Translations under genes and position numbers: made by a program
In this document: positions 1 through 64,000 of the stretch, one piece after another
Layout: every line of letters starts with the position of its first letter
Numbering within the stretch: position 1 is the stretch's first letter
The notes under the pieces: generated by a model
The model's input: the letters and a program-made list of their open reading frames with translations, nothing else
The model's database searches: none
What the model was told of the DNA's origin: nothing
NCBI RefSeq assembly: GCF_006345805.1
Contig: NC_042997.1
Span: 58,590,001 to 58,654,000 of the forward strand
Direction of reading: 5' to 3'
Length of the DNA: 64,000 nucleotides
Source of the DNA: Octopus sinensis
Taxonomy: Eukaryota

Positions 1-587
1 GTTATAAGTGATTAATCTAATACAGACTCTTCTACTGAGTCTCTATTCTCTATTGTATTTGAAGGTCCGAATTGTTCGTCTGGCCTCACTTTCCTCGAGG
101 GCCTACTATTTCCCCATTTTCACTTTCGTTTTTTAATTTATTTATGTGCTATACTCCTTTCATGCAACTCAGTTTTCTCTTTAAAACACGCAAGTTCTTT
201 ACCTATGGGATTTTAACTGCAGGCACTATTATCTATTCAGAAAAATTGTACGAAGTAAAACAAAACTGCAACCGATTGGCAATGTTACTACTCATAAATG
301 GCGACCAATGGAAGGACTCTAACCAAGAAAATAGCATTCTTCAAAAGTCTATATTACGCGTAATGAGTTTTGGCTCTGGCACCCCGAAGGTACAAGAACA
401 AGAATCGCTATCTTTAATATCTGAAGTGTCTTAAGAAAAATGTTCTAAATTTTGGAATATCTTATAAGTTTTTTTTTTAAATGATATTTTTAACAGTCAA
501 AATTTTTAGCCACCAGTTGTTTTATTCTCTACTTTAAAATATCAGAGTTTCTAATTGATCATCTGGTGCGTATACACATATAAATAT

Positions 588-781
588 TGATTTCAAATTT
601 TGGCACAAAGCCAGCAATTTCGGAGAGAGGTAAGTCGATAACATCGACCCCAGTGCTCAAATGGTACCTATTTTATCGACCCTGAAGGGATGAAAGGTAA
701 AGTTGACTCGACGGAATTTAAAGTCATAACGTAAAGACGGACGAAATGCCGCTAAGCATTGTTTACGGTATGCTAATGATT
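588..781 (-). mobile_element. tRNA-derived SINE, family A (octopus OK-like), decayed
   Basis: Reverse complement carries B-box-like head and GTCAACTTTACCTTTCATCCCTTCAGGGTCGATAAAATAGGTACC central domain shared with copies at 9.5, 34.6, 36.7 and 63.7 kb. Confidence 0.85.
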
Positions 782-1329
782 CACACATATAAATATTGAA
801 AAATCAGAAATGCAATATAAACAATAAAGAAAGTTAAATGCAGTTTGTAGCCCATGTATATCGGTATGGCAAATATCAAAAAGCACAGTGACTCGAATCG
901 CATAAAGTACTGAAGGGTAAAGATAATATTCCTTCGAAAAAATTTGCCAGTGCAGTCAGACACCCAAACACACACATAAACACACATGCTAGGAATTTGA
1001 AACAAATTTGCACTTGAAACAAATCTAATATTGAATTTTAAAATGGTGAACGGTGCTGACAAACATCCTGGTGGAGAACATCTACGAATGCAATAAGTTA
1101 GCTATTAATGCAATGAGTTAGCCATGGTTCTTACAGGACAAAAACATGGTGAAGCATTCCCAAGTAAAGTCTAGACAATACATTTCAAAGGATAACGGAG
1201 AGGCCTCTATGTTTATGGTCCACAAGAAAAAACAAAGATTATAGTAAAGAAGCTATGGTATAATTAAGTAAATTATTTATGTCGCTTATTCTACATTAAC
1301 GTTCATTCTGGGTAACGCAGGATACGTAC

Positions 1330-1386
<57 letters not shown>

Positions 1387-1429
1387 TATTGATAGGAATA
1401 TCGCCAATAATAATAAATGCAATCACTCG

Positions 1430-1950
1430 TTGAATTTGGGATTGGATAGTAAAAATAATTGTAACACTATTAATGGGAACATAGTTACAGAAATTTTGGC
1501 CAATGTTAGATTACCCCAACCTGTTGATAACTGTAATTTCAGAAACAGGAATCAATGTGTGTTTGGTAATCAATGCCTCAAGAGAGAGGCAGTTTATCAA
1601 TGCACTGTGGGTACACAATATAGCAGTAGGGTATACATCGGAGCAACTATGAATAGCATGAAACATAGACTTAATTATCATAGATATACTTTTAGAAATA
1701 AAAATAGGATGTACGCTACGGGTTAAGTACGTATATTTGGGAACTCAAAAGTAAGAACATAGATTTTAAATTAAATTGGAAAATACTAACTTCTGCACCT
1801 GTATATAATAGTAAAAATAAAAAATGCTCTCTATGTATTAATGACATTTTTTTCATCATCAAAGCTGGTATGCTTATTGTTAATAATATTAATGAGCGGA
1901 ATTTTTTTTGCATTCATAAACTACCGTACACTTTCTCTAGATTTAAATAG
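1430..1950 (+). pseudogene. Penelope-like GIY-YIG endonuclease C-terminal domain, frameshifted near 1723
   Basis: NCNFRNRNQCVFGNQCL..AVYQCTV..VYIGAT..KHRLNYH, then after a 1-nt shift LSTYIWELK..NWKIL..YNSKNKKCSLC..NINE..FCIHK*; matches the Cys-rich PLE GIY-YIG pattern. Confidence 0.9.
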
Positions 1951-2329
1951 AACTTAGCTTTTCTACTAGTAATATTTTAACTTTCCTCTACATCTGATTG
2001 TACTAGTGGTCTTTACAATTTGAAACATACAACTTGTAAATTTATAATCTTGTAGCTACACATATATATAAATATATGTTCTGTATTGATTGTTTTTTGT
2101 TTTTTGTCCTGGCTTATAAGGGAAATACACTGGGATATGAATATATATATTTTGGTATATACACAGCAATATGATATTCATGGGGATTTCCAAAATTGTT
2201 GAGTGTGTATGAGTACCATAGTTCGGGAAGCTGGTTTTAGATACTGTAATACTAATATGTAATATGTAATAAATGCGAGTCTATATTGAATGTACATTGT
2301 TTGTTTTGGATGAGTATATGGGTTTTTGC

Positions 2330-2770
2330 AGGTATTTATTTGGCAGTCTTATATATTGTATATTTAGTGTATCTTTGTACTCATCTTAATTTGTATCTTA
2401 TGTTATTTATTAATAAATCTATTCATTTACTTATATTTGGCTTTATACATATTAGCAGTCTTATATATTTAGATTATATTTGTACTCATCTTGATTTGTA
2501 CTTTATGTTATTTCTCTATTTATTTATTCATTTATCTATATGTAAATATTTACATAATAGCAGCCTGTATACTAAGTTTATCTATGTACTCATTTTAATG
2601 TATATTTTTTATTTTATTTTATGTTATTTATCTATTTATCTATTCATTTATGTATATGTGGATATATACATATTAGCAGTATTATATATTAAGTTTACCT
2701 TTGTATTTATCTTAATTTGTATTCTATGGTATTTATCTATTTATTTATTCATTTATTTATTTATATGTAG
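2330..2770. repeat. Degenerate ~110-bp tandem repeat, about 4 units
   Basis: Recurring TAGCAGTCTTATATATT...TTTGTACTCATCTTAATTTGTA near 2342, 2453, 2558 and 2674. Confidence 0.7.
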
Positions 2771-4360
2771 ATATATACATACATATCCATTATTTATTAA
2801 AATATATATATATGTATACAAGCTTTTACTTATATTTTCATTTTAATTTTAATTACTTCATCTTATTTTATTTTATTACATTTTAATTTTAAGTAATAAC
2901 AATTATTAACTTATAATTAATTTAATTTACAATTATTTACTTATATACTATTTATTGGTAAGTCCTGTTAATTACTATATATGTATTTATGCGTCCACTG
3001 ATATTATTTAATGCTAAAACCTGTTAATTATTATATATGTATTTATGTGTCCACTGATACTTAAAAAATATATATATATAAGTACTAGGAATGTTTACAC
3101 GCACATCATATGTGAAAATATATGGTGTGTATGTATATGTTTGTTGTTACACATGAGTATACATATGGATATGTAGATGTGAGTGTAATTCTATTAGTTC
3201 GTTTATGAGGGTTTAAATAGGAATATAATAGTATTGTAATAATACTAGACTTCTTACGTAGTGATGTTATCTGTATAAGCTATAAGGAGTTATTTTGATT
3301 ATATATCTTAGAATATTAGCGTATTTTGACTTTTTACAATTAATTTCTTATAATTTAATTATTATAAACCTCTGTTAACTTAGTATATATATATTTTTAT
3401 GTCTTTTGATAGACAAACATAAACGGGTATTCTATATTTTATAATTTAGTGAATGTTTGAATGAAACATAGCGGTAAAGTTGCGGGCATTTTTAGTTCTA
3501 AAATATTTTGTTTACGAGAAATATGGTGTCACATGAATTATGTACCTTATGACAAATTACACTCTCCATCTGGATATAATTATATGTATGATTGCATTTA
3601 CGGATTTATGGACATATGTGAGTGGATCTGTTTGTAAATACTTAGTTAATACCACCGCCATGGTGCCATCCGGGGCGGGTGGATGTCTGCATGCATGTAT
3701 GTGCAATCGGTTGAGTTCCTCAGTTTGCATGTGTATAGTTGGGATAGTACCTCTTATGTTATTTATTTATTTATTTATTTATGATTTGGTTGTGTATGTG
3801 GGTATGTCTGTGTGTATGTATATATGTGTGTGGGTGTGGGTATGTGTGTATACATATAACCATGTATGTATGTGCGCACGCTTTGTGGATGTGCGTGCGC
3901 GTGTGTATGTTTCCTAGCTAACTAACCGTAAAATTTCTATTGTAATCCAAATTTAAAAGTATAGGCCAATCGAATCCATCTGTGAAAATTAATACCATGC
4001 GGGCAGAGGAATTTGACTGATTGCGTATATATGCGGATGTCCGCTTGCATTGGATGGTACCGTCGTGGTGATATTAATTTTATTGACTTTTTGTGAAATG
4101 ACACATTTTAATATATTGGACTGTTTAATATATATGCCTGCTTTGAGTGTGAGTGTATCTGTTGTGGTTTCTTGATGTTGGTTGAGGAGCTGTGGAGTTC
4201 AATATGGAACATTATTGTGTTTGTTGATGTATATTGATCTATATTGTTTATATTGTATTATTGTGTATATATATATATGTAAGAATATGAGTGTGTATGC
4301 ACACATATTTATATTTATATGTAAATTTTTTAGGATTTGTACTCATACTTGCATTAAAAT

Positions 4361-4470
4361 CTCTGAAGAGGCCGTGAGATATTCTTGTTAATGTCTCATT
4401 TATACCTGCTTTATATGGCTAATAGGTTAAATGAGACATACCTGTCTTCACGGCCGAAACAGCTGTCAGC
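4361..4470 (+). ncRNA. Type I hammerhead ribozyme with extended stem II
   Basis: CUGAAGA 4363-4369; stem II GGCCGUGA/UCACGGCC; inner 12-bp helix 4391-4402/4428-4439; GAAA 4456-4459; palindromic stem III ACAGCUGU; GUC site at 4467; stem I only 2 bp. Confidence 0.8.
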
Positions 4471-4631
4471 TACAATGTAAATGTATTTCTATTTCTATTT
4501 CTATGTCTTGTTATATTTGTACTATATTAATGTATAATATCATTGCTATTGTGTAGTGGTTTAATAAAGTATCGATTGGGTATTATCTGATAGTTGATGA
4601 TTGATTTAGATATATTTCTCCATTTTCTCAT

Positions 4632-4682
<51 letters not shown>

Positions 4683-4918
4683 GTTAATCCAAACAAGAAA
4701 ACACAGAAAAAAACACAGCAACGCGAGGACATGGAACAATTAAAGTATTATTTGACGCTCAGGAAAGAAAGGAAGGAGGATTTAACGTTTCGAGCGGAGC
4801 TCTTCGTCGGAAACAAAGGAGAAGGAAAGATCCCGAGAAGGGATGACAGAGGAAAAAAATATTTTTGCTGGTGGTGCTCAGAGATCACATGTTGAAAGAA
4901 CAGAAGTTGAAAGGTAGA

Positions 4919-4920
<2 letters not shown>
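4683..4920 (-). mobile_element. Short Penelope-type terminal repeat fragment with degenerate minimal hammerhead
   Basis: Minus strand CCGACGA-A-GAGC-UCC-GCUC-GAAACGUU; homologous to 35553-35690 and 59686-59860; flanked by (TA)n. Confidence 0.6.
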
Positions 4921-4999
<79 letters not shown>

Positions 5000-5029
5000 A
5001 TATGTGTGTGTATACATATATATTACCTG

Positions 5030-5580
5030 AAAATGTAATCAGGGTATCATCTACCGATGAGACATACTGTTGTATCTAGGACACTGTAAAACGAGATCCG
5101 TCGGAAGGATAAGCCCCAAGGATAAAGAAATAAGAACCTACAGTATGGTGGAAGCCATAGCCACTCATAATAAAAAGGAGTACTGGCGGGATGTCCTAGT
5201 GAAAACCTCAATAAAATGTAAATACAATAGACCTGACATAATGATTTGGGATAAAGAAGAGAAACTGTGTACAGTTGTGGAAATCAGTTGCCCAGTGGAT
5301 GTTAACATAAAGTTAAAGATCAGCAAAAATATACCTACACTGAACTATTGAGTAATTGGCAGTTACTCTATCTAGATTGTAAGTTCAGGTCGCTTATTCT
5401 ACATTAACGTAATTATTGGGGCACTGGGATAGGTAACACACTGCCTAAATACCAATCTTGAGAAATCAGGCTTTTCAAAACCAGAAAGGAGAAAGCTGAT
5501 TCGAAGACCACAGATCCAATCCATCACTGGAGCTGTAAAAATCTGAAAAATTTTCCAGAAGTTTATCATTTAAATTTATA
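5030..5580 (+). mobile_element. RLE-type non-LTR retrotransposon, C-terminal fragment, decayed
   Basis: YWRDVLVKTSIKCKYNRPDIMIWDKEEKLCTVVEISCPVD and downstream IIGALG: PD-(D/E)xK restriction-like endonuclease. Confidence 0.85.
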
Positions 5581-6565
5581 TGCAACTGTATGCATGAGAG
5601 TACATACATAAAACATAACATACAAATCTGCACACATACATACATACATACATACATACATACATACATACATACATACATACATACATACATACATACA
5701 TACATACATACATACAAGTATATGTAAAAATATGTAAGACTTTTCTCAAGTTCCAAATGTGAATTTATCTGTGTTAACTACAGCCCCAAAACGGAGCCTT
5801 GTATCTTTGTTGGAAACTGGCTTCCTCCTCAGTGGAAGATTTATAATAATTAAGATATAGAAGAGACATGTTTACATACATACAAAAATACCCTGTTGAA
5901 GTTGTAAAAATTCCAATGAATTCCATATTGGTTAGAAACCGGCTCTTTCTCCATTGGCAAGAAATCTTGAAATAAAACTAAATAACATACATTCATACAT
6001 ACATACATACATACATACATACATACATACATACATGCATACATGCATACATACATGCATACATGCATACATGCATACATACATACATACATACACAGCA
6101 TTCGTTCTTTTTGAAGAAGACTAAGATTTCTATCCAGCCAACGAGAGAAGATGCAGCGCGCAGGTGACCAAAAAACCCCCCATTATTCCTGTCTATATTT
6201 CTCCTTCCGTGCGTTTGCAACTATAGGAATGGCAGTGTTTCATCGTCACGGACACGCATGATGTCCCACTGTTGCACTGAACTTAGATGAGAGTAAAGGA
6301 GAGTTTTGCCGGACGACTAACCTCAAGCTGTCGTCCCTGACTTCCGAGAAAAAAGACAACACCGCCAAGAAGACTGAGGATATATTTGGGATACTGTGTA
6401 TTGATGCGAATGATACATGCGTTTCACCGTGCTCTGAGTTACTCGTCCCACAGTATCATTGCTGGATATCATCTCTTTGCACTTAAACACTTTGAAATAG
6501 GAACATTTGTGGTTGGGTCTCTTTCGCATATTTCGCCTATAAACCCAGTACTCGTATGCACCTTT

Positions 6566-6656
<91 letters not shown>

Positions 6657-8832
6657 TACACATTGAAAAGTGGTTTGAGGTTGCTGTACAGTTTATGTTG
6701 TATAAACAAGAAAAAATTGGGTAACAATGCACAGTAACAAGAGAATTTTTATATTTTAGGCAAAGACAAAAGCAAGTGTAAAATTTCATTTAAATATTTC
6801 CTTTAAATATATTAGAGCTTTTTAATTTACACACGTACACAAACACACTCTCATACACGCACGCATGTACGCACGGATGCATGCACACACATTTACCATC
6901 AGTATAATGTATTACAATTATTTATGATATTTGTTTACCATCATTTTAGTTTTGTTGGTGGATGCAAATCTGGTTGAAATATAAGTTGAAATATAAATGC
7001 ATAAATGAAATACTGTATCATTGCCAATAATTGATATGTTCGTAAACAGAATGTGTTTGATATATAAATTGGCCTATCCAATTGTATTACACCGCTAAAC
7101 TTAATGAGTATTTAAGCAATGTAATCGTGGATAGTTTATGCGTTGGATGTGGTGATGATGAAAGAGCAATAACTCTTGAAATCTGCATGTACACCCATTA
7201 CTTACTTTACTATCTTCGATCGCATTGTTTACATAGACGTATTCATATACGAAATGTTGTAACTTGCAATACTAGGTCTGACTTCTATAGGAAATCTAAT
7301 TGAAATAAACTGAAAAGGTTAACATTAAAGTGTGGCGTGTTTCAAATGTCTGATCGATAATGCTTAGAACGCGGACATTTCCAGCAGGATATCTGTGTAC
7401 TGTGAAAAGCATTTTATCTAAAGAAAACCTTGAATCAAACTCTTAAATCAGTTGGTATTGTTTATGACTAGCGGTGCGTATGGACATAGATAAGGTCGGA
7501 AAGAACACTAAAGTTACGCTCACTGTTTTGACGTTGTCAACTTCACAATGAGTACGACAGTTAATTGCAAATAATTGTCGTTAAATCACACACTGCCCAC
7601 AGCTGCTGGCACCTATGAATAATGGATGATACTACATATAAATCAATTTGCCAATCAGCTAACCTTTGTAAAACAGCAATTCATTGCTGTAGACGTAATG
7701 GACTCAAAATTTATCCCTTAAAAGACTACATTTACATGAAATAATATATGATGATTATTACAAATAATTATCCTAACTGTATTTTATTGACGTTTTAAGA
7801 AGAAAATCAAAACAAGCACGACTTAAAAACTGATAAAACTTCGAGCTGTTACTTGAATACAAATAAGGTTCCTTTATCTACGACATTTTAGCAGTGACAC
7901 TGGTCATTATGCCTTCATAAAAAAGTCTAAGTATGCATATTCTAATATTTAAATGCGTACACGTGTACATGCGTACGTGCACATACATAAACACATAGCA
8001 TTAATGATTTATCACGTGCAAATCAGAAGAACTGGCATAAATTTAAATTATATAAAATATCAATGTGAATGAACTAAGACTGTGAACTCCTCTTCCTTGC
8101 TACTGGTATGCAGAAAAGAAGGTGGAGAAAGTTTCTTGGTAGGCCTTTTACGGTTTGCTAATCGCTCCTCAGCGAACACATAAACGGTCCCCTTCCTCAG
8201 TCAACAGCACAGGTCAGCTACTATACAAAGCAGTCATAAATTATCCTAACGCATTAGTGGATAGCCAAATCGGAAAATTTGTGCTAGCTCAATTTACAAG
8301 TGCTTTATACAATAGCTGATCTGTGCTGTTAATAGGGGAAGGAAGTCCGGAAACGTTTTGTCTAGGGAGCGTTCAACAAGCCATGAAACTGATTGGCAAG
8401 AAGTTCCTTTTTCCCTTTTTGATGCACATCAGTAGTCTAGAATGAATGTTTACATTCTTAGTTCACTCACAGTGAGGTTTTGCAATATTTAAATTTATTT
8501 CAGTTTACATTTCTGATTTCTATCTGGGAGTTAGCATGGCATTTACTTTCGGAGTATCATTTACAAACGTGTACCGGCAAAAATTTACAAAAAGTAGGTT
8601 TTCCCGTACGCGTATATAAGTTTAAATACAAGTAAAATAGCCTCATTAAGGGATAAAACATATATCTAATGAATTACTGGTTTGTTGCCTATTATAATTT
8701 TTTTGTGAATAGTAATATTCCTAAAATAATAGGTTTAAGTATAATTCTTGGTTTATACACATTCAAATTAAAATCCAGAAAATGGAGATGTAGCATTAAT
8801 ATAATTTGTTAACTACAAAAATTCAACATGTT

Positions 8833-8913
8833 CTCTTATAGATGTTTCGATTTTGCCCAAAGAATTAAATTCCAGTAATTAAAACATTTTATTGGGTAAA
8901 ATCTCGTCAGAGG
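8833..8913 (-). ncRNA. Long-stem-II hammerhead, degenerate copy
   Basis: CUGACGA-GAUUUU..CCCA/UGGG..AAAAUC-GAAA; stem III mutated (CAUCUAUA). Confidence 0.6.
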
Positions 8914-9545
8914 AGTAGAAAAGACAAACCGTTGGGTTATTAGACGTTATTCTTCCAAAACATCCCAACAGACTGAATACCATTTAATTACTAATATTGG
9001 TATAAACCTTGACCAGAGGATAATGAGTTATATTAGGGTAATAATTGGTAAATAAAGGTTAGATAGTGAGTTACAGTAAATACTTGTATCATATGAATGA
9101 GATAATAAATAAGTGAATATTTTTATAATTTGTTTAAAAAATTGATGGAATTAATATGAAAAATAGCTGAAGTATAAATAATCATAGTTAGAAAGGACCT
9201 GCGTCTTATTATATATACAGTGCACATACACAGAGATGTATATGTATGTATATACATACATATATACACACATATGCACGCATTCACATTCAAGATATAC
9301 ACTTCTAGGTAATAATGTATACGTATAAGTAACAATATGTGCATATATGTAAAAATACATACGCATAGATTACGCGTACATAAACAGTGGGTACAAATAT
9401 GTATGTATGAAGTACGCTCACGTGAAAAATTTTTTATATGTGCATATACATACACCTACGCACATACGCATTCGTATATCAACACGTATACTTAAGCATT
9501 AATACATAATTAAAAAAATACAATTGTATGTAACACATTTTTCTA

Positions 9546-9716
9546 TAGCGGTATTTCGTCTGTCTTTATGTTCTGAGTTCAAATTTCGCTGAGGTCGACT
9601 TTGCTTTTCATCCTTTCGGGGTGGATAAATTAAATGCCAGTTGCATACTGGGTTCGATATAATCGACTAGCCCCTTCCCCAACAATTTCGAGCCATATGC
9701 CTAGAGTAGAAAAGAA
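9546..9716 (+). mobile_element. SINE family A, 5'-truncated
   Basis: GAGTTCAAATTTC B-box followed by GTCGACTTTGCTTTTCATCCTTTCGGGGT. Confidence 0.85.
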
Positions 9717-10019
9717 TATATTTATTTGACTTAAAGTGCACATAAGTTTTATTAGATGTTTGATTAACATTATAGTATTTATTGTAAATTAAATTATTAT
9801 TTTGTTTTATTTTAGGTTAATTATTTAACATAGTGTTATTTATACCATTTTGGTGGTTAGTGGTATTAATTTTGCTTTCAGTAATCTTCTGTTTATTATT
9901 AATATATATTTCATGCTTTTATGTGTTCTGATTTTTAGTTTTATGCTTATTATTTGTTTTCCAGTTTTGTTTTTTGCATGTATCTAATTATGTTCATATT
10001 ATTAATAATATTATATTTA

Positions 10020-10385
10020 CAATATTTTATTTTATATTTATATCCAGCGTTAAATAACGCTATATTATAGGGGTGTGAATGTTTATTAAATACATCTTTA
10101 TTGGAAGATAGAGATTTTATTCTTTCATAAATATTATAGACTAGTGCTTTTTTTTATCGATTTCGAGGGTTGCTTTGAAAATTTATATATTTTAAGATGG
10201 GATTGGGTTTTCCAAAAGGATCTTGTAAGTCAGTTGCTAAATTGAAGTTAACATCCAGAAGATTTATTGAGCTTTTATCTCTATCGGTAGTAATAGAAAA
10301 ACCATATCTTTTGAAGAATTTGTATAATGGTTTTTTAAAAATTATTTCTAGTCGTCTATTAGAAGCATTTAAAAAATTGTCATGT
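10020..10385 (-). pseudogene. Penelope-like reverse transcriptase palm-thumb fragment
   Basis: Manual translation FFKRYGFSITTD..INLLDVNFNL..PFGKPNPILKYINFQSN..*..IKSLSSNKDVF..YNIALFNAGY matches the PLE FLDV..KP..SNHP..LSS..AL..GY pattern. Confidence 0.85.
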
Positions 10386-10490
10386 ATGATCCTCCACGGT
10401 TTATACCAATATTAGTAATTGAATGATATTCAATCTATTGAAATGTTTAGGAAAAATGACATCTAATAACCTAACGGTAAATCTTTTCAA

Positions 10491-10572
10491 CTCTCTGACG
10501 AGATTTAGCCCGATAAAATGTTTTAATTACTGGAATTTAATTCTTTGAGCAAAATCGAAACAGCTGTAAGAG
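10491..10572 (+). ncRNA. Type I hammerhead ribozyme with extended stem II, intact core
   Basis: Stem I CUCU/AGAG; CUGACGA 10495-10501; stem II GAUUU/AAAUC; GAAA 10557-10560; palindromic ACAGCUGU; GUA site at 10568. Confidence 0.8.
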
Positions 10573-10627
10573 AACATGTTGAATTTTTGTAGTAATAAAC
10601 TATATTAATGCTACAGCTCCATTTTCC

Positions 10628-10684
<57 letters not shown>

Positions 10685-10685
10685 G

Positions 10686-10716
<31 letters not shown>

Positions 10717-10727
10717 TGTGTGTGTAT

Positions 10728-11040
10728 GTATCACGGGTTGAACACAAAGAACACAACAAGGAGAAAAAGTTAGACGAGATCACAGTAACCGGGAAACTAG
10801 ACCAAAACTTAACGGACGAGAAATTTAGAATGTCTTATTTGTTTCTGTCTTAGTATACATTCGCTAGCTTTTCCCTAGTAACCTAATGACAGCACTCGCA
10901 CCTCCAAACTTGAGTGGTCTCAACGGTAATGGCGCGAAACTCAGCTGCGAATATTCTGTGTATCGTCTCTGCTTTCTTGTGTTCTTTCTGTTCTTGTGTT
11001 CTTTCTCCTTCTTGTGCTCTTTCTGTTCAACCCTTGATAC
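10728..11040. repeat. Fold-back cassette with ~39-bp inverted ends
   Basis: 10728-10766 is the reverse complement of 11002-11040 with few mismatches. Confidence 0.75.
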
Positions 11041-11059
11041 CTCCATGTAGAGCAACGTA

Positions 11060-11138
<79 letters not shown>

Positions 11139-11202
11139 TATATATATGTATATATATATATGTATATATATATATGTATATATATATATGTATATATATC
11201 GA

Positions 11203-11552
11203 TACAATGTATATCTAAACACATAAGAGATATCCGTCATAGGATTCCTTGTACGCTAGAAGGAACAACCAAAGTCCAAACCACGATTAGAGATTTGAAA
11301 ATTATAATGTATAAGAGGCACATGCTGGATTGCCTCGTACTTATATTTTTAATCTAGGCGTACCTGTTGATGAAAACTTCGCCGATCAAATTATCTTATC
11401 AGAAAGCATGGTCCAGGAGATAGATGGTAAATGTTTTTATTTTTCATTTCCTTCGAGTTTTTATCCCTAATAGTGGTTTGGACTTTAGCTGTTCCTTCTA
11501 GCGTGAAAGGAATCCTATGACGGATACTGATGTGTTTAAATGTACACTGTAT
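11203..11552. repeat. Fold-back cassette with ~88-bp inverted arms
   Basis: TCCGTCATAGGATTCCTT..CGCTAGAAGGAACA..AAAGTCCAAACCAC (within 11203-11291) is inverted within 11468-11552. Confidence 0.85.
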
Positions 11553-12499
11553 TTATATGAATAATATATAGTCTATTGACGAATTTTTCTACACGCTAGG
11601 CGACTGGTAGTAAAAAATTCTAAAATCTTTATTACTCTCATATTATTAATCATAAATATATACGCGTATGCATGTAGATGTGTGTGTGTATGAGTGTATG
11701 TGAGTATGTTTATATCGTGCGCATGTTTGTATATGTGAATTTAAAATAGGGAGATATTCGAGAGACCAGATTTCATCTACATGTAATTAAAGATTTCGCA
11801 TCTACCATTAAATATTCGATAAAGCAGACGACATTTATGTAAATATTTGAATAACATTTAACGACTTAATCAATGCCTTTTTCATCGATTAGGGTGTGAC
11901 TGACATTAATCAGTGTAACGATAATCAGTTGAAATGTTAAGTGTCGAAGCCTAATGAGAGTAAACGGAAATCACACGCCTGTATAGTCAAACGTATACAA
12001 GCAAAGGCACGCGTTCATGTAAAATATATATATATATATATATCTGTGTGTGTGTGTGTCTAAATGCGTACACAACTCATACATACACACAACACACACA
12101 CACGCACGCACACATACGCACACACACAAGAACATATGCACACGAGCACACTCACATATACACCTACGCGCGCGCGCGCACACTCACACACACATTCATA
12201 TATATATATATATACGTTTGCATAGAGGTGTAGTTAACAAATTTGCTTTACAGCTGCTTTAAATTTGCTGTACAGATTCGATTCGACTACTGCCACTTGA
12301 ATTTGACCGATATCTTGTGAGTGGAATTTGGAGGAAAGAAACTATGCAGAATCAGTCACACACAAACATACACACACGCAAGCACACACACACAACGCCC
12401 GCGCACACACAGATAAACACTCACACATACGCACACACTTACTGTCACACTCACATATGCGTTGTGTGTGTGTACACACACACATACATACACACACAT

Positions 12500-12628
12500 G
12501 AAGGACTTCTTTCAGTTTCCATCTCCCAAATCCACTCACAAGGCTTTGGTCGGCTCGAGACTATAGTGCCCAAGGTGCCACGCAGTGGGACCGAATCCGG
12601 AACCACGTCGTTGCGAGGCATGCTTCTT
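12500..12628 (-). mobile_element. tRNA-derived SINE family B (octopus OR-like), 5' part
   Basis: Reverse complement of GGTTCCGG..TCCCACTGCGTGGCACCTTGGGC..GCCTTGTGAGTGGATTTGG, homologous to 30462-30845. Confidence 0.8.
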
Positions 12629-13489
12629 TTATTCATTTAATTGGCCACAAGGGCCTTACAAAGATAGGAAGCTGCGGGTTGGACACGGACATAATGATAT
12701 GGAATGATTAACGATACGATAATAATGAGGGCAACAGCAACGCCCACCGATTGCTGTATACTCGAGAATATTGTTCTTTTATAAAACATTTTGAGACAAT
12801 AAACCTCTTACATGATAACACATTAAGGAGGCAATAGACCTCTTATATTAACGACATACAAAGCCATTTTGAGGCAATAAACCTCTTACACAAGTCTATT
12901 TAGGAATTAAAAATAAATACAATCTTCTTGCCCGACCAAAATTCTAGCCTCAGCAAAACACCCGAACGGCTCCAAGTCGGGCCAATTTAACATAAATCTG
13001 TAGGTATCCTTGGGGAAGGAGTCCATTATCCTGAACAAGTCGTTCTCCCTCAAAACCTTCGCAGCCACTTGCGAAGGCCAGTCAGGGTCCTCCGTGCAGG
13101 ACAGAATCCCCTCCCTTTGGCCCTTCGTTTTGAGCTTCCCAACAAAGCGCTCCACTGTCCCTCCCTTATGGAAGAGGACCACAAATTCCTCCTCCGTATC
13201 ACGGGGGGAACGCTATATAGTTTCCATTTTTGGTGACACAACTCCCACCAAAGATGCTTGGGGATACGCCGGCAGTGTGTCACCAACCGCCAGCGATGTT
13301 CCAATCACCAGCTGCCGGCGATGTAAGAAGCATGCTTCTTACCACACAGCCACGCCTGCGCCTACATATATATAATGAATATATAGCGATACTAATAACC
13401 GGTTGGTAGAACCCAATATAACTATGCTTTGATGTAAACAATGCTTTTAGTAAAAAACAAAAGTGCAGTAGCTGCGTAAATATTTTCAC

Positions 13490-13571
13490 TGGCTTACAAC
13501 TGTTTCTGATATAAAATGCTTGTAGTCAGAGCTGAGGGATCATGCTGTAGCTTATAGCTTCCTCGGAGCCA
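13490..13571 (-). ncRNA. Degenerate long-stem-II hammerhead
   Basis: Stem I UGGCU/AGCCA; CCGAGGA (U4C); ~54-nt stem II region; GAAACAGUUGUA. Confidence 0.5.
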
Positions 13572-14532
13572 TTTGTATGAAGCCTATGCTAATCGCCTGA
13601 AGTATTTAAATACACAGAGTTGGATATATGTAAAACGATTTTTAATATAACATACTTTGGTAAATTTAAGAGTAAGCCCTCAAATTATATGCATACACAC
13701 ACACCACATACACACGCAGAGATACACACGCACATACACATGCACACACACACATGTACACACACATACACACATGTTCTCAGTAGTTAACCGATGAAGT
13801 ACGTTCTCTACCTATAGCTACTTGACGTCATCCACAGTATTTACATAAGGAATCCGTCTCCCACCATTCCTGCCAACCGATTTAAACATATTGTCACCAA
13901 CAACATGCTGTATTAAAACCCAGCGAAACATAGCTTATTTAACAAGATACCCCTTACAACATCAGCCGAGAAGAAGTGTCAGAACAGAGGGATGCATCAC
14001 AACCAGTTGTACAGTATCCCAACCGCGAGGGAGCAGTGCAAGATACATCGAAATAATCGTTGTGAGTAATAAAGTTTCTCGTATATTCCATCTTTCGTCT
14101 CTATCATTTGTTATATATATATATGCACACATGCACAAACATACATGCATGCACGCACGTGTATTTATAAGATAATCGTAGTACAGTAATTATAAGCATC
14201 CGAGTCAATCCAAGATCTCTTATCTGATGCTATTTACCGTTGTGATAATGTGAAAGATAGTGCTTTCAGAGAAGACATAATTAAAACTTTGGGGAAGAGC
14301 GTTTCGTCACAGAAAATGTTACATCACTTCATTTTACTATCACTGATGTTCTTTGCCATGAATTTCCTTCGAATTTTCCATGTCACTATTCATTATGAAT
14401 CATTAATGCATACTCTGTGAGGAGGCCCACAAACATAAGAAGTTTGACTTCTTGTTTTAGTCTATTCTTCTATTTAACAGTGCATGAAATAAATATTTTA
14501 TTATTTAAGTACGAGTAACGTACACACACACA

Positions 14533-14612
<80 letters not shown>

Positions 14613-15133
14613 TATATATATATACAAAATATGATGCATGCTTGCGTTGGAGAAGTAGTTAGAGCTGAGTAAGGAGCGGTGAGAGTTGATCAATAATAAC
14701 TCTATTGTCCATTGGAAACATGACAGAGAATCTGAAACTTTACAAGCCAAGCTATTAACCAGAGTTATTTATGGCACTGGCCTAGTCAGAAGCAGATTTT
14801 ATCGCATTTTGAAATTAACTTGAAATATAATGTTGAATATATTACTTCAGAAACATATAATGCTGTTGAAATTTTATTTCAAACAATAAATTTCTCAAGG
14901 AGCATATAGAGTATTAGAAATTGTACATTATAAATGTTTAAGTGCTATAAAGCCGTGATATATTACGAAGAAACAATGTACGCCATGGGTTACATTACCG
15001 CTTTGCCGTTCGGTTTTCACTTATTCTATCATACTAAACATTTCCGACCCTTGTCATTGACTGAATGTATAGTATGGGCTCTCCAAGGCTAACCTGCACT
15101 TTGACATATAACATGGAAACTTACCATATAAAA

Positions 15134-15366
15134 CAGTGGTTCTTAACCGGGGTTCATATGGTTCTTATGGGTATGTTGTTAAAATTTATGCAATAACTTG
15201 CTTATAATTCAACAATATACAAAATATATTTTAAACAATTCCTAATATTCAATTATAGAAATACAGTAGGATTCTTTTTTTATACGCATCGATTGATTAT
15301 GGATGTCCAGTAGAGTAAAATAGGAATCAAAGGGGTTCATAGGCAAAACATGGTTGAAAACCACTA
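15134..15366. mobile_element. hAT (Charlie-like) MITE
   Basis: TIRs CAGTGGTTCTTAACC / GGTTGAAAACCACTA; perfect 8-bp TSD ATATAAAA at 15126-15133 and 15367-15374. Confidence 0.85.
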
Positions 15367-16311
15367 ATATAAAAGAAACAGAAAAGTTTCGTGAAAGCCT
15401 ATAACACGATTAACGTTAACGTTTACTCGACAAGTTCAAAGAAGTGGAATTGTATATTTATTTAGACGCGAGCTATTTTTAATCACTCGTTTATTCCTTA
15501 TAGTTAGTTAGTTCAAAAAATTTCGTTGTTTAAATATCTATAACTCATTTATATTGAACAAAGATAAATTTTCTGATATACAAGCATCTTATAGCTTGTT
15601 CTTGCCTAGAGTTTATTATATTATTCTCTGATGTAAAAAATTGGTAAAATGTGTGTGTATGTATTTATATGTATGTATACACACACATATACGCACATAT
15701 ATATGTATGTATATATGTAGGTACGTATATGTGTTTATGATATCTATCTCCATCCTGTCGTTGTGTGTGTTTGTCTCTCGCTGTCCCTCTTAAATTACAC
15801 ACAGAACGCAGCGTGGTATAGAGAAGTTTAGTCTCGAGACCTACATGAGATGTATTCATGATGCAAAGCGACCACCAGTCGAAGAAAATCACTATATAAA
15901 ACTGCGATTATTTGCCTGAGAAGGATTACTCTTTTACTCTTTTACTTGTTTCAGTCATTTGACTGTTGCCATGCTGGAGCACCGCCATTACTTGTTGAAC
16001 ATAATGTTTTATTTTGATGTTGAATCAGTTGATGAGAAATCTAAGTCCGTAAAAACGTAAACAATATATCATTAGTCAAGTTGATCCGATAGTTTTATTT
16101 AGTTTTGGATTCTAATGTCCAGGAGGACATTTTCATACCAAGATTATCTGCTGATTGTGGACGTAATTCCTTATACTAACAAGAGAACCATAGCATCCAA
16201 AATAAAACTCATATCAGCAGTATTAAACAGAATAAATAATAATTGTTTCTAACACAAAGGCACAGAGCAAGAAATGAGGGGAAAGGGGGAAACAGTTGGG
16301 TAATAATAACT

Positions 16312-16409
16312 GAAGAAGAAGAAGAAGAAGAAGAAGAAGAAGAAGAAGAAGAAGAAGAAGAAGAAGAAGAAGAAGAAGAAGAAGAAGAAGAAGAAGAAGA
16401 AGAAGAAGA
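16312..16409. repeat. (GAA)n microsatellite
   Basis: Pure trinucleotide run. Confidence 0.98.
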
Positions 16410-16966
16410 CGTGATTTAAATTTAAAAAATTATGATGAAGGTATGATAATGGCGCCTCAGAAACTCTGACGTATCTGAGCTACAGTGTATGTACTATTTG
16501 TTGATAAGGATTCTCAAGAGTATTTTCAAGCAAAGCATATGGCCGAGTATTTACGACATTCAACATACAATTCCTGTTGAAACACTCGTAAAAGAAATAA
16601 ATCACTTGTTATACGCATGTATGTTTACCTCATATTATTATAAATTCACTGTACTAAACCAGTATAGCATTAAAGAGTAGATACGCTAACGATAGATCAG
16701 CAGATGGATTTGTGCAAATCCGTGTGCAGTATCATAAAACTGACTATGCGATAAACTGTTCAAATGGTGACTGCATCTGCTTGCCATCCAGAAATACCTG
16801 CTTACACGGTCTGAATCTTGCTTTTACTGCAAATGATTCTTATAAAATAGCTTAAAATGTTCTTCAATCTGTTCAAACTTTTTTAACACTAGGTACTGTA
16901 TTTTAATGGTATTTCATTTTATAGTTTACTATCTCCAACCAATTTTCAGAGAGAGAGAGAGATAGA

Positions 16967-16997
<31 letters not shown>

Positions 16998-17142
16998 GGA
17001 GAGAGAGAGAGAGAGAGAGAAAGAGAGATAGGGAGATGGAAGGAGATAGAGAGAGAAATAAGGGGGTAGGGAGTGTGAGTGATGATCTCTCAAGCACTGC
17101 CTTAGTAAATCTCTTTGACAACATTAGTATTTGGTCGAATGT

Positions 17143-17310
17143 TAATTACCTCCGCCTTAGCGATGGCGAGGGTATTGCTTTCAATGGCGTTTGGTTGTTC
17201 GTCCGTGGGCAAGATATCTCAAGAACCGCTGGATGGATTCGGATGAAACTTTCAGGGATGTTTGGCCTCGTGACTGACACGAACTGATTACATTTTGGAA
17301 TCAATCTAAT
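17143..17310 (+). mobile_element. Helentron-associated (HINE/DINE-like) element, 5' part
   Basis: ATTACCTCCGCC..GAGGGTATTGCTTTC..GTTTGGTTGTTCGTCCGT..ATATCTCAAGAACCGCTGGATGGATT..ATGAAACTT resembles the recalled start of this class; no 3' end found. Confidence 0.55.
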
Positions 17311-20118
17311 ACCGTACAAGAATTCTGGACTATTTTTCCGAATTTTTGAGAGTGGTCGGGTTCATTTTTAGTATTCTCGTTAATATTGTATTTAGTCAAT
17401 GAATGTTAAAATGGAATCAGCGATTCAAGTATCGAACTGCAGGACCGCTTATTCTAGTCCAACTGTTGGAGTTTGCACCATTTCATTTTCTAGATATCTT
17501 GATGGCTGCAATCAATGTACTCTATAATTGTTTGTTGTTGATATACACAGAAAGTTGTACGACTTTTGCCTGTTTATCCAAAGCATGCATGCATCCATGT
17601 AAATCACTGCATAACCATCGTTCAAATGCCATATTAACGAACTAAGCAGATACCATTGTTTAAGATTTTATCAAGAAATTGTACGATTATTTCTGTCAAT
17701 TAAATAATTTTGATTTCATCTTGAAAACCTTGTGGGCGCAAATCTTTTTCTTTGTGTGAATGTTGTAAAACGTGTGTGCGCGCTCACAAGCATACAGCTT
17801 AACGCGATCAATGGTTGCAATATTCATGTTAGGCAACATCACTCCCTTGTGGGTAAAAGTATATCGCCTACAATAATGGGTAAAACGAAGATGTTGACGG
17901 AAGACATCAGTCCGAAATGAAACGACATATGCAGCATAATAACACTACTAAACAAATACTAAATGCTTTGATAAAATGAAGGTTTTCATTATTTATCCAT
18001 GCTGCTGTCTATTTGTCTTTATTCTTGATTACAAATGATTCGGATAGTCCTTTATAGATGCCAGTTGTCAGATGGTCTTGGTCTCCTTTAACCAATTTCT
18101 GTATAACTTATACCAAGCTCATTGCCATTACTTTGGTTAAATGCTTTACCGATACGTTTTTGAAACGTTTTAACTGAAATGTTTACGTTCTGTTTATTAA
18201 ATTTTTCAGATACTTCCGAATATTTCCGAAAAATGCTTCGTTTGACACAACACATTCCTTTATCAATCATTACAAAAATATCAGACATTAAGAACCTTAA
18301 AAAAATATCTTATGAAAACTTGCTTAGCATGCAATCACTGAGTGCACTAAATGTACTGCTTATCAAACTCCACGATCAACATGTCGAATCAGCCTCCTCT
18401 TGTAGTTCTAAAAATATGTACTCAAAATAGACTTCATTAGCATAAATTTATCAAAACACGGGTAATACTTTGCTATTAACAACGAACAAAACAAATTTTG
18501 CGTTGCATGCAGAGGCAGAGACGGTTAATTATGATGTCAGAGCGAACATACCCTAAGATCGCCCGAACGAATTAAATAACAGTTTGTAACAAGAACATAC
18601 CAAAGAAGACACTTTCACGTGATTATATTTTAGATGCGATGCTTCTAAAAACGTGATAACATTTCTGAGGCAATGTTTATAACATTTAAAAGAAAAAAAA
18701 TACTTGTTGAAGAAATAATCAGGTAAATTTAGTCTTAAACTGTTTTTAAAATGAATACCGTCAGTTAATATTTGCCAGTATAAGACAAAATATTTACTGG
18801 CATAATCTAAAAATAATCGTAAAGAGGATAGAAGTAGCGCCTTCGTGATGACATCTGATGACACCATTATAGCATACGGGGACGAGTGTTTTGAAGTAAT
18901 ATAAACAGTTAATGACTTTAATTAAATACACAATGGTAATGCTTGTTCGGGAGCAATCTTGTAGCAAAAATGTGATATGAATCTTTTCAGCGAGAGCTTT
19001 CGTGAATCGAACTTAAGCAAAAGGAAAATATCTCATTTACTATAGCCGGAGTCGTTACATGTGTGTGTGTGTGTGTGTGTGTGCGTGTATGTGTGTAAGA
19101 GAGAGAGAGAGAGGAGGGGGAAGGAGAGAGAAAGAAAGAAAGAAAGAGAGAATAGATAGGAAACAGGAGAATGAATTGAAGACGAGGAATTCATGAAGTT
19201 CATAGAAGTAGAACGTTCTTAAACATCTACTAATTAATCTAACATGTTCAAAGGGGCAAAACATCACCAAGTCAACAAACAAGCATTTTCTTTCTATAAG
19301 TAAATAATGTTGTCTATATTTGGTTTTTGGATTTGGTATGCAAGATTCTTTATGTGAATTGGTGCGTTGAGTCATTTCCTTTTGGGGCCTTATAATTTAA
19401 CACACTCATCGGTAAAATTTCCACTTATTTTGTCCTTTTATTTTCCTAAAATTTTCGTTACGTCTTGCAACCATTTCAGTAGTCTTGACTCTGTCCGTTA
19501 TTTACACTGCGTTCCTTTTTGTTTCTTTGTGCGCATGTATGTGGGTCAGTGTGTGTGTGCCTATTCATGCATGCATGTATGTATGTATATATGTATGTAT
19601 GTATGCATGTATGTATGCATGTGTGTATTATATATGTGTGTGTATGCATATGTGTATATATATATGTGTGTGCATCTGTATGTATGTATTCTGCATATTC
19701 ATGAGCTTGCATGTCCGTGTTTGTGTATTTTTATGCATGTGTGTGTGTGTGTGCGTGTGTTTGTATATGTATGTACCTCTGTCTCCTTGTGTGTGAATGT
19801 CTGTGTGTGTGTGTTTTGCAACTATGTACCATGCTTGTATGTATGGATGTGCATCTCCATATGTGTGGACATGTCTTCCCATATGTGTCCTTGTATGAAG
19901 TAAAGTGTGTGTGTGTATATGGTCATGTGTTTCAGTCTCAGTCACTACTACTGAGTAAGATCTATTGACAAAACACTTAACATGTATTGCTCCAGTTCAT
20001 CTAAAGTTTATACATACATGCATACATACATACATACATATATATATGCATGAGTGCATGTGTGTGTGTGGTGTGTTTGTGTGTGTGTGTGAATGTGTAT
20101 ATATATATATGTGTGTGT

Positions 20119-20162
<44 letters not shown>

Positions 20163-20209
20163 TGTGTTTGTGTGTGTGTGTGAATGTGTATATATATATA
20201 TGTGTGTGT

Positions 20210-20257
<48 letters not shown>

Positions 20258-22370
20258 TGTGTGTGTGTGTAAATGTCTGAACTTTATTACTAACTTTATA
20301 AAAATTCTGGTTAGTGTGTACTTAAGAAATATCTTTATGTTGGTCAGCATAGTTCATATTTAATAAGAACAAAACAGTCGCTATTTCCTTTTAAATTAAA
20401 ATTATAACGTTTCTATTGCTGCCAGAGCAATGATATAAACAATGCAGATCTCATTCTAGCTGACTAATCTCAGAGGTATTATCCCACCAGATCTGATTTC
20501 GTATGTTCACCCTTTCTGAGTCGATAAACCAATTAACTGTAAAGCATTAATAAATAAATTAACTAGATGTTGTTTTTTTTCTGACATAATAGTGTGTTTC
20601 TTTCTACTAAAATGGAATCAATGACAGAATCATAATCAGTCCATTGTCCCGAATAAAAACGATAAGATGATCCATGTATTTGGTTTGGCAGATGCTTTCA
20701 GTCCTTGATGCATTACCAGAACATTGAATTATTGATCATGATTTTATGTCTTACTTAAAGACACTTTAGTTTATTGCATATAACATTAATATTTCAGATT
20801 TTCTTCTTTTTTCTGTATATTTTTCAATTATAAAATTGAAAAAATCCATTGGGATAAGCATTTAGAACCTGTAATTGATTTCCAGTATTTATTGGTTGGT
20901 TAATGCTTAATGGTCTGAAGTAGTGGTTGCAGTAAATCGAGTCGATATGATGTCAAGTAACCAGATTAGATGATTCATATCCCGATACCAGACTTATGCA
21001 GAATATGTGACCAGCTGTCGCCGGACCATTATACTTTAATGTAAACAGAGATAACTTTTAATCTTTTCTTTTACATGATTTCAATAGATGTAGACGGACA
21101 GCGCACAAATAATTTTTCAAGATCTCTGTGACTAGCAGAAGGTACTCAACCTTAGACCAAAACCCTTGCTCGGTTTAAGAATTAAATGTATCATCCAAGA
21201 AGTAATTATCTCAAATGCTATTAATACAGTGTTGAGAGATGCATCTCTGCAGCTATGACATCTGAATGATTTTAAAAATCAATTTCCTTCTTAGACAGAA
21301 GGCTAACGTTTATATAGTGAATCTATATAAAAGGGATGAAATATAGGATCGAAATCGGCTGTGTTTAAATCTAGAAATTATATCATAAATGCCTCACATC
21401 CAACACCGGTTGATATTTATAGTCCAGTGTTTTACCGTGTCTGCTTTTTAGAGATAAATATTGATTTGATTCAATATTGTGAAAGTAATTCTTTTCTGAA
21501 AGATAAATGAGAGGTGCAAAATTACATGCTTCGGAAGTCTTAGTTCAATTCTAAATCATCGTCTTGCATGTTGATACGCTGATTTTCTGTATGTCTACAG
21601 TTGTCTTTAATAGACAGTAAATAAGAGAACTTGCATGTTGCTGTTAACATAAAAAGGAGGAATTATCTGATCTGTTCCTTTAGACATTCAGGTCGAAACA
21701 AGTAGATAATATTCAATGTTAGAGTGCGTTGATAAATCACGACAGCTACTGAAATAAGAGATGAAACTGTCCTTTCAAGCTCTTGTTCAATATTTTCTGG
21801 CTTGTTATAACGACATACTATAAAAGCATCTCGACATTCTGTAATGCATGTAAAAAGTTTCCAAGCTATCAATGGAATTATTTATGAGAAAGAATGTCTC
21901 TGAAGTGTTAGAGTTCTTAAAAAGTATTTTGAGCATTAAGTACTGAGTATTGGGTATACCTCCCTAATATAACGTTTGCAAAACCTTAAAGGAGATCACG
22001 TCCTATGGAACTGTTATCAATGTTATGGTCAAATTGGCATATGTCCATTCCACAAGAGAATCTAGAGGCAGCATTTGTAAGTGAGGGGTATAAGGAATGT
22101 CTAACTTAATTCACAGTAAAACATCAGATGAGGCATTCTGATACTAATTTGCTGGTTTCCAGTTTTTAATTTTAAATCCTAACTAGGCCTAAACTTCAGT
22201 TCATCCTCGTCATCGAGGGTTGAGTGGAAAATCCCGGAGGGTAGTGACATTTTTACCCTCAACGACTGGCTGAGGATGATGTTCGTACTAGTAAGTAGAA
22301 GTGCTGATTTTGTAGTGTTTATATATTTTCCAATGTAAATACTGGCCTACTCTACTCTATCGTGGCAATT

Positions 22371-24045
22371 TTTTATATTCGTCTGGTGTCAGCACAGGAT
22401 ATCCCGAGACGAGATGGTCTATTGTTTCGTCAAATGTGTCGCAGAATCTGCATTTAGGGTTAGAACCATTTTAAAGAATGTTAGCCTGGTAGTTTTTTGT
22501 GAGCAAGCTTTGGTCTTGTGCCACCTATATGGAACCTTCAGTCTCTGCTTTCAGTCCTGAACTTCTCAGCCACTGATGGTTGTTGCTTGATCTACATCAA
22601 CATTTCGACTTCGAAGTATATACTGTCCATGCAGAGGCTTCTGGCTTCACGGCTCCTCAATTTGTTTCTGTCCGTTTTTTTTTTTTTTGCAATCTGCTTG
22701 ATCCATTTTGCTTGTTTTGTGTCAGTGGTTTCAGGTTCTTCAATTATTTTAGGGTTAGTGCCAAGTTCCCTTGCGAATTTGCAAGCTTCTTTGACAATTG
22801 AATGTAACTTTTTGCTGCTTTCGTAATGGCACACAAGTCGCAGCGTCCAGTCCTCTGTACTGCATAAGTATCTGTTCATTGGTATTGTGGAGGTCTTACA
22901 GTACAGTGCTACCTGCATCATTCCTCTTCCCCTATTACTTCTAGGCAAGTACAGTCGATCAACATCTATTTTGGGATAGTGCATGTTTTTAAAAGTTAGT
23001 ATTTTTCTTGCCTTCCTGTCCAGGCGTTGGAGCTCTGTAAGATTCCAGTTAATGATGTTAAAACTATATTGGACTACTGGAAGCGCCAGTGTGTTAATGG
23101 CTTCTATGCGATTTTTAGAGTTGATTTCAGTTTTTAGTATGAGTCTTATTCGCCTTTAATATTCTTTTCTTGATTTTTCCTTCATAGTAGCATGTTGTAT
23201 ACCATCCCCTTCATTTATCTCCAGATATTTGTAATTGTCTTGTGGGTCAAACTTCTTGATGTTAGCGTCGGTATCTAATTTAATGGAAGCTGTTTGCCTG
23301 AGCTTGCCTCTTACAAAAGTAATGGGGAGAGGGAGTAATTTTGAAAGATGCAACGTTTGATGTTGATGTTGTTAGTTTGACTCATCCCATTATTATGGTT
23401 TAGAAGGAGACATGTATTCCACTTGGCCATGTTACCTTCTAAGAATCTGGAGATATATATCTCAAGGGCCTTGATTATCCAATTATGTGGGATACTATCA
23501 AACGCTTTCCTGTAGTCTATCCATGCCATACTCAGGTTTTTCTTTTTGCCCGGCAATTCTCTACGATCATTTTACGTATGAGTAATTGATCTTTACCCCC
23601 ATAATAATTCCCTTTACAGCCTTTTTGAGCTTGTGCAAGAATAGGTCTCTGTTCAAGAATGCGTATATTCTGTCAGTTAATATGGATATGAGGATCTTGT
23701 AGGTGGTGTTGAAACATGTTATTGGTCAGTAGTTCTTGGATATTTTTTTGTGTTCACTTTTTGGTAGAAGGTATGTTGTTCCTTCAGTCAGCCAAGCAGG
23801 TATTTGCTCTGGGTTCTAGATGACATCAGTCAGAGAAGCAGCTAAATTTTGTTCTTCTGTCAGACAATTTAACCAGAAGTTATTAACTCGGTCCAGTCCC
23901 GCAGTTTTCCATTTGCAAGACTTCCTAATAACACATATTAGCTCTTCTATTCATATTGCCTTCCATTTCTGCTCTTCAACTTCATTCAGTCTCCCTTTCT
24001 CACGCTCTATCCAGTCAGCTTTAGCATTATATTCTTTTTTGTTGC
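22371..24045 (-). mobile_element. R4/Dong-clade LINE, decayed RT to zinc-knuckle region
   Basis: AWIDYRKAFDSIPHNWI, IKRCIFQNYSLSPLL, YKYLEINE, AINTLALPV, VDRLYLPRSNRGRG, CRFC..DETIDHLVS; many stops and frameshifts. Confidence 0.92.
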
Positions 24046-24991
24046 TCCATATTATTAAAATAAAGCAGACAGTTGTCAATCATACTGAATACTCCACTCA
24101 ATAAAATTGATAGATTCTGTGAGCTTGTGTTCAAAACATCATTTCATCATTTTGATTATTGAAAATGGAAAGCAACATGATATGATACAAAGGTATACAT
24201 GTATGTGTGTGTGTGTGTGCGTGTGTGTGTAAGTATGTGTGAGTGTGCATGTGTGAGTATGTGTGTTTATGTATTTAAACACGTATATATATGCATATAT
24301 GTGTGTGTATGTGTGTGTGCGTGTGAGTATGTGTGTTTATGTATTTAAACACGTATATATATATATATATATATATGCATATATGTGTATGTGTGTCGAT
24401 AGACACGCGTATATACGCATACACACGCTTACAGACATAAGCATATGTCGCGTGCACACATACACACACACTCACATATGCATCTATATGTCTATAAGCG
24501 TATGTATTCGTATGTATGTGTGTCTATGGACATACATAGATACACATCTGCATATAGATATATGCACACTCATACACACACATACACGCATACACACATA
24601 CGCATGCGTACATATATATACACGCATATATACGTGTATGTGCATATATATATATGTGTGTGTGCGTGTACATATATATAATATGTATACTCATATTTAT
24701 TCACATAGATAAGCAAACACACACAAAAGGCACATCGAGAGAGAAAAAGAAAGAATAAACAGGAGTACAGAAGAGAGAGAGGGGGAGAGAGTGTGAAAGA
24801 AAGAGAGAGAGAGAATGATTGATAGATAAACAGTTAGAAAGACAGGTTGTTTTAAGTATCATTGCACTGAGAGTGGAATAGTGTTTTTAATAATGAAGTC
24901 GGGGAATAAAAAGAAACAGAAAGAAAACAAGGAGGGTAGGAATAATATTCATGAAAAATCAATGAACCAAAGAAAAAAGAAGGAAAGAGAG

Positions 24992-25048
<57 letters not shown>

Positions 25049-26452
25049 TGAAAGTGAAAGTGAGAGAAAGCAAGAAAAATTGAAAGCAATGCAGGAGAGA
25101 ATTTAAAAAGAGAAGAGAAAAACGTAAAGAAAGAAATCAAAGAAAACAAAGCAAGGAGAAAGCATGATAGACACCATGAGAGAGCTAGAATATTCAGAAT
25201 CCAGTAAATTAATTAATGTAACTTCTCGGAATGAAAGAAGAAAGATTTTGCAGCAGAATCAGAGAAGAAAGAATGAAAGACAAAGTCATAGATGTCGAAA
25301 GGATAAGAGGAAGAATGAAATTAATTTCATAATACTGTAAGGAAATCAAGGAATTAAAATATTAAGATAATAACACGTGATCATTAAATGCTCATCTGCA
25401 TTTCTCGAAATAATCCTTGAATATAAAAGCATAATTTATTTTCTAATTAATTTAACGTGTTCTGCTTCAGCAATGACCTAGTCGTAATTAATACCCCAAA
25501 AATAAATGACGACCAGAAATAGGGCCACAAAATAAAACAAGAGTACAAAAAGGAGCAGATAGCGACTCTTCGAGCAATTTTTCTTTGTCAAGATTGATGG
25601 AAGGACAAAAAAATAAAAGAAAATGTTTGGTGCTTGTTGAACAATGATAGATAGAAAGAAAATATAGAAGCATGTTATACAATGCCGGACAGCGTAGAGT
25701 TGGTAATCTTAGTAAAGAAGCGTAGTTTAGAAAATTCATTCAAGCTCCTCATCACATCCCTACACCACACACAAATACATACCGTTAACTGAATTGTGAA
25801 AATATATTGAACTGGAGAAATTTAGGCTGTAGCATGTACAGATACAAGCATGCATGCAGAAATAGAGGCACGAAGGAATGAACGAGCCACTACACGTCAC
25901 TCTACTTGCCAGAAATAACAATCGTGTCTCCCTCAAATTACATCTTACCGTCTTGGATACATTGCACACATATGACAATGTAGACCTTGATATACAAGAA
26001 GGAGTAGCCATGGTTAGAACGCTTTTGGACTAGTCTTAGGAAAGACACCAGCGCCTTCCGCATTTTACCGCTTCATAAAACTACTTGCTTTGGCGTGAAA
26101 GCATCTGCGTGACCGCTCGACCTGCTAGAAGTGATAACTTCGCCCTCAGGTTACATCATATCATCTTGAAAAGTGAATGATACATTAGATAATGTACCTG
26201 TAGATATGCAATACCCGTAAAAAGACCGGATTGGTCATAATAGAAACGATCTTGGTTGTAGATCTGCTCACTCAGAGCAGGCTTGAAGCTGAGCAATAAC
26301 AGCATCTTGAGTCAATGGGTTTTCTTCCTCCCACCACACGTTCTAATTGAAACATATAACGCAGCTCCTGAACTGAGGTATCAGACACGCACATGCAAGC
26401 ACGCACACATACACACATACGTACACATGTATACGTGTACACACACACACAT

Positions 26453-26517
<65 letters not shown>

Positions 26518-27479
26518 AACAAACGTGTATATCAATGCATGCGCGCATGCACGCACGCACGCACACACGATGTGAAAATTATATTCAAACATATAAGGCT
26601 GTTAAGGTCCTGTGTAATTTCGACGTAGGAATTAATTCTTTGCCTCTTTATGCCACAGATTCTGCAAAAGCAAGTTATTAATTATATTCGTTTCCTTTTT
26701 GGTAATATACCAAGAACGCTGGATAGGCAGTAATTTCTGGTATGGCTGAATTGTATTTAATATCTAGAATAAACATGTTTTGTCATAACCGCCTACACAT
26801 CAAAATTAATGCTTAGAAAATTATGTTTCTGTCATCAAAAGAGAAATCACCGAGAGAAAATATATTTCCAAAGCAATAATTTTTCATTCCACTTACTACA
26901 CTATATTTAATCTGACAAGCTTTCAAAAGCAGCACAGCCACCGTTGTGTATTCTTTATATATTCTAAAATCGAAACGTATCGATAGAATTTGTTTACCAA
27001 GTATAAATGACTGATCGCGACGTTGCAATCCATTTTCTCTATAAAGGATTAATGCTATATATATGGGTTCAATAAATGATTTTATAATTTATACGAGTTT
27101 CCTTTATCTAAACATTAATTGATGAAGTTATTATATACGTATTACTGGGTAGTTAAGAAATCTGTTTAACAGTGACAGAGTATAGACTTGGGTTGACCAA
27201 CATTTTGAGAGTTTTGAAAGTAAAATTCTGTAGACTGAAACAGTTCGCAAGCGCCTCTCTCTCTCTCTTTCTCATACACACACATACACACGCGCGCGCA
27301 CACGCACACATATAGAAACGTACATGCACACGTACACAGACACATATGTATGTGTGTGTATATGTATATATGTATGTCTGTGTGCGTGCGTGCGTGTGTC
27401 TTTGAGTGTGTCATAAATAAAAAATAAACAATGTCAAAGTATTATCATTTCCCTACTGAGGAATATGTAAATAAATAGA

Positions 27480-28110
27480 CCTGGTGTTTTCTTCAAAACC
27501 GCAACTCTACCAAGAGAACAACCATCCTTCAATTAGACTTAAAACAAGAGTATGTAATATCAGCTATTGATGAGATGAAGATGAACTCAGCAATGGACCC
27601 TGATGATTTTCTGGTGATTAAGCAAGAAAGCACTGGCAAAAAACACTTTTGATAGTTTTCTAGAGAGTCCTGGAATGTTGCAAACTTCCCAAAAGCTTAA
27701 CATAAAGGAGGAAGCAGAGATTCTGAAAATGTCTTATTTTCTAGGCTCATACATTAGCAAAGTCATATAATGTATTGATAAAATGAAGCAGATCACGTTC
27801 CTAAAAAAATTATAAATGGCTTGCTCAGTGACGCGCAGCGCTTCTTCCGTCCAAGAAAGAGCTGGCTCAAACAGTTGCTTCAGGATTATGACTGGATACT
27901 GAAACAACGATTTAATCAGTTAAATGTCGAGTTGTTCACGGAATGATATATCATAAACTACCGAGGTCCCGCAGACAAAGCATTCAATCACTACACTCAC
28001 TGGAGAGATAGGTTTCAGAGCATTTGCATCTCTCTGAGGAGACATCAATTCTTAGCGAGAACTGTTCTAGAACTACTACTGTTTGCAATGACATTTTCAG
28101 TTGTGCCATT
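27480..28110 (+). mobile_element. Highly decayed CR1/Jockey-group LINE RT remnant
   Basis: Fragments AIDEMKMNSAMDPDDF, HKGGSR and QRFFRPRKSWLKQLL resemble GPD..P, HKGGS and QHGFR..RSC..QLL motifs. Confidence 0.55.
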
Positions 28111-28565
28111 AGTCATACAATCAACCATTCTCACCAACTACGCTGACCATACAGAAGAAAGCAATGTGCAGTTCATTACTGAATATTTTCAAGCGCTCCG
28201 CTATCACCCATGAACAGAATGTAACTAGAATATACAGGACCAGCAGGTATTGTAACTCCAGCGTAACAAACAGTGCGTGAACTGGGAATCCAAAAAAGTT
28301 ATGATGTACCATTCTGTGTGCACATTTCGAAATTGATAATGAGCACGTGACTGGTCGTTTGGATTCTGAGATCATTTAGAAAATTGAAAAAAGGAAACCC
28401 TGGACTACTGCTTCCAATTATGGTCAAACTAACAGTGTTATACAAAGAAGATTGTCCCAGTATAACAGGTGAGGTGTTGGGGGAAGCTAAAAGGGCAGAG
28501 GTGCTATTACCTAGAGAAAAATCTTGAAATATATACAATGATACATACATACATACATACATACA

Positions 28566-28640
<75 letters not shown>

Positions 28641-28664
28641 GTGAAAAGGAACACACGAGTTGAT

Positions 28665-28931
28665 ATATATGAAAAAACAAGTCAAAAATAGAAAATGCTA
28701 AAATAATTTTATAGTGAACATTTCAGTACCGGTTTCGGTCGGCAGAACGCCACCTATATCTGAACACTACTATAGAAATATTCCTTTAAAAAAACTTTTC
28801 TTCTAATTTTTCTAAATTTAATTATTTAATCGTTACAGTTGAAAAGGTCTCAAAATGACCGAAACCGGTACTGAAATGTTCACTATAAAATTATTTTAGC
28901 ATTTTCTATTTTTGTCTTGTTTTTTCATATA
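28665..28931. repeat. Fold-back cassette with ~75-bp near-perfect inverted arms in (TA)n
   Basis: 28665-28740 is the reverse complement of 28857-28931 with about one mismatch. Confidence 0.9.
28833..28876 (+). ncRNA. Minimal type I hammerhead, U3-A8 core variant
   Basis: CAG-UUGAAAA-GGUC(UCAAAAU)GACC-GAAA-CCGG-UA-CUG; palindromic stem III ACCGGU. Confidence 0.7.
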
Positions 28932-28955
28932 TATATATATGTATATATATATATA

Positions 28956-29468
28956 TCTATATATATAAAACTGTAGTTGTGTGAGTGTCTGTCCCCTTCG
29001 ATTTAGATTCCTAACTACTCCCACATTTTGCGGTGCAGTTAAACCAAATTCGGGTATCTTATAGTCGTAATTCATATTGAGCCCGTCTGAGTATTAGCGC
29101 GCGTCTACGATGAGTCTACGATTTTAAAAATAATTTAACATAATTTTTTATTCCATTTTAATGCATAATTTTTCGTGTGTCGATGGCGGCGGAGTTGGCG
29201 TCCCTGGTCACACCTGCACCTGTTTGCTTCTCCCCCTTCTTCCCTCCCTCGTGAAGCTGTGGGGAAGGGAGTGTAAGGAAATCAACGTCGTAAAGCGTTG
29301 TCAAGGAGACCAGCGTTCTTTTAGAACAACGACTTCATGGCTTGAAGACACCAAAACAGAAATGGCTAAGAAAGCCCGAATTGGCATCTATAAGGGAAGT
29401 AACTCTCTAAAAATGCTTATATAGTTATTTCCCTTACAAACCCGAGCAACGCCGGGCGATACTGCTAG
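28956..29468 (+). mobile_element. Non-autonomous Helitron
   Basis: A|TC 5' end; GC-rich hairpin CCCGAGC-AAC-GCCGGG at 29441-29456; CTAG|T 3' end; no TSD. Confidence 0.85.
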
Positions 29469-29794
29469 TATATATATATATATATATAGGCATGGCTGTT
29501 TGATTTTTTTTATTAAAAATAAATAATATTGCTTTATATATATATATGATTCACTTCTTTAAGAAAAGGTTTCTCAATGTCAACTTCCAGTGTTGACGTA
29601 GTAACTGCAAAAAAGCTCCACTCTGAATTTTGACGTTTGATTACAAGTTTTAATTCACTATTTGCAAACAACTACGATAAATTAGTGAAAGAAATATTTA
29701 CCAAGTTCATAAATTTAAACATTCCGTACAAGAACTTTTATTTATACGACTTTTTCATTTCATGTTTATTTCATTCATTCTTCACAATATTCTT

Positions 29795-29854
<60 letters not shown>

Positions 29855-30120
29855 GTCAGTCACACACGCACACATGTGTTTTGTAAGTACGTTTGTATAC
29901 ATTTATGCATGTGTGTTTGTGAGAGAGTGTGAGTGAGTCAAGGGGTGTGTTGTCTTGTATACATATGCATACATCTTTTTGCATGTGTGTGCGTGTGTGT
30001 GTCTGAGAGAGAGAGAGACAGAGATGTCTAAGTGGTATTCATTCTCTCTGTCTCTCTCTCTCATACACACAAACATAAAAAGGTGTGCGCATATTTATTT
30101 ATGTATGTACTATACATGAG

Positions 30121-30154
<34 letters not shown>

Positions 30155-30461
30155 CTCTCTCTCTCTCACACACGTCAATTATATCTGATCTTTGATACTC
30201 TGTGTGTGTGTGTGTGTGTGAGAGTGAGTGCGTGCATGGGACATTCCACAATCCCCATTTATATCAATTACTCTAGTGAAGATATTCACATAAATCATGT
30301 TTTCATTTAATCCCCATTTTAATTTTCGCAAAAGCTTCCAAGAACAATGTTCTCACTCTAGAAGAGGAGTCAGGGTAGATGTAGATGATCAGTATTCTAC
30401 ACACACACACAACACACACACACACTCACACACACACACACACTCACACACACTCATAGAA

Positions 30462-30845
30462 CTGGTTATATAGTAAGAAGCTTGCTTCTCATCCACATGG
30501 TTTCGGGTTCAGTACCACTGCGTGGCACATTGGGGAAGTGTCTTCTACTATAGTCCCAGGCTGACCAAAGCCTTGTGAGTGGATTTGGTAGACAGAAACT
30601 GAAAGAAGCCAGTCATATATATATATGTGTCTGTGAGTGTGTCTGTGTTTTTCCCCATCACCGCTTAACAACCGGTGTTGGTGTGTTACGTTCTAGTAAC
30701 TTAGCAGTTCGGCAAATAAGAGACCTATAGAATAAGTACTAGGCTTAAAAAATAAGTCCTGATGTCGATTTGTTTGACTAAAATCCTTTACGGCGGTGCT
30801 CTAGTATGGCCGCAGACATATGACTGAAACAAGTAAGAGTAAGAG
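30462..30845 (+). mobile_element. SINE family B, near full length
   Basis: A/B-box head (GGGTTCAGTACC), CACATTGGGGAAGTGTCTT CORE-like block, internal microsatellite, tail TGACTGAAACAAGTAAGAGTAAGAG. Confidence 0.9.
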
Positions 30846-30984
30846 TTAGAATGTAATATAATCATAGAATTCTGCCTCGGGTTATGTCATACTAAAGATA
30901 ATTCGAAAGTAGGATGAAAGGGCGTTATACATGGCTGCCAAAGACTGGAAATCTTAAAATCTTTCGTGGAAGACAAAGAAATAT

Positions 30985-31125
30985 TGGTTTCAATTTTTGG
31001 CAAAATATCAAAAATTTAATGGGAAAGGGTAAGTCGTTTACATTGACCCCAGGACTCAACTGGTATTTATTTTATCGACTCCGAAAGGATAAAAGGAAAA
31101 GTCTTCCTCGACGGAATTTGAACTA
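30985..31125 (-). mobile_element. SINE family A, decayed
   Basis: TTTATCGACTCCGAAAGGATAAAAGG..GGAATTTGAAC. Confidence 0.7.
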
Positions 31126-32283
31126 TTAAATATTAGATATGTATAGTCTGTATATCTTAGTCTTTACTCCTTGATTTAGATTTCAAACTTTTAAACCCGC
31201 CTAAACTTAACTTAATCAAGAAGGAATGTTATCTCCCCTATGATAGTTGACCACTAAAGATACACCTCGTGTTTATTTTTAAGGATGTTATTGCAGAAAT
31301 GGTAGCATACTGAATTACAACGTCTTGGTTATTTATCTATAGTTCTCAAACTTTATTGAAGTTATTTTTACAGCCTAGCCAGGAGAGGAACGGCACCCCC
31401 TGTGACCCTTTTCATGGCTTTACTGACTGATGGGATGAAAAAGAGATAAGTTATTCTTAGAGTAGTGGCCTGATTTGAATGCTTGCAACAAAATGAACTC
31501 CGCTACAGGCTATGGGATGGGTTAAAGCGAGCGGCAGACTTCCATCTATTCTAAGTTATTGTAGCAATTTATTTTCTTGCAAAAGGAAAACTGTACTCGT
31601 GACGTACGAGCGATGTGAACGTGCACCTACAAATATAATTTAAAGCTGTTGAATAAATCCATGGGTGCACCCATATGTTAACAGCAATATCAGTTCATAT
31701 CACCAGCGAAAACTGTAGTGACTCTAAATCGGCCGTTTCTAACATCCGACGAGCGTTTGGCGCCAGGCATATCTAATCGCTAGTGAACAGTACGTATCTA
31801 TTCGCTTGTGTTAACTCTATATAACTCTTATATTGCTCACTGATAGCAGACCAGCTAACCAGCACCAGCATTACAGCAACATTAGCCCTTTGCTGCTGCA
31901 ATTTTCATAACCAGAACTTTCTGCAATGAACTTTAATGACTTACTTCCCACCTATATAAATTCATATATTTACATATACTTCAAAACCTGAAAAACTACT
32001 GTAGGATTTTTTTTTACATGTATACGCACGCACACACGCGCATACATGCACGCACGCATATACACACAAACACACACATAACATATACAACGCACAACAC
32101 ACTTATACATATTTGAGATAAAAGAATATGTGTGAGTGTGTGAGTGTGTGAGCGTGGATGAGAGAGATAGAGATATCACACACGTACATGTACGAGTGAG
32201 TGTGCGTGAGTGAATATTGACAATACGTTTATGAAATACATTTGGTATATTTGTGTGTGTGTATGTGTGTTTGTGTGTGTGTG

Positions 32284-32324
<41 letters not shown>

Positions 32325-32667
32325 TGTGTGTAACATAGTTTGTGGAACGTTTCTTTTTCTTCCTCTAATCAGTAGCACTTAACTGTTTATCGTATATTCT
32401 TGACAACGAAAATTGAATTGTAGACTTTTTATATGTTAACATTAAACGTGTCGTTGAGAAATGTCAGTCAAATTCATTTATCGACAAGTAGAAAGTATAT
32501 CTTCACATTCAGCGATTATAATAGAATAAAACTATCTTTATAATTTCTTTTGCATAACGTCTTAAGAGGAATTTATATTTTCTGCAGATTTATAATTTTG
32601 ACAAGAGCAAAAGCAAGTGGCGATTCGATTCTTTACGATTACAATTTGCGTTGCAAGTCAACAGACT

Positions 32668-32860
32668 GCAGATATGCTGGAGCATCACCTTGGAAGGTTT
32701 AGTCGAACAAATCGACCCCAGTACTTTTTTTATTTTTAAAATTTTTTTTTTTAAGTCTGGTAGTTATTCTATTTGTCTTTTTCACTGAACTGCTGGGCTA
32801 CAATGACGTAATCAAACAAACACCGGTTGTCAAGTGGTACTGGCTAACGAACATAAACAC
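32668..32860 (-). mobile_element. SINE family B, 3' part
   Basis: ATGCTGGAGCA..TTTAGTCGAACAAATCGACCCCAG..GGTTGTCAAGTGGT. Confidence 0.7.
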
Positions 32861-33229
32861 AATGACAGCTGTCGACGTTTTCTACCAAAAGGGTCGCCAG
32901 GACTACATTTGCTGTTACCCCTCAAAGCACAAATTCTACCTACATAATACGGCTCACATGTCTAAGATAGCGTTGCTTCTACAAATACAAATATTACAGG
33001 CTACACCCAAAACATAGTCATGAAGCTCACTGACAAAGGTCCACTCAACAGCACTTTAACGCCTCGTCGTTCACCCCCACCCAACCCCTCACACACACCA
33101 ATCTTTATTCACAAAGAGCATGCCCCTATAGAAGTCTCAGCTGATTTCCAACCGCAACGACTTCCAGTCAGTCACTATAAAGACGATGGGTGCTACCTCT
33201 CCTTCTTTGACTAAAAGATAAACTAAGAA

Positions 33230-33871
33230 GATGAAATGTATCCGTGTGTTGATACTGACAAGAGAAATGTGTCTTTGTCACCAGTGAAACTGTCCTGCAC
33301 ACGATTGTGCAATGCCCCAAGGTGACTGAGCTCTGGGCTTATATCGAACACCTGCTGTCGCATTCGAGAAGAGTACAACTGTCGAGCGAATCTGTAATTA
33401 AAATCGTTCTGCCGACCTGTTTTCTCTCGGTAGTTGCTGTTGCGAAAGAAGTAGTATGGAAGACGAGAGGGAAAGGAATTGTGGCGGGCATGTTCATCTC
33501 CAGTCTCGAGCTAATTGACTTTTTCCACATGAAACGGAAAATATGGCTGGAGAAGAAATGCCTCTCGCAAAGTGTGTTTCGTAAAAGATGGAAGTCTATA
33601 GCAAGTATGTTGCGAGTAAAAGAACCTGTTTAAACGAGAATATAAAAAGGAGAAAGCAAAGTCTTCAGTGTGAGTATGTGATTTGTGGGGTCGACCGCGT
33701 CATCCGCTTCATTTTTTGTAAATCACTCATTCTCATTTAATTGCATGTATTTTAGTTGTTTGTTTACTCATGCATTTCGTCTCTTTCGATACCCTAACCC
33801 CAATGTTTGTTTTGTCTGTCCGTCCTCGTATCGTCCCCTCTTTTTCTCAACCTCATGGTTAATAAAGAAAT
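33230..33871 (+). mobile_element. L1/Tx1-clade LINE 3' end (zinc knuckle, C-terminus, 3' UTR)
   Basis: ETVLH.IVQCPKVTELW..VAVAKEVVWKTR..DFF..KRKIWLE..FRKRW; T-rich UTR ending AATAAAGAAA. Confidence 0.75.
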
Positions 33872-34607
33872 TGACTTATAATTCAGTCACCTTTTCCAGT
33901 GCCATTTCGTTTTATACGAAATTAACATGTATATTGCTGAAGTAACAAATGCATACGTATTTGTTGAAAGAAAAACTTATTAACATGTTTAATGCTAATA
34001 AAATCATAATAGCAAGTGGCTGACTCGGAACAGCGAGTTGGCAGAAAATGGGGAACAGCGCAGAAAATGGGGAACAGCAGTCTAAATGTTTTTGTGAACA
34101 AATGGATTTAGTTAACTTCGACGTTTCTATTTTTCCGAGTTCCTGTCAATGCTGAGGTCAACATTGTTTCTCATTCCTTTGAATGCCATTATTTATAGCT
34201 TTATGTGCTTCAAGATCCACTATTCCAAAAAGATATTGTGGATGCAGGTATCACTGAATAGTTAACAGTAAATTCTCTTTGAAAAGTCTGTTCGATCCCG
34301 TTGCACAGCGTATTAGGCGAGGAATATTATAGACATGATTTGGCCCAAACCTTAAAAAGTGTTTGATTTGACAGGAAGGGTATAGAAGCCCATCTGATAG
34401 ACAGTTCTTGCAATTCAAAAGTTCAGTATTATCACACTGTATATATAATGTCGTTTCTACATTAGAACTATGTTTAGCTTATACGCGGAACACTCGGCCA
34501 ATTTGTATGCTAATGTTGCCCATTTGATCAAATAAGTGGAATCTCACGCTAGTTTATTCCTTTATCATATAAATTTAATAAGTTAGCCTTGTGCCTAATT
34601 AAAAGAA

Positions 34608-34805
34608 AATGAGGCCTGAAATTTTGGGGAGGGGACTAATCGATAGCATCGAACCCAGTTCTCAACTGGTACTTATTTCATCGACCCCAAAAGGATGAAA
34701 GACAAAGTCGACCCCGTTGGCGTTTGAACTCAGAACGGAAAGACGGACGAAATGACGCTAAGCATATTGCTCAGCGTGCTAACGATTCTGCCAGTTAGCC
34801 GCCTT
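34608..34805 (-). mobile_element. SINE family A, full length
   Basis: Minus strand GGCGGCTAACTGGCAGAATCGTTAG (A-box)..GAGTTCAAACGCC (B-box) plus central domain. Confidence 0.9.
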
Positions 34806-35498
34806 ATATGTGGCAAATAATATAGCGTTGAATGGTAACTTGTCTCAGTACTCAAGTTGCAAATCGATTTAAATTCTAATTGGTACTAACTCATTTCAAT
34901 AATTGTTTTGAAGAAAAAGAAAAGACTATCAACATCACAAATTCATTTCCCACTTTACAAAGTAGTAAATGAATTTTTTAAATTTCCTCCTTTTGTAAAG
35001 AAGCTATTTTTATTAAATTCATCTATTTATCAAAATTTGTTCTTCGACATTTTTTTGAGGTTTACTTTCAATTACATAAGAGATCATACATGAATGCCCC
35101 ATATCTACCGATTTCCTGGAGATATATGAATGGGACTGGATCAATAGAAATGCAACTAATAAATGATATGGAGTTATTCTTTACAAGAAAGAAGAAAGTC
35201 GATTAAGGCTTGCATGTAATTTATATTCAGAAAATTCATTTAAAAGGCAAAGGTGGTAGATTTTAAAAATGAATGTTTTATGAATAGAATGAAGCTTAAC
35301 GAAAGTGAAAAATACACTGGAAAATTATAGCCTACACCCTAGTTTCCTTATTTCTAGAAGCTGTAGAATAAAGAAGAGATTTTTAAAACTCCATGAGCGG
35401 TTAATTAATAAGTATACTTCTCGAGAATAATTAATATTTATTACCTTGAAGATCTCATTGCTTTCCGACTAATACGAATCCATTTACACACACACACA

Positions 35499-35552
<54 letters not shown>

Positions 35553-35690
35553 GTTGAAATTTATAGGCAAGCAAAAGACGAAGACAGATATATAAACAAC
35601 AAGCAGGTGTATTAGTTTGACGCTCGGGAAAGTGAGAGAGTCTTATATGTTTCGAGCCTACGCTCTTCAACAGAAAGGAAGACGAGGGAA
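35553..35690 (-). mobile_element. Short Penelope-type terminal repeat fragment with minimal hammerhead variant
   Basis: CUGUUGA-A-GAGC-GUAG-GCUC-GAAAC; homologous to 59686-59860. Confidence 0.6.
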
Positions 35691-36673
35691 AATTTAAAAA
35701 ACTTGTGGAGTTAGAGGTCAGTCACGGCAATTGTTGGACAAAGGTGGTTAGACAGGAGAGCTAGGAAGAAGGGGAGATAATAAAGTACTGGTGATCCCAA
35801 AACGAAGGTGCGCGTGCGTATGTGTATGTAAGAGTGTGTGTGTGTGCATCTGTAATGTGTGGGTGTGGATAATAGTGTGGATGCTGAGAAGTGATCAGTG
35901 CTAGTGTGTGCAGAGTGATGTGACGTGGTGTGACGTGGTGTGGTAGTGTGTGGTGTAGTGTGGCGTTGTTGGGGTATGTGAATGTGGAGGTGGGGTGTGG
36001 GAATGTGAGGGTGGGGTGTGGGTTTGGGGTGAGGATTATATATATATTCCACGTCGAAAGACGCCTGTTGTTATGTCCTGTTTTTATTATTATTGTTTTT
36101 TTATTGCATTTTGTATTTATATTCGTGTAACATCGTCTGTTTTTCCGTCCTTGTTTCGTATACATTCGTTGCTCTTTTCCAAGGAATCAAATGCTCTTGG
36201 CTTAGTTTTTCCTTGGGCTGGCCATACTGGAGCCATCTCAAGATTAATCAGCCGAAACTGCGAGGATGATCCGGTTCTTGACTGAAGATAAAAGGCTTCG
36301 AATGACCCGTCCGTGTTTTTTGTATCGTCTATCTGGATGCTTTGTTGTCCTGTTATTTTATCATATATATATATATATATATGGGAGTGGTTATGTAGTA
36401 AGTAGCTTGCTTCCCAACCACATGGTTATGGGTTCAGTCCTACTGCGTGTTACCCTGGGCAGGAGTATTTTACTAGGGCCTCGGGTAAACTGAAATTGAA
36501 AGAAGCTTGTGTATAGACTAATGTTACTCGTGTCATACCTTTCAATTATATATGAGTGTTGCAAAACTGAGAGTCCAGAGGATAATCCAAAGTAATAAAT
36601 GCTGTAAAGTTGACAATTCAAAGCAGCCATGTATTAACAATGTTGGCCAGAGTCAATATATTTCGACCGAATT

Positions 36674-37081
36674 AATCCTTTCAATTATAGTCCCAAGGCC
36701 TGAAATTTTGGGGGAAGGGGCCAGTCGATTAGATCAACCCCAGTACACAATTGGTACTTAATTCATCGACCCTGAAAGGATGAAAGGCAAAGTCGACCTC
36801 GGCGGAATTTGAACTCAGAACGTAACGGCAGATGAAATACCTATTTCTATTTCTTTACTACCCACAAGGGGCTACACACAGAGAGGACAAACAAGGACAG
36901 ACAAACGGATTAAGTCGATTATATATCGACCCCAGCGCGTAACTGGTACTTATTTAATCGACCCCGAAAGGATGAAAGGCTAAGTCGACCTCGCCGGAAT
37001 TTAAACTCAGAATGTAGCAGCAGATGAAATACTGCTAAGCATTTCGCCCGGCGTGCCAACGATTCTGCCAGCTCGCCGCCT
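36674..37081 (-). mobile_element. SINE family A, dimeric/tandem copy
   Basis: Clean head GGCGGCGAGCTGGCAGAATCGTTGGC at 37081; central domain present twice (about 36765-36835 and 36955-37030). Confidence 0.9.
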
Positions 37082-37393
37082 CATTTTGTGCGAAATATTG
37101 GAATATTTGCATAAAAACCGGCCATGGTTAACAGAAACCGTGTTTACGACCACTTGTTGGCTTTGAATATTAATCTATTCTATCCTCACGTGCGGACATA
37201 ACATACATTCACACTCACAAACATATTTTAGTACATACGTACAAACATTGCAATATGCAAGTGCATGTACATATCTATGCACGATATATATATATATATA
37301 TATCAAAAGGATGCGTTATAACACTATTTCACATATACAAAAACAGCCCTACCAACAATCCAACATACCTCCATCATCAGCTACCTCACGGAT

Positions 37394-37433
<40 letters not shown>

Positions 37434-37932
37434 GCCTGTTCAATCCCGCTGCACAGCATATTAGGAGAGGACCATTATAGACTCGATTTGGCCTAAACCA
37501 TACGAGGTTATTTGATTTGACAGGAAGGGCATAGAAGCCCATCGGATGGTCAGTTCTTGTAAACCAAAAGTTCTGCCTAGACACACTGTATATATAATAT
37601 TGTTTCTACATGAGAACTATGTTTAGCTTACATACGGAATACTCAACCAATTTGCACGCTAATTTTGTATTATGTTGCCCAGTAGATCAAACAGCTGGAA
37701 GCTCAGATATCACAGTCGATATGAGGTCTCATCACACGCACTCACACACACACTCACATGCACATATGTATATTGTTGGCACCATAAGAATCTATAAACT
37801 TCGAGAGAGCGTGAAATAATCCGTTTTTGGAAAACGGTGGATCTCGAAGCAGATAAAGCTATAAACAATAGCGTGTAAATATTAGGTTAAAAACCCTTTG
37901 AATAGAAAAACGGCTGCCCATCCAAAAGCAGG

Positions 37933-37969
<37 letters not shown>

Positions 37970-38007
37970 TGTATGTATGTATGTATGTATGTATGTATGT
38001 ATGTATG

Positions 38008-38085
<78 letters not shown>

Positions 38086-38086
38086 T

Positions 38087-38117
<31 letters not shown>

Positions 38118-38120
38118 CAC

Positions 38121-38155
<35 letters not shown>

Positions 38156-39176
38156 CGTATGTATGCATGTATGTATATATATATACAGAGAGGGATAGAG
38201 AAAGAAAATGAGAGGGGAAATCAACACAAGATACGTTCACAATGACAAGTAGGCTGACGCTCGGCAGAGTAGAAAGAGTTGTCTCAGATATTGCCTTTCT
38301 ATGGAATAGAGATATAGGGTGGGAAGAGAGGACAGGAAGATGGGGAAAATAGAAAACAAAAATGAAAAGGATGCAAAATACCCCACGTATGTTAGTAACC
38401 AGATATCCTGCCGAGTTAAGAAAAAAATTTTGCAGACAAGAGTTATGATGGTGAATAAATGAAGTCGAAACGAGGTTGTTTCAAAAACGAATACCTACAA
38501 AATTTCTTGAATATTAAAAAAAATGTGACTTGAAGTTACAGAGGCCATAGTAGAAGTTATTCGGTGTCGTTTACTCCTAGGAATGCCTAGAGTTGACCTC
38601 GAGTATATCAGATAATTGAGTTATTCGCATCGTGCGGACCTCAACGATTAACGCTTTCTAAATTTAAAATTACTTCGTGTATGAGGATTATCGCCAAGAC
38701 AAAACAGAACGAACAAAGAAAGCTGAGAGACAAAGAAAAGAATTGCCAATGGAAGAAATCGATGGATTTTTAGAATTTTTGACGATGAAGAGCATGCAAC
38801 AATGGATGGAGAGAAGGAAGAAAAGGGTGAGAGAAAGTTATACAAGTCAGAAGACAATTTAAAATGCATCCCGTTGCTCTAGGCTGATACACAAAGAGAA
38901 TATTGTAACAAACGTTTTTACAACGTTTATAAAAAATTATAAAAGACCATTTTGTGCATATGCTGATTTAAGTCAATAAACACTTGTGACAAAACTGCAT
39001 CCAATTAATTCATTCCCATTTACATTTATATCGATTTTCATACACTTTTGATGTTTCAAAAAATAAAAATTCAGTGTTCAAAATGTAGTCAACAATAGGT
39101 GATTTTATGAGGACATATTCAAATAGTACTGTTTCGATTATTGCAATGCTCTGACGCATCGCACAATTACTTACGG

Positions 39177-39233
<57 letters not shown>

Positions 39234-39732
39234 CTCTCTCCCCTCTCTCTCTCTCTCTCTCTCTATCTCTATCTATCTATCTGTCTATCTCTCTATCTAT
39301 CCATCTATCTCTCCTCTCTCTCTTTCTCTCCATCTTCCTCTCTATGTCTCCATCTCCCTCTTCTCTCAACACAAACACACACTTGAGTGATGGAACAAAG
39401 AAGAGAGTAGCACTTAGTACATTTTTTAGGAGTTACATATATTTTTGATAGCATTTCCACGTAAAGATTCATAGGTGCACAGGAGAATGTCATCTCATCA
39501 TACTAGCATCTGATGAGATGTACTTGTCCCAAACGGCCAGAAAACTTTAAGCCATGTGGAACTGATTCAAACTGCTATTAATACGTATATACATAAATAC
39601 GCACATACGTATATACATACGTATACATACATACATACATACATACATACATACATACATACATACATACATAACATACATACATACATACATACATGTG
39701 TGTGTGTATTTATATATCATATGTATCTATAT

Positions 39733-39969
39733 CTTTTACTTGTTTGAATCATATGACTGTAGCCATGCTGGGGCACCGCTTTTGAAGGGTTTTAGTCGAA
39801 GAAGTCAACTCCAGGCCTTATTTTTGTAAGCTTGGTGCTTATTCTATTGGTCTCTTTTGCCGAACCCCTAAGTTACGGGGAGGTAAACACACCAATACCT
39901 GTTGTCAAGCGGGGGTAGGGGACAGACACAAGCACACACACACAACACACACACACACACACACACATT

Positions 39970-40015
<46 letters not shown>

Positions 40016-40160
40016 CACGGCGGGACGGCGGGTTTCTTTCAGTTTCCGTCTACCAAATCCACTCACAAGGCTTTGGTCGGTCCGAGGCTATAGTAGAAGA
40101 CATCTGTCCAAGATGCACGCAGTGGGACTGAACCCGGAACTTCGTCGTTGGGAAGCAAGA
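39733..40160 (-). mobile_element. SINE family B, near full length
   Basis: Reverse complement of the 30462-30845 organisation, including the internal (CA)/(TA) tract. Confidence 0.9.
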
Positions 40161-40830
40161 TTGTTACTAAAGCCCCCTACACACACACGTACACACACAC
40201 ACACACACCACACACACACACATACACACACACACATACACACACACACACACACACACATATATATCCGAGTCCTAACACATTATCTTCTTCATAACGT
40301 AGTTGTGCATATATTCACTTCACCGCGTATTCATTAATGTCAAGTAAAATTAACATAGGTTTTAATTGTGAAGTGCTTCAAATCTTTTCCTTTCACATCA
40401 TTTTTACATTGTGTTTTGAACGTTTAAGAATTATCTTCCAACTAGTTTTTGGTTTTGTTTCTTCAAATTCATCAACTGTCTTGTATGAAACAATTTTCCC
40501 ATAGTTTTCTAGATCTTTTTTCAATAAGCCACTTTGTCAATTTCGCTTTCCAGGCGCGTATTTGAGTTTTTTCATCCCTTAAGTGAAGTTGATTCAAATT
40601 CATGTTTACTTTGTGTGTGTGTTTGTGTGTGTGCGTGCGTGTTTGTAGGCTTTGATGAATATAAGCATACGCACAGTATACGATATATGCAAGCAGAGAT
40701 GAAGAATTCACATATAACAACGGAAACACTTATATACACGATCAAACCGACAAACACACGTTCAGATAAATACTGTGTGCGCCTTCAGGGTACTTTATAA
40801 TTGGACGAAAATAATTATGCAAGCGCGCGC

Positions 40831-40869
<39 letters not shown>

Positions 40870-40882
40870 CGCACACGCACAC

Positions 40883-40913
<31 letters not shown>

Positions 40914-41143
40914 TCTGAGAGAATACAAATTCACACTCAGTCAGAATCAAGCACTCACACACAGGTGGAGACTATAGCATATATTCACACGCCGCGCAAC
41001 GACGCACTCACACACACACACACACAAACCAATAGACTGTAATAAACATGCACAAACCGTGAAACATGCATTTTACGTTTTCCAAACACATGTATAGTGT
41101 GCACACACATAGTAATGAAAACACAAAATGAAACAATAGTTAA

Positions 41144-41363
41144 CCCTTTAGTGTTCATACTATTTAGTCAAATGTAATCCTTATTTAATCGCATAATTTT
41201 GAATTAATCATGCATTAACCTTTAGCTTTTAGATTTTGATGGCGTGATTGTTTATTTTTAGAATGACATTCCTGGGTAGGTGTGACAGATCAGAGATGGC
41301 TGGTTTGAACATAAAACAGGTAGAATATTTTTGCCGGATGTGGCTGGTTTAAATACTAAAAGG
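41144..41363. mobile_element. piggyBac-type MITE
   Basis: TTAA|CCCTTTAGTGTTCA ... TAAATACTAAAAGG|TTAA. Confidence 0.8.
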
Positions 41364-41696
41364 TTAAGAACATACAACCTGACAAACATACAAAGAAATA
41401 CCGCCCACCGAAGCTTCAAATGCATGAACAACCATAATTCTCTTCCCACGACCATAATTCTGCCTTCCTCTCCTTGTTTGTGTTATCTATCTTCCTTTTT
41501 GTCGTCGTTGTGCTTGTAAGGTAAGCTGTAAGTAGTCTATTCTCTAGATGAGATTGAGAGGTCTGAAAATGATGTCACTTCAATGGGCAAAGTTGCGCAC
41601 AAACTCCTACATACATACGTACATACATATATACGTACATACAAGCATACATACATACATGCATACATACATACATAAATGTACGTATGTATATAA

Positions 41697-41746
<50 letters not shown>

Positions 41747-41771
41747 TTGTGTGTGTGTGTATTTGTATGTG

Positions 41772-41821
<50 letters not shown>

Positions 41822-42318
41822 AAAGGGAAAGAAGGGAATAAAGAGAGCATCTTCCTTCATTGTCTCGAAGTAAATTTTGCTATCGTCGTGTATTTATAGA
41901 TCACTCCTAGATAAGTAAACAATGGTGGAAGATCTTGTGTCGTGATAATCTCCTCAATTGCATATCAGAAACCACATTTTTCAATATAGCCGTTATTTAA
42001 TAGTGTGATCTTGCGAGAATTTCTTCTGCGGGTTGAATTACTACTGAATTATTGTGGGTTTTAGTGAACTCCCACCACCATGATGATAAAAGTGATTGGT
42101 GTTTACAAAAAAGCTAAGATGCATCTGTCCAGTTATTATATAAGTACATAGATTTCGGTGAAAAGTGTAAAAATGTAGATAATCACAACAAACCCAGTTG
42201 TGTTTTGAACTATTGTTTTTGAAATTTGAAACAAATTCTTTTCTCCTACCACTTACTTTGAGTATTTTATTTGGGATACATTAGCAAAATATTCTTGTTT
42301 TTTTTTTTCGCATATATA

Positions 42319-44292
42319 CAGTGATACCTTGATGGGGCGGAGAGGAGGATTATTGTTTAGAAGGAGATTCTCATTCCATTAAGACTTCAGGAAGAACAAT
42401 TTCTGATGTTTTTCTCTCACTTCGCTTATTTTAGGCTTTTTGGACACATTTTCTTCACTTTTTATATTTGCAGGTCGTTTCATTAGAAACATATCAAGAG
42501 AAGTCTGCTGTTTCCTACTTCTCAAAATGCTACCAAAACGGACCAGAGCAATGTTATTAAATAAAACAGCCGTAGCTACTTTTGCAGGATGATATTTTTC
42601 TACAAATTCAGAAACATACTCTCACTTTGCCAGCACTCCTTTTATGTCACTCGTAGAGATAGCATTCTCCACTACGCTATCCTCCTCCGGGGAACCAATC
42701 TTTTCCATCGCATCCAAATGCTGCTGCTCCAAAAGTTGCAGGAATTCATCTGTCATCAGCTCCTCTGAGTGTTCCTCAACGAGATCGTTAATGTCCCCAT
42801 CATCAACCTCGATGCCCATGGACTCGTTAAGGTATGCTATCTCCTCGACTACGGGTGCCTCAAACTCAAACCCCTCGAAGTTGCTTTCAGATACGCAGTC
42901 AGGCCATAGTTTCTTCCATGCAGAATTCGGTGTTCTCCTCGTTACAACTTGCCAGGCCATATCGATGATTTTCAGGCAGTGCTCTTTTCAAAACTCGTGA
43001 GTGGTTAGATTTGTATTTTCAGTGACTTCAAAGCGTCGACGAAATAGGCTTCTGGTGTACAATTCTTAAAATCAGAAATCGCCTGTTGGTCCATGGGCTG
43101 CAAGACAGGTGTGGTGTTGCGTGAAAGGTACAGAACTTTTATAAATTTAAATTCGTCCAGGATATCATCTTCGAGGTTAGGAGCGTGAGGATAAGGAGGA
43201 CCTTGAGAGGAAGATCATTCTTCAGAAGGTACCTTTTCACTGCTGGTTCGAAGACAAGGTTGACTCACTCGGAGAAGAATTGCCTGGTGACCCAGACCTT
43301 AATGTTTGCCCTCCACATGAACTGCAGCTTCTCCTTCAGGATTTTGTGCAAATTGAACGCTCGTGGGTTTTCGGAAAGGTAGACAAGGAGCGGCTTAAGC
43401 TTCACGTCTCCTTTCGCATTGGCACCAAGGACGAGAGTTAGACTATCTTTCATAGGCTTGTGGCCTGCATTTTCTTCTCCACTGCAGTTATGTAGGTTTT
43501 TCTGGGCATTTTTTACCCAAAAAGGCCAGTTTCGTCACAGTTGAATACCTGTTGTGCGATGTACCCCGCATCTGCGATGAGCTGACGGAATTCACGCGTG
43601 AAATTTTCAGCTGACTTTGTGTCAAACCTCGCTGTTTCTCCATATCTGACGACGCTATGAACACCAGTCCTATTCTTAAAATTATCAGACCAGCCGCAAC
43701 TTGCCTTAAATACGTCAGCTGATGTCTCCTCCGTCGATGTTCCAGGGTTCTGCTTTAGCAGATCCCCATACAGCTTTCTAGCATATGATGGTTTCCGTAA
43801 TCGTATCTCTTGCGAGTTGCTTTTCGTTCATCCACAGGAGAAGCAATTTTTCCATTCTTTTCTGCTTCGGCCGTATTGACATGCTATGTCCACTACATGC
43901 ACTCCTTTCATATTTATCAATTATTTCCTTCTTCAATTCTATCGCAATCAACTTTTTCTTCTTCTCAGCACTATCCTTTGCACTAACTTTCTTAGGACCC
44001 ATGGCTAACACAATTAATTATTATACAGTGATAGCAAAAGATACACAAAACTAAACAAAAACACCGGGAAAAACACAAAAGGGATGCTGTCACGAGATAA
44101 AGACGTGAACTGAGCGAGCGAAGACAGCGCCTGTTGGGAGAGCGTGTGCTAGCTCAGCGTTGACTAGCGGTCGCTTGCATGAATCTCGTGCGTACTGCGG
44201 ATTTTCGGTTGTACATCAAAACAAAAATTCGCATGAGTCTCGGCTCGTACAGAAAATTACACGTGCAATGGGGCACCCGTACTGGGGTTCTA

Positions 44293-44295
<3 letters not shown>
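42319..44295 (-). mobile_element. Tigger/pogo DNA transposon with pseudogenised TIGD1-like transposase (ATG at 44002)
   Basis: MGPKKVS..IELKKEII, MEKLLLLW, FKASCGW..FK, QQVFNCDETGLF, KDSLTLVLGANAKGD, NTTPVLQPMDQQ; TA|CAGTAGAACCCC right end; left end TA|CAGTGATACC is less certain. Confidence 0.93.
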
Positions 44296-44336
<41 letters not shown>

Positions 44337-44413
44337 TATATAGCGATAGGATACATACATATATATATATATATTATATATATATATTATATATATATAT
44401 ATATATACATATA

Positions 44414-44572
44414 CCGTATTTGATGGCCTGTAAGACGCACCTTTTTTGTCCAAAAATGGCTTTAAAATCTCCCTGCGTCCAATGCACTCAATGTAGGCTC
44501 AAAACTCGCTCAAAATGGTATGTACGTTTACAAAACGTGTGCTGCCATCTATTGGTGAATAATCGCCTACGG
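44414..44572. mobile_element. Short pogo/Tc2-like MITE remnant
   Basis: TA|CCGTATTT..TAAGACGCAC start and TACGG|TA end. Confidence 0.5.
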
Positions 44573-44587
44573 TATGTTTATATCGAA

Positions 44588-44796
44588 TGTTTCCCGGTTT
44601 CAATGGCGTGTGTCTTCCCCAGCTGGACGGGACGCCAATCCATCGCAGCGTTACTCATTTTTGCCAGCTGAGTGGACTGGAGCAACGTTAATGAAGTGCT
44701 TTGCTCAAGAACACATCGCGTCGCCCGGTCCAGGAATCGAAACCACAATCTTACGATCATGATACTGACACCCTAACCACTAAGCCACGCGCTTCC
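44588..44796 (-). mobile_element. tRNA-derived SINE family C with CORE-like and V-like blocks
   Basis: TGGCTTAGTGG A-box, GGTTTCGATTCC B-box, GTGTTCTTGAGCAAAGCACTT, GCGATGGATTGGCGTCCCGTCCAG. Confidence 0.85.
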
Positions 44797-45423
44797 ATCC
44801 TCGTATGATATATAGCTATAACAATAGTATTGCTAAGATACATGATTACTGATGTTCTAGTTGCGACCATCACGCTCCTTCTATCAAAGACTACATTTTC
44901 CCATTGCGTCTTCTGTGTTAAGAATGCAAAATGTAATCTGAGATGCTAGGTCGACACAAAGCACAGAGGTTCCCACGTTGACACGTTTACACGTGCATAT
45001 TTTGAACACATAGAGGTAGTGTTGGTGGTAGTGGTGGAATGGGACACTGAGTTAGATTGGCAGCCCTAGTTTAGGGGCAACTTGATAGGTGGCAAACTGT
45101 GCGAAGAATACAGATTCAAACACTACAATTCTATGCGAAACATTTAAATGGCAACAGTTTCGTAAAATTATATCTCTTAACAGGATGTCTAAAATGTCTG
45201 AAAGAGTACTGAAACATGTCTGGAATGAGACTTGAATCTATCCTTTGGCAATGTTTTTTTATTTTTTTACTGAGCTGCAGTATACGACTTGTTTGATAAT
45301 TAACATATCTCATAAACAAGACCATATAGATGCAAAGATGAATGCATACATACATATATGTTCACACATATATGTAACCATTTCTCTCTTTCTTTCTCTC
45401 TCTCTCTCTCTCTTTATATATAT

Positions 45424-45454
<31 letters not shown>

Positions 45455-45457
<3 letters not shown>

Positions 45458-46014
45458 TATGAACAATAAGTTTCTGGACTGTTGCCATAGTAACGAAGTT
45501 AAAGTACACTTAGTGAAGCACAGATTGACCTTGAACTCTGCTGTATATGTGCACTAAATTTTAACGCACTAGCTCACTTCTGTTATTTACAGTAGTGCTT
45601 GGAAGTAACGTGTGTAACGTGTGATCGTCACATTGACCATGACGGAAAAAAATTGAGAAGAGAATCTGGATCAAAATTTTACCAAATCTTGGAGATACCT
45701 GCTCAGAGGCCTCTACAAAGTTTTCTAAAGGTTTTCATCGATCTCAACACAATCAAAGAGATCTTGTGCAACAAAAACCCGATTGTCTTTTTCCTCAGCT
45801 GAAAGCAGTTTTGGCACAAACCTGGCAGACATGCGTTTCATACCCAATTCTTCATTAATAATGGACTGAGCTGGACCGTAACTCACCTGCATATCCACTG
45901 ATAGCTCACAGGTGGTGATTTGACGACTTCCCCTCACAGCTGCACGCACATCTGCGATGTTTTTTTTTCAGTTCTGCTGGTTGCGGGTCTTCCAGAACGT
46001 TTGTCACTGTCGAC
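45455..46014. mobile_element. Rearranged mariner fragment (5' end on +, next segment on -)
   Basis: Plus strand MTEK/IEKRIWIK..LGDTCSEA with frameshifts; minus strand DSDKRSGRP..RQITTCELS..MSARFVPKLLS. Confidence 0.85.
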
Positions 46015-46051
46015 ATATATAGTATATATATATATATATATTATATATATA

Positions 46052-46090
<39 letters not shown>

Positions 46091-46199
46091 GCGATTATCT
46101 CCCTTACACCGGAAGAAATCACTCACTACTTTCCCTTATTTAGAACTCTCCGTAGCAAAAATACAAGGATTACGTTATTAAAAATAAACATTAAGTCAC

Positions 46200-46238
46200 A
46201 AGAAATTTGAAGAGCTAACTGCGAAACCGGTATTTCTT
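46200..46238 (+). ncRNA. Degenerate minimal hammerhead
   Basis: AAGAAA-U-UUGAAGA-GC(UAACU)GC-GAAA-CCGG-UA-UUUCUU. Confidence 0.5.
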
Positions 46239-46379
46239 TAAAAATTATAAAATTATGTCATTTTAAGGAAAGGAAAAAATTTTTCCAATATTCTCCAGAC
46301 ATTTTGACGCAAATATATATATTTTTTAACATTTAAGCCTTCTGTCGTTTTTTCACTCTTTACTATTTTCTTATATATA

Positions 46380-46450
<71 letters not shown>

Positions 46451-46749
46451 ATATTAAATCTCTGAGTCAGATGTAAACATTAGCAATACGGAATCATAAC
46501 ATATAATTGCGAATCAAATGTGGCGTCCTATACGGGACAATGCTACTGACGTTTATAGCTCCAGGAACACATCTCTTCCAGCTGGCTAACGATACACATT
46601 CTGTGCCGATTAGTATTTGTGAGAGGAAGTCATCGCTCCCATCCCTAGCCTTACGTCATACACCCGGACCCGGGTACTATATTCTTTTTCCAGCGACGAA
46701 CCGTCTCTCTCTCTCTCTCTCTTTATATATATAATATATATATATATAT

Positions 46750-46792
<43 letters not shown>

Positions 46793-47025
46793 CACATATC
46801 CTTCAATTTTTTTTATTCTTTTACATATTCTAGTCATTTGACGGCCAAACTGGAGCACCACCGTCAAGGGTTTTATTCGAAGAAATCGACGCATGTACAT
46901 ATATAGACACACAAGAGTATGTGAAAAAAATCAAATTAAATAACGCTCGTACGTACGCACGCACGTATGTATGTATGTGTGTATGTATGTATGTATGTAT
47001 GTATGTATGTATGCATGTATGTATG

Positions 47026-47057
<32 letters not shown>

Positions 47058-48483
47058 TGTATGTATGTATGCATGCACGTATGTATGTATGTGTATGTAT
47101 GTATGTATGTATGTATGTATTTATGTATGTATGTATGTATGTATGTATATGTATGTATGTATGTATGTATCCATTTAAAAATATCACATTTCGAAGTCTT
47201 ATACCCGAAGGCCATTCTCAGACGAAGATACTTGACAGAAAATAGAACTCAGGTACATTCAAATGATGCAACGTTGTATCATTCAATACTACAATACTGG
47301 TTGCTACGGTCTTGATTGTGATTATAGCAACAAGATAAAGAGATGTAAAAGAACAACAAAAATAAGAGCAAGAAATGAATAAGAAAGAATAGAGAAATGA
47401 CATACAATGAAAAAATCGTATTTCGATGTATTTCAGAAAAGGAGGGGTAAAGGAATCTAGCTAGAAACAGTACTTTGTATGTAATATGTATAAGATGTAG
47501 CTTGTATGTAAAATGTCAGGGTTTTTCAATAGATACTTAAGCTCTTTCGAGATTTGGACAACCCGCATTAAAGGACGATTTGTTTGTCTTTTAGCATTTA
47601 CGCTATTCTCCAAGAATTTCTGCAAAACTGATAAATACATTGATTTCTTCTCGATGTTTTTGTTTTTAATGCTCCAGGCTATAGATGTATATATTTGGAG
47701 GAGAGATAACTATCTTTTGCTATGTTAATGCGTTTCTGAGACGAATTAACCATGTAAATGTTGTAGTAAATGACTTGAAAAAACAATACCAGCTAAAATT
47801 GGGGAGAATAATATGAAGAGAGATGTTATTTCCTACGTAGGATGTTGTGCATTGTATCTTACATGTATTTTAGCAGACTTAGATGACTTCACAATGAATT
47901 AAAATTGGTTGTGGAGGAAGGTCAAAGTGTCAGACGATATTCCGTTACGGCCCTTCACGTTTCTGAGTTGAAACCAACCACAACTCAACTTTGGCATTAT
48001 ATTTCCAAATTCTATCAAATAAAGTACCAGTCATATACTGGTAAAATATTATTGAAGGTTCCCTTCCAACAAATATATAGCTGTGTGCCAGTTTTCGAAA
48101 AACAAAATATAAGTACACATCCACACACGCACACGCACGCACACACACACACAAACACACACACACACTCACACACACACGACAGAGGTAAATAGACACA
48201 CTTATAATCATTAAAATTTATTTAAATATGAAATTATACACTCAAATTATTTATTAATTATTATTATGTGAATATCTAATATTTAGTAGGCATGTCCACA
48301 TTCAGATTAACCCACAATACGGCCTCCTTGAAATTTGGACAGTTTCAAGGCTTCTTTTGTACATGGCATGATTAAACAGTCACATATAGAACCTGAAACA
48401 TAAAAATGTCCATCAATAAAAAAAGTATAAACCTTTTCAAGCTAAAATAAACATAAAACAATGTTTTATGCAGTGTCTATCTA

Positions 48484-48647
<164 letters not shown>

Positions 48648-48894
48648 TATAATTTAGGTTATCTAGAGATACCTCCACGCTGGGAATAGCAGCCAAAACT
48701 TGATTCTGAAACCACATTAAATGTTCATACAGCACCAGGAGGGAAGACAAAAGGACAAGCTGAACTAGCAAAAAAATTACTGGATAATTCCAGATCCCGG
48801 ATTTCTGACTTTGCATAAGAAATGCTTTGCCTCATCAGTGGAATATATACAGATAGTAACATAAATACACACACACACACACAACACACACACA

Positions 48895-48927
<33 letters not shown>

Positions 48928-51004
48928 GTATATATATATATATATATATAACATACGAATACTTACATATACGAACGTATACGTACATATATATGCACGT
49001 ATGCACACGTGCATATATATGCCCGCCTATAACTCCTCGTGCGATATGGTCAAAATATCAACCGCAGTAAATATAATGACGAAATAAATAAAAATTAATA
49101 TAAATAAGGATAAGATCGTTAATTCAATTATCGATATTATCACACGAGTGCAGGCAAGAAGATTATTACTGTTTTCAATACCAATGAGATAGTATTACGT
49201 CTGATTATAACATCTAATACTTATATCTAATTATTCGAATTTGACATTCCCGAACACAAGTCTGAATTCGAAGTACAATATATTATTTTCAAAGCAGTAC
49301 AGTTGTTCATCCATATGTATATCGGTATTTTGATTTGGGAATATACATTCATCTCTAAATTGCACAAATGATTTCTTGGCCTCACTGCACTCTATTTTAT
49401 AAATAGTAGCAATATCTCAAATATATTTATAAATAATATCGTTAATGCAACGAACCATAAACGTGCAAGATTGAATAATCTAACGCCCTGTCAAATATAT
49501 AGCTACCCAGAAAATTTGTATTGTTAGTGAGAGAACGTTTTGTATTTAGGCCATTTTCGTGCCAAGGTACCAAGCTTGTAGAGAGAACGAAAGGTCTAAT
49601 TCCGTGAAAAGTGTAAACGAACAGTCTCTATTTGCTTTTGTGTCCCGTAGAGAGATTCGATTTGACATGTGCACAAAAATCTCAATCCATTTCGGACCCG
49701 ATTAATAATGATATTCATGCTGAACTTTGCTAGACACTCTGTTGAATGGAGACTAGTATACCTGGTACCTATTTTATAAGTCACGGAGAATTTAATAAGT
49801 ATTGCTAATTCTGCATCATTTGAATCTCGAGCATTAATGGCTACATGTTGCTACCTTTTTTTTAGGGAGAAATTAACGAGGATGTTGAAGGAAGCATCTC
49901 AAACTATAGTATTTGTAGACTTCCAAGTACTTCCAAATAGCTGTGATTGATGCCACTAACTTTCCACTTAAACTGTTCTATAATGGGGACTACAAGCACA
50001 ACGTGCAAGGACAGTTCTCCAGAACACCAACCTCTAGAGAATACAGAGTGGATACATTAGTGAGTTGTGGGGCCTGGGATGATATAATATGAATTAACGA
50101 GAGGAGAGGAGTCGACTTATTCAGTTTCCATCAACACACGTCATGATCGTGCGAACTTACACAAAGCTTCCTATCCGAGAATGGAGAGCCATATGGAGCC
50201 CATTGGTGGGTAACATAGCTATTCATTAAAAGGACCCGATAGAATAAGTACCAGGCTTAAAGAAAATAAGTACTGCGGTCGATTCATTCGACTAAAAACT
50301 TCTCCAAGGCGGTGCCCCAGCATGGCCGCAGTATAATGGCTGAAACAATTAAAAGATAAAAGAATTGTATAAAAGAACTGTTAAAATATTTTTTGCATTG
50401 TGGGGTTATATCCAGTTTATTGCACATAAATTTTAACAAAAATATCTTATATTGACCCTTAAGGGCCATATGTCCTCCCTCCTCGTCGAGAACCACTGAT
50501 TTGATTGTTTAACCACATGTCAGCAGACCTAGGTTCAAAAACTTTCAAGCCATGTTCACCTCACTTATTTTTTCAAGAGTATTACATTCCAAATCTAAAT
50601 TATTTCAGTGACATATTTATAGATGGAATCAAATTTGCTATTATTTCTAAAAAACTGAACGACCACATAGGAGCTCATACGCAGGGATACAGTGTTTAAA
50701 ACATTCAATGTTTTCTGCAAACGGAAAAAAAATACAGCAAAAGACAAAGAAATAGTTAAGCATTACACTTTTCGACATCTCTTAAATAACTCTCTACCTC
50801 CATAATCTCTCTCTCCTTCTTTTCCATATATCTCAATGGTGGTTTGATATTTAACAATGTGGAAGTAAGTGATGTTACTGGGACATTCAAGTGACATTTA
50901 TGCCTGAAAGAAAAGGAGCTATATGAGTAGTCAGTCACTGACTATGATGGTCGTCAAGAGGTACAATAAAACATAGAAATGGCACATCCAAACAAGATCA
51001 GCAC

Positions 51005-51186
<182 letters not shown>

Positions 51187-51428
51187 ATCTATTTATTTAT
51201 CTATCTATCTATCTATTTATCTAACTATCTGGCTAGCTAGCTAACTATCTATCTATCTATTCATATACATTTGTATGTACTTATGCTTTATACATATGTA
51301 TATGTGTATATATAGTATGTATGCATGCATGTATGTATATACATATACATACATACATATATATATATATATTCTTGGAAATGGCTGCATGGCGTTTAAT
51401 TAAATAATAGATAGTAAATAATATATAG

Positions 51429-51503
<75 letters not shown>

Positions 51504-51953
51504 GTGAGTACGGGGTACGGGACGTCACCAACGGTGCAAACAACAACAACATGAAATACGTAAACAACGAGAAAAAATGGAAAACAGGACAAGTAAACAC
51601 AGAGAAAGGACCCTTCATCAGTTGCCGGCTGTCTATCTACTCCCCATTTCGAGCATTCAGCGACAATATGAGTTTTCAAAGACAGTTGCTCCTATAAATT
51701 CTAAAATAAAATTTAGCATTTATGGAGGGTTCAAAAACATGACAGTTAAAACATACAAGGAAACTGAACGAAAACAAACATGGAGAGACGTTAGACCAGA
51801 ACGAGAGGAAAATAGTAAAGTCAATAAGTTTCTAAAAACGAGGCACAAATGATCTTGTTCATCGATGGCAGAGGTGCATAGATGTTCACGGCTAATACTT
51901 TGACTAATCAAAACATTTCTATTGTTAATTTTTCCAGAATAAAATTATGTTTC

Positions 51954-52118
51954 TGTTGTGTGGACGCCCCCAGATGATGAAGACCAAAATGTAGATATAG
52001 AGGGAGAAGTCTAGACGTCGTCAGAGAACAGTTGAGTAGCGGTCAGAGTTGAGTGGAGTCGAGTAGACTATAGTCGAAAGCAGAGTTGAGAGAAGGCATC
52101 CGAACGTGCGACATAACA
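51954..52118. mobile_element. 165-bp solo LTR
   Basis: TGTTGTGT...ACATAACA inverted ends; perfect 5-bp TSD GTTTC at 51949-51953 and 52119-52123. Confidence 0.75.
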
Positions 52119-52204
52119 GTTTCTGAAATTGGCCATCATTTTTAGGACAACCTAATAGAAAAACATAAAACTGGAGAAGCACACTCTAAGATGTAGAGCA
52201 GTTA

Positions 52205-52465
52205 ATATTATAATGGGAGAGGCCGGTTTATGGGATTACCCTGGGTCTCCCGTCCACAAGGGGCTTAGCCTTACGGCGTATCGCCAAACCCCAAACCTGT
52301 TGGCTTAAGACCTCTTCAAAATATGAAGAGGTAAATAACATTTCCCCTTGTATATATTGAAGATGTCTTAGGCCAACAGGTTAGAGGTCTGAGACGATAC
52401 CCCAAGCCCCTTGTGGACGGGAAACCCAGGGTAACCCCATAAACCGGACTGCCTCATTATAATAT
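52205..52465. repeat. ~260-bp GC-rich palindromic fold-back element
   Basis: Arms pair end to end around about 52338, e.g. CCCTGGGTCTCCCGTCCACAAGGGGCTT / AAGCCCCTTGTGGACGGGAAACCCAGGG. Confidence 0.9.
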
Positions 52466-52482
52466 ATATATATATAAATATT

Positions 52483-52559
<77 letters not shown>

Positions 52560-52636
52560 ATATACATGTATATATATGTATGTATATATATATATGTGTG
52601 TGTGTATATATATATGTGTGTATATATATATATATG

Positions 52637-52686
<50 letters not shown>

Positions 52687-52696
52687 TATATATATA

Positions 52697-53259
52697 TTGG
52701 GTTGGCAACTAAGTTCCCGCCGTCTTTTTAAATTTTGAAATCTATTTTGTTTTTTCTAGTTAATTTTTTCAAGTTAATTGTTTATTTTCAGATCATTAAA
52801 TTGGAATGTGGAGTTAAGAAATACGAGCATTTTTGACATCTCCTTTTTGATTTTAATCAAGGTTCTAAGGCCACAAAAGCTGCTCGCGACATTTGTGCTG
52901 TGTATGGAGAAGGTGCCATAGCTGAAAGAACCGCTTGTGATCGGTAAACCAAGTTCAAAAATGGAAATTTTGACCTCAAAGACGCACCTAGTTCTGGCCG
53001 TCCATTTGAGTTCGATGAAGAGTGATTAAACCAACTTTTACACGAAAATTCTCGTCAAACGACAAGAGAACTGGCAGAGGAAATGGAATGCTCCCATACT
53101 GCTATAGAGAAGCATTTTCACTCGATAGGAAAGGTTCAGAAGTATGGGGCATGGGTTCTGCATGCTTTAAGTGACAACAAATATCAACGCGCCACAATCT
53201 CCGCTAGTTTGCTTGCTCGTCATTTTAGCAAAACGGCGGGAACTTAGTTGCCAACCCAA
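52697..53259 (+). mobile_element. Internally deleted mariner, mellifera-subfamily-like
   Basis: Perfect TIRs TTGGGTTGGCAACTAAGTTCCCGCCGT, TA flanks; AARDICAVYGEGAI..KFKNGNFDLKDAPSSGRP..RQTTRELA..GAWVLHAL with stops. Confidence 0.93.
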
Positions 53260-53295
<36 letters not shown>

Positions 53296-53324
53296 TGTAT
53301 GTATGTACGTATGTATGTATGTGT

Positions 53325-53394
<70 letters not shown>

Positions 53395-53940
53395 CATATG
53401 CATGTATATGCACATACAAATTTACACATTACTCTGTTTTAACGACTATAGCTGCTGGCATAGTTTCCAAGGATAATGGCTGAAATGTCAATTCAACATA
53501 AAGCTAGCAAAAACAGATTACTTTGCTGACTTATAAATGGCGTATGTCTCTTCATAGTCTGCTATATAGATTATAATAACTCTAAATCAAGAAATTCCTT
53601 TCCGTAGATAAATATAATATAAGCACTGAATATCAGCAAACTACGGATTGTACAATGAAAGTCTATGCCATCAAGAATTATGAGAACTCCTTCTAGCTGA
53701 AGTGTATGTTTGGCTGCCTGCAAGTCGATTGACAGCGCAAAAATTTCAATGGAAATTATGTAAAACTAGACGAAGTTAAAAGCCAAAACTTCAATTTTAT
53801 TCTTATAACTTGAAAATCAGCCGTTAAAGAGGATGAAGATTAACAACGAAAGAGAAATAATTGATGAAATATATCTGGTTTTCTATAAGAAAACGTTACT
53901 TCACCTGTACTAAAGAAGGGTTGAGTATCTTCTCTCGTCT

Positions 53941-54272
53941 CAGGGGTTGTTAACAATTTTTTTGTCTGTGGACTCTTTGATTACTATTTTATTCTGGTGG
54001 AGCCCCTTAACCATTCAATGTTTTAAAAATTAGTTTTATAGAAGTTTCTTAGAAAATTTCTATTTTGTTTTTCACACGTTAACTTGTGTAAGCTGTACTA
54101 AGTAAAACGTTAAAGAAAGAAACCTCGCTGTTTCTTCCAATATATACCAATACATTTATGTAAAGCAAATTTTTCTTCGGAGGCCCTTAAAATACAAATG
54201 TGGATCACCAATTTACTATTTTGTTTCGTGGGCCCCAAACCATCTTATTTGGACCCTGGTTGAAAACCACTG
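53941..54272. mobile_element. hAT-like MITE, decayed
   Basis: CAGGGGTTGTTAAC / GGTTGAAAACCACTG ends similar to the 15134 element; TSD not preserved. Confidence 0.6.
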
Positions 54273-54284
54273 GTCTATCTTTTA

Positions 54285-54625
54285 GACTGCAGCCACGCTG
54301 AAACGTACTTTGCAGAGTTTAGTTGTACAAATCGAACCCAGTTTCTTATATTGTTCTCTCGGTTTCTTTTGCCGGACCGCTAGATAACGGTGATGTAAAT
54401 AAACCAACATAGGTACCCAAGGGGTGGTAGGGACAAACAAAAATAGAAAGACATACATACAAACACATATATGACGGAATTCCATATAGTTTCCGTCTAC
54501 CAAATTTATTTACAAGGTCGACCAAGGGTTATAGTAGTAGAAGATTCTTGCCCAAGATGTTGTGCAGTAAGACTGTACACAAAACCAAGTGGTTACAAGG
54601 CGAGCAACGTAACTGCACAACTATA
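54285..54625 (-). mobile_element. SINE family B, decayed
   Basis: TTTGCCGGACCGCTAG..GTTTCCGTCTACCAAAT..TAGTAGAAGATTCTTGCCCAAG. Confidence 0.7.
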
Positions 54626-55492
54626 CCTGTACCAATTTCGAAAAGTAATGCAACTATTTGTTAGTAACGTACAAAATTACAAACTATGATTATTAAGACA
54701 TGCCTAACTCTTAAGACCGAATGCTGTTATGTTTATACTTCGAACAACAAAACAAAAAGAGTACCCCGCCCCAACACACAACACACAGAGGAAGTGAAAG
54801 GAGGGGAAAGCAATTAAATCTAGAGGTTTACTGAGTTGAATCCCAGGATCTCAAGTTAAAGGGAAAATCTTGAAGCATTTGTCGTATTTTATTGGATATT
54901 AATTAAAATTATTATTTTTATCTACCCAAGTTTCACTCATTTGCTCGAAAGACAATCACAACTAAATTTGATGTTATAATGCATTATAACCCAGGCCCGT
55001 TAAATATTCGTAAGAATGTATTTTTTGCTTTTTATACTTTTAACAAGAGTCAATAAAATAAATATGCGGGATTGAATAAATTATATAATATAAACATTTT
55101 TCTTTCAAATAAAGCACATTGCAACAACGGCAGAAAACATACAGATGAAAACAACATGGAAATATTCAGACTTCTGATAGAAGCTAACAATAGAAACTAA
55201 CAATGCCATTTCTCTGTCAAGAGATAATTCTTAATAATCGCCAAAATGAAGTAATTAGGTGTTTGTCTGAATATGATGGCGTTCTGCCGTTAGATACACT
55301 TATATTCTATAGCATTGATAACTTAATCGGGTAATTAATCGTCACCTTTGCAAACGATGTTTTTGGTAATAATATTCATAAAAAAATTCCCATGTTATTT
55401 TGAAATAATTGCTAGTTGTGTTACATTATCAACTAAATCCTTTGGCAGTTCTCTTAATTATAAACCATTTTGAATTCCACCCCCTTGTGTAT

Positions 55493-55548
<56 letters not shown>

Positions 55549-55636
55549 AATAATATATATATATATTATAATATATTATATATATATACACACAAATATA
55601 AACACATATAAATGTACACATATGTATATACATGTA

Positions 55637-55690
<54 letters not shown>

Positions 55691-55934
55691 TATATATTAT
55701 ATATTATATATATACACATAATATACATATATATAATTTATATAAATAAGGATAAGATCGATATTTAAATACCGATCTTATCAGGTGGCAAGCATGGGAA
55801 TAAAAACCTTCAAACGCAATAATTATTATTAAAATTATAATTTAGGGTATCTAAGAGATACTACCACGCTGGTAATAGCAGCCAAAACTTAACTGTATGT
55901 ATATGTATAAAATTATAATTTTATACATATATCA

Positions 55935-55970
<36 letters not shown>

Positions 55971-56497
55971 TGTATGTATGTATGTATGTATGCATGTATG
56001 TATGTATGTATATGCATATATATATATATATAGTAAATATACTATATATAAATATATATATATATATATACTTCGATGAAGTGATTATCCCTATGTGGTG
56101 AGTTGTAATGCAAAAATATATAATAAAAGAAGGAAAATGCACAAAGTTTACATAGTTTAATATATTTTGAAAGGTAGAGTATTGTGATAGTCGACCGGTT
56201 TCCCGTTTCGCTAATCATATGTGTGTGTGTGTGTGTGTGTGCGTGTGTGTGTGTGTGTGTGTCTGTGTGTGTGTGTGCGTGTGTGTATGTGTGCGCGTGC
56301 GTGTGTGTGTATGTCAGTGTGTGTGTAGGTAAGTACGATCCAGGAATCCAAGTGTAGGACGTTAGTAAGCTTCGAGCACGTATGCAACTAGTGCAGATGA
56401 CAAAAGATGGACGACATACGATAAAACGATTCTATTATCGCACGTTGTCTCATATTGAAATCAAATGAAATTTAGATAAGCTGACTGTCACTGTACA

Positions 56498-56725
56498 CTC
56501 TTTTACTCTTTTACACTTTTACTCTTTTACTTGTTTCAGTCATTTGACTGCGGCCATGCTGGAGCACCGCACTTAGTCGAGCAAATCGACTCCAGGACTT
56601 ATTCTATCAGCCTCTTTGCCGAACCGCTAAGTTACGGGGACGTAAGTTACGTGAACGTGAACATACCAGCATCGGTTGTCAAACGATGGGGGGGGGACAA
56701 ACACAGACATACAAACAGACACACA
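56498..56725 (-). mobile_element. SINE family B, 3' half with (CTCTTTTA)n tail
   Basis: CTTGTTTCAGTCATTTGACTGCGGCCATGCTGGAGCACCGC..GCCGAACCGCTAAGTTACGGGGACG; shorter pieces also near 15926, 36383, 46815 and 50233. Confidence 0.85.
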
Positions 56726-57174
56726 GTCATTGCGTTACTTAGTCCGTCGGTAACGCTTTAGCGGGCTTAGAGAAAAAGAAGCGAAAAGAAAAAAAAGGGA
56801 AAGAGAAGCGTCCATTACGGGAGGTAGAGGGAACGTAATTGTAAAGCTTTCACGCGATTAGTTGAAGGGAGAAAGAGTGAGAGAGAGAAAAATGAAAGGG
56901 GGAAAATTGGATAGAGTAAAGAGTGAAGCAGAAAGAGAGAGAGAGAAATAGAGGGAGAGGACATGTGGTTGGGTGAACGTAATATTTATTACGTGGTTAA
57001 AAAGCTAGTTATAGGTAGTGATATAGAGGAGAGTTAGGAATGTAATTTTAGCAGACAGGTGGTGTTTTGATGCAGAAATTAAAGAAATGTAGAGAGAAAG
57101 AGACAGACTGACAGGCAAACAGACAGAGAGAAAGGGGGAAAGGATGATGGTAGTGATGGTGATGGGGAGTGCAT

Positions 57175-57500
57175 TGTGAAAAGTTATACTTTTTAAATTG
57201 AATCTAAGTTTTTTATGTCAACTATCACTTAACGTATGAGCATCCCAAACTTACCATTCACTTTAGAAAGAAACTAGTTTCCCGTTCGCCTGTCATATGC
57301 AATGACTATCAATAAATTAAAAGAGCAGACATTTGATAAAGTGGGGCTGTTCTTGCCTGAACTTGTATTCGACCATGGTGTATTCTCAAGGGCTCGCAAA
57401 TAATCTGATGTGAGAGTTGAAGTTATCAACACTGACAAACAAGGGGAAAGAAGAGGGAGAACTTATACGAAGAACATAGTCTGAAAAGAAGTATTGGATT
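57175..57500 (+). pseudogene. Helitron PIF1-like helicase C-terminal remnant
   Basis: LPFTLERN*FPVRLSYAMTINKLKEQTFDKVGLFLPELVFDHG..SRAR..TKNIV*KEVL. Confidence 0.88.
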
Positions 57501-57579
57501 GAAAGGTGTACGCAAATTGAAATGCGTATTGGTTCTGGCCCATCGCCTTAAGATTATAAGTTACTAAAATTACTAAAAT

Positions 57580-58049
57580 TATTGTTTTTCTTCTCAGAGG
57601 GTTCGATCTTGTTTGCTCTAGTAGATTCTGTGAGAGCGGACAGCAGCCTGCTGTCAGAGATCTCACAAGGTCTCTTTCCGCACCTTATAAGCTTTGGTAC
57701 CAATCTCAAAATCCCAGCTGTCCCCAGTAGTGCTGTTTTGAGGGCTTGCTCTACTCTTAAGTCAATTCCGATTTCTCTGACATATTTCTCGAATTTGGTT
57801 GTTAGTGCTCCGAGTGTTTCTACAACTACTGGAATAACAAACATTCTCCTCATAGTCCACATTCTTGCAATTTCGCTATTTAGTAGTCTGTACTTTTCAA
57901 TCATTTCTAGTTCTCTGTCATTTATGCGCGCATCTCCAGGTATTGCAATATTTATAGTCTTGGTTCCGTTTTTTCCTTTATTTACCACAACAATATCTGG
58001 TCTCCGAGTCTCGATTAGGGAGTTACATTGGATTGTAAAATCCCACATC

Positions 58050-58050
<1 letters not shown>
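57580..58050 (-). mobile_element. R4/Dong LINE 3' end (RLE domain plus UTR), 5'-truncated at (TAA)n
   Basis: WDFTIQCNSLIETRRPDIVVVNK..INIAIPGD..EKY..IPVVVETLG..KTALLGTAGILR. Confidence 0.92.
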
Positions 58051-58124
<74 letters not shown>

Positions 58125-58125
<1 letters not shown>

Positions 58126-59226
58126 TATGTTTGACTTTTGCTTTATGTCTGTACAAGTTGGCTCCAAGTCTCACCCAGAGACCTCAAGAGACAACAGGTT
58201 GGAAGTTCTGTGCCATATATTTGTTTTGTTTTTTTTTGTTTTTTTTTGGTGTTGTACTAGTGAATGTCTAATACATAAAAAATAAATAAATAAATAAATA
58301 AATAAAAAGTTTGTTTTAAACCTTGGGATTACATAGAGAGTATTTTGCGTAGGATATGAGCAGTTCCCATGAGCACTATCTTTTGAATTTCTGCCATTTT
58401 GGGGTTTCCTGGTATCTGAGTTAGGTAGCAATCAGTCCCTTTCGCTATCATTCCCAGGGCACCTATGACAACAGGTATTGTTTTAGTCTTCAGCTTCCAC
58501 ATTTTGCTGATTTCTATTTCAAGATCTTTATATTTGCTCAGTTTTTGGTAGGTCTTGACAGATACGTTTATATCGATTGGGACAGTCATATCAATGAGGA
58601 GGCATGTTCTTTGTCTGAAGTCTTTCAATATAATGTCTGGCCTATTTGCATCTATCTTCCTGTCAGTTTGAATGGTGAAGTTCCAGAGGAGTGAGATGTG
58701 GTCATTTTCAAGCACAGGAGGTGGATTGTGTTCCCACCAGTTTTTTTCATGGGGCAAATCCAGGTTTTTGCAAATTACCCAGTGAATATATTGTGCAGCT
58801 CTATCATGCCTACTGAGGTACTCTGTAGGCGCTAGAAGACTGCATTTGGAGACAACATGGTCAATGGTTTCATTTTGTTGTCGGCATACACGACATGTTG
58901 GGCTACTGCCGTTCTTTAATATGTTGGCCTGGTAGTTTCTTGTTGGTAGGCATTGATCTTGAGCTGCTATGATAAACCCCTCTGTTTCAGATTTTAAGCC
59001 AGAGGCCATTAGCCATTGTTGGGTCAGGGCTTTGTCGATATCTGCATTATTCGCTCTCTTTGGGTATTTGCCACACAGAGGTTTTTCTTGCCATTTATTA
59101 TTCAGAATATCTAAGGCCGCAGTTTTGGCACGGGTTTTCATGCGCCTAGCTTTTTCTGTGCTTGTTTCTTGTATATCTATCTCTAATTCCGAAATTGGTT
59201 GTATTCGGAATTCACTTAGATATTCC
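58125..59226 (-). mobile_element. R4/Dong LINE 3' 1.1 kb with open C-terminal ORF (stop at 58329), flanked by (TAA)n
   Basis: LKSETEGFIIAAQDQ, CRVC..ETIDHVVSKC (CCHC), RHD, RPDII..LLIDMTVP..K..KY; UTR runs into (AAT)n. Confidence 0.95.
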
Positions 59227-59281
<55 letters not shown>

Positions 59282-59337
59282 CATTATTATTATTATTGTT
59301 ATTATTATTATTATTATTATCATTATTATTATTATTA

Positions 59338-59374
<37 letters not shown>

Positions 59375-59580
59375 GTTATTACTATTATTATCATTATTTA
59401 CTTTTAATCTGCATGTTTTTTACAATCAATCACCGAGACACACCTAGGGCGAGTGATAGATAAGGGATGGTATAGTTTGACCGAAAGATTTGGGGAGGGG
59501 AAGTGGTATGGGCAGATGCATTTCAGTTGATAGGGTTTTTCTCAGGATGTGGGTGGGGATGAAGACATCTGTAATTACGC

Positions 59581-59860
<280 letters not shown>

Positions 59861-60724
59861 GTGTAGTGGCTACCGATCTATCATGTGCGCGTATGTTTGC
59901 TAGTGTCTCTTTTTCCTTTAGTTTTTGTTGACTTATACACATCAACAAATGAGCCAATGCGGTACTCTCAGTGTGGTTGTTCAAATTGCTCGAAATAACA
60001 GCCAAATCTCCCTCACACTTTGATCTTGTTAGTATTAAGGAAAGGAGAAATGTTTACTCCTGTCCATCATTACGGTTAAAATTAATATTTTTGATTTTGT
60101 TCGGCTCTATGAATTGAATTTTATTTTTAATAGTTTTGTCCATTGCTTGACACAAGAAATTGGAAAATCCTGACCAAAACAGAGAAATTCTAACTTAAAA
60201 AATTATAGAAAGAGAAGGAAAATGTTCTATTTTCCAAAAGCCAAAAGTTGTGTTTTCAGCTGAGGTGTAATTTTATAATTAAAACAAATTCAAAATTAAA
60301 AGTTCAGAACTTAAAACTTACCACGTTATCTTGTGTATGTTCACAGTTCAAATGGGTACAAAACCTAAAACAAATGCATGTGCGTGTGTGTGGTTGGGTC
60401 TTTAATAGCCATGGATCAGTTTAAGTTCAATCGCAGAAAGGAATTCATAACGGTAACACACGCAATTATATACATATAAACATACCCATACGCACAGACA
60501 TATACACTGATACATACCTATCAGCCACTCCCAAAGACCAGCTTGTTCGTTCCAAAATTTTGACCACCGTTCTTTATATATTTGCATACAAACACACACA
60601 TACACACCCATTCAGCTTTTCGCTTTTAATCAATACTTTTTTCTTTTAGTCGTCTGTCACTATTCATCTGTTTTTAATTTTTGTTATTATTTTGGGGGTT
60701 TCACTTTAGCGACAGCAATTACAC

Positions 60725-61008
60725 ATATCAGCACTGAAGGTATACACCGTATCAACGAGGGAACTGACTTGAGCTTCATCTTTACCATAAAGTTTGAGGT
60801 CATCCATGAAGAACAATGACTTTTTGTTGGCGGCTTTTGAATACGTATGCAGCATTTGCTTTCATCAGAATCAGTGTCAGTGGTATCAAGCACAGTACAA
60901 AGATCAGTGGGGACACGCTGTCCCCTTGGAAGATGCCCCTCCTAATTTCTACTGTCCCTAAACTTCTTCCGTATGCTGTCAGGTCCGTCTTCCAATTCGC
61001 CATACTTA
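60725..61008 (-). mobile_element. R4/Dong RT core fragment
   Basis: IRRGIFQGDSVSPLIFVLCLIPL, then frameshifted FFMDDLKLYGK. Confidence 0.9.
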
Positions 61009-61020
61009 TCATCATCATCA

Positions 61021-61067
<47 letters not shown>

Positions 61068-61619
61068 GAGTGAGAGAGCAGTGCATGCCACCAAAGTGAC
61101 ACTGGGGTAAAATATACGAAGCTCAGTAAACCCATTATGACAACTCGTCTGATGAGGGTACACCAGGCACATGCATCACAACCATATGTGCGCGACATGG
61201 TGATCTCATATCAAGATAAGCAGCGCATGATCTTGCAGGTGGGGCTCAGTTAGAATTTTTTCTGGTCGAGTAGCCCATCCCGCTCAAAAGGTCCCTGAAT
61301 AAGGGTTGTTTATGGATGTTGAACGCAACACCCATGTTTCCAGAGGTGACTTATTCAACCCCCAAAGAATTCCTCTCAACACACAGCTATGATGCTCCCC
61401 ACTACTTCTGTTTGTGATCAGAGATGCACATATCGTCAGCCACTAAGGGACATGCTCAACTGGTTAAGGTCAAACAACTGACAAGCAAATCTGTGGTATT
61501 GAGCAGGATATTTGCTGTATCCCATCTTTTATACCAAGACAAAACAATGTACATGATAACACTTCCAATCAGTTAAGATCAGAAGGCATGAGAACTACTG
61601 TCTGGTACTGCATCAGGGC

Positions 61620-61620
<1 letters not shown>
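61068..61620 (-). mobile_element. Non-coding retroposon segment ending in an (AAT)n tail (LINE 3' UTR or SINE-like)
   Basis: (TAA)n on both sides; 3' end CTCTCTCACTC(AAT)n; second copy at 62094-62377. Confidence 0.7.
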
Positions 61621-61663
<43 letters not shown>

Positions 61664-61914
61664 GCACAATTAATGTTTGTAAATTAAAATTCTTGGAAGG
61701 CGATGCCTCTGATATATGACAATCAAATTGTATGACTAAAGTTTGTTTATTAAATTATTATTTATTACAAATCAAAACAGATCACTTATCAAAACAGAAT
61801 AAATTTCCTTTTGAAATTTTAATTTTTCAGTTGTTGATTTAATTTAAACGGTAACAATAATGATAATGAAATTGATAACTACAATTTCTAGAGTAATGAC
61901 AACATCAGTAACAA

Positions 61915-61982
<68 letters not shown>

Positions 61983-62093
61983 ATAATGATTTCAAATTCT
62001 GGCACAAGGACAGCAATCTCGGGGTAGGGGTTACTCGATTACATCGACTCCAATACTCACCTGGCGCAGATTTATTTTTTGTCTCCGGAAGAA

Positions 62094-62376
62094 TGTCTTG
62101 GTATAAAAGATAGGCTACACCAAGTATTCTGCTCAATACCACAGATTTGCTTTCCTTTAGTGAGCATGCTCCTTAGTGGCTGATGATATGTGCATCTCTG
62201 ATCACGAGCAGAAGTAGCTGGGGAGCGTCATATCCATGTGTTGAGAGGAATTCTTTGAGGTTCGGATAATTCACCTCTGGAAACGTGGGTGTTTTGTTCA
62301 ACATCCTTAAACAACTCTTATTCAGGGACCTTTTGAGCGGGATGGGCTACTCAATAATAATAATACTCTCTCACTC

Positions 62377-62377
<1 letters not shown>
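62094..62377 (+). mobile_element. Second, internally shortened copy of the 61068-61620 element
   Basis: Colinear with the reverse complement of about 61267-61542, then (AAT)n, ACTCTCTCACTC and a long (AAT)n. Confidence 0.8.
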
Positions 62378-62430
<53 letters not shown>

Positions 62431-62460
62431 TAATAATAATAATTAATAATAATAATAATG

Positions 62461-62504
<44 letters not shown>

Positions 62505-63574
62505 TAATAATAATAATGTGACTTACAATGATGCAATTGTCTCAGTGAAAATACGTGGCTTTCAAATCTCAAGAAGAAACTCAAAAGCCAAAACACGGAA
62601 TGAAAGCAATTTAACATAAAAACCAAAACAACAGATTAATAACGGCAAAACGACAGAATTGACGAAAGGGGAAACATCTGTTAGTAAAAGAAACGGAAAT
62701 AGCTGCCTCGAAGAAAGCTATGTCAATAAAAAAGAGTAGTTTTAAATACAACACGTGTTCGTAAAGAAAATTGCATTTCTCGAAAATGTAAATAGCTGAA
62801 ATGACTTTTCACGAGATTGTTAGTGTCATTGTCTTTATAATTAAAGGTTCTGCTTTACTGCTCATTTTAATGTTAATTTTATCGCGTGCTTGTCTGTTCA
62901 ACATTCATTTATGACACTTTCTAAGCTACTGAGAAAGAAAATAATGAAAAGAAAAGACAGCGGCTACTGACAGAGAATGCTGTTTCTATTGTAATGAGAT
63001 ATTAACTAAAGTTTTATAAACATTTTGTACCAGCATGATTACCCTACACTTTAGAAGTGAAAAATAAACGCGCAAACAATTCAGCAATGCTACTTAACCG
63101 AACGGATCCACATCACAAGACAGAATCTCAGCATGTACCGCTAAGTCAAAAACAAAATAACAATTACAAACTCGTTAGAAGTTTAAAAGGCTTGAATCGA
63201 ATATTTACAGGTTATAAAAGCTCTTTATTCTACCAAATTGTAAGTGGGGCTTGACATATCAAATCAGATGAAAAATCAATCCCAGCTTTTGGTTGGTATA
63301 AATTGATTAGTACAAATGATTAGTATAAATTAAGCGCACAACCAGATATTTTAAAGAGCAATCCAATAATTTCTGGACATGAAGGCATTAACATAGAAAT
63401 GCGAAGATGAAATAATACAACAAAACACACACTGCAAAGAATATAACACAGAAACGGAATAAAACAATAATATAGTTGTAACACAGAGCATTCTACAGCA
63501 TAACAGAGGTGATGGCAGCAAACAAGGAGTAAACTACGACAACTACTGCTGCTGCTGCTACAACAACTACTACA

Positions 63575-63626
<52 letters not shown>

Positions 63627-63635
63627 TTAAAAATA

Positions 63636-63861
63636 AAGACCAGCTTTTGGTATAATACCAGGAATTTTAGAAGGTGAGAGTAAATCGATTTAACTGATCC
63701 CAGTATTTATTTATTTTTTTTTTGTCGACTCCGAAAGGATGAAGAGCAAAGTTGACCTCGGTGGAATTTGAACTCAAAACGCAAAGAGCCAAAGGAAATG
63801 CTGCCAACCATTTTATGCGATGTGCTAACGATTCTACAGGCGCACTGCCATAACGAGAGCA

Positions 63862-63900
<39 letters not shown>

Positions 63901-64000
63901 GTTTCAAATTTTGACTCAAGGCCAGCAAATTCAGGAGACGGGTTAGTCGATTACATCAACCCCAGTGCTCAATTGGTACTTATTTTATCGACCCCGAAAG
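63636..64000 (-). mobile_element. Two SINE family A copies separated by (AAT)n; second runs off the window
   Basis: TCGACTCCGAAAGGATGAAG..GGAATTTGAACTC and TTTTATCGACCCCGAAAG. Confidence 0.8.

Follow-up and report, generated by a model that had tools for sequence, protein, structure and literature searches.

The stretch of DNA analysed in this study (hereafter the window) comprises 64,000 nucleotides of Octopus sinensis (contig NC_042997.1, positions 58,590,001 to 58,654,000 of the forward strand), and all positions given below refer to it. It contains a truncated Penelope-like element (PLE) whose features are collected in Table 1. The copy is bounded by (TA)n tracts at about 1327-1385 and 4638-4681, as read directly from its flanks, and its 3' UTR harbors the long helix that is the subject of this work. 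The frame of the endonuclease remnant is disrupted near 1708-1726. Comparison of this ORF with the own genome retrieved 150 scored tblastn-type matches, and nothing significant was obtained for it against Pfam and PDB sequences. The hammerhead region (4340-4500) folds at z=-4.6 and is conserved across the family; Rfam gave no matches within the window at gathering scores, below which the hammerhead core falls. Degenerate direct repeats of ~100-120 nt, common to the family, occupy positions 2354-2781 within the 3' UTR. Outside the element, a 96-aa open frame at 5061-5351 with a weak DUF7390 match (E=0.067) is likely a fragment of another repeat, and a repeat search of the window yielded only (TA)n among the 25 longest pairs of the matches listed.

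Table 1. Features of the PLE copy, in window coordinates.
Feature	Position	Strand	Remarks
5'-truncated Hydra-like Penelope-like element copy	1386..4640 (end about 4640)	+	Collinear with long family copies
C-terminal CxCX5C linker and GIY-YIG-type endonuclease remnant	1386..1950	+	ORFs 1316-1726 and 1708-1950
Left arm: 86-nt inverted duplication of the right arm	3645..3730	+	Missing from armless copies
Loop between the arms	3731..3995	+	GT-rich microsatellite inside; internal unpaired control
Right arm: original 3' UTR sequence	3996..4078	+	A-state in 12 relatives
Older A>G cluster	4008..4351 (core 4086-4255)	+	Pre-duplication; pairing partner not retained
Hammerhead ribozyme core of the pseudo-LTR	4363..4459	+	CUGAAGA at 4363, GAAA at 4456

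The class of the element was assigned through its relatives. Copy L138 retains a 960-aa open frame in which reverse transcriptase (RT) motifs precede the endonuclease (FDIQNYYTSI, GSPDS, YRDD, YLD and VY...YIG), that is, a single ORF with RT followed by a GIY-YIG-type endonuclease. The same frame contains DKT at 151, RWR at 50 (one conservative difference from RWK), CNCRNKNKC at 822 as the CxCX5C linker, CSLC at 920 (CxxC) and CIH (CxH). Pseudo-LTRs form a direct repeat in L138 and inverted arms in L131, L139, L140 and L143. This agrees with the Hydra clade of PLEs as described by Craig et al. (PMC8557442), in which a single ORF carries RT and then a GIY-YIG-type endonuclease with DKT, RW[K/R], CxCX5C, CxxC and CxH motifs, accompanied by a hammerhead, (TA)n targets, and direct and inverted pseudo-LTRs; ORF layout, motifs, linker, hammerhead, targets and pseudo-LTRs are all present here. 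The likeness is one of motifs, RWR standing in place of RWK, and the unit differs in length: whereas Hydra-clade elements are generally under 3 kb, the period of the direct repeat in L138 gives about 5.6 kb, of which an unusually long 3' UTR forms part. Because of this length, which is only a tendency in that description, the element is called Hydra-like. Family copies L126-L165 form a single ladder-shaped lineage, with 960-aa open frames at its young end (L137, L138).

When the left arm was aligned with the reverse complement of the right one, positions 3646-3731 were found to pair with 3996-4077 through 57 Watson-Crick and 21 G-U pairs, with 4 mismatches (C-A, C-C, G-A and A-A) and a 4-nt GCAT bulge, in exact agreement with the hand count of the initial annotation, which had included a single A-C. 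The G lies on the left in 12 of the G-U pairs and on the right in 9. The segment 3630-4100 folds on the + strand at -171.4 kcal/mol (z=-8.2; 0/100 shuffles equally stable), whereas the - strand reaches only -97.6 kcal/mol, and the energies of the helix duplex itself are -112.5 and -63.2, respectively. ORFs and motif positions place the endonuclease remnant and the hammerhead core on this same + strand, as had been stated before. Against a composition-based expectation, a G-U:A-C ratio of 21:1 has P=0.004-0.025, and taken alone it is evidence of moderate weight. The tally across the whole window consists mostly of simple repeats and hence offers no clean control; three of its inverted matches (52545-52732/53224-53424, 10631-10766/11002-11131 and 10630-10733/28539-28638), with G-U:A-C counts of 25:3, 24:1 and 15:0, are probably simple repeats as well. 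The question is settled by a polarised comparison with relatives lacking the left arm, not by the raw ratio.

Such relatives provided a natural control set, drawn from 40 scored candidates in the own genome. Some family copies match both sides of the left arm but lack the arm itself, the two sides meeting with 2-nt microhomology at a 3644/3731 joint. The 86 bases absent from them correspond to the right arm in reverse complement, and the ends share 2-3 nt of microhomology. The joint is also present in contigs of sequencing runs X16 and X17, and contigs of three runs contain both A and G states, so that neither is an assembly artefact. The A-state set comprises 12 copies, ten with a visible joint and two (L076, L078) truncated such that the armless state is not visible. 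At the nine right-arm positions at which a G of the window faces U (4001-4003, 4015, 4025, 4035, 4039, 4043 and 4062), these copies keep A, in 12/12 for seven sites and in 10/12 for 4015 and 4062. Among armless copies, L072 has G at 4015 and L074 has G at 4062; position 4015 is also G in the oldest group. In the oldest copies the right-arm region includes a longer segment (128 nt more in L097 and L101) that was deleted before the duplication, and in L089 it contains a stretch resembling window positions 3420-3475.

The direction of change was established on trees built without the arms, which used 69 rows for the 3' flank, 42 for the near 5' flank, 23 for positions 1400-2700 and 51 for the endonuclease region. 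All four recovered the same single ladder, as from descent of the copies from one master lineage. An IQ-TREE analysis of 37 rows (14/51 having been dropped as near-duplicates, short rows or the long-branched L134), rooted with 9 distant copies, grouped the armed and later copies into one clade (98/94). AU tests rejected three alternatives: placing the root at the far end (p=7e-7), placing it between L126-type and armed copies (p=2e-35), and uniting the armless copies in a clade (p=8e-4). Since the outgroup may consist of older members of the same ladder, the root also leans on branch lengths and frame integrity; indeed, terminal branches get shorter as L138 is approached (rho=-0.41, p=0.004, n=49). 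On these phylogenetic grounds the root of the ladder is its armless end. The use of L126-L139 as outgroups, or of L138 as root, with the armless state as derived, was considered and ruled out after rooting with more distant copies. With the ladder rooted at the armless end, and the older copies both armless and carrying A at the nine right-arm G's, the left arm is an inverted duplication that arose later than the armless state, and the data show both the event and its direction in time.

Once polarised, the changes in the arms proved to be mostly A>G. In the left arm, all 12 differences (12/12) between the group majority and the complement of the armless right arm are A>G, apart from a repeated GCAT (the window copy has 12 A>G changes and the additional GCAT at 3689-3692), and in the right arm 9/13 changes from the late A-state are A>G. 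Taken together, 21/25 group-majority changes in the arms are A>G, with 1 T>C and no C>T. The initial annotation had held that every G-U pair is explainable by A>G; this stands for 20/21 of those in the window and fails for 3713-4014, which is due to C>T in the right arm of the window copy. A further A>G at 3662 is hidden from the G-U count because its partner 4061 turned C.

The changes keep to the duplex. When more armed copies are taken in, 22/50 paired A's turned to G versus 9/591 outside the arms in the same steps (p=3e-20), and between the armless and window-type groups none of the 60 loop A's did so (0/60). Polarisation as A>G versus C>T, which had been called for at the outset together with a test of ADAR neighbour preference, gave A>G for each of the two arms as read on the + strand. 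As for the neighbours, A's preceded by G are avoided: in the arms 0/7 of them changed, compared with 22/43 of the others (p=0.014), and pooling the arms with the older cluster described below gives 1/22 versus 49/134 (p=0.002). Two sites with a 5' G, 3714 and 4007, did become G in some copies. By 5' neighbour, the changed A's in the arms amount to 10/17 after C, 5/10 after A, 7/16 after U and 0/7 after G, so that C is the commonest neighbour of edited sites (10/22), followed by U (7). The textbook order of ADAR preference is U>A>C>G; C is not disfavoured here, which counts against a perfect fit. ADARs also spare duplex ends, a point touched on in PMC3113232, and A's close to the ends of this duplex are mostly unchanged.

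The bias persists among armed copies, whose A>G differences from their group are concentrated in the arms, at ~7 times the density of the flanks (18/600 versus 20/4508, p=5e-8), part of this excess being the same stepwise series described below; G>A and C>T show no enrichment in the arms. Outside the arms the lineage changed in another manner, with T>C (47), G>A (38) and A>T (35) all exceeding A>G (28). Inverted pseudo-LTR arms at family insertions decay evenly (e.g., 7 G-U to 9 A-C in L140). As a separate observation, substitutions on the backbone of the element (2100-4604, outside the arms) are strand-asymmetric, with T>C 47 versus A>G 28, A>T 35 versus T>A 14 and C>A 22 versus G>T 7, and may reflect the error spectrum of the reverse transcriptase of the element.

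Edits accumulated in steps. Out of the 22 sites, 16 are edited in L008, 19 in L009, 20 in L003 and L006, 21 in the window copy, and all 22 in L002, L005 and L014. The sets are largely nested along the copies, indicating that editing recurred in a replicating lineage, and the first 16 are common to all armed copies, from which it follows that one edited daughter became the next master. The truncated copies L027, L079 and L199 have the same five right-arm edits as L008, and L191 adds 4025, representing a right-arm intermediate. Nesting is broken at 3668, which is G in L009 and A in L003, L004, L006 and the window, and in the 3' tree L009 branches closer to the armless copies than L008, against its edit count. 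A scan of each aligned copy for private clusters (>=5 transitions in 150 nt) found no private A>G cluster in 71 rows, so the bursts are shared lineage events.

An older episode precedes the duplication. In the step from the oldest armless group (L143, L097 and L101) to the next, 28/114 A's became G within 4000-4360, versus 5/402 elsewhere (p=2e-15). The sites are A in these three copies and in L164, and L164 and more distant copies have A at most of them. Taken alone, this cluster shows only weak, non-significant avoidance of 5' G, with 1/15 changes after G versus 27/91 after other bases (p=0.11), and its other 5' neighbours are U (20/55), A (6/22) and C (1/14). No partner strand was found in the 19 loci where one was sought. 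Family insertions often carry an inverted 5' pseudo-LTR covering the region of the older cluster, a type of structure described for Hydra-clade PLEs (PMC8557442), and such an arm would be able to supply the pairing partner. Elsewhere along the ladder, A>G changes never exceed 5 per 100 nt in any step. The youngest, intact group still retains some of the G's that date from the two episodes.

The best explanation appears to be that the A-to-G changes arose by ADAR editing of paired element RNA and were fixed by reverse transcription, a reading to which we assign a probability of about 0.88. One of the two options raised by the initial annotation, a fossil of RNA editing, thereby gains support from the + strand A>G changes in both arms, their confinement to the duplex, the avoidance of 5' G and their stepwise accumulation. 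According to this scenario, the left arm would have originated from a template switch at the 2-3 nt microhomology, during either reverse transcription or DNA replication. The RNA of the founder would have formed a near-perfect duplex of about -167 kcal/mol; none of the 9 matches from a pattern search for an armed but unedited founder proved to be one, so that the perfect founder is a reconstruction. ADAR would then have deaminated the paired element RNA, the reverse transcriptase would have copied inosine as G, and each new genomic copy with its edits could seed the next round. One daughter with about 16 edits presumably became the new master, and later masters would have reached up to 21-22/50 A's. 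The setting was probably the germline, given that the copies are chromosomal and common to several runs. The older cluster may derive from a similar event, probably through pairing with the inverted 5' pseudo-LTR of one master copy.

The postulated enzyme has candidates in the own genome, where 17 A_deamin matches were found, the best piece reaching E=3e-79 against the human ADAR2 deaminase domain; judged by this similarity, the genome encodes ADAR-type deaminases. One locus (L176, G000:C2502:263721-264758), which has a whole-domain A_deamin match in one stretch and six stops, is possibly a processed ADAR pseudogene. Contigs of four runs, guessed to be RNA although no run with the family is recorded as such, contained family variants indistinguishable from editing. 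In human ADARs, the 5' neighbour weighs most, C and G being less preferred (PMC3113232), and G upstream of the edited A is depleted across animals (Porath et al., PMC5625713). The proposed origin of the left arm resembles short-range template-switch inversions, in which sequence from close by is inserted as its reverse complement in a single step, yielding a perfect hairpin (PMC7954356, PMC10710096), as expected here; it differs from those cases in lying within a retrotransposon, 265 nt from its source, with either a DNA polymerase or a reverse transcriptase as candidates.

The later fate of the helix was followed by counting pair fates along the ladder. After the group of the window, 25 backbone changes fell on paired sites, of which 14 break pairs, 9 keep them and 2 restore them, one pair being changed on both sides. 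Mismatches rise from 3 to 15, the duplex energy weakens from -133 kcal/mol in L008 to -16 kcal/mol in L138, with about -60 in between, half of the left arm is deleted, and a (TTA)n tract expands in the right arm. This microsatellite, at window position 4067-4068 in later subfamilies (e.g., L021, L064 and L141), grows along the ladder. The decay argues against a conserved structure, and the G-U pairs are best explained as a scar rather than a functional fold.

The other option of the initial annotation, a selected RNA structure in which G-U pairs are kept for a functional fold and A-C mismatches are purged, has several points in its favor: only the sense strand folds strongly, later groups still have 20 to 24 G-U pairs, a double change turned C-G into U-A at 3671/4052, T>C at 4061 restored a G-C pair with the edited 3662, and among armed copies T>C is rarer in the arms than in the flanks (0/934 versus 35/6315, p=0.02). 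Such selection should accept C>U as well, yet the two building steps comprise 21 A>G and no C>T by group majorities, and the family had spread before the arm existed. The decay just described, with 14/25 later changes breaking pairs, largely refutes this idea, which we regard as very improbable. A general G/T strand skew acting on a neutrally decaying DNA inverted repeat, also raised at the outset, draws on the G- and T-rich + strand of the element (GT/AC 2.3-3.4). Even so, 21 of 22 retains the low P given above, the polarised changes are A>G only, at about 50-fold the rate of the flanks, inverted arms that the family truly formed at the DNA level show even decay, and the skew is itself partly a product of the two A>G clusters. 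This explanation was rejected, T>C exceeding A>G outside the arms, and deserves next to no credence.

Hardly credible, too, is a reversed history with an ancestral armed, G-rich state from which armless copies lost the left arm while G turned to A. It could appeal to the diverged L126-L139, in which several right-arm sites are G and half of the left arm is present, but these are the youngest relatives, not the oldest. Moreover, nine G>A changes would be needed exactly at G's facing U of an arm under deletion, and the AU tests reject this order within the present data set. The main rival, itself improbable, is a duplex-confined mutator other than ADAR, either reverse transcriptase misincorporation while displacing a paired strand or another deaminase acting on RNA or on a DNA hairpin. 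It would likewise be strand-specific and limited to the arms, the enzyme is known here only by inference, and the neighbour order of the arms (C, A, U, G) departs from the textbook one. Nevertheless, the background strand bias of the lineage consists of T>C and A>T rather than A>G, 5' G is avoided, both arms changed on the same strand, which a mutator of double-stranded DNA would not achieve, and the 44% of A's changed is near the nearly 50% of ADAR-edited retroviral inverted repeats (PMC12925331).

ADAR editing, the preferred reading, has precedents of several kinds. ADAR-type A-to-G hypermutation was described in avian retroviruses, in U3 of Rous-associated virus and in an inverted repeat of avian leukosis virus (Felder, 1994; Hajjar and Linial, 1995; both as cited in PMC12925331 and PMC8586724). 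Those cases share with ours A>G runs in a retroelement inverted repeat, affecting nearly half of the A's and put into DNA by reverse transcription. In contrast, they concern single virus isolates or clones, while here the element is an endogenous non-viral retrotransposon with edits in chromosomal copies, whose unedited ancestors lie in the same genome and whose edits were gained over several rounds and passed to later subfamilies. The "DNA editing" of vertebrate LTR retrotransposons by APOBECs, in which cytidine deamination of cDNA produces G>A, was reported to be absent from 19 invertebrate genomes (Knisbacher and Levanon, PMC4866542). It is similar in that a host deaminase causes strand-biased hypermutation in genome-fixed retroelement copies, and unlike the present case in that the changes here are A>G, depend on RNA pairing and affect a PLE rather than an LTR element; APOBEC scars may thus be viewed as a genomic analogue of the PLE edits (PMC4866542, PMC2873906). 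Porath et al. (PMC5625713) reported A-to-I hyper-editing of repeat transcripts, including lizard Penelope, and found octopus to be very highly hyper-edited. Both studies point to ADAR acting on Penelope RNA and to a depletion of upstream G, whereas their edits are RNA-versus-DNA differences and the changes here stand in DNA. Among full-text articles searched by titles and abstract openings, a body of literature with subscription journals mostly uncovered and without supplements, none dealt with ADAR edits fixed in a retrotransposon lineage. What was already known is ADAR-type hypermutation of inverted repeats; what is new is its stepwise inheritance along a replicating master lineage.

These results bear on how host editing and retrotransposons interact. 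RNA editing is ordinarily transient; in this family, RNA edits likely became heritable mutations that were handed to later copies, and the reverse transcriptase of the PLE appears able to copy heavily edited RNA and to read through a long helix. Two cautions arise for the analysis of repeats: strand-asymmetric helices rich in G-U can be mistaken there for selected RNA structure, and bursts of editing make repeats look older than they are. Heritable editing appears in a lineage that is still replicating, with ancestors, intermediates and descendants in one genome, and the lineage thus provides a series through time of ADAR activity, likely in the germline, and of its site preference. A wider proposal, offered tentatively and with more doubt than confidence, is that ADAR repeatedly mutated the active master lineage in the germline, editing loosening the duplex whenever the element had gained a perfect one while the edited copies went on replicating and possibly escaped double-stranded-RNA surveillance. 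The lineage would then hold a dated multi-round record, with G's that last into its youngest and intact subfamily. It also becomes testable whether retrotransposons are held back or aided by editing.

What the first reader, a model, noticed from the sequence alone, without database searches (positions are those of the whole stretch)
4361..4470. Hammerhead class with a very long structured stem II and dimer-type palindromic stem III
Seen: intact core, an 86-nt stem II domain (8-bp base, 12-bp perfect inner helix, 4-bp distal helix) and stem III ACAGCUGU. The same architecture with unrelated stem II sequence recurs at 10491, 8833 and 13490. Established: PLEs carry minimal type I hammerheads whose palindromic stem III allows dimeric cleavage. 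Inference: the large stem II insert is a shared design across several families here, is missed by short-loop motif searches, and may stabilise folding or bind RT.
Basis: partly seen in the sequence, partly recalled or inferred. Interest (0 to 1): 0.7.

Follow-up and report, generated by a model that had tools for sequence, protein, structure and literature searches.

The report
Long-armed hammerhead of Hydra retrotransposon
This is the tail end of an abundant jumping gene (a Penelope-like retrotransposon) carrying a hammerhead-ribozyme motif whose second arm is about four times longer than published search patterns allow and is kept paired across related families; the RNA is predicted to cut only weakly and as a pair, the arm likely serves as a folding or protein-binding handle, and cutting is untested.

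Summary
The motif is real: intact core at 4363-4467, an 86-nt stem II folding as described (z -7) and the self-complementary stem III ACAGCUGU. It lies 169 nt from the 3' end of a 5'-truncated Hydra-clade Penelope-like element. Corrections: stem I is only 2 bp; 8833 and 10491 are inverted copies of one family, and 8833 and 13490 are damaged. Genome-wide, cores 30-130 nt apart with an 8-nt stem III number 57,831 (control 5,022); 65 of the first 100 carry perfect palindromes of ten kinds. The arm shows 6 independent compensatory changes (null 0.9). Published descriptors cap stem II near 24 nt, and Rfam misses it. Against efficient cutting: the short stem I, a rival dimer register, 527 related copies with a U4C core, and 102 of 105 copies reading through the cut site. 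Best reading: a slow, dimer- and likely protein-gated ribozyme, with the arm as a structural handle. PLE hammerheads are known; the long arm was not found in my literature searches, but this scan noted it before on other DNA. New variant of a known kind.

The parts
1384..4636 (+). 5'-truncated Hydra-clade Penelope-like element copy, between (TA)n tracts
   Evidence: aligns end to end at 84-95% with long genomic copies; 3' end followed by TA repeat in 71 of 105 copies
1388..1947 (+). C-terminal piece of the ORF: linker and GIY-YIG endonuclease, frameshifted near 1720
   Evidence: intact in L080, L081, L089
1948..4360 (+). 2.4-kb AT-rich 3' UTR with internal repeats near 2356-2781
4361..4362 (+). 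stem I, 5' strand (2 bp only)
4363..4369 (+). hammerhead core CUGAAGA
   Evidence: sequence
4370..4455 (+). 86-nt rod-like stem II (8 + 4 + 2 + 12 + 4 + 3 bp)
   Evidence: covariation
4456..4467 (+). GAAA, palindromic stem III ACAGCUGU (4459-4466), C17; predicted cut between 4467 and 4468
4468..4469 (+). stem I, 3' strand
4470..4636 (+). rest of the terminal repeat up to the first end site (inferred RT start site 1)
8778..9011 (-). inverted terminal piece of a second Hydra-type family; hammerhead core 8910-8904, 55-nt stem II, broken stem III
10043..10369 (-). Hydra-type RT fragment between the two inverted copies of the second family
   Evidence: tblastn E 1e-22
10395..10626 (+). terminal piece of the second family; hammerhead 10491-10572, intact core, 4-bp stem I, 55-nt stem II
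13490..13570 (-). worn hammerhead of a third family: CCGAGGA core, 53-nt stem II, stem III ACAGUUGU
   Evidence: aligns to intact copy L121

Best explanation
The motif is the type I hammerhead in the terminal repeat of a Hydra-clade Penelope-like retrotransposon, with stem II expanded into a conserved 85-110-nt rod; it is predicted to cut slowly and only when two copies pair through the 8-nt palindrome, likely with help from the element's own protein, for which the rod likely serves as a folding unit or handle. Shown: the element, its ends, the arm's pairing and the palindrome's covariation. Shown from genomic copies: copies end 169 nt or about 345 nt past the cut site, and that stretch runs on into the 5' UTR and ORF of the next unit, so the template is longer than one unit or circular. 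Inferred: a transcript that starts just upstream of one hammerhead and runs through the 5.8-kb unit past the next one carries two hammerheads that can pair. RT then starts at the two downstream sites, as shown in vitro for PAc, and nearly always copies across the cut site, so the template is uncut or re-ligated. Cutting is probably a slow side step (trimming or circularisation), not a requirement for each insertion.
For: Element: 17 of 20 loci picked by the GIY-YIG region carry this hammerhead downstream on the same strand within the fetched 9.9 kb. Their ORFs show YRDD, DKT, RWK, CxxC and CxH and insert in (TA)n, as described for Hydra. Arm: of 28 representatives under 90% alike, 63 cells change on both sides vs 33 shuffled (0 of 500) and 16-28 when slid; tree-aware count 6 events vs 0.9 (0 of 5,000). 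Class: 57,831 vs 5,022 control for 30-130 nt, 17,944 vs 1,289 for 4-29 nt. 65 of the first 100 listed are perfect palindromes of 10 kinds, 77 with G-U (hand tally; about 7 expected). Other Hydra families have 53-55-nt arms and other palindromes just after their endonuclease (L014, L031, L078, L285). Monomer stem III is barely formed (P about 0.001); the 8-bp dimer register beats two monomers in 6 of 7 natural copies. Ends: 71 of 105 at site 1, 20 with the 175-nt tail. L083 begins 9 nt before the core and runs through both sites into the ATG. PAc's hammerhead cuts only with protein and is not needed for insertion in vitro (PMC11167929).
Against: No cleavage, binding or RNA-end data. Stem I is 2 bp in the window's subfamily, and there a shifted 10-bp dimer register that buries the cut site is 4 kcal/mol more stable than the catalytic one. 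527 group copies carry U4C against 996 canonical. Only 3 of 105 copies start at 4467-4468, against 8 in the 30 nt before. In one search the count of pairs with a two-sided change (12) did not exceed shuffles (315 of 500). Only 40 of 97 sampled long arms fold at z below -2, with some loci counted twice. Only 4 of 60 unselected loci show a Hydra ORF piece within 5 kb, so PLE origin is shown for a handful of families, not all. The role of the arm is pure inference.
Confidence: 0.55

Rival explanations
1. The ribozyme is an efficient dimer cutter whose job is to release unit-length RNA that is ligated into a circle; RT then runs round the circle, and the arm only stabilises the core in place of loop-loop contacts.
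For: Permuted order of ends and read-through of the cut site fit a circle. Core and palindrome kept across thousands of copies. Proposed for PLEs in PMC4209133. Three copies start at the cut site.
Against: 2-bp stem I, rival register and a thriving U4C lineage. Read-through is equally explained by uncut tandem RNA. PLE hammerheads cut slowly in vitro.
Confidence: 0.22
2. In this group catalysis is largely dispensable, and the motif now works as an RNA dimerisation and RT-loading signal: the palindrome pairs two RNAs or two ends, and the arm binds the protein.
For: Arm pairing and palindrome persist in the U4C clade (18 rows, support 99/92) and in the 2-bp-stem-I subfamily. Catalytic mutants of PAc still insert in vitro.
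Against: The other core letters stay intact in those lineages. U4C lowers activity but still supports viroid infectivity (PMC3088659). PAc's protein-binding region was mapped into the ORF, not to a long arm.
Confidence: 0.15
3. The long arm is a tolerated insertion: only the helix next to the core matters, and the rest pairs because unstructured inserts would misfold the core, with no function of its own.
For: Arm sequences differ completely between families and range from about 12 to 130 nt. Distal columns change as often as flanks (3.3-4.3 vs 3.8-6.0 changes per column; base helix 0.5). Many sampled arms fold weakly.
Against: Compensatory changes occur in three separate sub-helices, including ones far from the core. 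Long arms outnumber short ones about 3 to 1, and lengths cluster near 50-60 and 80-100 nt. This rival concerns the arm only and is compatible with the PLE-hammerhead identity.
Confidence: 0.3

Closest known systems
Hammerheads of Hydra-clade C-terminal EN+ PLEs, including Hydra-1_Obim (Craig et al. 2021, PMC8557442; seen: passages, section 11, supplement part 2 with File S2, supplement passages)
   Same: Same protein motifs, (TA)n targeting, type I hammerhead 100-200 nt from the 3' end; several start stem III with ACAG and end it with CUGU.
   Different: Listed Hydra stem II domains are about 10-24 nt, here 86. Listed stem III can fold as a monomer hairpin with a 1-3-nt loop, here it is a perfect 8-nt palindrome with no loop. 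The unit is about 5.8 kb against under 3 kb, and the tail is 175 nt against 30-40.
Metazoan PLE min-HHR and palindromic helix III variants (Cervera and de la Pena 2014, PMC4209133; seen: parts 1-2 of 4, passages of supplement file 2; file 1 could not be searched)
   Same: Type I topology, short helix I (2 bp in Drosophila virilis Penelope), palindromic helix III, dimer model, inverted pairs of truncated copies.
   Different: Helix II of 7-8 bp was called large, and the descriptor stops at 7 bp plus a 10-nt loop.
PAc Poseidon element of Anolis (PMC11167929; seen: passages and section 3 part 2)
   Same: Two RT start sites downstream of the hammerhead bounding an optional tail; AT-rich targets; hammerhead upstream of the ORF in tandem form.
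   Different: In PAc the ORF starts inside stem II and the tail is short; here the ATG is about 515 nt past the cut site.
PLE-X1_sMoe hammerhead (File S2 of PMC8557442)
   Same: A PLE hammerhead with an enlarged stem II domain (9 bp plus a 35-nt loop).
   Different: A single spike-moss family marked as deviating from the canonical structure; no palindromic 8-nt stem III; not Hydra clade.
Metazoan non-LTR retrozymes (PMC7229834, passages; bioRxiv 10.64898/2026.07.22.740005, abstract and one passage)
   Same: Type I hammerheads working as dimers; non-coding tandem units with a 44-nt arm exist in this genome (L284, L287).
   Different: The finding's copy belongs to a protein-coding 5.8-kb element, not to a 150-400-nt tandem repeat.

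Membership tests
Type I hammerhead ribozyme | Core CUGANGA, GAAA, UH in type I order | tested here: met
   4363-4467
Type I hammerhead ribozyme | Stem II closing the core | tested here: met
   8 bp, closing pair probability 0.99; covariation
Type I hammerhead ribozyme | Stem I of 3 bp or more | tested here: not met
   2 bp in this copy and its subfamily; 3-4 bp in sister subfamilies; a 2-bp helix I is published for D. virilis Penelope
Type I hammerhead ribozyme | Self-cleavage at the UH site | not testable with these tools
   no assay; only contigs were available, no raw RNA reads
Type I hammerhead ribozyme | Match to an Rfam hammerhead model | tested here: not met
   no hammerhead family at E up to 10 for 4300-4530; expected, since the models have short stem II
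Dimer-type PLE hammerhead | Unstable, palindromic stem III | tested here: met
   monomer pair probability about 0.001; duplex -11.1 kcal/mol; ten palindromes among families
Dimer-type PLE hammerhead | Published min-HHR descriptor (stem II 3-7 bp, loop 3-10 nt) | tested here: not met
   86-nt stem II vs descriptor
Penelope-like element, EN+ | Single ORF with RT then GIY-YIG endonuclease | tested here: met
   L077, L080, L081, L083, recognised by motifs; Pfam gave no hit
Penelope-like element, EN+ | 5' truncation, inverted 5' pieces, optional tail, partial tandem (pLTR) | tested here: met
Hydra clade | RWK, DKT, CxxC and CxH motifs, no CCHH | tested here: met
   RIRWK; SDKT, CSLC, CIH; definition; N-terminal RT resembles Hydra proteins shown by eye
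Hydra clade | CxCx5C linker | tested here: inconclusive
   complete in 5 of 20 copies, second Cys is Phe in 15
Hydra clade | (TA)n insertion | tested here: met
   71 of 105 copies
Hydra clade | Generally shorter than 3 kb | tested here: not met
   unit about 5.8 kb from L083 and window coordinates; descriptive, not defining
Hydra clade | Placement in an RT phylogeny | not tested
   reference proteins were not available as tool sequences
Non-LTR retrozyme | Short non-coding tandem repeat | tested here: not met
   this copy is part of a coding element

The most novel reading that the evidence does not exclude
In this animal the commonest hammerhead is a long-armed form (some 50,000 motifs) that has become an RNA pairing and loading signal for Penelope-like elements: the 8-nt palindrome acts as a partly family-specific dimerisation code, like a retroviral dimer-initiation palindrome, the rod binds the element's RT, and catalysis is being tuned down in successful lineages (U4C, 2-bp stem I).
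Probability: 0.15. Interest if true: 0.75.

Novelty: new variant of a known kind. Interest (0 to 1): 0.45.

Why it matters
What hammerheads do for Penelope-like elements is an open question. This family offers natural pairs to compare: canonical vs U4C core, 2-bp vs 4-bp stem I, 86- vs 100-nt arm, ten palindromes. It also shows that standard descriptors miss about three quarters of the motifs of this type in this genome, so hammerhead counts in other animals, and claims that some PLE families lack one, may need redoing with a long stem II allowed.

Tried and rejected
Rfam: whole window gave microsatellite-driven miRNA hits among the 150 of 199 rows shown; 4300-4530 gave no hammerhead. Pfam found no RT or GIY-YIG family in four ORF pieces. 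Expression: no RNA holder listed on record. Contigs of eight runs cover the motif, but contigs cannot show ends or strand. Contigs in two studies stop near 4353 and depth rises there, but the presumed DNA runs show a step too (4- and 10-fold), so I do not count it. A pile-up of copy starts at the cut site is at most a weak hint: 3 of 105, roughly p 0.02-0.05 by my estimate. A pile-up just upstream of the core (5 starts in 4343-4360) is too small to call. The first ORF-association count was inflated by a repeat-derived stretch at the start of the query and was redone with trimmed queries. RNAalifold on the plain alignment recovered only the two basal helices. Nematis was considered from memory and rejected after reading the supplement. 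One or two origins of U4C could not be settled because the root is uncertain. Lunse et al. (PMC5785218) is not held, so long stem II variants there cannot be excluded; Arkhipova et al. 2017 on Terminons was not read. Literature searches found no description of a 50-110-nt stem II in animal PLE hammerheads. bioRxiv supplements and figures could not be seen.

Full report
Observation. The window reads CTGAAGA (4363-4369), an 86-nt segment, GAAA, CAGCTG, TC. Stem I is only 2 bp. Of the three other sites, 10491 is intact, 8833 is an inverted copy of the same family with a broken stem III, and 13490 is a worn copy of a third family. Their arms are unrelated to the 4363 arm.

The element. The flanks match a repeat with 2,087 first-look candidates in a 2.72-Gb genome; size, microsatellites and the presence of Hydra elements suggest an octopus, which is my inference. 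Copies share the 3' end at 4636 and are truncated or inverted at the 5' side. Upstream lies a frameshifted GIY-YIG piece. Of 20 loci picked by that region, 17 carry the same hammerhead downstream within the fetched stretch, and several keep RT coding sequence with YRDD. RWK, DKT, CxxC, CxH and (TA)n targeting fit the Hydra clade as described in PMC8557442 section 11. The CxCx5C linker is complete in 5 of 20 copies. Pfam gave nothing and no tree with reference proteins was made.

Ends. Among 105 distinct copies holding the 21 bases after the cut site, 71 end at 4636 in TA repeats, 20 go on for a 175-nt tail to a second, similar end site, and 14 are other or unclear. In L083 the tail continues into the 5' UTR and an ATG about 515 nt past the cut site, and that copy begins in TA repeats 9 nt before the core. 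The element is thus written as a permuted or more-than-unit copy, with two end sites downstream of the hammerhead. This mirrors PAc, where the two RT start sites bound the tail (PMC11167929, section 3 part 2). 102 of the 105 copies extend 5' across the cut site; 3 start at 4467-4468, against 8 in 4436-4465.

The class. With stem III fixed as ACAGCTGT there are 5,905 matches with 30-130 nt between the core halves (control 6) and 2,164 with 4-29 nt (control 1). With the four inner letters free there are 57,831 (control 5,022) and 17,944 (control 1,289). In the first 100 long ones listed I counted by hand 65 perfect palindromes of ten kinds and 77 allowing G-U; about 7 are expected. The palindrome, not its sequence, is what is kept, although ACAGCTGT is shared by many families. 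In a sample of 90 loci (97 motif rows of 30 nt or more, a few counted twice) arm lengths cluster at 50-60 and 80-100 nt, and 40 fold at z below -2; many old copies fold weakly. Four other Hydra-type loci have 53-55-nt arms within about 200-600 nt after their endonuclease, and the 8833/10491 pair flanks a Hydra RT piece. Only 4 of 60 unselected loci show a Hydra ORF piece within 5 kb, and some long-armed motifs sit in 400-nt non-coding tandems, so PLE origin is shown for some families only.

Is the arm under selection? The window's arm belongs to a group with 996 exact matches. I aligned 28 representatives of 81 distinct sequences, each under 90% alike, by sequence alone. On a structure I drew from single-sequence folds, 79.7% of cells pair and 63 change on both sides, against 33 in shuffles (0 of 500) and 16-28 when slid; the number of pairs with such a change (12) was not above shuffles. 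Counting on a tree gives 6 independent double changes in three sub-helices against 0.9 for re-paired columns (0 of 5,000). RNAalifold alone found only the basal helices. The group was selected by core and stem ends, so their invariance in that alignment is not evidence. With stem III left free, most of the first 100 of 1,123 matches still read ACAGCTGT.

Is it an efficient cutter? Probably not. Monomer stem III is almost never formed. The 8-bp dimer register is more stable than two monomers in 6 of 7 natural copies, but in the window's subfamily a shifted 10-bp register covering the cut site is 4 kcal/mol better still. With the 5' core left free, my hand tally of the first 100 of 1,749 matches is 52 canonical, 35 CC-type, 7 single changes and 6 not assignable. 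U4C copies number 527 and form an amplified clade on a tree of the downstream flank. U4C lowers activity in vitro yet supports viroid infectivity (PMC3088659, passage). Among young copies the core is no more conserved than the 3' flank, which is uninformative for dead copies. No raw RNA reads were available.

Mechanism. Shown: identity of the element, end sites, arm pairing, palindrome covariation. Inferred: a transcript with two terminal repeats pairs its two hammerheads through the palindrome; the rod folds on its own, closes the core and likely offers a surface for the RT protein, by analogy with the protein-assisted PAc hammerhead; cutting is slow and RT mostly uses uncut or re-ligated RNA. 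The rivals are efficient cutting with circles, loss of catalysis with a pairing role, and a functionless arm.

Comparison and novelty. Hammerheads in PLE terminal repeats with palindromic helix III are known (PMC4209133, parts 1-2 of 4; review PMC6765202, passages). Listed Hydra hammerheads have stem II domains of about 10-24 nt, and one spike-moss element has about 53 nt, marked as deviant. The published descriptor stops at 7 bp plus 10 nt, and a core-only search used a 7-17-nt spacer. Seven literature searches and passages of PMC13725137 and PMC7229834 showed no long-armed animal class. Lunse et al. was not held. Earlier notes of this scan describe the same class in this and other genomes; I had reached the Hydra assignment before seeing them. 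Verdict: real, a new variant of a known kind, interest 0.45.

Noticed in passing
L005:1796-1983; L083:3655-3990: 175-nt tail between two end sites that both finish in a near-identical TCTCATTTT motif; a small hairpin precedes the second site. Much longer than the 30-40-nt tails described for PLEs.
   Followed up: partly
L284:2581-4307; L287:2798-3558: Tandem 400-nt non-coding units, each with a hammerhead (44-nt stem II, ACTGCAGT palindrome) and no PLE ORF hit: retrozyme-like.
   Followed up: partly
G000:C1:257506-258667: Tandem units about 559 nt apart with a 25-nt stem II and an ACGTACGT palindrome; very frequent among short-arm matches.
   Followed up: no
L080:5137-6765; L081:3180-5408: The family ORF has an Asn-rich low-complexity stretch of some 250 residues between RT thumb and endonuclease, kept in frame in several copies.
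   Followed up: no
window 4461-4471: In the youngest subfamily one letter both shortens stem I to 2 bp and creates a rival self-complementary register over the cut site.
   Followed up: partly
L289-L318: Amplified lineage with a U4C core, 527 exact matches, in both 86- and 100-nt arm types.
   Followed up: partly
window 5040-5560, 22592-23155, 57554-59339: Fragments that look like R2-superfamily LINE ORFs with a restriction-like endonuclease (label recalled, not searched).
   Followed up: no
window 42622-43827 (-): Two ORF pieces resembling a Tigger/pogo-type transposase (label recalled).
   Followed up: no
window 575-782: Short repeat that matches many unrelated loci at 73-85%, probably a SINE.
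   Followed up: no
window 2356-2781: Degenerate repeats about 105 nt apart inside the 3' UTR.
   Followed up: no
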